Shown: in pieces, positions 1 through 64,000 of the stretch
How the letters are laid out: each line of letters starts with the position of its first letter
Numbering within the stretch: the first letter of the stretch is position 1
Source of the DNA: Phallusia mammillata
Lineage: Eukaryota
Length of the DNA: 64,000 nucleotides
Reading direction: 5' to 3'
Assembly: GCA_965637545.1 (NCBI GenBank)
Contig: OZ281495.1
Span: forward strand, 9,982,001 to 10,046,000
Notes under the pieces: generated by a model
Database searches by the model: none
What the model saw: the letters and a program-made list of their open reading frames with translations, nothing else
What the model was told of the DNA's origin: nothing
Position numbers and translations under genes: made by a program

Positions 1-292
1 TGGAAGCACCTTAGAAATCATTCTTACCGTCAAATAACCGCGAAACAAAATTAACTTGCATAAAGTGAGTCGAAAACAGTAGTACGAAACAAAATGCGCT
101 ATACTTGTTCTTTGGATAAATTTTCTTCGCTATTGCTCAATCACTAAAAAAACGCTCATGGCATGCTTTCAAGGCTGTTCGGTCCATGTAACCCATGTAG
201 CAACTCGTTTGAAAGCCAATGGCTCAAAACCAGCGCAAAGCATAAAAGGGGTTTACCCTTTGCTGTCCATTCACAAAAATCCTTTCATTGCT

Positions 293-3200
293 TTACGAGA
301 ACTCCCTGGGAGCATCGGGAACGCTGATGGCTTTCTGCGGCCTTTTGACGTTTTCTGTACGCTGATTGTTGTTTACGAGTCGTCCACTCTCTGGACCGGA
401 CGCATGCCTCGCTCTCTGCATGCCGTTGGTATTGTTCGGTGGCTGACTGCCAAAACTCGTGGGAGGGTGAGGTTTGACTGGGGATGATGGCGTTATCTAT
501 GCATAAAGCGGTACGTTACATATTGAGTTGTTTTGATAGCGCATTTTTTCGCAGACTGTTTTTTGTGCTTATTTTGTTTACCAAGCCAAAATACAGCTGG
601 ACTAACGCAATGCAGAGCAAACAAAAACAGCGACAAATACTTACATTGAACCTCTTAATTGACCTTTTGTGCAAACGGTGTCGCACATAACATAAAAAGG
701 GGCTCGAGTATAATGAATTCCTTTTTACAAGAAGTCTCATTTAAAGTATCACGAAAATTCATTATTGTTTAATTGAAGAAACCAAACTTACTTGTTTATT
801 TGAGTTTCCACTTATATGTCGAGCTCTCTCCTGCTGATTTGGATAAACCGGTTCGCGGTCATCAGCTCCTATAGGCGACGTGGGGTTAGACTTGCTGGGG
901 CTGTGCCCATCCGGAGTCCCGGCCCCTACTGACCCCGACAAGCGCTGCTGACCCTCGAGACTGCGCTGGGTCGGAAGACGCTTATTTTTTTGCGCCGACG
1001 GAAAAGTCGTATTGCCCTTGTTGATGTACGAGGGGCTGTAAGGGGGTTCCCCAAACGATGGTGGGGTTTCGTGTTGTGGAGTCCCGGGGTTCGACCTGGG
1101 TATGTTCAGCCTCAAGTTAAGACGGTTCGGGGTCATCAAATCCATAGGGGGACGAGAGAAGGCCGAATACCCATTGTTACCCATAGGGATTTCCCCGCGA
1201 GGACCCTGGCCACCGGCAGATATTTGAGGCGGGATGTTCAGCTTTAGTTTTTCCCTCATGTTGTTTTGGGGACCCGGGGGGCGCGTGGGCGCTTCATTCA
1301 TGGGTCCCATAAGCGCTTCTTGTTCATCTACTACCGCTAGGTAACCCCTCTGTTGGGGCAATTGTACGTGAGTTGGGATTGATCCAGCGGCTGATTCACT
1401 CACGTTGCGCTTTCGCTGAGGCTGGAAGTTTTTCTGTTGCGGAGCTGTGGAAAGAGACCTTTTGTTTAAGGTTTCATTTCGTACAAAGACGAACTTTTGA
1501 AAGTAAAAAGATTTCAATCTATATTTAACTAAAATTGTGAAGCGTGTTGTGAAAATATGTTTCTTGTCAAGTGTAAATAACAATCTACATGCTTACCCAT
1601 TGACGGTTCGTCGTTAAACACCTCCGTCGGCATCAGCTGATAATTTTGACCACCTTTCAGCAACTGACGCCTATCCAGACTGTGCGTCATGCGTTTATCG
1701 TATCTTCCACTCGCTTGTGGTACAGACGGCGCCGCTTGGGTCCAAGTGGGCACGACGCCGTGCGGTTGTGGGCCTTGCGGGCTCATAACCACCATCGGAT
1801 GAGTATATACCGACTGTTGATTGGTGGTGCGAACTTGCTGTAGCGAATGTTGACGTCCTATACTGCGCATGTTAGGCCTATTGTGGCCCATTGTAGTAGC
1901 CCTTGTGTTGTCCATGCTGTAGGTTCTGTTGAAAGCTTTCTGGCCCTGAAACGACATCGCACGGACCGGCGGGACGCGTTGCTGGTGACCGTTAGGTGGG
2001 AGCATTTGGTCACCATCTGTAGGTGTGGAGGACTGCAGGTCATCACCATCATGTCCCCTTGTCGTAAAGACTAAGCCCATGTCGTCGATGCTCCGTTTCT
2101 GTAAAACGTTTTGTAATGTTGTGTTTTTGTTGTTTTTAATTATTTCCAGGTAATGATTAGTGCAGTGGTTCCCAACCAGGGGGAATTTTGTAATTTGTAA
2201 GCGGGAATTTGTGTCACGATATTAATCTTTTACTGGTTGTCTGTGCTATTTGTTATTGCTGCATTTTCCATATGTGAGCTGAGAAAAAAAATGTTCTAAA
2301 TTTATGGGGGGAAATTAGATTTGAATATCGACTAAAAGGGTGCACAGGACAAAAAAGGTTGGGAACCACTGGATTAATGTAAAAAAACAAGTTATTTCCA
2401 TTTTAAAGTTTTTCGTTTTAACCAAACCCCTGAATTCACTTGTCATTAATCGAGTTAAAATATTGCTTTCCCAGAACAGTTAATATGTCACAAAAAGTCA
2501 GATATGTAGTAAATTGTGTATGTACCGATGGACTTAATTGCATGTCATCAGCATGTTCTGGTGCTGAACTTGTGGAAGGATGAGAGTTTCTCATTTTCCT
2601 TTTCCCGCCGTTGCTGCTTGTTGTGGACAAATGCTGAAAACAAAATTTTCTGTTATGCACAGGGTGCAGGTCCGAATGTTCAGTTTTACATAATTTGATC
2701 ATTCACTCTTCCTCGAACACTGGTACCATAAATAAACGCAGTCATACGGCTGATAAATTTACATGATAACGTCTGTGGTGTAGTATCACACGCTTATGTT
2801 GCCTTTATTTTTAACGCCTTTGATATATAAATACAATATATCTTTGTTAACCACTGACGATGGCCTTAAGTACTTGTCCAAACCGCTGACAAAACAAAGT
2901 CGTCTTTATCTACAGCCAGTGTCGGTAGCCAATGACAAGCTATGTTTTTCTCATGTCACATTAGCTTGAAAACTTGGGTTTGTCAACATTATTAGGTGCC
3001 AAAAAATCCTTACATGTTTTGACATCCCGTCTCTTCCGTTGGGGCTTTCGGGGCTCAGAAGTGGTTCTCCGTTTGTTGCGAAGACAGCGTCCTCCTCGCT
3101 TCTGTTTCCCATACTCGACTCGGTCAGGTTGCGTTTTCTTCTGCTCTCGTCGTGAACCGAATTACGATTTCCAATTTGCCTTTCAAAACAGAACAAAAAG

Positions 3201-6200
3201 CGTTAATTTTAAAATGTATAATCAAGTGAAATTTGATGTTGCTTCCTAAAATTTGAAAAATCACTTTATGTTGGATCTATTTGAATAAGGATAGATGATG
3301 CTATTTAGGCAAAGTGTGTATTCTTCTAACATAGAACTGACTGGACTTGTTTAAAGGTTTCACTGTCCATTGGTTTTATTATTTTCGAATTAATAAAGGC
3401 AAAAAGTCATGATTATTTCAAGGCCTGCTCTTGATGGTTTTTAATCCATTACCACAACTATTTTTAACCACTTTTGCGTTGTTACGTACCTGTTATTCGA
3501 GTTGCTACTGGAGCTTGCATTTCGGCCTTTTCGTGATTGGTTGGAATCTCTCCTACTGTCACGTGACTGGTTCTTTTTGGCTGAACCCTGTTGATAAAGT
3601 CAAAATTGCTTGTAATGAGACCAAATTTACAACGAAATAGTAGTTTTAACCATGCCAATACAGAAATCACCCTGTAATCATTTTTGAAACCTTTAATCAT
3701 AAAATTGCTGAAGTTTTTTTCTGTTTGTTTCCAGAATACTTAGAAACTTTAAAAATGCTAATTCTCACATTTTGCAGTTTTCCCTTTTTCACTTCTTTCG
3801 CCTTTTTCACCTTCTTCTCTTTCGGCGGGTATTTCCCGGATTTCTCTCTCTTGCAACGAAGGGCGATGAGAAACAAAGCGAAGAGAATCACTGCTAGAAG
3901 AAACCCGACAGCCAATCCAATGCCACCGGGAAGAGCCCAATTGTTTCCAGCTGCCACTAGGGTCGCATTGTTCTCTGTTACGTAAGTAGGTTCCGGTTTT
4001 GACACAAGAGTCTCGTTCTTTACAACCGTATTATTTGTTTCCTCTGCAGGCACTTCGGGTGCAACACCTGCTAAAAGTGCACGCTTCAGGTAATAAAGGT
4101 TCAGCGCAGACTTTGGTAAAACAGGGTGAAACGTACGTGGCTGACCGACGACCGGTTGAATGCAGATCCCTGGGTTATCTACGGGGTCAGGAGTCCTTCC
4201 TGCGTTGGCAGTGGTGAGAGATACGCATTGACCATCACGCCAAACACAGTGCGGATCACCAGCATCGAGGCAAGTCCTGAAACAATGTATGGACACGATT
4301 TGTAGGCTCTGTACATGATTATCTATATTTATCAAGTGTACGTTTTTGAATAGTTTAATTACACTTTCCTTCTCCAAAAAGAAATAAACGCAGCGTTACA
4401 CAAAAACATGTAAAAAAGCTAAACTGAATAATAATTTGTACAAAACCACTCGTAGTTTATTGGTGTGTAGTAAGTTACTTAAGATACGTTAGTTATTTAT
4501 GTTTATCTTGAATACTTATTTGAGCAATTTGAAACGACACGTTTTTTGACCAAAAAGGAATAAGTCAGCGTAACAAGGCTTAAAAGGCGAAACGAAAGCA
4601 TAAATTGCACAAAAACCTTTGTTGGTGTACATCACTAAACAACTGCCTACAAATACAATGTGACAGCGTCATTAAGTCAGCGGTACAGTTAAGATATCTT
4701 GTGTCTGAGTATGGGTCCATTCCACTGTGTCTGTTCTAGCGGTTCACTTACTTGCGACAAGTGGTTGTTAATGGACAGAACGGAGCGAACACGATGCAGC
4801 TTTTGAACTGAACAAAGACCTTGCCGCTATCCTTGTCTACTTGTAGTTTTTGAACGGATCTAAAAGAACAAAATGTTTTAAACAGAAATATTAAACGTCG
4901 GCAATAAAAGATTATTAGCCACAGCAGCGGTTCTCAAACTAGGTCCGCGGTATCTTAGGATCAAATAAAGCAATGTACGTGATGTCAGATTGTGCTATTG
5001 AATAAGTGTAAATCAACGCAGAATTTGGGATGAACTGCCTTCATTGCTGTCTTTCATTCCATCAAAATTAATAAAATGCAAAAAAAACATAACAAAAAAA
5101 TTCTTCGGGTCCAATCCTGATGTTATTTGTCTTTTCCGGAATGAAATAATATGAAAAGTTTGAAAAACACTACAAAATATGATTCCGTTTTGGCGTTGTT
5201 GTTTAAAACAAGGTAAACCTCGCCAGTCATATATGCTGATCCGAATATTGACTAAGTTCAACTTGAATTAACTTCAACTTCAAAAAAGGTGAAACCAAGT
5301 ACAGTGCTTTCGTTTCATTACACAATTGACCATTTTCCTGTTTCGAAGTCCCACCTGTCGGTATCGCCACACTTTTGCTCGTTAAACACCGTCCGCTCCT
5401 CCAGTAACTCAAATTTCCCGCTTCTCGAATCTCCGACTATCTTTAACAACTTTCCTTCTTGGGTACCAGCGTAAATTACAGTCTTGGATTTGTCGATAAC
5501 AAACGAATCAACATCGATCGTTGTGAGGAAGGACCTTTGTGTCAAACAGTCAAAATGAGCATTAGAAAAAACACAAAAATCGTGGTTTAGTTTAAAGTCC
5601 AATGTATAGGTTACAAAATCTCATTCAAACAACCTTTAGCTTACCCGGCGTTTGCTCGTGTAAAGACAGGAGCAGAGTTGTGCCTTCCAACATCCACCGT
5701 TTGGCGTTTCATGTCCCATGCATTTACGCTTTTCGCCATGAGAGGGTGTTTGCGAACGAAATCCAGACGAGAGTCGCTTGCCTCTGCCCGACTACCAGAA
5801 CCGCAACTAAATAACAAAACAAATTGTTGTTAGAAAGCTTTGAATTGCATTTTCTGATTCTCTTAGCTAAGTTTATACATGGCGCAAACATTTTTCATTT
5901 CACACAACAGTTTATCCAAGAAACCTTGAAATGTTTGCTCCTCAGACTTTAACCGGGCCTATTGAACTTAATTTTTCTCATTTATTCCACTACTTTTTGT
6001 ATCGTTAGTTTTATAGTCAAATGTGCCAATTCGTCAACACAGAGCGCGCTTAATCTTGGAGGGACAGACCCCGTAAATCCCCCCACAGTTACTTTGATAA
6101 AAAAAACACCACAAATTCACTCACCTAGCGGGATGAGGGAATGGATAATCGGGTTGCACGTGCCAGTATTGTCGAGAATCATCGACAAATTTTTCCAAAA

Positions 6201-9200
6201 ACGGACCGCTAAAGGAATCTTCAATGTCGTCAACCACAAAAACACACACAGCAGAGGCCGGGACACTATTCCTGAAAAACGCAAGAATCTGAATTAAACT
6301 TTCTATGTCAAACGTTGTAGATTACATAGCTTTTTCGATGCCAAAATTTTAAGTTTGCAAAAGTTCTTTTCCAAAAAGTCAACGAACAGAAATATCACAC
6401 CATTTTTGTCAAAGAGTGTTAATCATTTATGTCAACTGAAAAGTGTTCAAACAGAACAATACGTTTATCGTGTGGGTAAGAACTTTGCCATATTGGCGAA
6501 ACAGAGTTGCAAGCGGGCCCGAAATCTGAGCCCGAACCCGGCCCGAACCCGAAAGTATGAGCCCGATGCCCGGCCCGAACCCGAAACGTTTTTGCGAAGC
6601 CCGTTTAGGCCCGAAATTTTGATTGACAGGATGAGAAAGAAAAAAGAGATAGACAACAAACACAATGATCAATAGTAGACCATGGGGTAAACAATACGTT
6701 TTAGAGTAGAGTGGGCATTAGGTCAAAGCCAGAGTTTCTTAGCTGAGTGATTTTATTTTGTTTTTTTAAATGGCGGACACGGAACGTAAAGTCAGGCCCG
6801 TTTTAAGCCCGTTTTCTCACAAATACCTAAGCCCGAACCCGGCCCGAACCCGGCCCGAAAAGCCCGGCCCGACCTGCAACTCTGTGGCGAAAATCATTGA
6901 CTGTTTCTTGAAAACGATTTTCCAATTTCGGCTATTTTCGTCAAAAACTAATAACTTAAGTGCTAAGCTCTACAGTCGGAATACTTACTTTGGGGTGTTC
7001 ATCACAGCGAACACAACCCGAACCCGACTCCGGCCGTCCATCATCGACACTGTGACGACATCAGTGACGTCACTCATCTCGTTAAAGTAAAACGGTGGAT
7101 GACCGGGTATGGAACAGTTGAGAGTGGCTTTAAAGAAAGTTGTGAAGTGATTTCGTAGCACTTTTACTCCACCTTGGTCGCTCTTGCAAGCTTGAGATAC
7201 TCGGGAATAGACTTGCTGTAAACGAAAAAGAATGATTTGCTTGCTAAATAGAGTTTGGATTTAGTGAATCAAGTATACTTTGTTTCATGTTTTTGAATAT
7301 GTTAAAGTAGGGGTGCCAAATCTTGTATTGCTTACAGGCGCTTAAAAGAGATGTTTGTAGTAACTTTGTGTCACCTACTAGCCTAAAAGTCCCCATTACA
7401 CGATGTAGACAGGAAAATAAAAGCTACCCGTTTATTTGACGACTGTGCTTAATCTAACAATAATAAATTCGCGAAAATACTTCCACTAAACTACAGTTTA
7501 AATCTAAATTAATTGCAATAAGAATAAATTACAACGTAAAATTTTAAGCACCATTTTGATAACCACTACTAAGAAAAACAATGTGGAAAAATTTAATAAG
7601 TTTCCAAAACGAAGTAAAGCAAGGTCGAGGAATTGGGTTCTGTAACCTATGTCTGTCAAAGCAGAGTTATTTTCAAACAAAAATGTACAAAAAAGAAAAA
7701 AAAGTCTGAAAATCATTTGAAACTTAAATACCAACACCTCCAATGACGTCCTGCGTTGATGTATTAAACATTACAGGGAAGTAAGGAATCCCAGTTAATG
7801 TCAAGTGACGATGGTGTCACGATCATGAAGTATAATATGAGATTATGACGTCTGCTACTTACGTAAGATTGGTCTTCTATCCCGTTTTCGGTGAAAAATG
7901 TGAACATCTTAGTAGGTTGGTTTGCGAACCGGATAAAGCGGGGATCTGAGAAAATAAACCAAAACTAAATACAGAACAGTTTGGATCACGATTTTGATGT
8001 ATAAGAAAATATCGTTTATATATTAAAACAGTTTTAGTGCAAGTCGATTTAATGGAACTGTTGGGTTTAGTTTTCTCTTGGTGTGTTGTTTGATTCCATC
8101 ATAGAGTTTTAAATGTCATCTTTCACTTTTTGTGTTAGGGCAATATCTAGCCATATTCGGGTAAACATTTATTTACCTAACAAGCAAAATATCTCCGAAA
8201 AAAAGATCTTATGTGGTTAGGGAGGAATAAGAGCTACACTTCCTTTTTCGTGTAGCTTTTTAACACACAGTTTAATAAACATTGACTTTGAAAAGTTTGT
8301 CTTTCTGAATAGAAATTGACATTTTCTCTTCAAAATTAGCCAAAACTTTGAAATAAAATTACATTAACTCCAAGGTCGCCCGGCCACCCAGTGTCAAAGG
8401 GCTGTTATTTAGGTCTAGCAATGCCAAAATCCTCTTAATTTAAGAAGCACCTTATGCAGATGTTGGGGATTAGCCAGGTAAAAAGATCCTAATCAAAATC
8501 ACATGCCCAGACAGGCGGAAAATATGAAAACAACGAACTTGCAGCTGTGGTTTGACCTTGGCACAAGTTAGTTAACTTGTCAAATTGACAGCAGTACACC
8601 AAAAGGACCATCTTTGGTTACTTAGAAACAGTGAGTGAGGTTTTAGGTGTACCTTACAGATTTTTTTCAACTTGTTAGGTTGACGACAATGAATAATAAT
8701 TTTGTGTAAATTTATGGTTTAAAACATTGCGCGAAGATTTGTATGCAAATTGAACACATAAACTCCAAATGAAACTTGAATTTTGAGAAATGTTTTGCCA
8801 TATGTTTTAACTGTACCTGAATGAGGGCAACTTTACAACCTTTTTTTCGCAGTTTTGGTATCCACAACAGACAATGAGCATAACATGGGCCTGTGTAACC
8901 AATAAATTACAAACCAATACTAGTTATAACATTGACTTTGGGTTTAATTTGCCACCAAGTCGGCCAATTTCCTTGCAACAAACTTAAGATTTAGAACGAC
9001 CGGTAACAGACAAATGAAAAACGGGTCAGCTCATCTTCAGCCAAGTCCCAATTTATAACTAAAACTTGGAACAACTTAAAAGGAGACATGGGAGGCAAAA
9101 TTACTGCAGAGTTTACGCTCTTTGAACACGATCATTCGTCTATCCCTTGCAGACGAGTCTGGCTTCCTCGTTATGGATTTACACGTTAAACAGGGAAAGG

Positions 9201-12200
9201 TCTATGTTGGTTTAGCCGTAGCAGTGTCAAGCGAGCAATTCCGCGAGCATAAGCCAAAACAACATAGGTCAGGCTCTTTTTAGGAAAACCCGATTTTTCG
9301 TGCTTGTTCTGAAAGGTTTGTTGTGCCTGTAAAGGCGGCGTTTTAAAGAATTATTCTCCTGGAAAACTATTCTATTTCTCCTTTAAACCATGGGATGAAG
9401 TGTTTTTAAGCCAGCGTGTAATTTAAACAAGCAAACGTTTACCAACAATTGAACCTTGACAATGTTTTTGCTAAAGGGGGCTGACAGTGTTTTTGCTGAA
9501 AAAGAGTTGTGTGGTATATTCTTCTAGTGCGGTAAACGGCGGCACTTTGCAGTGTTTGATTTAACAATCTCCGTCACCCATATCAAAGTTTAACAACACC
9601 GCGCCTTTTGTACTTTTCAAATCCATTACTTACTAGCCCCTCGCTACCTTCACCTTAAAATCCGGGAGCTTGGATTCGTCAAGCGCAGCCTATTGTGTTT
9701 TCCGATGTCTTGCCGCCACACTGGCGCGTTCAACATCCCGAATAGTGAGTACCTTGGCTTTCCAAGCCCCATCGTTGCACCAAACCGCCCATTATCGGCG
9801 ACGGGCGTGTGGCAAGCAATAAATTTACCAGTAAATATCCGCAAAACCCCAGCCTCCGACCTGAGGCATATATTTGCGGTAAGCCCAGTTCAGTGAAGCT
9901 CACCATTTAGCTTCTAAAGCTTCTTTGTTTGTCTACCGGGTGCGGGTACTGATGCATACAGTACCTGGCTTTGGATTTAAACCTATCGCACTTCCCCTTT
10001 AGGAGCAGCAAAGCTGGGGTCATGCTACCTCCTCTGTAGGTAGCGGTGCTATTTTTGCACCTGTCGATAATTGGCGGTTTGTTTCCTAATTTACTTGTTG
10101 CTCGGTCGACTACCTTCACGGTCAAAGCCTTGCAAAGCACTGTAGCTAATTGCTTTACTTAACAAGACTGGTTAACTTGTATGTTAACAGTTTGTGTTGA
10201 AATTAGTATTGACAAGTTTAATGTGAGTATCAGTGTGATAAAAAAGCCCAAGACAAAACCGCATAACAAATTGTCACATATACGGAATCAGATTCTCGGC
10301 TGGAAAGATTGCTTTCCCATATATACATATATATAACCAATTTATATATTGTCCATTATCGCATTTTATGCTATAGCCAGTCATCGTTTGATACTGCAAT
10401 GCATGCAGCATATTTGCATAACGTGGAAGCCAACATTACTGCACTATTTCAGAATCACTTATCGTTCTGCGTGGGCGTTTAGATCATTTTATTCGTTCCG
10501 CAGTTTTCAATTTCATGCCACAAATTGTGATTCACTGCCCATTATCGGCTAAAGAAGAACTTACTGTTTAGCCACATGTTGTCGCTCTTCCCTGTTCGGA
10601 GGTTGGTGTCGTTTCCACCAGCAAAGGGGGCACGGTGGATCATTGAGTCGTGGCCACTGAAGCCAGTAGATGTGCCAGTATACACGTTGCTGTCTAAAGT
10701 GCAAAGTTAAAATTATAACAGATTTATTGGCCCAGTTATCATATAGTGCTGCCACAAATAGATTTGCCAATACAAATGCAATAACAAACACGTTTTGCAA
10801 TTTCAGTGCTTTACAATCAAAATTTTAGGAGTTAGTCAATACGTGGGATATTCAACAAAAAAGGGCAAAAAATATTGACATAATATCTTGTGGTGATGAT
10901 TTATTTGTCACTAAACAAGTGTTTATGGCTGTTTAAAGTGCACGTTTAGCAATTGTGTAGGTTAACACAGATTGTTGTTTTTAGCTCACAAACCAATAAC
11001 AAAGTAGTTCATACCCACGAATCAATTGGCAAAACAGAATCTATCTAACTCATTCAAGTCCTATGGTTTACACTTGACACTTTACTGTGGAAGTACTAAC
11101 ACTGAACATTGTTTAGTATTTGTTAAAAAGTTCAAGTTGGTATGCCGAACTATTGAACACTATATGAGCCAGTACGGCTAACTTGCGAAAAAATAACGGT
11201 GCACTTGCATTTATTTAGACCCGATCAAACTAAATACATAAGAGAACGACCGCAATTGTTTCGTAATTGCTGCATAACCCAGAGTACAGGTCGGTATTAT
11301 TGCGAACATAAGAGGTTATTTTGCACAAAACGGCTTTGTGTTAAGGTTCCAGCTAAGTACGGTCAAAATCCAAGCGCCTGAGGGCCACAAATTATTCACA
11401 ATTATCAATTCAACCTTAACGTTGGCCATCAGGCTGTTAACGTGAAAAATCGGTAATTATGAATTTCACTTATAAGCCAGGAAGTTTAAGCTGTATTATA
11501 AGCACCTTGCGGCCAAGTGATGTGCCCACAAACCCTCAACACCCTTGTAATAGCTGTAGCGTTTAAACTAGGTACTTTTGAAAAACACTTAAGGAGAATA
11601 GCTCTTTACTTTGAATCGCGACACCAGACGACAAATGCCCAATTTTAGCCCGGTTTCTATAAGGGTTTGAAGATGATTTCCAAATTAGCCTCGTAAAGCT
11701 TTTGGATACGGCCTAATGTGTTTGTGAATAAAATACATGCAGGATTGTTTAAATTTAAACAAATGTATGTAAATAGATGTAAACGAACTTTTTGAACATT
11801 TTAACATAAATTTTAAAGCATTAAAATGTAAAAAATTCTAAAACCCATTGCTGCGCCCTTTTTGCTGTTGGTTTGTTATGCATGCTTTGTCTATAGTTGG
11901 AATTAAGAATTAGTGTCTATCAATCAAAAGTGTTTGTGCATCATTGAAATGTACCTGCGGCGATGTAAGCGACGCTGTAGTCTGGATCATACGGACAGAA
12001 TAATTTGCCATCAAAGTCAGCTTTGATAGGGCTGGCCACCCAAGTCCCATTATCCATTCGCTGCAAAATACAACAGAATATAGTTTAAAACAAAAACAGT
12101 TTTAGTTGTTTGTTTCACTTACGTGACTTTTATAGACAAAATAGCTTTAACTGAAAAAATGTGCCCTAATTTAAAAGCCGTTTAGGTCTAAATGCTAATC

Positions 12201-15200
12201 CGTGTGGTTAGGGGCTTGAATGCGTGTGACCTTATTATCCATGTAAAGTACGCATTTAACCAACAATACAGCCCCAGTAAAATTGGTAATTCTCTAAATG
12301 ATTTCTGCTGCTTTTCGAAAAATAAAAACAAGGTCACGGATTATAAAACATTGACAAGTCACCGAAGAGCCAACGTACTTAAAAAGATCAGGTTTAGACA
12401 GTTGAAAATGATAAATATATAGTCGAAACTTGATGATTTACTCAAAAATATTGATATTTCTGTTCCTTGTGGCTTAACAAATTCCCAAACCAAGCGTCCA
12501 GCAACTTACTTCTAAGTGTTTGCATTGAGCATAGAAAGAGTTTGATCCACATGTTATCGCTTTTCTGCTGTGTGGAATCTTCGGATTTGGTCGCACAAAT
12601 ATCTTCACGTAATTGTGACATTTTTCCGTCGATTTTCCCTTTTTGCCACACAGCTCTATGGTGACGTTGTCAGATGGCCAACGAAAAACCTAAGTGCATG
12701 AATACTCAAAATCAATATGTGGACAGCTATAACAAGAAGGATATGCACATGTTAATGTAGCAAATTCTTTTGTAACACAAACAAGCGGCCTGGAAAATGT
12801 TGTTTTGTGATTTATTTATCTAATTTGCAAGATTGAAATGCTAAGTAACATGACAAAGAGTTTAGTCGCTTTATTCGAAATTTGTCTTTCAAGATACGCC
12901 CTTACCCTGGTGAAGGGGTCTCGTATGGGACTCAAAACGTCGAATATTTATAATAAAAACTGCTGGAAGGGCATTACTCGTTTATAAAGAGTTTGAGAGT
13001 ATGACCCTTTCAATTTAAAACCGTTTGTAAAGCTTCGTTATAAATTTTCTGCGTTGTTTGTAATGTTTCAAAAGTTCTGCAACAGTGCAGGAACAGGAAC
13101 AGATTTTTGCAAAGCATGCAACAGACTGTTGAACACATAAAACCGCAGATCCTTCATAATTCAAACTCCATTCGGTGTAAACCGATTGAATTCGGCCGAA
13201 CTACAACGAAGCCGATGATTTTCAGCAAAAGGTCCCACTTTAAATCTAATTGCCAGATACGGATGACCGACAAAGTAGCAATTAGAGGTAAACGCGCTCA
13301 GCACTCTCTGTCGCTTTACCATAGCGATCACGTTCGAATTTAATTGATCCGCTAGTTCAACCACCAGGAATAAAGAAAAACAGCGACCACATAGGTGAGG
13401 CACCTGTTTTGCGGAGTTAAAGTTTAAAAACAAAGTTTATACCAGGTGAAGATTATCTAAACATGCCCTCGCGTTATAAACACTGTTTATAAAAACTGTT
13501 GACTTCGTCAAGATCAATCTGTTTAAGGTTCTTAGCCACAACGCAGATGGCAGATGTAAAGGCTTTACTGACCTGTTTATAGGGGATTTCTCCAGTTGCG
13601 TTCGGAGGAAACATCAACAGGTCAACAAAGAAAATATTGTCCCTGTAAAAGCAAAAAATATTAATAATACAACATTGGTAAACTTTAATTTTACGGTATA
13701 GTGCCCAATGTTCTATTATGTGATGTCCAGCTTAATGTGCCTGAACGTTGGGTTTGTTCTTGATCTTTCTGCACATGCGGAATTTAAAAATCAGTAAGAT
13801 AATTTATTTACAAAAAAACACTAATAAGAGCGGCAGTTACCATACATTTGTTGAAATTAAAGCCATGCGTGCAAAAATGCATATCGTCTGCAAAAACTAA
13901 CCCATCTCGCGGGCGACACACGACACGCGTCACGTTACATGCGACAAGCGTCAGACAAATGCAATAAAATGCAGTTGTTCGACCTGAATTGTTGGACAAA
14001 ATACAGAAGTAATCCACCAAAAACCTTCGCTAAGCCGCAACGCCACGAGACGTAAACAAACCAAATTGGGTCAAGCTCAACGAATCACGTGTTAAAGCGT
14101 GCCGTGTGCAAAACCCGGCAACAAAGAAGCTGTTTTGTGCTAAAAAATTTGTGTCAAACAGCACTTCTGCTGACCTATACTGCAAAGACTTTTGGGTACA
14201 GGAAAACAAATTTGGTTCATTTGTTTTCAACAATACGTTCCAATAAAACAGAAAACAAATAATTTATATCGGTTGCACATAAGTCGTTGTCAAATTGAAG
14301 GCCTAAAAACCAACCTAATGGTTTCCAAAAAGTAAAGTTTAAAATGATTACCAAAATTTATTTCCAGACAGAAGTAATGCGTCTGGCACCAAAGTCAACC
14401 GAACATTGATCTGTCAACAGTTCAACAAGGGTCATTCGGGAATGACATTTAGTTACCCCAGAGGAAACGAAAGTTGTAAAAGGAAACCTTTTTGGGCCCA
14501 AAACGTCCGGACGCCGTCTGCCTGCTGCAAGTGAAGCGTCCAACCACTCCTTTGTTGTTCACAAACAGGTTTTGTGACGTTGTAGAGACGTAACAAACCC
14601 TCGAATGACTGACGATTGACACGTTGGGATAACCCGTTATAACACTGTTCTTGCCACGTTTCTCAATGCTTGCGTGTTTTTGTTTTGTTTTTTAGCTAAG
14701 CATTGTGCTGACAGGCACCCTGATGCTACGGATTAGTAGATTAGGTAGCCGGTGACAGCTGGACAAATATTGAGAGATCTGTTCATTACAGGTAAAAAAA
14801 CCAATGCAATTACATAATGTAACTGAACATCATAAATGAAACCATCAATTTTAGTTCCTATTTCACTGCCCTTTAGACAGGGTAGTACTACGCAATCTCT
14901 AATAAAACTTAAGGAAATGCTGACGTTTGGTGCTTTTAGGGTCAGGGCAAGAATTTGTTTTAACAATAACATTATTTTTAATCTTAGATACCCTTTTTGG
15001 CAACTAGAAAGGCCATTTCACATGTAAAACAGTCATGTCTATAAATTACACAACCGATGTCAAGGAGCCGCGAACCGCATTTAGGTCGTATCGGGCCATT
15101 TCACATCGAACACACCCAGCAGCGGTTTTGCCACACAGAAAATTTATAAATACCACACAGTCGCGTTACGGTAAATCAAATTTCAAAGAAACAAGCTTGC

Positions 15201-18200
15201 TAGCTTTGCACGCCAAGTTGTAAAATCTGAAGTTACTCCTTCAATACGAAAACATGCAAATTAAATAAGTTAACCATAGTATAAGAAAATATATTTCTCT
15301 CATGCAAACATCTACTGTGTCTTATTCAAATAGAACAGTATGATAATAGGTAATGAATCCGACAATGAACTTACTAAGGTTGTCAATGACACGATCGTTT
15401 TGCGGATAGTTTTATCGAAGTTGAAACTTGGGCAGTGACCCCATGTCAGTACAATGCAATATAAACGGGCAAGACGGACACGCGCTGTCGATGTAAAGTC
15501 AACAAGTCAGCAACAGCACGCTCCAATTAGCGCCCGTTCGATCCCATTACCAACCAATCACTTTACTCAAATTCGACTCTTCGGCCTTAGGACGTGTTCT
15601 TGGGCCCGCGTAACCCAATACTCCGCAAACATGGGTGATCGGTCAAAGCATGACGCGAACCGGCGGCCCTTGAAAGTGATGGAACCGTATCTTGGGGCCC
15701 AGCGGATCCCCAGTGGTTCTCTAGCAATTTTTACGAGTCATTAGTAGCTATTATCTGTGCTGTACAAACACACGCTACGGGTCGGGTAATTTTGTCTCGC
15801 GCGGGGAAAAGGATACCAGGTTGGTCATCCTGTCTGCCCTGTAATTTGGAGTTGCTGGTTGTACGTCGATAGGTTGTTTCAGCGACGAGAGAAAAATAAA
15901 ACTTTTTCGGGTGTTGTTTTAGTGAAGGATATAATGTATCCTGCTGCTTACACACTGCTTAAAGCAGCGAATGAGCATTTCCAAGCCAACTGTAAACTCC
16001 AGGCAGTCAAGGGATTAACTGTAAACTACAGGCAAATCAAGTATTAAAATCAAACTATCCAACTCGAAAACAAGTTGTAAAATATATGGCCGGTAAGCAA
16101 ATGGAAATAAGACAATAACAGTTCTTCGTAGACTGTAATTTTTTAATAAGTTATTAACAAATCAACAACAACGGATTTAATTAAGCGGTATATATTAATA
16201 TTGCAGTAACGGCTGCAAAGCTGTGTTAGCAAAGAATAGGAACAGAAGGGCGCTGAACAAACTAAGCGCTTTCACGAACGTGATTCGAAGCCTCTTTATT
16301 CTATTTCAGTGTCCTAATCGGACAGACAAGAGGTCTCAATGGTGCTCGGCCCGCCTCACGTGTCTTATGACAACAAGTGGAACAACGTCACTGCTCCACA
16401 CACTATCACCTATTTAATCCCTACTCTTTGTGTCAGTAAATGATCGAAAAATCACGTGCTGAACAGGATCAAAAACTGGCCTATACAGATTTAAACGATT
16501 AAAAACGCGCCAAAACAGGAATACAGACTCAACGGCTTTTGCTGTACAAAAGTTGTAACTACAGAAACTCTAAACACACTTTTTTTGTGACATTGGCCTG
16601 CAAGTTCAATGGAAACTTGTGCGACAATACCTTACAATGTTTGCAAGTATTTTTATAAAATTTAAAGGAATTTCGATCGCATAAATCGAAAATGCAAGAC
16701 GCAGTAAAGCAGTACCTACACCAAAGTCATCAAGCAAAAATACTAAAGGTGTTTGTCACAACTAAATAATATGACTTTTCGAAAATGTTCTAAAACAAAA
16801 TTAAAAAAATTAAACGTATAGCATTTCCATGGTAACCTACATCGCAATTTATTTTCACTGGATCTAATTAAATAATCTAAAATCAGGGATAGCGATTGTT
16901 TGTTGTAACATTGTGTTTTAAGATTTGCCTGATAAAAGCGTCATATGTATGTATATATATATAGGACGTCAAAACGTCGATTAATTGTAATAAAAACTGC
17001 TGGAAAAGCAATACTCTTTTACCGATTACGCCCGGCAGCAACAGTTTATTTGTCAAGATCTACATAACTAATTTTTTATGCTAAGCAGAAACTTTCTTAA
17101 TGGAGATATACAAGATAATGAACACGGCTTGCCTGGCATGGATGACGTAATCACCGTCAACTTTCGTCATTCCTTGCACGTAATGAAGTTCGGGGGTTTC
17201 CCCAATGTGCTTGGTCCCGACGAATATCGCGTATTTTTGTGTATCTGTAAAAAAGAGAAACATTTAAAGTTGACCCAACAAAATCACATTTTATGCATGT
17301 CTAGACTCTCGTTCAATACATTAGCGTTACAGCACAAATTAAAAAGCGATTTGCAAAGGTTATCTCAGTCTGAAGGGTGCGCCGTGATCGGGTCAAAGTG
17401 TTCAATATCAGGTTACGACCGCTGCGTGCAATAAACCGGGTTGTCTTATCATGGTTTTCCCTCATAGTCGTTTAGGCTTCAGCGTCGTACCGCTAAACGG
17501 GTTTTTAAAGCTACAGCCTAGAGCAGTGGTTCTCAAACTTTTTTATTGTCGGGGCCAAATGGTGTTTTTTAAGTGTGTAGGGAGCCGCAAAAAAACGAAA
17601 CCTTGAGAAAATCACTAAAGAAGATGACTTTGAAAGCTAAAATAACCATGTTTGGTGGTTTTCTGAGGTCTGGTGCGAGCCGCAAAATAAGTAGTTGGGA
17701 GCCGCATGCGGCCCCGAAAACCGAGTTTGAGAACCACTGGCCTAGAGTCTCATGTTTGGAGATCAAATGAATTTGTAAATTGGATGTGTTTGAAGTAAAT
17801 ATCACTTTAGAGACTTTGAAAAACACTTTAGCAGTGGAAATGTCTAATCTTATTTTGTTTCTTAAGGGTTTCCAATAAACGAAACTAACGCTGTAAAAAG
17901 CTGGTACGTTATCGCTTATGTCAAAGTGATGGAAACAAACTAACAAATGAAGCCTTTCACCTTTCTGACACACAAGTCCAAAAACAGGGCGATAATTTAT
18001 TTGCATCATAGCATGGTCTATGGAGTTGTGCATGGGCCGTTGCAAATTGTGCTTCTGCTTTTAAAGGTTGCAGCAAGTTAATCTGCGGCAGCGTTTGGGT
18101 TTGGTTCATAGTTTGCACATAAGGACACGAAAACAGGTTTGGGCGACCGCAGGTAGCAGGCTGTAAAAAACTTGGTGCTACAGTGCATAAAAAAAGCAAT

Positions 18201-21200
18201 TAAAAAAATACAAATTTGTGGCATATCGGAGTTTTCGTTCTGCTGATACACTTTTTTCGATTATATGTTAAAACGTGACAGAAGATGTTGCATATTAGAC
18301 ATAGGCACTTGATATCGGCGCCGCTGAAACGAATTCAATACCTCATCTGTCAAATTATTTTTGAACTGTGACAAGGAAAAGCAGTTTTTTTACGTTTACC
18401 ACTTTTTAAAACTGTTTGACGCAGAAGTGATGTTAGGCGTAATTGCGTCGAAGCGTTTAGTCACGTGTACGCAATTGTTGAACCGCAACGAAGTTTGAAA
18501 ACAACAACCCGCAAGATTTCTATTTTTACCCCGATCGCGTGCAGTTCGTCAATCTGAGTTCGAACGATAACAACTCTCGCAAAGATTACGATGGTGCGGA
18601 TTGTTTGCAACTTAGAAGCTTCGGATTTAACAAATTGCGCAATGATGCATATACAGTCTGTAATCCTATATGAGCAGCAAGGCAATATTGAAATGCACTT
18701 GAGTTGTTACCGAAAAACAACAAACAAAAAATGAAAACAGCATTGATATTGAATTGTCCGACATAAATTAGGCACATACCCTTGAATTCTGTTAAAACTT
18801 TCAATGTGGGAGTTAGGATGAACACGAAATGTAGGAGAGGAGCTAGGTCCAACGATTTACGAATAACGGAAACAAGGTCATTTTTACAAACAAAATATCG
18901 TTAGCACACCTAATACAAGGATTGAAATGGGGTTTGTGCATAAATGAAGGACATGTGACCTTTATGCGTACCCTCGGGTTTTCCCAAGCAGACAAAAGAC
19001 TTTCGAAAAACAAATCTTACATCAGCCTACAGCGTAAACACTATATACACCCCTTTTCCCGTGGCTCAGATCAGACAATTAACACAAAAAAGACTAGTGG
19101 GACCGCTGTGCAAAACGATACGTAATGTTGTATTGCAGAAACACTTCTAACTCACAAAGGAGTTTGCTGGTGACAATGGATGGCGCACTGAGGCAGCAAC
19201 ATATGCCTTGTAAAGTGATCCCTGTACGCAAAGGTACTACTGCAAACTGAAACCTCCCGTGGAACCAAACGAGTGGGACACGTGCAAAACAACAATACTT
19301 GATTGAAACTTGGAGTAGGAGATTATGTTTATGTGTGCAGAAAAAGCAATTTTATTAAGTTGGGGGTCAAAAGGCATCGATTCCTAAACTATTGCTCAAC
19401 AATCAACAGCACATGCAACGATTGACTGTGTAGGGGACTAAAACGGAACTATTGTCAAGTTTTAATTTAATTTGCATTGCAAGTGCAAAACTTTAGGTTG
19501 GCCACGGAACGCGAAATATATTTTATAGTACTGGTATGGGTTTGGGTAAAAAATTTGGAAGGTTTAATTTATAGAATCATATAAGCATAAGGTACGAAAT
19601 AATGTGCACTATCTGCAGCTAAGGTACCAAAATACGTTATACTGTTACACATCTTTTGCGAATGTTATAACGACATTTAAACAATAAAACCCACTCAGTT
19701 CATCTACAATGGATCAGTGTTTAGCGGTTGTGCTAATTCACCCAAATCGAAGTCTAAAAAGGCCATTGTCCCCGCAAAGGTATTGTCTTGCGATACGAAT
19801 CAGCTGCGCAAGGTCCTGCCATCCAACCGAGTAGGCTCTTTGGCAGGCAGCTGCAGGTTGCACGAAACTCACCATACACAGCTGAGGTGTGTGATGCATT
19901 GTGGTGGCGGGGCCCTCCAGGTTGGCATGCCTTCAGGGCAGTTAGTCTCACCACAAAGGCCAGGCTTATCTTGCAACGGATTATTTTTGATGCTAAGATC
20001 TCCAATTGCAGATCATTTTTTGGTACAAGTCAAGTAATGTGTGCTGCGTGGTTTAAGTTTGAATGAATGCATTTGATTGGCAAAAAGGAATTAAGAAATC
20101 CATATGATTTGTTGATTTCTCTGTCAAAACTGTAAACTATTTGAAACTGATTCTATTTCAACCCTTTTGGAATATATTGCATAATATGTAAGGTATCTGA
20201 AGGCATTTAAGGCCACTGCATATCTTTTTTTAGTGTATGGGAAGTAAGGTTACTGGTCTTTTTGAAATATATAGGCTACATAATAACGGCGGCTCACAAA
20301 GTTTGCAAATAATTTTTAGATGGGCCATAATACCTGCAGGTTCCTATTCATTTTTTGCACGTTGCAACAAGTAACGTTGCAGCCTAAACTGGTTCACCCA
20401 TAGGCCATAACACGTTTTGCCAGGTGTCCATCAATCGAACTTTATTCCATTAGGGAATTGATTTTCAAGAACAGGTGCAATGGTAACACGATTAAATCGA
20501 AATTAACCAGTTTTTGAACGAATTTGTGTTCATTATACGAAACCGCAATCATATTAACGTCTAGTAATCACCTGCAAGGCTTAAACGTCAAACGATGATT
20601 CGTTAACTTGATCTTGCGCGGGGTTTTAATTGTAACAACACGGATGTGGGGATTTGAATGGTGCTAATTTCCACTGGCAGTAACGATAGTGAAATGGTGT
20701 CGGCCGATTAGATTAATAAGAATACGATTGCGCGAATTAAGGTTCATTAAATGTGGTTTCAAATGCGGAAAGGAACGGTTTTGGCGGCCACAGGTTTTGT
20801 GAATTACAGAATGAACACAGGAAATTTGTTTTTCTTATCGCCAGACCAACAGTGTTTTGCGTATTGCACAATAATAATGTTCCTATAGCCTACCTTAGTG
20901 ACAATACTTCTGTGTCGTGTATATTAATACCGTATTTAAACCTATAGGAAAAATGGAACTGCAAAAGGTCACTGGAATGATTTTCGATTAAAAATTCATG
21001 AAGGCTTTAGTGCCTTATAACTGACATTTGTTAGTTGAACATCGCAGTAATCTCGCACTGAAGTGTTTTGTTCAGTGAGTGGCTGTCAGCGCTCTTAATG
21101 GCCCATATATAATAGGACAATGGAAGCTTGATAACTAAACATACAATCCTAAACATCGCGAATTCAAACTTACCATTGACACCATACACTCTTTCCGGCT

Positions 21201-21297
21201 TTTTGTCTTCCGGAATAATGCCCCTCACAATAGCAACTGCAAAAAGCATTAAAATGATCTTGATAGTTCCGTATTTCTTTCCGTTCAAACGCTCCAT
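293..21297 (-). CDS. SEMA6: Transmembrane semaphorin, class 6-like (signal peptide, Sema, PSI, TM, long Pro/Ser-rich cytoplasmic tail), 20 coding exons, ~1265 aa
   Basis: Phase-consistent exons (transcript order): 21174-21297, 17133-17244, 13573-13642, 12510-12689, 11955-12060, 10565-10693, 7863-7945, 6989-7215, 6125-6271, 5645-5806, 5355-5534, 4752-4859, 4137-4276, 3769-4067, 3490-3587, 3014-3179, 2526-2633, 1597-2098, 792-1444, 293-496 (3798 nt). Semaphorin motifs: KGKSTEKCHNYVK, CGSNSF, FCPYDP, NMWLNNPRF, VYSRVSQACKSDQGG, TTFFKATLNCSIPG, NSVPASAVC, LDFVRKHPLM. PSI: CRKTCLDAGDPHCVW. TM: GIGLAVGFLLAVILFALFLIAL. No Ig or TSR domain. Class 6 versus class 1 is assigned from motif resemblance only. 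Confidence 0.92.
2163..2371. mobile_element. hAT (Buster/Charlie-like) MITE
   Basis: TIR CAGTGGTTCCCAACC...GGTTGGGAACCACTG; TSD gattagtg/gattaatg (7/8); in a semaphorin intron. Confidence 0.88.
6502..6884. mobile_element. hAT MITE with subterminal GCCCGA(A)CC repeat arrays
   Basis: TIR CAGAGTTGCA...TGCAACTCTG; perfect 8-bp TSD tggcgaaa; many ggcccgaacc motifs near both ends. Confidence 0.92.
12904..12966 (+). ncRNA. Degenerate Penelope-type minimal type-I hammerhead repeat (family A)
   Basis: ACC-CTGGTGA-AG-[GGGTCTC gtat GGGACTC]-AAAAC-GTC followed by the shared tail AATAAAAACTGCTGGA; core mutated (CTGGTGA, AAAA). Confidence 0.6.
16927..17004 (+). ncRNA. Degenerate Penelope-type minimal type-I hammerhead repeat (family A)
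   Basis: CTGATAA-AAGCGTC-(TA-rich loop)-GGACGTC-AAAAC-GTC and the shared tail AATAAAAACTGCTGGA; core mutated. Confidence 0.55.
17524..17739. mobile_element. hAT (Buster/Charlie-like) MITE
   Basis: TIR CAGTGGTTCTCAAACT...AGTTTGAGAACCACTG; perfect TSD gcctagag. Confidence 0.93.
19591..19622 (+). repeat. 3' half of a family-B hammerhead TIR (remnant)
   Basis: GGTAC-GAAA-TAATGTGCACT-ATC-TGCAGCT matches family consensus GGTC-GAAA-CAGTGTGCACACT-GTC-TGCAGCT; 5' half not recognisable. Confidence 0.5.
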
Positions 21298-24200
21298 CGC
21301 TGATGTATATCCAAAAAACCAACTTTTACTGGAAGTATTTCAGTTGTCCAACATGGCGAAATGAAAGTTCATGAAATCGCAGCTTGCAATGTTTCGCAGA
21401 GAACTGTGCACGTGATCCGATTAGCGTGACGTCAAAGCTAGTTCTCTGCGACTTTGTGTGTTGTTATGGCGCAGGTCTTATAGCCTCGGAACAGAAGCGC
21501 AGTCGCGGGCTTGGCCTGGATAATCCTATTTCAATGGCCACGGTGCAGGCTCGTTTGCGGCGGAATTCGTGCTGGGCACAGTGCAGATAATCTGTGTAAA
21601 CCGTCAGCACACTGCTCGGACTAGAAACAAGGCGCAACTTAGTCTTGTACCTGAAAAGCAAGATGGATTAAACGGCGTTTGGGTAAGAACAGCTTCTTGT
21701 AGTGGCCCCACTAAAACGGGGGCAACATGAAAGCGCTTTAGGGTGCTGCATGGGATTAAAGGGTTTACAGGTTTGGCAGGCAAAAGTGGAAGTAAAAGAG
21801 GCCAAATGCTTTTCGTTATCCATGCTAACTGCACGTCATTAGTTACACGGAAGGATGTTCTTGGAAAATCAGCCGCCTCGCGGACGCCTTGCTGTGATAA
21901 GTTCCTAGTATAGGTGGAACACAACAAAAACCACTCCTCAGTTTTGGAATTTTACGTTACACAGTTCTCACAAAATGAAATTTTAGTTGCCGAATTATAA
22001 CCGACACCCTTAAAATTAATTACGTTTATGACCGAGAATAATTAAAGAACACATCTATTGTTTGTAATGTAGTCTACTATGCAAACTTGAAGACTGCTTT
22101 GACCTTTTTTACACGAAACGTGACCTCGACAAATTTATACTTAGTGTTTTGTACGAAAATGTTTCATCTTATGCTCTGACAAGGCCTTATGGGGGATAAC
22201 ACCTTCTTAGGTACGAAATACATGGTTTTGCGAACAAGGCAACCACAGGGTTCTTCGCTTGGTAAACGAATGCGAAAAACAAGTTTTAGGAGAAGCGACC
22301 GACGGGTCTTTCATGTGCAACGGCGTTTAACGAATGATTAGACAAAACGTGAAGGTTCAATGCTACTTTCACCCCACAGCGCGAACCACCGCAACAGACT
22401 ACGTCCTGAAAACGATCAGTGTCACTTAGCCCCAGCTGAAAAGAATGTTTCTTTCTAAGCGTCAACTTAAACGACTTCTTGATAAAAAATGACTTCTGTC
22501 TGTAAAACTAGGCACGGCACAAAATCTAGCTAATCGGTTAGCTGATAGACACAGGCCATAACACAACACAAGTACTTTGGATTGAACCCAAAGAGGTTCA
22601 GGTTACCAAACATTCAACTTTATTTATGGCAATCTAAACAATTCTGCACTTTTGTTTTGCCTTGTATACATACAAATATGTCCACTAAAGTTAACTTCAC
22701 ACAAATATATTAGTCTAGCGAAATACAAGCATTTTCCTATACAAAAACCAAACTATGATACTGTAAAAAATATCTAAGAAGGGCTATTGTGTTGAGAAAC
22801 GACGAAACGAACAATAAAATCGTTACTCGTTAACTCAATGAATCGTAAGTTTACAATCTATTCACTGACGTTGCCGGCGAAGTGACCTAAAATGCCGGCA
22901 AATCAAATATGAATCTCAAGGGGTCGCTTTGATACGCCAATATAAATACCTCTGTAATTTCTTGTACTTTCGATCTTTCTCTTTCATACAATTGAAGCTC
23001 ACGTAAACATAAAGCTGTTTTTTTCAGTGGTGGCCGTTTACTTTTACAGCATAAACTATGAACTTTTTTCAGAAAACTAACTTAATTGATGCCTCAGAAA
23101 TGAAACAAATAAAAAGTATCACTTTTAATGTTCTTTAACCGCAGACACCTTACTTTTGAAGCTTTCTGTTTCTCCTCTGTCAACGTTAATACATTATTTT
23201 AAACAAAAAAACATTGACTTTGACTGATTTCCTGAAACCTTAACAAACCCTCGTCTTCACTCAAAAAAATTCTCATTTTTTAAACTATGGTTGCGCTTTA
23301 TTTAAACCTGTGGAAGGAACTTTCCTGAACAAGCAATCTACCAACTTATTGAACGCTCATCAGCGAAAAATGACGTAGAAACACCGGTTCGCTATCAAGG
23401 ACTGGCCGAGAAGTGATGCCCTCAGGCCTTGATGCATTGTTACAATGACGATGTCTTTGAGAGGTTGTGTTTAATTGCAGGTGGATTGCTCATACACCTT
23501 GTGATCAACACAATGCTTTTCTCACAACGCGAAGAACTTGTGTTGTTTATTGTGGTCCTGCCACTTGGACATGTCTTTTGTGTACTTTGATCCGAGTCTG
23601 TGGAATAAACTTTCAGCTCTGGTGGTAACTTTGAATTTGTAAACAGGTCCAAAGGGATCGGCCAAAATTAAACACAGTAACCTTTTACTTGCTCGTATAT
23701 GTCTGGTAAAGTTTAAAGTTTTTAACTCACTTGACGTTTTCAATAACATGAAATGTCTACTCGAATTGAGATTGTAGGCTACGTCGGTGTTTCAAATCTT
23801 TTTTTTTTTCAATTCATTTTGGTAAAAGGTCACACGCAAAAAATGTTCTCGGACGTATTTTTTTCCAAACTCTACGGTAAAACAATCTTTCAAAATATAC
23901 TCGATCAAAAATGTTACTTGGTAAGAAAAAAATACCTGTACAATATACAACTTAACATTTCCGATTTTAGTACTTTGTTACGCAAGAGCAAAAAGGGAGA
24001 AACTTTAACCGCTATGCGTAATTTGTTTGCTTCATCACGGACCGAAGATTTTTTTATGGTATTATTGGCAAGTATGAAGCGATAAGTCAATAATTGCCTC
24101 TGGCATTTCAAAAATACCAAGCCAGAAACGCTTTCTTATCTGCATGGCAGTAAAGATGAATGCAACATAACTATCTAGGCTTTAAGATGAGTCTATTCTA

Positions 24201-24890
24201 TCCAATTATGGACGCAGTAATTTTATGTCCACCGTGTCTGATACATTTTGACTGTTTCATTCCAAATCGAAAATGGCAAGATACATTTTTCCAATATAAC
24301 TTAATTCAGCATACCTACGTATATCGGTAATACTGTCATCTGCGTGCACTCAATTTCATGCGTTGAACATAAAATCAATACTCAATACTAAAATCATTGA
24401 TGGGACTTGATTCGATTCTGGCCATCAAACAGAATGTGCTGGTTTGTTATAATAGATACAGTTAAACAAGTTTGGCGAGGGCGTATCGTATTACGCCTAT
24501 ATGTCACCGTAACATGACGCATTCAAACCAAACTCACACAGTCAAATACACAAAGTATAACAGTATTGAGAAATACAAAATCGGACAAGATCAACATTAA
24601 TCAATAAACAAGTAATTTATTGACGACCAGAATTTTTTTCTCACAACAATTGGTTAATGAATTAATAACCTTATTTACAGGCCAACGCAAATTGTGTGTG
24701 GTTTTATGGTCATAGGCACTTTCAAGGCAGTGTTTTTGACCTTAGATTTCGCACTATAAAACGATAAACCCGCAGAGGACAAGATTGTTAAATCAGACAA
24801 CTTGGCTTGGTCGATTCAGATGTCAATCTGCCGAGCTATAGCCTAATCCCATGGAAGAATTGGTTCCAGGTTAAAAATGAAATTGCTGTA

Positions 24891-24973
24891 CTTGCAGGCA
24901 TTTTCACAGCTCTGCGATTTATAAAAATTCTTGAAGGCATTTTAACAGCTCTGCGATTTTTTAAAATACTTGC
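24891..24973. repeat. 39-bp tandem duplication (2 copies plus partial)
   Basis: cttgcaggcattttcacagctctgcgatttataaaaatt followed by cttgaaggcattttaacagctctgcgattttttaaaata, then cttgc. Confidence 0.85.
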
Positions 24974-27900
24974 GAATGGGGAGGGTAAAAAAGGAGAAAA
25001 TAGATGTTAGTGTTCGACTTGAATTTTCTTGGCTTCGTAAACTACTGTGGTGTACCGCATTATGAACAATAAAAGTTTGTTGACACAAGCAAATGAAAAG
25101 TGCGGTTCATTAGGTTTAAAATAATTTAGACACAGCATACCAGGGTATGTTGAAGTGAGCTTGGTATAAAAAGAAATCGAAAAAAATTTACACCCTTTGT
25201 CTGACAACTTCACGAATATTCAGTGTTTGTAAATTATTAGACTACAACTCGTTACCAGTTACATACACAATCATTTGAAACATAGTATCTTGGTTTATAT
25301 TAACTTGGGACTGGGAGTAGCTGTTTCCAAAAAAGGTTTGACGAAAACGCTACACGCTATCTTTCTGTTAAAAAGAGCACAAATATCGGCAACTTTCCAA
25401 CAATTACGTAATCTAAATCTGTCCGACCACGCAAAACTTTTTCTTTGACTCACTTTCCACTAAAAACAGTTAGTCACTACTTACCCTGTATACAGTAACA
25501 ACAAAACTTTTGGGCTGGTATTCAGCTAACCGCGCTGTAAGGCCGGTCGCACGACGTTCTGCTTCAGTGGTGTTGAATCAAAGGCGTGTAAGTTACAAGT
25601 GGTCAGTCATCACCTAACTATGCCATAAGCTACTGAAGTCGGTATAAAAGTTAATGAAGCTGTAGGAGCTGCACAGGAATTTTTGTTGCGCCTTCCCACG
25701 TAAAAATCATTTAAGGTTATCGGTGAGACTCATACTTTCTTGGCTTGTGCTTTAAAATGCGGTATGTAGTAACCTATCTTCTTTATGCTCAAAGCCTTTA
25801 ATACATTAAAATACTTTTTTAGCTATTGGATTCTATGATATGTCATGAACCAATAGTTCAATCAATTTCAGCATAAATATATACTGTAAAGACAAATTTA
25901 GAAACTTTGATGTTACAAAAACTTGTAGGGCTTTTTGGTTGGGTATTCTTAGGGCTCTGTTCTTTAATTTACTTAGAAGTAAACAATGCCGCGGATTTAG
26001 GGGAAATTATTGCATTGCCCTTCACGAGTTTAGAAAGTAAAAATTCGTAAAACATTCTGTTTACGAAACCAGTGTTGTTGAAAAGGTGGCTCATTAGGAA
26101 GCAAGCACGCTTTTTTATGCCACCCAACCAATTGACTTGACCACTAAAAGGCAACAGCATAACAACAAACGTACACAAGTTGAGTTAAAGTTGGGAGAGT
26201 TCAAAGAACATTTGAATTTGTTGTGTTCGGCTACTTTGCAACTTCGTGCTAAACGAACTCCTTGTCAAGGCATGACGATACAACTGACGGATAACAAGCC
26301 CATCGCCAAGCGTGTCTGTTGTTTGTGTTTAAGTCCATGAACTTACACAAAGTTCTCTGGTTTCTTCAGATATTTCATTACAAGTTAAAAATTGTTGAGT
26401 ACTGTTTGTACGTGGTGTGAATGCGCTACACCACCTTCCATTTTTTAAATGTTTTCTAATGACAAAAACGACTTAGGCATATCTTGCCTTGTTTAACTTT
26501 GTAGGCTACCGACCTGAACTTTTTAATGTGTTTTAAACCACTAATTAACAAAAACAAACACTTACTCAAATACTTGCTTAGTTTCAGAACTCCAGTGAGT
26601 GTCAAGACTGAACTTAACTTAAACTTACTTCTAATAACAATTGGTTCGTGACAACGATCTACTGTTGTAACTGCTTGCATTAAAAACCCACAGATAAGTG
26701 CTCAACTCAACAAACAAAGCTCAGCTTAATGTACAGATAAGGCGAGGACCTGAAAACAAGTAAACGCATCTAGTTCTTGCTCCCTGATGCCGGCATACGA
26801 TTTGCCTTGCTGTTTAACGCAGTTCTGTTTATATGAACGCAGACTAGCAGCTCGATACACATCAACAGTTTTTACTGACAAGGAGAAAGAGCTAGATAGA
26901 AGAAAGTTAGTGTTATCGGGTGGTGGCATCGAATTTACGCTCGGCTTCAGTGCGGTGGACCAAATTAGATTGCCTGTTCTTTACTGTTATTTTTAATTAG
27001 AATTAAAAGTTATCTTTGTCTAGGTTTGCATCACAAGACATAACTGGTAATACAACCTGATGTAGGTTTACATAGATGTGCCAATCAAATCAAAACTCTG
27101 TAAGTAGCTAAGATCAATATACATACACAAAGCTATTTGTTTCTTCCAATTTCAGTCACAAAGTCAGTTTACCATTTCCTATAGAGGAAGTCGTGCGTAT
27201 TACACTACACACAATATCTTATTTGACAAGCAACGGACGACAGATCTAGTTATCGGTAGTATTACATGTCTTGGAAATCAAGGTACATGATCGTGCCTGC
27301 TGTTTACGGGCGGTGCGTTAATATATGCTGGGTTTAGTAAGTAAGACTCAAGAGCTTGAAGGCTGTTGGTTTTTACGGACTTTTAATCACGTATGTCAAT
27401 ATTGGCTGATGCTCTTATACCGACATCGTGTTTGCGTAGTAAGGAAAGACATAGGAAGAGCTAACTTGCTTGGTTATCGGTTCTTACTAGGCGATAAAAG
27501 CGCTTAGATTTAGGTACACATTCAACAAACCTAATCTTCCTGCAGTTTTGACACTTTCAACTGATATGAATTACGTATTTTAGGCATTGATTTAAGCTTG
27601 TCTTTTGTTAATCTATTTTAACAACGTCCTTGAATTAAATTTGTCAAAAAATAGCAGTTCTCAATACCTTCATTGTGATGCTAAGTTGTACAGTCCTGCA
27701 CTATAGTTCTAAACTAAATAGGCAAAAAAACTATAGGAAAGTAGACCCTTATTTTGCAATCACATTGATGACCTCAACTACAATAAATTCTTGCAAATTC
27801 GACACAAAATACAAATGTAGAAAACTAACAACACTGTCCAGCTAAAATGTGCAAAATTTCTCTGCGTCTTTTTGACCAACAGACCATTCAACAACAGCAC

Positions 27901-29498
27901 GAAACAAGATACGGGCCGAGTGAAGGCAAAGGATCATCTCCTTACAACGGTTGAGTGGGTTCCCGCCAGAGCGGCACAAGATCGTAAACACACGCCTGAA
28001 GCTGAATGACAGGCAACGAGCGCTTGTTCAGCATCGAACGAACCTTTTTTCCTCGACGTTAGCTCAGCAGGCAACTTCACGTTATTGTTCACCGTAGTAC
28101 AAGGTTCCTATTTCAGACTGGGACAATGCTTAACCATTGGCGACCTGAACAGGGCACCTTTCTTTTCTAAGGCAGCGTAACGCTCTGAAAATAACGCTAG
28201 AATAACGATTGCCGCGCTGCAAAGGACGTTGCAGCTTTTTCTTCCGGGTAGATGTGATTTATTTTGGGTCTGTAATTCTTGCTGTTATCGCTGCAATGTT
28301 TTGTAACAAACCACTAAAATGTCGAGGGGAATTTTGGAATGCAACATTTAATTACAATGCGGTGCATTAGTGTTGGATACGTTATTTTTCTGACGTTGTG
28401 CAGTCCGTATAACTGCCTCAAAAGGTTTGTTTCTGGATTTATGAGCAAGCTTTTAGGTTCTGCATTAAATAAACGATTTTCATGAACAAGTATTTTCACA
28501 AATAAAAATTTATTTTGGACAAGTTTTTTCACACATAAAAGCGAACATATCAACATTTATTTTCTGTGTTTTTCTGACGCTATTGGTGATTTTAGTTATC
28601 GGTTGGTCACTTCACACCTAAAACAACCACTGGCGTTTTGCTGTGACTCAAATGGGAAACCGAAAAGCCATTATTTCGGGCAAACTTGGCGATCAAATAA
28701 ACGTTCGGGCGATTACCGTGGCGTCTAAACTCTGACTGTGTTTACCCGCCGACACACATCATGTTAATGTTTTTTCTGTTAGACTCCTTCAAAAAGTAAG
28801 GACGCTTTTTCAATCGTTGCCAAAATTTTACGGTTTTCGACTTTTTTCAAAAAAAGTGTTCACAAAAGCAAACAGATTTACTTCATATGGGAGCCTACAG
28901 CTAACCTCTGTTTTAAATGGTTTCAAAAAAGAAGGCCTTGGCAAAACAGCAGCAAAAAATCTGTGTTCCTCAAATCGCAGCAAAAGACAAGTATAAATCA
29001 TCAGTAAACAGTGTACAGACATGGGTGACAGTAGGGGGTATTGACTGGCAATCCGGCACACAGTTCCTGGGTTATCTGATATGATCATAGATCGCTCAGG
29101 CGATTGTGCAAAAAGATGTGGCACCAAACACATGGCCAAGTGGCCTATTATTCCACCCCCGTGCAGTTAATCTATTTAAAGTGACCCAGACTATTTTTGA
29201 CATCGGGGTGACTGCAAACTGTTTGTGTCTAAACTAATTGGTTTACAGTGGGTACAGCTAGAACAAAAACTTAACAGCATGCGGTTACAATGCGCAATTA
29301 GGTTGAATGTTAAACAATAATATTAATTTGGCCAGGTTTTCAAACAGAAGAAACCACAAATAAAGGCAACCAATTACAAAACATTGTATCCACAAGTTTA
29401 TTCTAAAATAGCATCAGACAGGTTATTTAAACCGTTTTTTGGGCTTCCGCATAACTGTTTGTCCTTCATATCCGATATTTCGAGGCGTGGTTATCGTG

Positions 29499-29570
29499 TC
29501 CTCGTTAGTATAGTGGTAAGTATCCCCGCCTGTCACGCGGGAGACCGGGGTTCGATTCCCCGACGGGGAG
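29499..29570 (+). tRNA. trnD-GTC: tRNA-Asp (anticodon GTC)
   Basis: 72-nt TCCTCGTTAGTATAGTGGTAAGTATCCCCGCCTGTCACGCGGGAGACCGGGGTTCGATTCCCCGACGGGGAG; canonical cloverleaf, anticodon GTC at 29532-29534, intact A and B boxes. Confidence 0.98.
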
Positions 29571-29575
29571 CTCAC

Positions 29576-29581
29576 TTTTTT
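29576..29581 (+). terminator. Pol III oligo-T terminator of tRNA-Asp
   Basis: T6 run 5 nt after the tRNA 3' end. Confidence 0.85.
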
Positions 29582-31815
29582 CGTTTGCAGTTTTTCCCGT
29601 AAACGCCGAAGTTACATTACTAATCACATCTGGTTCGAAACTTGTATTTCCAAAGAGGCGAAATTTGTTTTAATTTGAGTTTTTATGCTCGCATGGGTTT
29701 TCTGCTAATGCTTCAAAGTGACAGGTGGAACGGCAAAACGATTTACCACACAATAACCTTTTTAAAAAGTCAACATAATTCAAAATTGGAAAACGTTGAT
29801 CTCAAACTTGCACAAAGACTAGTCAGGGGAACATTTGTGGCATTAAATATTGCACGTGTCTTTTTTCTATCGTACGAAAACAAAATTTACCGAACACACC
29901 GACTACTGTTTTCCCGTACTTCTTTGACACAGTAATCCCCCTAAGCTTAATTTTAACACACCAAAAGCTGGCTAAAACCGTGACAACTGAAACTAAACCA
30001 AAAAGGCCTGAAAGAAATACCCTAAACAGCCCCAAACCAAAACCCAGAGTTTTTGAACCGTAAAAAGGGCTTGCGTAAACCTAGATGGAAAAAACTAAAC
30101 GCATTTAGCAAGGCAGGTTTACAGTCACGAACACGGTTCAAACACAGCAAAACTAAACAAAGAAACTTTTATGCTGACTAAAACACCAACAGCTAAAGAC
30201 AATGTAGCCTAACCTATAGCAGCTGGTGTTTATACACGTTACTGGATAGTGATGTAAACACTTGTTGCTATCAAACACAAACGTTTTTTCGCAAAAATGT
30301 CCCAATTTCCAAAACTCGATATCTATATCAAGCTTCTGTTGTTGAAACAAAAAAGTACAAGACTTCCCAAAGTGTGCTAAGATACGCCAATATGGTTGTA
30401 TCTCTTCAATGTAAATGTAGCCTGAAAACTTAATGAAAACTAACCGCATAATACGCATTTTAGCACTTTACCAGCTAAACACAAGAAAACGGGAAGCCCT
30501 ATATTCTCAATGTCTTTTAACATAGGTCGATTTTTCAGTCTTTTTTCGTATTTTTTGTCAACCCATGTCATGCCTTGCCACAAGTCTGTATAACCACATA
30601 CAAACATTACGCACGAATTTGTGTGTCATTCACGTTCGTTTCAAACAAACCAATAGTCTAACATGAACGACCAAAACCCAGGCAGGAAACCTATAGGCAA
30701 ACTGGCAGTTTAGGGAAATCGTACTGATGGCGCGGAGAATTTGGAAACACTGATTATGCGTCAAACTTTATTGCGTTTTGTTGGTAGGCTATAAGTTTTA
30801 CGAAAACCGTTTGGTTTAACGTTGGATTTCTTGTACTTCTGTACGTTTCACTGCTTGTACAGACAAAACCGCAGACATTACTCAAAACAAAACGCATCAG
30901 GCGATTCCCAAGTATTTGCATCTTTCGCCGAAACTTAAAAAAGGTAGTTAGTATTTTCCTTACCTATAAGTTCCGAACATCCGCCAGGGATACAAACTTC
31001 GGCTTTGGTTCCCAAAAACAAGCACTCCACATTAGTACTGTGTATTGAAATCTTGTTGCGGAATCTAAGGAAGAAAACGGTCGCTATACATTATGTCCAG
31101 AATAAGACTAGTTATCACCACCACAACTGTGCAAATATAGGATAACGATAAAATAGGTGTAGGTCTAGCATTTTACTTACATTAGCAAAATCCATGTCCA
31201 ATGCTCTGTCCAAATTGGCGTTACTCTTTGGTTTGTGTCATTTTTGCTGTATAGACAAAAGATAAACGATAAAATGCAAAGAAAATATTGGGTTAACGGA
31301 ACACCAACTTACCGCAGTTGTGTGCAAAAAGTAGTACATTGGTATAGTTAGCGTTAACCAATAAAATTGAAACGAAACGGGTTTTTATTAGTGGAACAAA
31401 TACGGAAGTGAAACAACGAAAGCTTGGTGAAAAATCAACAACAAACAACAGACACCTCTAGGACAAAAAGTTGACAGTTAATTAGCTTTAACTAGGTGAA
31501 CAAAATCTAGTGAATGTGCAGTAATGCGTAATTTTGCAGTGAAACAAACAGTAAAAGATACAATGTTATGATGATATATACAACTCGCATCCGGAGTGTT
31601 TGAAATGTCCAAGAGTGCCACGAAATGCAGAAAATCCAAAGTAGCCAATCGCCTGAGATTTTTCAGAATTTTTTTGTTTAAACCATGATCTACTAAAAAA
31701 ACATCCAGAAAAAACGGTCTAACACTATATTTAACCACGATTGTTAGAAAATGAAAAAAAATGTTATGGTATTCATATGTGGTCAACATGTAATTGTCAG
31801 TGAAAAGAACTTGAT

Positions 31816-34800
31816 CTATCGTTTGTTTCGTCTGTGATCACGTTCTGTGTAATCGCCGTGTTCTTGTCGGCGCCCGCGGGGAAATCTATAAAATACCAAA
31901 AGTTATTCAAATCACTAAATAATCACCACGAAATGTCGCTAAACAACTTACCGACGATGCCATTAACCGACATTTAACTGTAACCATACTGTATTGGGGA
32001 AAGGTTCGTCCATGGATTAGTGCTAAAACCAGAGTCTTACTGATGTTTCAACCCGTTAATTTACTTTTTGGCGCCCACAATGGTGGATCCGGGGATAAAC
32101 TATTGATTTGTATGTTGTTGTGTGCTAGATATGTCATTTACCAACGTAAATGCAGTGAAACTTCACCGATTGTGTGTTAAGATCTAAACACTTTCTAAAT
32201 TCTGTGGGTTTATGAAAATATTATGTGTCAAAAAGCGTGGAAACTGTTTTGCTTATAGCAATAAATGGTGTCGCCTGTTACTTACTGAAGTGTAACGTTA
32301 ATGTTTTTAGCTTTTCTTTCTTATCCATCAATTTTAACTGTAACGGAAAATATAACAAAACTCATTTAGCACCTGTTAACAAAAATTTACCTATTTGTTT
32401 TTCGAGCGTAGTTGCTGTTTTTTTCTTGTCGTGGCCCGTGGGGACATTGCCCCCTCTTGTGGCTAAAAGCACCGCAGTTGTAACACTGCTGGCCTCGACC
32501 GTCGCCTCTGTACAATAATATTCCAGGCATTAAAAAGTATCACCAGGCCAGTTAGTGAAACAAAAATATCACAAGACCTGTCTCCGCGCGCATGTGAGCC
32601 AGAGGTCTTGGGTTCAGAACACATCGCTGGCGGCGTGATTGCAAACTCTTCTTCGTCTTCAATCCAGTCGCACTCGCGCTCCCCCAAGTGGCTGATTGTT
32701 GATGATGATTCTGCACGACACAAGTGTCCAATCAAAAAGCTTTCAGGTGAGTTTTGCAAGTTTCTATGCATTAACTTGGGTAGTTTACTTTCTGTACAAG
32801 AGTTACTGGGCACACGATTAGATTAAATAAATTGTAGGTAGTTACCAAATTTAGGCACAAAAGAAGTGCTTTATAACCAGCCTTTAACACAGTGATTCTC
32901 AAACTATGAGCCGTGGCACAGTAATGCGCCGGCAAAGATTTTCAAGTGTGCCGCGAAATATTCGATATTTAAATGTGAAAAAAACTCTTTTTTTGTTTGT
33001 CATGAAAGCAATCTTTTTTGCGTGGTCGGGCTGAAAAGATTGTCGCAAAAAGAAAATTAAGTTTGTTGATGCACTGCATGCCTGCAAAGTTTGAGAACCA
33101 CTACTCTAACAATTCAATGTTTTTTTTTTCATATACTTTTCATTTACTTTTCATATACGTCTTATTTCATAGCTTACCGGTTCCTGTGTCGGATTTGTTG
33201 CTGATCGTTCGTTTTATCGTCAAATCTTGCATCTTTCCTTCAGACTTCGATCGTTTTAGAATGATTGGAATGTTTTCTACACAAACATCGTGGGACAAAA
33301 CGTTGTGCAAAGAATACAAGGTTAGCAGTTGAGGTCCTTATCTCATGGGTAGAGCTACTACAATAGGAACCCATAACAGACAAAATTTGCACCGAACATG
33401 CCGATAAATGGCGTAAAGAACACAGCTTTTCAAATTAACAGTGAGACTGGGTTAGAGTAAGGAACTAAGTTTATAAGTTGGGTTTATCGCAAATCTTGTT
33501 GCGTTAGAAGAATTTCGTATTCCATACAATTTGCTGTGTTTACAAGGTGGTATTGCTGTGTTTACAATGTGCAATTGATAAAATAGTTATAACCTACCAC
33601 TGAGGACGGTGTTGGATTGGCCAGGCATTTTGCGATAGGAATATCGGCTTAGCTCTGGAAGAGAAGCTGGTGAATGGCGAGTGAGCTCTGCCGACCCGGA
33701 TTGATTGGGACTCTCTTCTGTTAGAGTTGTAACAATTTTAAACGGTCACAAAAAAACAACCACTCTTTAAGCAGTTTTATAAGTGTCTTAAAATTGTTAC
33801 CTTTTCCTGGAGGCGACATGGCAGTACCAGGGGGTTGAATCTAAACACAAAATTATTGTCTTGTGGGGAAAATGGCAATTCGTTTTTTTTACTTCTGCTA
33901 TGTACCTTGGAAGGATCGCCGGCTGACGAAACAGACACAACGATGTTATCGTTTTTGGCAACAACTTGTCTCCACTGTGATTGGGCGCGATGGTTGTTAA
34001 TGATATCTAGCACTCCCTAAAATTAATTTGGTTTTAGTAGAAAGATAAGCGAGATTTTTGGCTGACATAAAGCTTCAAAGGTATGCTCCTTGAGTAGGAG
34101 TGGATTTGTAAAATAAAAATTATGTAAGGAGATATAGGCGTTTGGATTTTTTTTGTGAATTTTTTATTGATATAATTTTTTAAACAAATATTGTTGTATT
34201 AAAACAGATTTGGTGATGCATTGGCCTTTTAGCCTGTTACTACCAGCAAACTGTTGAGTGTCGTAATTTTGGCCAATACTTTGTCACCAGATGCACTGAT
34301 ACGACCTCAAAAGTCAAAACAGTACTGTCTGCAGCTTACTTATTATGTAAAGGCTTTATGTTTTATAAGCATAACAAACTAATAAACTTTTTGGTATTCC
34401 TATCAAACTAATTTTCTGTTATTTCTATGCATATCAAAGTCCGGTTACCTTGAGTTCAGGAAAGTTTTGCAGATAAACCGGCATCTGTGGTCCCAGTCGT
34501 TGTACAAGTTGATTAATATTGAAAGGAATGCAGTATCGACAAAATTCGTTCCTCAAATCTGGAAATCTTTGCATCTGTTTGCAGTGGTTAAGCAAAATTA
34601 ACGATTAGTTTTGAAAGGAGGTAATTTTTAGGGGGTAATTACGTAACGTCATAATTCGTTAAGTTTTTTTGAATGGCGGTAAATGAAATTCATCTCAGGG
34701 ATAACAATAACAATAACAAAAAACGGTGGAATAACAAAAGCAAACAGTAAGAAAGAGATTAAAAATCACCTCATAGTCGATGCACTGGTAGTATATAGGT

Positions 34801-37800
34801 GGTGGTAGAAGGCTCCATAACCATTGCTGCTCCCTGATCAAACCTGACCAATATTTGCGAATGCTGATGGGTGGTTCGCCGATTCTGCAACAGAACAAGC
34901 AATTGCTTTCAGAAAACTACACACCAGTAAACACTGCATAAAAGTTGCCTATTAAAACACATACTGTACCAGCTCTTCCAAACTAAGCTCTTACGCGAGG
35001 GTCGTGAGGCATTTAAGCTGTCACCATAAAGCTAAGGTAATACAACGTTCGTGCAGACATATATACTCCAAATACATTTGAGAAACCATCACTTTAAAAC
35101 ACAACTAAACAAAATCATTCAAACCGCAAAACTAGGCTTCTGTTGCATAAAACAAACCTCAAGTGTAACCTCACAAGCGTTTCAGATCTTATAAGAATTA
35201 TTATGCAGTAAAATTTGTTTGGATAACCCAGTGGTTCTAAAACTTTTTTTTGTTGCGACGCCTCTGGAAAAGTTTTCTGGTCTTACGACGCACCAGCAAA
35301 TGAAAGTTAATGAGAAAACTTTTTATTGTTGTGTTTATCGATACAACCACCAAAAGCCACGAAACGGAACTATTCTCCGAGAATTGAACGACACACCAGG
35401 TCGTCCCGACGCACAGTTTGAGAACTACTGGGCTAACCCGATAAAAAGCTCTGAAAAGAAGTGTTACTTACATTCCAGAGTTAATAAACTCAGTCGAGTT
35501 CTCTCCAAATATAATAAGTGTGACATAACGCAGTGACGCACGTTCACTTGATGTCCACTCAATGTCCTGCGCCCACACTTCTGCAGGAAGCCGGATCATA
35601 GGCATACCAAACGACAAATCTGGAGGCACCATATATGCTCTCGGACCAGCCGGTTCCTTTAAGGACACGCCTCCAACTTGGGTAGGCTCATGGTGTCTGG
35701 GCATTTGAAACTGACTGGCGTTTGCGCTTAGTGCGTGGTGCTGTTTGGTTGTGGTCGCTTGCCAGTTAGTGTCGATATGTTGGTTATCGGCTACACAAAG
35801 ACTTGAACATTCCGGTGTGTATTCGTCAAGATCGGCCGTCATGTCAGCGGTTGTATGCTGATGTACTTCGTCGTCGTCCAAGGATAAATTGCTCGGCTGG
35901 GGAAAAAGGAAATGTAGCGTAGTCTGGTGGATGCAAACATTTTTTGGATATTAGAAGTGTTTTCAAAAAATAGTTAGGGATAGATATTTTATTCCCGAAA
36001 ATTTCGGACTAACCTACACTAGAATACACTACACTACTTTCATCAGTGCGATAGGCGTCGATTCCCGGAGTGGCAGGGGTGGAGTGCCTCCACACTAAAT
36101 CTTTGGGGTGGAAGCCATTATAAAATAGCTATGCTGCCACCCCAGAAATTGCCTGGCTGTATTTATATTTGTGCATTACAGATACGCGTTTCTTTCATTC
36201 ACATGCGCTTTTTCTAATGGTAGGTATATTTCGAGCATGTGCAAAGCAAGCTACGCGAAATCCCTTTTGTTTTTAAACAACGCCTGGGGAAAACTTATTT
36301 TGCGCTACTGATTTTCGTCGAGTTTGATCCAGAGCAAGTCTGAACAAGAAAATTTATGATATAAAATCGACGCCTATGATCAGTGCTGTTATGTTTTGCA
36401 TATAAAGTTGTTTGTCGACCTAATCATTACGACAATATAGCAACAATTAAAAATGTACGACGTCGCGATAAACAGCAAATCAATTCAGAAATTATGCACA
36501 TACGGCAAAAATTTAACAGCTGCCGATTCAGTGCATCATGTGCATCGTTTTGGGCAACTTGTGTGATACCTTCTATCAAAATGGCGGATCCGCAATTAGC
36601 AAAATTCAGATTTAGATGGGAAAATCAAAGTATCAAAATGTCAGTCTATCTATACTCAAGACTGAAAATTTTCAATCTCTAAAGTGAATGTACCCTTAGC
36701 AGTCTATTTGCAGACCTTTCGAAATTGACAAACCAAAACCTAAAAAAAATGGTCGAAATTTTCAAATAACTTTTGTTTTTTATGAGAGTAAATGAATATA
36801 ATGTTAAAAAGTAATGAAACGACTTACCGCATTAAATTTAATATCGTTGTCCGGGTCCTCCTCATTTTCCGCCGGCTTTTCGTTCGACGCGTTATTATTG
36901 CAATCAGTAGCAGGCTTCAGAGTGGGTTGTAACTCTAAAATGAGCAACGGTTTTTTCGTACTGTTTTTGCAAAGATCGCAAATTAAACATAGTTGGGATT
37001 TTTCGCAGCCTCCGAAGTACAGTAAACATCGGTTAATCCACATAATTTGGACAAAACTGAAGGTACAAATTATTTCCAATGTGGTCTTCAACTAATCGAC
37101 ATCGCCTTATCCGGATCTTCGTCTAATTAGGACATTTTTTGGTCCAAACGGGTCCGGATTAAGAGAGGTTTACTCTATTTTCCAAACTTTACCATACCTT
37201 GCATTTCAGCACTGATGTGGTCAGTGTTGTCATCCAATAGTGACTGTGACTGTTGTGGGTCGTCATTGGTGTCTTTTGCTATCAGTATCTTTTTCAGTTC
37301 ACGTTGAACTGTAAGCACATTATAAGGATAACACAAAAACTGAAAATCAAAAGAATTAGAAACGTCCTCAACCATTATTATGTCAAATATATATTGGCGT
37401 AATAATAAATTAGCCAAATTAAAACTCTTGGATAATATAAATTTGCAAGTCATAGTACACCAGACCTATTGAAGACGTTGTATCGAATCAAGCCAGTCAC
37501 CAAGCATTCCCACATACGGCAAGGCCCTAGCAAGAAAAATCTAGCATGTGGTGAGATTCGAACCTGCGACAGAAGCGGTTCCGGGACTCAACCAATTTAG
37601 CTACGCACAAGCTCAGTGGTGAACCCGTCGAAAGTCTAATCACAAGCACCGTTGCCCGCCTCGTTAAAAAATGACTTTGTTTGAACTTTTTGCACATTAC
37701 TTAAGCTGATGTTTACCACATATTTCCCAAGTATCGAACAATAAAAATGGCGATGCTCGACAGAGTTGGGAAGTTGAAAAAAATCCCGACTCCGACAGAA

Positions 37801-38524
37801 CTGCTATTTTAACCATAACAATAAAGCCTTTGTGTTTCCCTTACACAATTAATTGAAGTTTTAAATAAAGTTGGCCAAAAGTCTTCGTATAACCACTCCT
37901 ACTCGACCTTACAAAGCGCTCCGCCGAATTCGACTTCACAACTGTGGTACTCGACACGAAGTATTATTACATCGGCACGGCCCCGACCTACAATTTTCAG
38001 AACCTCTTATTTTCATAAAACTAAAAGGGTTACCGTTGGCAAGATGCTCCTTCCTTTCTTCTATAGAGGCTGCTTGCAACGCACCAACATGCTGCGAAAA
38101 AAGTCCAACATATTTTTATGAGATAAATACAAACACACACACGATATTATACCTGCACAGAACCATCGTTTTCTTCTACAGCTTTTATCTCTCCCAATTC
38201 GCCTTCCTTGACAGAATTCAAATTATCTGCTTTACCACCATCAGAACATTTACCATCCAGGCATCCATCACCAGCAGAAGAAGAAAGACCCACTTCTTCT
38301 GATAAATCCACTAAAACTCCACAAACGACTTCACACGGGCTAACGTTGTTCGCTTTTTCATCCCAAGAAGACTTTTCCTCTGTTCCTGTGCTTTGTGGAG
38401 CATCGGTGGTGGGAGGATGACCGCTGTTCTTTGATAAAGGAACAGTGATCTCGTCTTCCGGCTTGATCGTTTCCCTGACAACCGGGATGTCGTCGCCGCG
38501 TAAAACGCGCACATCTTGACATAA
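31816..38524 (-). CDS. Uncharacterised protein, largely low-complexity, with an unassigned folded region and a C-terminal CCHC zinc knuckle plus Arg-rich tail; 5' end open (~694 aa modelled)
   Basis: Phase-consistent GT-AG exons: 38153-38524, 38034-38091, 37198-37308, 36828-36934, 35472-35896, 34770-34884, 34449-34574, 33906-34016, 33801-33840, 33598-33717, 33178-33276, 32578-32791, 32391-32507, 31816-31885 (2085 nt). Knuckle CYNCGAFSHKRGQC; tail RFPRGRRQEHGDYTERDHRRNKR*. The first exon begins at an acceptor with no start codon. Confidence 0.72.
32890..33103. mobile_element. hAT (Buster/Charlie-like) MITE, same family as 51374-51649
   Basis: TIR CAGTGATTCTCAAACT...AGTTTGAGAACCACTA; TSD ctttaaca/ctctaaca; shares internal GTGTGCCGCGAAATATT with 51374. 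Confidence 0.87.
34203..34339 (+). mobile_element. Truncated family-B hammerhead-TIR element (one TIR plus internal segment)
   Basis: AGATGCA-CTGATAC-GACC..GTC-AAAAC-AGTACT-GTC-TGCAGCT-TAC at 34289-34339; upstream ~85 nt aligns by eye with the reverse complement of the 63600-63690 internal region. Confidence 0.7.
35229..35430. mobile_element. hAT (Buster/Charlie-like) MITE, same family as 57203-57424 in opposite orientation
   Basis: TIR CAGTGGTTCTAAAACT...AGTTTGAGAACTACTG; TSD ggataacc/ggctaacc; left arm is the reverse complement of the right arm of the 57203 copy. Confidence 0.9.
36050..36378. mobile_element. hAT-type MITE with (C)ATAGGCGTCGATT TIRs
   Basis: TIR ATAGGCGTCGATT...AATCGACGCCTAT; perfect 8-bp TSD atcagtgc. 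Confidence 0.88.
37544..37612 (-). pseudogene. tRNA-like sequence (tRNA pseudogene or tRNA-derived SINE head)
   Basis: GCTTGTG...CACATGC acceptor-like stem (6/7), A box TAGCTAAATTGG, B box GGTTCGAATC; anticodon arm does not fold; T5 run shortly after. Confidence 0.6.
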
Positions 38525-39668
38525 CTGTGAAAAATATGGCGCTATAATATATTAAACCACATGTCAGATGACTTCTTGTGTAAATAGCAAAGCCACCTGA
38601 CGTTACCTTTACTTTTTTATCCAGCTCGCACACAAAAATAGTGCTGACAGAATTAAAAACACAAAACTTGGAACTGTAAGCTGGCCTGATAGTTTGGCTC
38701 CAAACCCTGAAGTAAAAGCCTAAAACCCGGCGCGAAACTATTTTTTTTAACAAAAAACAAATTATCCTCGGCTGTTGGTAAGATTACCGAACAAATAAGA
38801 CCGAGTGTTAAGCTAGGCCTGAACAGGTTTTTAGGTTTGGTTTGGGTGACCGCTAAGTAGTTTTAAGAGACCGCAAGTGTTTCATTTAAATACCAAAAAA
38901 TAGCCATATTTGCTTAAACGAATTATTTATTAGGCTACTGGCAAATTTTGGGAAACCGCTGGAGAAATTTGGGGGACCGTTTCGGTCAAACCATAACCCA
39001 TAGCCGTCCTGATGGCTCACGACTCTGCTGTTATACTGCAATTTTATTTAACGTTTTGTAGTAATTTATTTAACGTAATTACTATTGTCATTTCATTTCA
39101 AGAAAAGACTAAACATATGAAAACTATATCTTGTAATTCGTAATATTACAATAAACCAAAACTAGGCGGCTGACCTATAACTTTTGGGTCCATTGATAAC
39201 TCACTTTTTAGGTCAAGCCGATTTGTCAGAAAAAAAGAACAAAATCTTTGTCATTTTAAACTTTTTTAAAACGCGGTACCTCCATTTCAGGAAATCGTTA
39301 ACAAACTAAACTGCTTTGCTGATTCTGCATTGCGTTACTTTTTGCCAAACGCAAGCTTTGCAAAGGCGACACCCATAACACCCTGCGTGCCACCAACTGA
39401 TGCGCGGTCTCAGGAAAACGGGCACGCCCAGACATGCCATTCTTACTGACGCAATTGCACGAAAAAGATAAACAAACGTAGTTGATTCGCCCTACATAAG
39501 CTTGGCCCTTAGTAGGGTTTTTTGGTCAAAAAGGTTGTTATCTTGTTGGCGCATTATCCTATTACACTTTTACGCTCAGAAGCAGTTTTGACAACGAAGA
39601 AAAATAATTGACAAATGAAAAAAGTGGTATTCGAGTTTCAAAAACAAACTAGGTTAAGTACTTATATG

Positions 39669-39727
39669 TTTGAATGCTGTAAAAAAAGTATTATTGAGAT
39701 TTTGAATGCTGTAAAAAAAGTATTATT
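39669..39727. repeat. Direct duplication of 27 bp (period 32)
   Basis: tttgaatgctgtaaaaaaagtattatt at 39669 and 39701. Confidence 0.85.
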
Positions 39728-39823
39728 ATCTTACCTTGGGCTTTTCTATTTCTTTTTCTTCTGTAAAAAAGGGAATTCGTAAAAGAATGCAAAAGCAAAA
39801 ACTTTAAACTACATGCTTTAGGC

Positions 39824-40174
39824 CAGGGGTGTCCAACTCGAACACACAGCCGTGCCAAATTTTGTTTTAGAATATACTCGCGTGCCACTGTTTGGTGATT
39901 TTTCCATATCATTTCGTAAACGTCCCAACGAGACGGGCTCAATTTATTATACACCAAAAACCTTTTATTATGTTTATGCGACACAAGATGCAAATAGTTT
40001 GCAACGGGGCTTAAGTTTTGTCAAAAAACTGAACAATTTAATTAGTGGGTTGTGTAACTTTACTAAACTTTAATGAAGTGAGAATAATCATCTGAATTTG
40101 CAAAAGCTTGTGTGCCATTTTCAAATGCTTAGCGTGCCACTTTTGGCACGCGTGCCACGTGTTGGACACACCTG
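39824..40174. mobile_element. hAT (Buster/Charlie-like) MITE
   Basis: TIR CAGGGGTGTCCAAC...GTTGGACACACCTG; TSD ctttaggc/cattaggc; subterminal CGTGCCA repeats. Confidence 0.88.
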
Positions 40175-40850
40175 CATTAGGCGAAACCAGTGGCCTTTAC
40201 GTTTGCTCGGCAATTTACTAAATTGGCATCAAGGCCTGTTGCATGGTTTACCAAAAAATGATATGCTATCGAAATGTTGCTTTTGCTCAACAAAAGTAAA
40301 TTACGAAAATCTTCCAAAATGTGATACGCCACACTAAATTTAACTGAACCTCACACTAATGACGTGGGCAAATAACAATTATAGCTCTGTTAAAGTCTTT
40401 GCCTGTGTGTATCTTGGCCTGAGGTAACATTACTCACGCACAATGAGAAACCTACAACAAGACATCTAAAAATCTAACAGTAAATTTTCTTAAAAACGTA
40501 AATTGCACAGTAAGAAAGTTACTGCCAATAGATGGTCAAATTTTAGTTCAATTATGCTGCTGCGATTCACCTGGCAAAAAAAAACTTAATTCAACTGTCC
40601 CTTTGTTATGATTTTGCAATTGTATGTTAATCCTTCATCTAACTGCGCCTGTTTTGCTGTTAAACTGGTTTACATACGAAGATGCGATGCTATTTTACCA
40701 ACGACACCTGAAGGTGCTTCCCCGGAAAGTAAATCCCGAAATACTTGCGGTTGATTCATAAAGCGTGGAGCAGAAATTGCAGACGACAAGCTGGTATTAA
40801 ATGTAGTAGAAAGCATTTAACTCATTCGCTTCTCCTAGAACGGCCTGTGA

Positions 40851-43800
40851 CTACGTTATGTTGTATAGATTGCCCAAGTAGCCTTTAAATTGGGTGTTGT
40901 TCTCAAGTCCTTTTTGGGTCAGAAGGTCAGCATTTTCAAAAAACTGTAGATTTGATAGATTTTAATGTGACCAGCCTTTTTTATAGCTTGATGAATATTT
41001 CAATGCAATATTGCTATGTGTCCTTTCACCAAGCAAAATAAACTCAATCAAAATCAAGTGGTTTACCACCAAGAAACTTTCGTACATGGTGAAACCAGTT
41101 ACTATGAATTTAAAACAGATCACTAATCATACACAATTATATCTAGAAGCCTAAGTTTTATCGAAGACCCTTTTGCAATTTATGACACTCAGTGTCAGAA
41201 CAACACCCTTTAGGCAAAATTGTTACCTTCTGTGAACAGAGTTTTAAGGCTGACATCACCCACTGTGAGGTCCACCAGCCATGTTATGAATCTATCACCA
41301 GTTTTGAAGGGAAGCTGCAAAACAATACTGAAATATTGAACAAGAATTATTTTTTAAATATGAAAAAAATATACCATAGGGACAAAGAAGTTACTTACAG
41401 GTCTTTCCATTTTGACTTTCATATTCTGTTTGCTATCCAGCTGTTTGCTTAGTTTTTTACGAACTAGCGGTGTCCACTCCTTTACTTTTTCTGGTTGGTC
41501 AGCCTCTGTTTCAACTATCACATTCATGCACTGAAAATCAAGAAGCAGCCCAAATCTTATTTCTTAACACTTTTGTTTGTTTTTGGCGTCAATTCTTGGT
41601 GATCCAAAATATGTTTGAAGGATCAGAATGCCATGAACTTATTTTAATTCAGTTCTGTAATATTATTTTTGGGCAGTTTTTCAATTTCGTAAGTTATTGG
41701 GCTATCAATTAGTTCCATCGGGTGGAACAATGCCTTTCTTTATGGAAAAACGAAAAAGGTTGACAAAAGATTAGAACTCATCAGCCGAATGTTGTGTAGC
41801 TATTTATTTATTTATTCATCCATAAGGATTGATAAAAACAAGTTCCTGATTATTATTAAGGCAAAACATAAATAAATCAACACTTACGAAATAAGGAAAA
41901 GATTGTGCTAAATCATCAAGAGCGAAGAATAATAATTTGCTTGCTGGAACAGGTTTCATTGGAGGATTTTCCCAATTATCAACAAGTTGCAGCTGCACAT
42001 CCAAATCCTGAAAAGAAAGTAGTTGTTGGTATTTGTTTATCTTTTTAACTTCGTGTATTATATATACACTGTGTCTTGTCAATAGACGCAAGTGACATAG
42101 TAAAGTGGGTCAAAAATAATTGTTACACTGATAGTTTTGTATAGGGGTTATTTATGTCATCATGTGTGTGGTATGCTGACAAAGGGCAGAATTTATAACC
42201 AAGGTACCAAGGTGGGTCAAAAATAACCAAGGTTGACACAAATTCCTGAGGTGTGTTACAATAATTTAAACAAAAAATATTTTATGCATACTGCTACAAA
42301 TAGTAACATTCATTTTAATACTTGTGATTGCAATGTAGTACAGCTTGACAAAATAGTGACAATAAACCTTAGCCTTGCCATTTTTTTTTATTTATTATTT
42401 TACGACAATCAGACGACAGTCCGGAAACTGAAAACTGTCCTTTGTCATACTCTTAGCAAATTGCAAAAGAAAAGCCAAAAAGCTAAGCAATTAAATTTAT
42501 GGGTAGAAACAATGTCACTTAAGTTTTTTGCATCACATAAACAACCATGGCAGTGTATGGAGTTTGACCTGTGTAACCTACAGTGGTATTAGCTAACTAC
42601 TCTAAATACATGAGGCATCAATACTAAGACACCAGCCTTGTTAGCACTAAGTTACATGAATAGTGGGCAACTAATACATAAAAAAATGTCTATACAACAT
42701 GCCTTTCGTCTTCTTTGCTTTGACCTTCCATCACCTGGAATGGTTATAAAGCATCTGTGCATTTTAGTTTGTTCTTTGTACTTCACAGCAATTAATGTTG
42801 AATTTTGAGCTATCTGTGGTATATCAGATTCTGGAATCGATTCCACCAACTTTTGTTCAGATGCTTGCCTAACAATCACAATAATTGAATTAGGGTTGGC
42901 AAGCCGGTCAATTGACCGCACTTTATTTGACTGGTCAAATACTATTTTGTAATTTTAACAATCAAATGTGGTAAATTTTCTTGGACTTGCTTTTCAGTTG
43001 TTGGAAAGGGTAAATTATTTCTAATAAACCTCAGGTAGAACAGTTTAGGGCACACTCTTGTATTAATAAGTGCTTTTAAAGCCAATATAGATGTGTTCTG
43101 TTCATTTGAACTAAATGCCAAACAATTAGGAGATACTTTTCATTTAAAATTAAGATCTGATTTACGTTATGGCCATCTTTACAAGGTTTACAATGCAATT
43201 AAAAAACACGGATCACTTCTAGCACCGTTTTAGCTTAATAAAAATCGATTGTGATATGTCCATGAGGGGAAGTTAGTTCATTAGTATTTACTTGTCGCAC
43301 ATCTTTACTGACAGATAAAATATCTATTTAAAGCATCTGTGTAAACTTGTAGGTCCACAGACCTTTTTCTATAGTTGATCCAAAAATTGTTTGTAGCTGT
43401 ATATTTAGCCTATAATTACCCTGAATAATTTTTTGTGAATTAATTACTTATTGGGATAAAGTACGTACATATCAAGCTTTTGTATATTCCTTTTTTGTCA
43501 TGAATGGAGATGTGACAACAGCGTAACAGCATAAATTTCAATTTTAAGCAGGATAAGCGAGTTTTGCAGTTAAATCTCAGTTAAAATTAGACTTTAATCT
43601 GATGTATATAGAATATTATGAGAATCCAGTTCACAAATGCGATTACTGAATGAAAATTACAGACACACATGTGGGGCCATTGATGAAATGAAGCATGCAA
43701 TGTAGTAGGAAAAGTCTGTAATATAATGTAAAGTGAACATTTCCTATTTCACAAACAAATTTACATGAGTTGAAACCTTCATTTCCATTACTTATGGTTT

Positions 43801-46800
43801 AGAAGAAGATTTAACTTCCAACTTTTAACTAAAATTGCAATTTAATAATGTGAATAATATTTGACCTATTTGACAAGTATTTGACCGGTCAATTGACCAG
43901 ATTTTATTTGACCGGTCAAATGCCCAACCCTAAATTGAATACTTGTCAGAAATAGTTTTGTATTTTTACGACATCAAGTTTATGACAAACAGCATCTGTA
44001 AAAGATCTTTGAAACTGTAAAAGTGTACTGTGTTGAAAGTAGCAGTAATTTTGTTCAACAGATTTGTCGTTCAACTGGTCTAGTGCTAGACAAAATATGA
44101 GTACAATAAACTTTGATAAATACAGACCCTTTTTTTTTTGTCTGGAATATGTGAAGAACTGGATTGACTGATGCTGATTAGTTAAAGCCTTATTAGAAGA
44201 CATTTGTACCTCCAGGTTTCTGTAAACTGGCGAAGATCCAGATTAACCAAATTCGGTTTAACAGAGGTTTACTATATTTTGCAACACCAGTTGAAAGACA
44301 AGTTTGTGAAATATGCAACTTTGCAGACGAAATGTAAAAGCTTGGACCAAAAACCTTATGGCCTACTTAAATACCAGAAACAAACTTTGAATGTAGCATT
44401 TTAGAAACGAAATGTTTGATAAATACTACAAAATAACACTTACAAGAGATAATATTCCAAAGCATGACAAATCCAAACGCCATGTTTGGCTACAGAAGGC
44501 TGGGGAATGGAAATCCAATTGTGCCGAGGATTTAACATCGTTTGGCTCACAAATGAACTCGGGATAACATATTCTGTTTCATCGCTCAAGATTGTGTACA
44601 ACTCAGTCACAATTTCTTTGTTATTTTGCAAAGTATCTAAAAAATGAAATGCTTTAACAGTAGGGTAGAGAGTTTTTTTACAAAACAACTTTGATGTTAT
44701 TTTATTTCTACTGTAACAGTTTGCTAGAACAACTTTACTGGTACACACAGTAGGGCAGTGGTGTCCAAACTGTGTTTAATGGGTGTCAGTTTTTATCAGG
44801 TGAAAACACCAGCAGGCCAACGTATTTTGCGCTCAACTTTTTAACCTTAGAATCAAACACAAATACACAGAATAAATAAGATATTGGATTTTGTTGCATC
44901 ATGACCTTGTACACTTACTTTTTACTGGCAAAAATAAAGTTTCATGGAAAGCTTTTGCGTGGGGCAAAAAAAATCAAAACTATGGCGGGCCATACACGCA
45001 TTTTTAAACAACGGGCACAGGCCACATGAAAAGCCGCTGATGGCCCTATTTAACCTGTTGGCTGCGCTTTGCACACCCCTGCAGTAGTGTAAAGGGTAAA
45101 TCCTTATTTAAAGAAGCCAACTTATATACATGTTCCATTAGGAAATTGAACAATTTTATACACTTTCTACCACCACAAATTGAACTCAAAGATTATCAAC
45201 CATTTCCTACCTGCTGCATGAAATTGGATCTCCTTAAGTTTAATATTATTCATCCATTTCAATCCACTTTCATGAATATCGCCCAGATCAATATCAACAT
45301 AAGGTCCAATGCTTGGTAGTGAATTTGCTAGGATCTTCTCAGTTTCCTCTTTTAGTTCACACAACTGCAAAATCATGCAAACATGCATGATTAACAGTAT
45401 GAATATAGCAAAAACACTGAAAAATATATGCATCAGCTGTAGCTGCATTGACAGCCTCGGAAAGAGGTAACATCTATAAACTATTATGTTTTGAGTAGAT
45501 CAGTGATTTTGAATCTGTTCCGCATAACCCCAGTGTTCCGTAAAAGATCATCAGGTGTTCTGGGAGTAATTTATTACTATACTAGTGTTCTGTGGTTTGC
45601 TTCATTTATTGTTGTGAAACTAATAAAAAAAATGTTTGGTGGGTCTGTTGCTGTTTAAGCACAATGCGCTAGTCGAGTGTTAGCTTGTTTACTTTATTGT
45701 AACAATATAACATTTCATTTGGTGTTCTGCAATATTATTTTACAGCATAAAGTGTTTTATGGTGCGAAAAAAGGTTGAAAAACACTGGTGTAGATATAAA
45801 AATGCATAAACTTTTCGGTTTTAGATCGTGTTAGCTTTTACAATACCTTTTCAAACTGATGATTTTCTTCTTTAAGGTCCTCCTCTGAGACAGATCGGTT
45901 TTGTGCAGTTAACTTGCTTAATAGGACTTCACAATCCTGACAAAAGATGAAGAATCAACACTTTAACCCACAAAAAATATGACACAAAACTTATGAGCAA
46001 CAACTAAAAAAAATGAATTTCCTTACATTTGCAGACTTTGTTGCAATTTCTTTTATTTTCTCCCTCTGTACATCAGCCTTTTTACAAAGTTTCTGTACTT
46101 GGTCTTGAATTTCATTATTGATTTCTTTTTCTTTGGCAGTAAGTTGATCAACAAATGCATTCCAAACACTCATTAGCTTCATATGCACAAAGTCACTGGC
46201 CTCATCATTTCTAAAGATCAACAGGTTGCCAATGGAAAAGCAGTAGATATAACTATTTTATCGCATGTACTATATAAACAGCTCAATTGAACACAATTTC
46301 CACTCATTACCTTATTTTAAGCAGGGATCGCTTGACATTGAGTTTGAGAATTTCTTGTGAAGTTGAAGCACTTACAAAACTAAAATTAAACAATTAGACA
46401 TTCATTTACAGTAAGCTATCACAAAGGTATGTAAACTTTATTGCCAATCTTTAAAAAGATCTTAACGCAACTTATCAGTCCTCTTAGTGAAATGCATTGG
46501 GTTATTTTTCATTATATTGTGCTCCCTCCCAGTGTTTATTGTAGTCTATAACAAATGTTATGTCCAGCCTATTAATTGCATATTTTATGCATGGTTTTAT
46601 AACAAATCCCTGACCTCTGCATTATACCAGACATGTCATAAAATAGTTTTATTGTTGTAAATTTTCATTAATAACAGGTAATTATTCTTTGATACTTTTT
46701 TATCTTTTTAACTTCGCTTATCATCGATTGCGTCTTGTCAATAGAAGCAAGTGAAGAAGTGAAGTGGGTCAAAAACATTCCTTTGCAGTGGAAAGATGTC

Positions 46801-47503
46801 ATGCATGTTTGGCAAATGAGTACACCATTGTTCTCACTGTCATTTTCTGCAAACAATGTTTCGATGTAAGCTGCAGACAGTGTGCACTGCTTTGACCTAA
46901 GTTTTTATCAGTACAGCTAGTGACAAGACATTGTAACTATACGCAATTTTGCTTCCAGGTGACCGCTAATTGCCGATCTTCCTTTTTTGATCGTTATTCT
47001 AAATAGACGATAATGGGTCAATGACTTGGCGGCCAATGATTGGCCTTTTGTTGACCTGTCATGTAGTTACTTGTTGTGTAATTTTCTTTGTTACTGTTAT
47101 ATGCAATTGTGACAAATAAACCATTGATTGATTGATATACACCGGACAATAAGACTAATGTTTTGTCACTAGCTGCTGCATTAATGAGACCGTAAAAGTT
47201 TAACATAGTACAATGTCTGCAGCCGGGTGATCAATTATTAGTGGATGCTTTTATAATGTTGCTATGTTTAAGATTCACTGCACATGGAAAGCTCAAAAAA
47301 GCTACATTATCTTATAATTACGATACTTTTCACTTCTAAAAAACGAAAATGGTAGTTTGTCATAAAAAGATTGATTTAAACAACAATTAGATTTAACAAA
47401 CTTGTCACTTGCCATTTTGGATGTCCACACACGAAAAGCAAATGTGAGTAGGGACACCTTCATCACAAAATCGACACACTTGTTTCGGAAGTAACTCTTC
47501 CAT
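40851..47503 (-). CDS. B-box / coiled-coil / extended Tudor protein (RNF17/Qin-like architecture), ~521 aa modelled; C-terminus uncertain
   Basis: Exons: 47413-47503, 46696-46846, 46311-46379, 46027-46210, 45847-45936, 45211-45364, 44444-44636, 42703-42868, 41888-42007, 41399-41530, 41227-41314, 41067-41101, 40851-40943 (1566 nt; needs two GC donors). B-box-1 pattern CRFC-x8-CFSC-x16-CQTC-x4-H-x7-H. Coiled coil DQLTAKEKEINNEIQDQVQKL. eTudor-like segments VWICHALEYYLLQ, IAVKYKEQTKMHRCFI, VQLQLVDNWEN, FPYFCMNVIV, WLVDLTVGDVSL. Confidence 0.72.
42891..43932. mobile_element. 1.04-kb non-autonomous hAT element (TAGGG-type TIR)
   Basis: TIR TAGGGTTGG(G)CA...TGCCCAACCCTA; perfect TSD aattgaat; subterminal palindromic TTGACCGGTCAA motifs at both ends; no transposase ORF seen. 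Confidence 0.92.
44756..45081. mobile_element. hAT (Buster/Charlie-like) MITE
   Basis: TIR CAGTGGTGTCCAAA...TTTGCACACCCCTG; TSD cagtaggg/cagtagtg. Confidence 0.82.
45501..45787. mobile_element. hAT (Buster/Charlie-like) MITE, degenerate
   Basis: TIR CAGTGATTTTGAATC...GGTTGAAAAACACTG; TSD gagtagat/gtgtagat. Confidence 0.75.
46866..47223. mobile_element. Family-B element with two inverted, decayed hammerhead TIRs
   Basis: Minus strand 46869-46918: AGCTGTA-CTGATAA-..GGTC-AAAG-CAGTGCACACT-GTC-TGCAGCT. Plus strand 47175-47223: GCTGCA-TTAATGA-GACC..-AACATAGTACAAT-GTC-TGCAGC. TIRs extend into TGTCACTAGCTG. Located in intron 1 of the B-box/Tudor gene. Confidence 0.75.
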
Positions 47504-47953
47504 TTTTACACAAAGTTTTACCACCAGACGTTAGCTATTAACACTAAACTCTTAATTTCGTAAATCTGTTTCGCCTTAATTGCGGTTTGTTTTATTAATA
47601 GAACAATTCAATTAGGTTTATGTACAAACGTATTCACTCAAAAATGCAATCCACGGTGTCGGATCAGCTGACAAAATTGTGGTGCCGAAACGCGCGAATG
47701 TGCACGCGTGATTGGACACAGGAAAAATTAATTTATTAGGTGGGGAGTCGCGGACCGAAACAGGTCAAACTTAAAATCCCTTTTCTGATGGATGTTTATG
47801 TTTACAACTGAATCTTGTGTTGCTGATGCAGGTGAACTCATTTTTAAAACTCCAAAACAACTGTTTATCAACGAGTGAAACAATCGAAAAAGCTGAAAAA
47901 ATCGGCGGAAAACTTTGCAGCGGCTCCTGTTTTATAGGCGCAACTAGTTATTT

Positions 47954-48517
47954 ATGATGATTTTTTGGCGATTTTGGAAGTTTAGGCATCAATTCCATAC
48001 AAATAAAAAGTTCACTTTCGGTCGGAGTTTCCAAAAAGTTCCAGCCGAAAGCGAAACATCGGAAAAAGGGCATATTCGGTCAAGATATTTCGGCCATCGT
48101 AAACTTCAATACAATACTGAGGATCACCTGATCAATCTTCAAAATTTACAGCAGACACTGAGCGAAATTAAATTTATTTACAAGTTCACCACGAAGGTTA
48201 TAGTTTTTATACTTTACAATGCAAAGAGAACACAACAGCGCTGGAGGTTCTCGAAACTTTTCAAGACGGAAATAAACGAACATATGCAGAAAGGTCCGGG
48301 CCAAATAATACTTGAAAACACGCAACAAACAAATCAGGAAAGCATACCACTTTACTCAGACCAGCTGGTTTTCCACTTTATAGAGAGGAAAATAGCCAGT
48401 AGAAATCATCCGAAATTATTACATGCAATTGAATCAACGAAATGTGTTTGGATTGGAAAAGAAAGTACGCCTACACTGGTAATGAAAGGAAATTACACTG
48501 GTAGCAACGGGACATGA
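47954..48517 (+). CDS. Possible orphan protein-coding ORF (187 aa), divergent from the B-box/Tudor gene
   Basis: Longest plus-strand ORF in the window; no recognised domain; Arg/Phe-rich N-terminus; may be spurious or spliced. Confidence 0.25.
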   Translation: MMIFWRFWKFRHQFHTNKKFTFGRSFQKVPAESETSEKGHIRSRYFGHRKLQYNTEDHLINLQNLQQTLSEIKFIYKFTTKVIVFILYNAKRTQQRWRFSKLFKTEINEHMQKGPGQIILENTQQTNQESIPLYSDQLVFHFIERKIASRNHPKLLHAIESTKCVWIGKESTPTLVMKGNYTGSNGT

Positions 48518-48801
48518 CGATAGCCTATCGCTATTGGTCAAACTTAGTTACCATGGAATATGTATTTTTCATTCATCGTTTGTTATCATCGAGTTCACTA
48601 TACTTTTCCGCAGAACAAGTATCTTTCATGCACAAACAAAACATTGGCACGTATACTCAAGTGCAAAACTGAAATCAGCGCAGTTGGTCTAGGTTTGCAG
48701 CATGTAGAGAAGAAAACACATATTTGCTCTCGAGTTTAAACACAATACCGCCGTAACACACCCAAAACTAAGTAAATCCGATCAAATTGAACTCATTTAT
48801 A

Positions 48802-48843
48802 GTTCATTGGGGAAAATTCCCCGTTCATTGGGGAAAATTCCCC
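48802..48843. repeat. Perfect 21-bp tandem duplication containing the near-palindrome GGGGAAAATTCCCC
   Basis: gttcattggggaaaattcccc x2. Confidence 0.9.
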
Positions 48844-49827
48844 GGTTTATGAAACCCAACAAATAGGTGCGACAACTTAGTAAATATATCACAAATTTGC
48901 TACACCACAAAACGCTTAGGCGCACACACAAGACACAGAAACAAATGAAAATACACAAGACATTAAATCTACTGGGATTTTTTTTACAAAAGGAAATTCA
49001 TCCTTTCATAAAACAACAAAAGTATGATATAGGCTACAGTGAAATCAAAACATCCTTTATAATAAATAAGAAAATATGTTTTCAATTTATACTGTAAACA
49101 ACAAAACTTTAACGCATCAATTTTGTGAAACTTGGTAGAGCTACTAACGTAAGAACTCACATCAGACAAAGTTTGATAAATACCGATAGTTGGCGTAAAG
49201 AGCACAGTTATTTTCAATTAACAAACGGAGAATTGGATAGGGTCAGGAACTAAATTTAACGTTAGGGAATAAGTTCATAGGTTGGTTTTGTTGTAATTGT
49301 TATTATAAAACCTCACCCCAAACCGCATAGCCCTAACCGTCAGTGTTTTCACACAATTTGCTTTCAAACATACGCAAATGCTCTTCTTGCCATCCATCGA
49401 TATTTAGCAAAATTTGTCTAATGTGGGTTCTAAATTTCTGTCAAACTTACGCTTTTTAAAGTTTGAAAATTAGAGAGTTCAATCTGTACACGTTTTTGAT
49501 CGCCAGGCAAAAACAATTACAATCCCAAACAAAAGAATCGCGTCATGCTATAACGTAACTTCCATAGGAAGCGTAACCACATAAGCTTGATGTCACTTCC
49601 GTCGAAACGGGCAACCCGTATTGAACGCAAGTAAGAATGACCTCGCACGAAACGAAAAAAACTCTATTTTGTTACTTGAAGCTTGAATAGCCATATGACT
49701 TGTGAATTGGGATGTGAAACTTTCATATTTAAAGCCTCGCGTGCTTTCAAATGTCAAGCTATCAAATGCCAACCAACCGGCTTTAGATGGCCTTGGGACA
49801 TAGGCGTGCAGCAAGGCGTTGTTGCAA

Positions 49828-50039
49828 TCACGTGGCATGACGCAAAATCATGTGTGACGTCATATTAATCAAGTTAAACCAAAATCAATAGTGTTAGGCA
49901 GCCAAAGCTTTTGAGGCATTGTAAGTACGAAAAACAACTGCAGATCAAAACCAAAAAAACACCCTAAGCATTTGATTCAAGTGAAAGAGTAATGTTCCGT
50001 TTCAACGATGACGTCACATTGCAGTGATTGCTGACGTCA
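49828..50039. promoter_or_regulatory. Cluster of bZIP/CRE sites (candidate enhancer)
   Basis: TGACGTCA at 49855, 50009 and 50032; TGACGCAA at 49838; CACGTG at 49829. Confidence 0.35.
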
Positions 50040-50196
50040 TTGCACGCCCAACAGCGGATGCGTGTAATGTTATTTAATATAGAGACGTATTGCAAAGTGA
50101 GTTTTGTACACAGAGTGTGAGGCGGGGCGTGCGCTTTCACTCTCCTCCTATTTCCACCCACGCTCCTCCTCCTGCTCTCACTCTCGCTGGTGTTGA

Positions 50197-59164
<8,968 letters not shown>

Positions 59165-61316
59165 AATTACTTCTTAACAAACTGATAATGTAGTCCACAA
59201 AACGATTGTTGGTACAAAGCAACCACTTATAAGCAAAGTGCTCTAAAACTAACGTTTGTGTAAAAGCAAAATGTTACACAAAAGGAAAAATACAAAATGT
59301 TACACGAATGAACAAGTTATTTAATTTAAAGTATAATGTATTCCATATACAGAATTTCTCTAGCAAAATTTTTTTTAATCAAAAAGTTGCACATTTTGTA
59401 ACTTTAATAATTAAAACAGTTTAGGGCGATAATTAAACAATTTCGAAAAATTCAATTTTGTTGGCAAACATATTTGTACCACGCCTGAAACGTTAGACTA
59501 AAAACAAAGCTTAAAATTTAAATAACATGTCATATTGTCATTGTCATGTGGGAGGCACTTTTATGGCCACACGTCATAACTACGCAAATCCCTGCACTCA
59601 CAACAATGACGTAATACAGTTTTCGTTAAAATTTACAAACGAAATAGTTATCGCTAATGATAATACGTTAAAATCGGTGTCGAAAACTTTCAACGTTCAA
59701 AATTAGCTGACCTCAACAGACTCCACAAGTCCGGTTTTGCTACAATGCTTACGTACTCGTACCGCGACAAGTGATGAACAAAAAGTCCCCAACCGTTGTG
59801 AGCACAAGAAATGTAAACAAACGGTTGTCTTCACCCGCTGTAAGATAAAAATAGATCTTCAAAATACGAAGACGCTGGTACCTTTAGAAATTATTTTTTA
59901 CCTGCAACTATTATTTATGTCTTTAAAATAGCGATGCATTTTAACGCATATTTGTTATTTGCCCTAAATCGTTCTTCGTGCAAAAAAGGTTGGATTCTGT
60001 TTAGAATGCCAGTGGAAGGACTCACACAAAAAAGCGACACAGCCCGAAGTTGAAACATAACATTGGCAGAGTAATCAAGTGGAAAACAAATAAAGCATGC
60101 GATAAACCTATTTCTATAGTGTTATTAAAGTTAGTATGTGCTTCTGAGTGACGTTAACACAAAAAAGGCTCCCCAAACCAGAAAACGTGAAAAAAGTGAG
60201 TTGTTACTTTTAAACACTTTGCCTTACACTTTTCATGTCGCCTTGCTTGAAGAACCAGCACTATGGCGGTCATCAATCTTGCGATTGCACCAGGTAGTCT
60301 GTTTTAGTTCTAAAATTAGAGTGAACCGTGTCTAGGCTATTGTGCCTCCGATAAAGGGTTGCCTGATATTGTCGTCATATCAACGATGTAGGCACGTATT
60401 TGTGAATTTTATGAACCTTGTAGAACAAATTAGCATCTAATCGAGTAAATAGGTACTAATTGTCTGAGGAAAACTTTGGGCAACTATAGATGAAGGTTCT
60501 TATTGGGGTCTTGAAACACACCCAATACATATCGCAAACAATTTGTTAAAATGTGGATGCAGATTTCCCAATGGTGGTTTTCTTTGCAACCTGACAAATA
60601 GACTAATGTAAAAATCATAACGTGTAAATAATTTAATACTTTTAGAACAAAGTGGTGGGACCGGGATTAACCAACCTAATACGTAAAGCTCGGGCGTGCG
60701 GATGTAGGTTAATTAACCCTTGACGTGCAGAGTTTATCCACCAATTCTGCTCTCTATTTGCGGTCCATTACGTTTCAACTTTGCGCAGCTATTTCTGGCT
60801 CGGTGACTGTTTTAGCGCAATTGCGTCGAAAACTCAACTGAACTCAAAGTCGCGGGTTCGAATCCGGGCACGACTCGAAACAAGCATAGGACATGATCCA
60901 ACAACTGGAAAAAAGGCAACAAACAAAACCTTTCTATACCACAAATTACGACCATTAGGAATTACGTATTATCCTTCGAATAGCGCCCTGTACAATGTAC
61001 ATACAAACATGGCGTTTCAGGAGGGCAAAATAGTTGCAACATTGCGACAAAAACAGTAAAGGTTATGCAACAACGGAGCATAAAAAGCTGGCACTGGCAG
61101 GTAATACTGTAACACTTCGTACACAAAGTGTCATTACTTTATGACAGTTGCCACCAGAGCTGGGGGTCAAGTGGCAATTACTTTGTTTTGGGTGCAATAA
61201 AGGTCAGGGACAAAAATGTGAGTAATCAAATCTGGTATAAGCAGTAAATGTTGTCAAACTTGGACATCTCTGTGTTGGTTTTATACATTTTTAATCAGTC
61301 CTATCATGGTCTAAGG

Positions 61317-61446
61317 CAGGGTTTTTAGCCAGGGGTGCTGAATCGTTTGGTGTTGGTAATAACAGTTATTTCTGAAAACACAAAAGGTGTGAGAAGAAGT
61401 TCATTGCTTGAAAGGGGTGTTACTATTAAAAAGTGTTAAACTACTG
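61317..61446. mobile_element. Degenerate hAT MITE
   Basis: Ends CAGGGTTTTTAGCC...GTGTTAAACTACTG; TSD gtctaagg/gcctaagg. Confidence 0.55.
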
Positions 61447-62798
61447 GCCTAAGGGAAATATTATTGTTAAACTAAATTACATTTCTTGTGACCAACATAA
61501 CCATGGCGCATCGTAACACTAAATCTGTAAGCTGGACAGAAGTGTTAGAAAAACAGATCAACAAAACATGTGTGGCAGAGGAGGTGACATTGGAAAAACT
61601 GGTACAAAGGCAAATTGGTTATTAGAAGGCTACCTCTGCAAAGAAAGCATTGGAGCATACAGCGGGAATGAACACCAGCATTACACACCAGAAACCGACT
61701 GATAATATTGGAAGCAAAGAAAATTGTAAGCAGAAAAAGTAGGAAAAATTGCACACACAAAATTAGTAAAAAGCTAACTTCTGCAATTTGGCTTTGACTT
61801 GGGTCAAATACCGCATACAGAAACATACTATTCATAAACAGAAAAAAAATCATGCTATCATATTGGAGAATAATGTACCCCATTTACATATACTGTATTA
61901 ACACCATTACAATGGCCTAACTGTATTTATGATGATATTCAGATGCCTGCACTCGTACTTATCCATATACAGTGATTTGATGAGATTTCGGTTGTAAATA
62001 TATGGTGTGAATGTGTTGTCTATGTCAATGGCACACATAAAAATTTGGGTCTACATGGAAATTTAAATACTGATTTGATTAGGGCAGCAGTGAGACAGAG
62101 TTTGGAAAAAAATCGGCCAGGCAAAATTGGATGTTTAATAAATAAGCCACTGGGAATTTATGACTATAGCCACTGATGCTTGTTTCGATGTAACAGTATT
62201 TAGATGTAAAAACGCATTGATGGTTATTTAACCAATTCGATTATCACATACCCTAACACAAAATTTAAATTTACTGTTAAGAAAGAAATTGTAAAGGCAA
62301 ATAGTGTACAAACAAAAGAACTCATTAAAAGGGCACACAACGTTGTCATGTGATTCAGGACCACCAAAATCAAAAAGCACGAAAACAAACAAACAATTGC
62401 TCCTCTCAGCAGCGGCAAACTACAAAAATGGATGTAATGTGTTTATGTGTGGAAAATTGATAAACTAGAGAAGTTATTCCTTGACCTAGTAGTTGCTGTC
62501 ATAAGGTGATTCAAAGAGTTCAAATTTTATGCTTGACAAAATATAGGAAGTTTTGGAACCATTGTTTGGGCTTGTGCCTTTTAAATTGGGTTTTGACTGC
62601 GCAACTATAAAATATACTTTCATAGCTGATCTCAAATTTCCAGCAAAAATGTAACTTAAAAGCAAAAATTGGCTTCAAAAAACTAGCATCATTGATGTGT
62701 TTTGATTTTAAAGAAGTCTGTCTGCAAACCAAAGTCTTGTTTTTGTTTAGCCATAATCTCCACAGTGAACTTTGTTGCCATGGGGACATGTCTCTCAT

Positions 62799-63491
62799 TC
62801 ATCCATCCCCAGGTGGAGGAGTGTACCATCCGTTTTTTTCATGAATCTGAACTAGTTTGTGGAAGGATTGTTGTGCTCGCGACAAGCTATACGATGACTG
62901 TAAGACAAAAGCATTTAGTTTTCACAGCTAACACTTTTCCTGGAAATATCCACTTAATGAAAGCTATTCACTAAGTGGAGCTAATTTGATGCTGTTCGAA
63001 CCGACAGAATGGAAAAGAAACTGTCCACAACGTCTAACCACTAAGCAGATGACACTTTTTATGTACACAATGAATGGTAAAACAGATGTTGTAATGCCTA
63101 TAAATATCCATTGTTTTTACATAGTTTTATCACTCTATTGGTGTGGTTTGTAGTCGCACAGGCTTGTTATTACTGTGTTTGTTTGTTTTTTGTGTTACAG
63201 ATGATTTTGTTGCTTTCAAGAGAAAATAAGTACCATTACCCTGATGAAGGTGCTCACATAGGACGTCGAAACGTTAGTTATTTAAAATAAAACTACTGGA
63301 TGAGCAAAATTTGTTTGTGTAACACTTTTTGGCAAGGTATACTTACACTAGGAGCACTAAACTCAATTTTGGCTTTGCCTTTAACAAGTGTTGCCATGAT
63401 TTGCATAATAAGGGACTCGATGGAATAAGCACTGCTCCATCCCTGCTTGGTTAACAGTTCCATACAGATAGCTCCCCCAGCAAGCACAAAC
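62799..63491 (-). CDS. UBE2Q: Ubiquitin-conjugating enzyme E2 Q, last two coding exons (gene continues beyond the window)
   Basis: Exons 63347-63491 ([44 protein letters not shown]) and 62799-62897 ([32 protein letters not shown]), both diagnostic of the UBE2Q C-terminus. Confidence 0.96.
63238..63300 (+). ncRNA. Penelope-type minimal type-I hammerhead (family A), best-preserved copy
   Basis: ACC-CTGATGA-AG-GTGCTC acat AGGACGTC-GAAA-C-GTT-AGT plus tail AATAAAACTACTGGA; intact CUGAUGA and GAAA; antisense in the last UBE2Q intron. Confidence 0.65.
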
Positions 63492-63534
63492 CTACAACAG
63501 AAAGTAGTAAAACTTAAAAAGAGGAATAATATTA

Positions 63535-63586
63535 AGCTGCAGACAATGTACACTGTTTCGTTCTATAAGGTCTCATCAGTGCAGCT
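63535..63586 (-). ncRNA. Type-I hammerhead ribozyme, sense to the UBE2Q pre-mRNA
   Basis: AGCUGCA-CUGAUGA-G-ACCUUAUAGAA-C-GAAA-CAGUG-UA-CAUU-GUC-UGCAGCU. Stem I is 7 perfect bp, stem III is 6 bp, the core is intact and the GUC site lies at 63544-63542. Stem II is reduced to the G10.1-C11.1 pair plus a weak C-G/U-A. Confidence 0.8.
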
Positions 63587-63694
63587 GGTGATGAGAGATC
63601 GAGCGTATGAGCTAATGTAGCCCCTTATGGCAATCCAGTTTGTTGGGAGAATCAAGTTAAAAAGCCATACCCTCACCAACCTGTTCAATGCCAA

Positions 63695-63753
63695 AAGTTG
63701 CACTGATGAGAACCTGCCTTGTAGGTCGAAACAGTGTGCACATTCTGCAGCTT
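63695..63753 (+). ncRNA. Type-I hammerhead ribozyme, opposite polarity
   Basis: AAGUUGCA-CUGAUGA-G-A-ACCUGC-CUU-GUAGGU-C-GAAA-CAGUGUGCACA-UUC-UGCAGCUU. Stem I is 8 bp, stem II is 7 bp and the core is intact. Stem III is damaged (palindrome UGUGCACA, 2 nt shorter than consensus). Confidence 0.75.
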
Positions 63754-64000
63754 ACAATGCATTGACTCCATGCTTTTATAAAAGAATAATATTACACATA
63801 AATCCAGTAAACTGCATAAATTGTTTAATTATGTAGAGATTGTAAATCCTAAGTGTAAAAAATGTCCAGACTCCAGATACTTGCACAATCTGGTTAAATT
63901 CATAAAATAGCTTGAAAATTTGGTGAAACATTAACCAGATTTTTGTGTTTTTGTTAGACTTTTAACATCACATAAAAGTAAATTTACATATATATTCCAG

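Follow-up and report, generated by a model that had tools for sequence, protein, structure and literature searches.

Penelope-like elements (PLEs) leave insertions of a recognisable form. Craig et al. (PMC8557442) describe partial tandems, an adjacent inverted copy truncated at its 5' end, and a tail of 30–40 bp that is often present at one end only. Arkhipova et al. (PMC3846280) report a 31-bp tail, target duplications of 8–10 bp, a usual head-to-head arrangement, and mobilisation in trans mediated by the pseudo-LTRs. For the inversion they favour self-priming on an antisense template, which differs from the mechanism inferred below. According to Frangieh et al. (PMC11167929), both strands of the target are cut and extended by a Poseidon protein, which has a preference for AT-rich sites and uses two start sites that bound the tail; in vitro it prefers uncut RNA, ribozyme cleavage being dispensable.

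Hammerhead ribozymes connect these elements to a second group. In Schistosoma, hammerhead pairs lying 100–700 bp apart on opposite strands have been reported as truncated PLEs (PMC4209133, Cervera and de la Peña, 2014). The same authors defined the non-LTR retrozymes, for which they regard PLEs as a strong candidate helper (PMC7229834, Cervera and de la Peña, 2020). A review of 2020 states that there is no conserved animal-retrozyme motif from which the helper could be deduced (PMC7761336). A preprint of 2026 argues for a PLE origin from co-occurrence and homology, treats the mechanisms as unresolved, and suggests that tandems arise through local amplification (Li, Clavereau and Pollet, bioRxiv 10.64898/2026.07.22.740005). 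In the literature searched, which lay outside subscription journals and bioRxiv supplements, no report of inverted, tailed retrozyme insertions was found, and none of a footprint that ties a retrozyme to a helper of Penelope/Poseidon type.

The locus considered here lies in a window of 64,000 nt (the whole stretch of DNA that was analysed) from Phallusia mammillata, whose genome of 240 Mb has genes with introns. The first-pass annotation had described an element of about 222 bp with long terminal inverted repeats, each containing a type I hammerhead, one per strand. The inverted arms (63533–63586 and 63696–63754) are indeed present, but they are not fixed terminal repeats, and a tail extends the element to about 63783 (Table 1). 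The two hammerhead motifs are as annotated, on opposite strands, with CUGAUGA, GAAA and NUH in place and the predicted cut sites facing outward. The element is an aged insertion, consisting of two 5'-truncated pieces of a repeating unit joined head to head, with one tail and an 11-nt duplication of the target. It is intronic in a UBE2Q-like gene on the minus strand, before the exon at 63347..63491 and about 40 nt from the acceptor. It is highly probable that the family to which it belongs is a new one of non-LTR retrozymes inserted with a Penelope signature; the annotated feature is real and wider than first reported.

Table 1. Positions, in window coordinates, of the parts of the insertion, its host exon and related copies.
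Feature	Position	Strand	Remarks
Left target-site duplication copy	63524..63534	+	11 nt, exact; final 2 nt also match the element end
Left arm, 164 nt of the 282-nt unit	63533..63696	-	Covers about -154 to +9, counted from the hammerhead cut site; short, tail-less end; ~80% identity to the young natural unit in L077
Minus type I hammerhead motif	63533..63586	-	Core 63579-63573; stem II 63572-63560, disrupted by two substitutions; GAAA 63559-63556; stem III and GUC 63555-63542; predicted cut 63542/63541
Head-to-head joint of the arms	63696..63696	.	1 letter common to both arms
Right arm with plus hammerhead motif	63696..63754	+	About -44 to +9; core 63703-63709; stem II 63710-63727 with 5-nt insertion; GAAA 63728-63731; stem III (damaged) and UUC 63732-63745; cut predicted after 63745
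Tail, next ~25-29 nt of the unit	63755..63783	+	Right end only; last base uncertain, 63779-63783
Right target-site duplication copy	63784..63794	+	11 nt, direct repeat of 63524..63534
Host exon, UBE2Q-like ubiquitin-conjugating enzyme gene	63347..63491	-	UQ_con E 1.4e-4; upstream exon matches UBE2Q1, E 1.9e-21
Further decayed family copies	about 19590; 34204-34346; 46867-47250		

As annotated, at least three further copies occur in the window, all of them decayed. The copy at 46867-47250 is an older two-arm member with a right-hand tail and an interior that can no longer be aligned. Other features of the window are a tRNA gene at 29499-29570 (+), and exons at 762-4395 (-), apparently for the C-terminal part of a membrane protein of semaphorin type. 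There is also a lone CUGAUGA...GAAA pair at 36046-36002 (-), with unconvincing stems I and III, which failed a structure-aware scan.

To judge by alignment and predicted folding, both ribozymes of the window copy are decayed. The weak stem II of the minus copy and the damaged stem III of the plus copy had been recognised from the letters, and alignment to younger natural copies shows the substitutions. The minus motif has two that break stem II, together with two changes in stem III; the plus motif has substitutions in stem III and, in addition, an insertion of 5 nt in stem II. For both motifs the minimum-energy fold is not the hammerhead. The natural motif of the young tandem L077 has all the core letters and three stems, and the hammerhead is its own minimum-energy fold (-17.9 kcal/mol). 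A check with the Rfam Hammerhead_1 model, proposed at the time, came out negative: neither window motif was called at E up to 1, and even the young one reaches 22.8 bits, short of the gathering score of 34.

The repeating unit of the family is 282 nt long in 13 of the 20 steps measured, and has a GC content of 49.6%. It is non-coding, the longest ATG-started frame in three tandem loci being 55 aa over both strands. The same three loci contain 11 hammerhead cores in the sense direction and none in the antisense direction. The suspicion that this is an amplified family was right: the 47-nt core has 231 exact matches in the genome, and the reversed-pattern control none. With the window element as query, there were 1442 first-look candidates in the genome, of which 40 were scored. 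Tandem arrays had also been suggested as a check, and head-to-tail units do occur, with 34 exact unit-to-unit steps at 27 loci and at most four in a row; no long arrays were seen among the exact matches for such steps. Several retrozyme criteria are seen in the family: each unit carries a canonical type I hammerhead, although that of the window copy has decayed, tandems are in the 150–450 bp range, there is no coding frame, and target duplications are longer than 4 bp. In contigs of three presumed-RNA runs the whole unit is covered and the flanks of L077 little, although the large run covers the flanks throughout, and strand, level and circles are invisible in such data.

The commonest letter in older loci was compared, column by column, with that of the young unit, using 20 older loci chosen on the non-ribozyme part; 10 of the 30 fetched had been removed as repeats of earlier loci or near-duplicates. 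The two agree in all 55 ribozyme columns and differ in 20 of the 116 columns upstream and in 4 of the 24 columns of the tail. In the same comparison, individual copies are decayed about equally across all regions of the unit. Since the ribozyme columns are unchanged between the sets while single copies have decayed evenly, it would appear that source copies kept the ribozyme and that inserted copies drift. The apparent maintenance of the ribozyme in these source copies is a matter of conservation, not of covariation; the stems have no covariation support because the motif is invariant between subfamilies.

The form of the insertions bears on how they arose. A set of 95 was mapped on the natural L077 tandem: 30, including the window element, were collected by likeness to that element (and are biased to two arms), and 65 by one exact core. 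Eight loci that repeat others were left out, and L126 and L128 are apparently one duplicated site. Two arms are present in 59 of the 95 (20/30 in the likeness set and 39/65 in the exact-core set), always with their 3' ends outward and never tail to tail. A further 35 have a single arm, and one has two arms in the same direction. In six loci scored as one- or short-armed (L100, L104, L114, L129, L053 and L116), a second arm of a few to about 39 letters can be seen by eye, running from either start site, which fits two primings per insertion. At G000:C3:4162290-5090183 there are four near-identical short two-arm copies with an equal spacing of 120 nt, probably a segmental duplication, and only one was counted.

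In 48 of the 59 two-arm copies, a short end, which stops +3 to +18 beyond the cut site, is paired with a long one, which stops at +33 to +50. None has both ends long and none both short, and 11 have one end outside both classes. These ends were taken from BLAST and a strict walk; local-alignment ends ran into the flanks and were used for the duplication test only. The strict walk could be measured in 31 of the 39 young two-arm copies, with a modal short end of +9 and long ends of +35 to +39 in 24. In the same 31 copies the median spacing of the two stops is 29 nt, and the apparent duplication is 12–14 nt in 26, counting letters that could belong to target or element. The search for target-site duplications recommended with the annotation was rewarded: the window copy has its 11-nt direct repeat, and a duplication of at least 9 nt flanks 43 of the 59 two-arm insertions, whereas 20 swaps of the flanks gave 0.15 on average. 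The duplicated targets are AT-rich (23% GC).

In other respects the copies vary. Arms range from 23 to 862 nt and inserts from 111 to 1008 nt, apart from one longer case with a nested transposon. At L076:3272-4537 a young retrozyme insertion is split by an element of about 1.27 kb, which has short inverted repeats at its termini, shows what looks like an 8-bp duplication, and resembles a DNA transposon of hAT type. At the joint, 0–3 letters are common to both arms in 32 of the 59 copies, and the inversion point varies from copy to copy. The two arms of one insertion differ by 0.042 per site, compared with 0.080 in shuffled pairs (0/500); as age and subfamily are confounded here, this shows only that both arms would come from the same subfamily.

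An inverted, 5'-truncated copy placed head to head, together with a one-sided tail, is the signature of Penelope-like insertion. The first-pass annotation knew of no named family with this architecture, but the inverted truncated copy, the optional tail of 30–40 bp and the target duplication are all described for PLEs (PMC8557442, PMC3846280). Its second suggestion, a non-autonomous element built from inverted pseudo-LTRs of PLE type, was right in kind.

Coding PLEs are present in the same genome. At least four families have unbroken frames with reverse transcriptase (RT) and GIY-YIG domains (L187:395-2782, L083:2444-4978, L078:1808-4726 and L084:1895-4771), those of L187, L083 and L078 being 796, 845 and 973 aa long. 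In L078 and L084 the two domains are separated by a cysteine linker, which the frames of L083 and L187 lack. The linker is a feature of Neptune and Nematis (PMC8557442), and because they lack it L083 and L187 are taken as putative members of the Penelope/Poseidon type.

The L187 family also leaves short pairs of opposite polarity. Sixteen stretches were fetched, of which 11 had both ends in the family, four were diverged relatives and one was a direct tandem. All 11 inverted copies have one short and one long end, 29–40 nt apart, and nine of the 11 have duplications of 13–15 nt. The spacing of the stops is about 32 nt in L187, 36–39 nt in the L083 type, and about 83–88 nt in two Neptune-type families, the last value being based on few copies. 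A spacing of 29 nt, as in the retrozyme, is in keeping with the genome's Penelope/Poseidon-type families but not with the Neptune-type pair that was measured. At the long stop the retrozyme and L187 have the same letters, CAT|TGA, and at the short stop TA|T, though these are few letters, and in both the tail region folds as a stem-loop; the shared stop letters and stem-loop are suggestive only. Whereas the retrozyme has its short stop at +9, that of the coding families is found tens of bases beyond the ribozyme.

The helper of the retrozyme is likely to be a Penelope/Poseidon-type enzyme acting in trans. As the tail of a second Poseidon-type family is of similar length (about 36–39 nt), the footprint names a type and not one family. 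The unit has only core words in common with the eight pseudo-LTR stretches compared, which sample the families and are not a full list; as these eight show no homology to the unit, the helper is typed rather than identified. With these provisos, we are confident that the window element is a non-LTR retrozyme, present as an aged, target-duplicated insertion that a Penelope/Poseidon-type reverse transcriptase-endonuclease likely copied in trans.

Some retrozyme copies have stumps of other PLE families close by. In the window, 63234-63312 (+) and 12866-12972 are stumps of another hammerhead-bearing pseudo-LTR, 75–76% like the end of the Penelope/Poseidon-type family L092/L187; a 14-nt part of this stump has 322 exact matches in the genome. 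A possible clustering of retrozyme copies beside the stumps of one PLE family was attributed to chance, as apart from the window there was one other case in 121 loci, for 322 matches of the motif. Short inverted stumps of other PLE families adjoin or lie near retrozyme copies at L011:1765-1880, L014:1733-1978, L144:1622-1754 and L122:1468-1556, some of them apparently inserted into the ends.

A mechanism may be proposed from the footprint. Tandem copies would be transcribed, and the hammerhead would excise 282-nt monomers, which are likely circularised. By analogy with the in vitro work on the Poseidon protein, both strands of an AT-rich site would then be nicked about 12 nt apart, and one cDNA primed at each nick. 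The cDNAs would start at about +9 and about +38 past the cut site, which is seen in the footprint as a 29-nt tail at exactly one end. Both would stop at variable points and their far ends would be joined, with mostly 0–3 letters in common, giving the head-to-head inversion that is likewise seen; a long run would leave tandem units inside one arm. Finally, a transcript across the insertion is predicted to form a long hairpin that masks both ribozymes, and a copy such as that in the window would decay. Enforcing the hammerhead costs 39–43 kcal/mol in the window copy and about 76 kcal/mol in the young two-arm copy L013, but 0.2 kcal/mol in a tandem unit, and it is this cost in two-arm copies that leads to the prediction of masking in read-through transcripts.

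The nature of the template follows in part from the positions of the starts. Both lie just behind the cut site, so that a cut linear monomer would give only 9 or 38 nt; arms reach 862 nt, and one is about 1240 nt, so that the template should be an uncut multimer or a circle. At L168, four successive units carry an allele that is found in 2 of 64 in that column, and three more arms have rare alleles across their passes. On the other side, the passes of the L119 tandem differ at 18 of 79 sites, which is a poor fit to a single circular template. A further point against the proposed mechanism is the in vitro preference of the Poseidon protein for uncut RNA, with no need for cleavage by the ribozyme (PMC11167929). 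The rare alleles, together with the lack of long arrays among exact matches, lean towards a circle, although local duplication at a later time, or a source that had been homogenised, would give the same picture.

The main competing explanation does without a circle. The unit would be the pseudo-LTR of a coding PLE that has escaped detection because it is rare, decayed or in an assembly gap, and the short copies would be 5'-truncated stumps and internally deleted derivatives made from tandem transcripts that are linear and uncut. Equally short two-polarity stumps are indeed left by coding families of this genome, Xenopus retrozymes are often homologous to pseudo-LTRs (bioRxiv 10.64898/2026.07.22.740005), and the passes at L119 differ. 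Long copies encoding RT/GIY-YIG had been proposed as something to look for, and no coding element with the unit as its pseudo-LTR was found in a partial search, comprising a GIY-YIG scan in which 150 of 434 candidates were scored and about 30 loci that were read; the loci for coding partners were 16 larger stretches around matches and 15 loci. The partial scope of this search leaves room for such a partner. However, in copies both young and old, any sequence that goes on past the tail continues the 282-nt unit, and in none of the 95 insertions does an arm continue into a long frame in the flanks examined. The retrozyme motif is canonical, with no bulge before stem II and a 5-bp stem III, unlike 17 other motifs near coding PLEs, and a pattern for related canonical hammerheads returned only two variants of the family. 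The rare alleles common to the four units of L168, and to the passes of three more arms, are as expected of rolling copying on one circle. We regard a hidden coding partner as unlikely, though it deserves more weight than any of the alternatives that follow.

A retrozyme mobilised by a LINE, with the inversions produced by twin priming of L1 type, is improbable. L1 twin priming also yields a head-to-head inversion, with a duplication of 10–15 nt, and this outcome resembles that of the retrozyme. On one linear RNA, however, it gives non-overlapping pieces with a variable inner start, whereas here the arms cover the same stretch of the unit and begin at two fixed starts 29 nt apart, like a coding PLE of this genome. 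LINEs have been named as possible retrozyme helpers (PMC7229834), but the 3' end of the unit has no poly(A) or simple repeat.

The first-pass annotation had also considered an endogenised ambisense viroid-like circular RNA, with one hammerhead per polarity and symmetric rolling-circle replication. The window copy does have a motif on each strand, and for its 222-nt stretch 63533-63754 the fold is a rod of great stability (-99.3 kcal/mol; z -9.8; none of 200 shuffles was as stable). But the antisense strand of the repeating unit has no core (11 against 0), and the rod arises because the two arms are the same sequence, its length and joint differing from copy to copy as the inversion point varies. 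The palindrome that was to cap the rod on joining the ends exists by construction only, the required left G being a T in the sequence. The ends are unequal, with one tail, target duplications flank the insertion, and the rod is predicted to mask both ribozymes. A viroid-like origin is consequently very improbable, and the two-polarity layout is best read as a probable integration scar, that is, a by-product of insertion. Weakest of all, and hardly credible, is a DNA-transposon MITE, with a chance hammerhead in its terminal inverted repeats: the inverted ends do start with TA and short copies number in the hundreds, but the ends are unequal, arm length varies, duplications are of 12–14 nt, 35 of 95 copies are single-armed, and head-to-tail units occur.

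Returning to the retrozyme copied by a PLE enzyme, we give about even chances to a more specific proposal. A retrozyme with a canonical hammerhead and no detectable homology to any pseudo-LTR would hijack a Penelope/Poseidon-type enzyme: directly behind its cut site it would imitate the two points, about 30 nt apart, at which that enzyme starts copying, and a circular RNA would be copied from both target nicks. If this is true, the helper of an animal retrozyme could be read from the insertion footprint, and tandems of retrozymes would originate inside single insertions and not by later local amplification.

The opposite-hammerhead layout is a known by-product of Penelope-type insertion, and so does not indicate a new viroid-like agent. 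The value of the family lies in the link, namely a young retrozyme family of hundreds of copies with the full PLE footprint. Because unbroken candidate frames and near-identical young units are found in one genome, the identity of the helper and copying from a circle are directly testable.

The family may be compared with four known systems. Like Avsunviroidae and other ambisense viroid-like circles, it has ribozyme motifs on both strands, and a single copy folds as a rod, but the unit here is of single polarity, the second motif is a mirror copy made at each insertion, and the length is not fixed. With the minimal pairs of Schistosoma mansoni (PMC4209133) it shares two hammerheads on opposite strands and a layout of truncated-PLE type; those pairs, as described there, are minimal motifs of the coding PLE Cercyon, whereas here the motif is canonical and the unit protein-free. 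The metazoan non-LTR retrozymes, as described in PMC7229834 and bioRxiv 10.64898/2026.07.22.740005, are closer. Like them, the family has a non-coding unit in the 150–450 bp range, one canonical type I hammerhead, tandems, a GC content just under 50% (here 49.6%), duplications longer than 4 bp, and coexisting coding PLEs with other hammerheads. It differs in its predominance of head-to-head pairs with a one-sided tail, which the available text of those papers does not report, in its short arrays (at most four exact steps in the assembly), and in a stem III that suffices for the predicted monomeric fold; it is also a family known from sequence alone. From the EN+ PLEs of Penelope/Poseidon type (PMC3846280, PMC8557442, PMC11167929) it is set apart by a unit that has no RT or GIY-YIG frame, by the lack of likeness to the eight pseudo-LTR stretches compared, and by a first start 9 nt past the cut. 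With these same elements, as they are described there, it shares partial tandems, an inverted 5'-truncated copy placed head to head, a tail of some 30 nt at a single end, targets that are AT-rich and duplicated, and a hammerhead near the 3' end.
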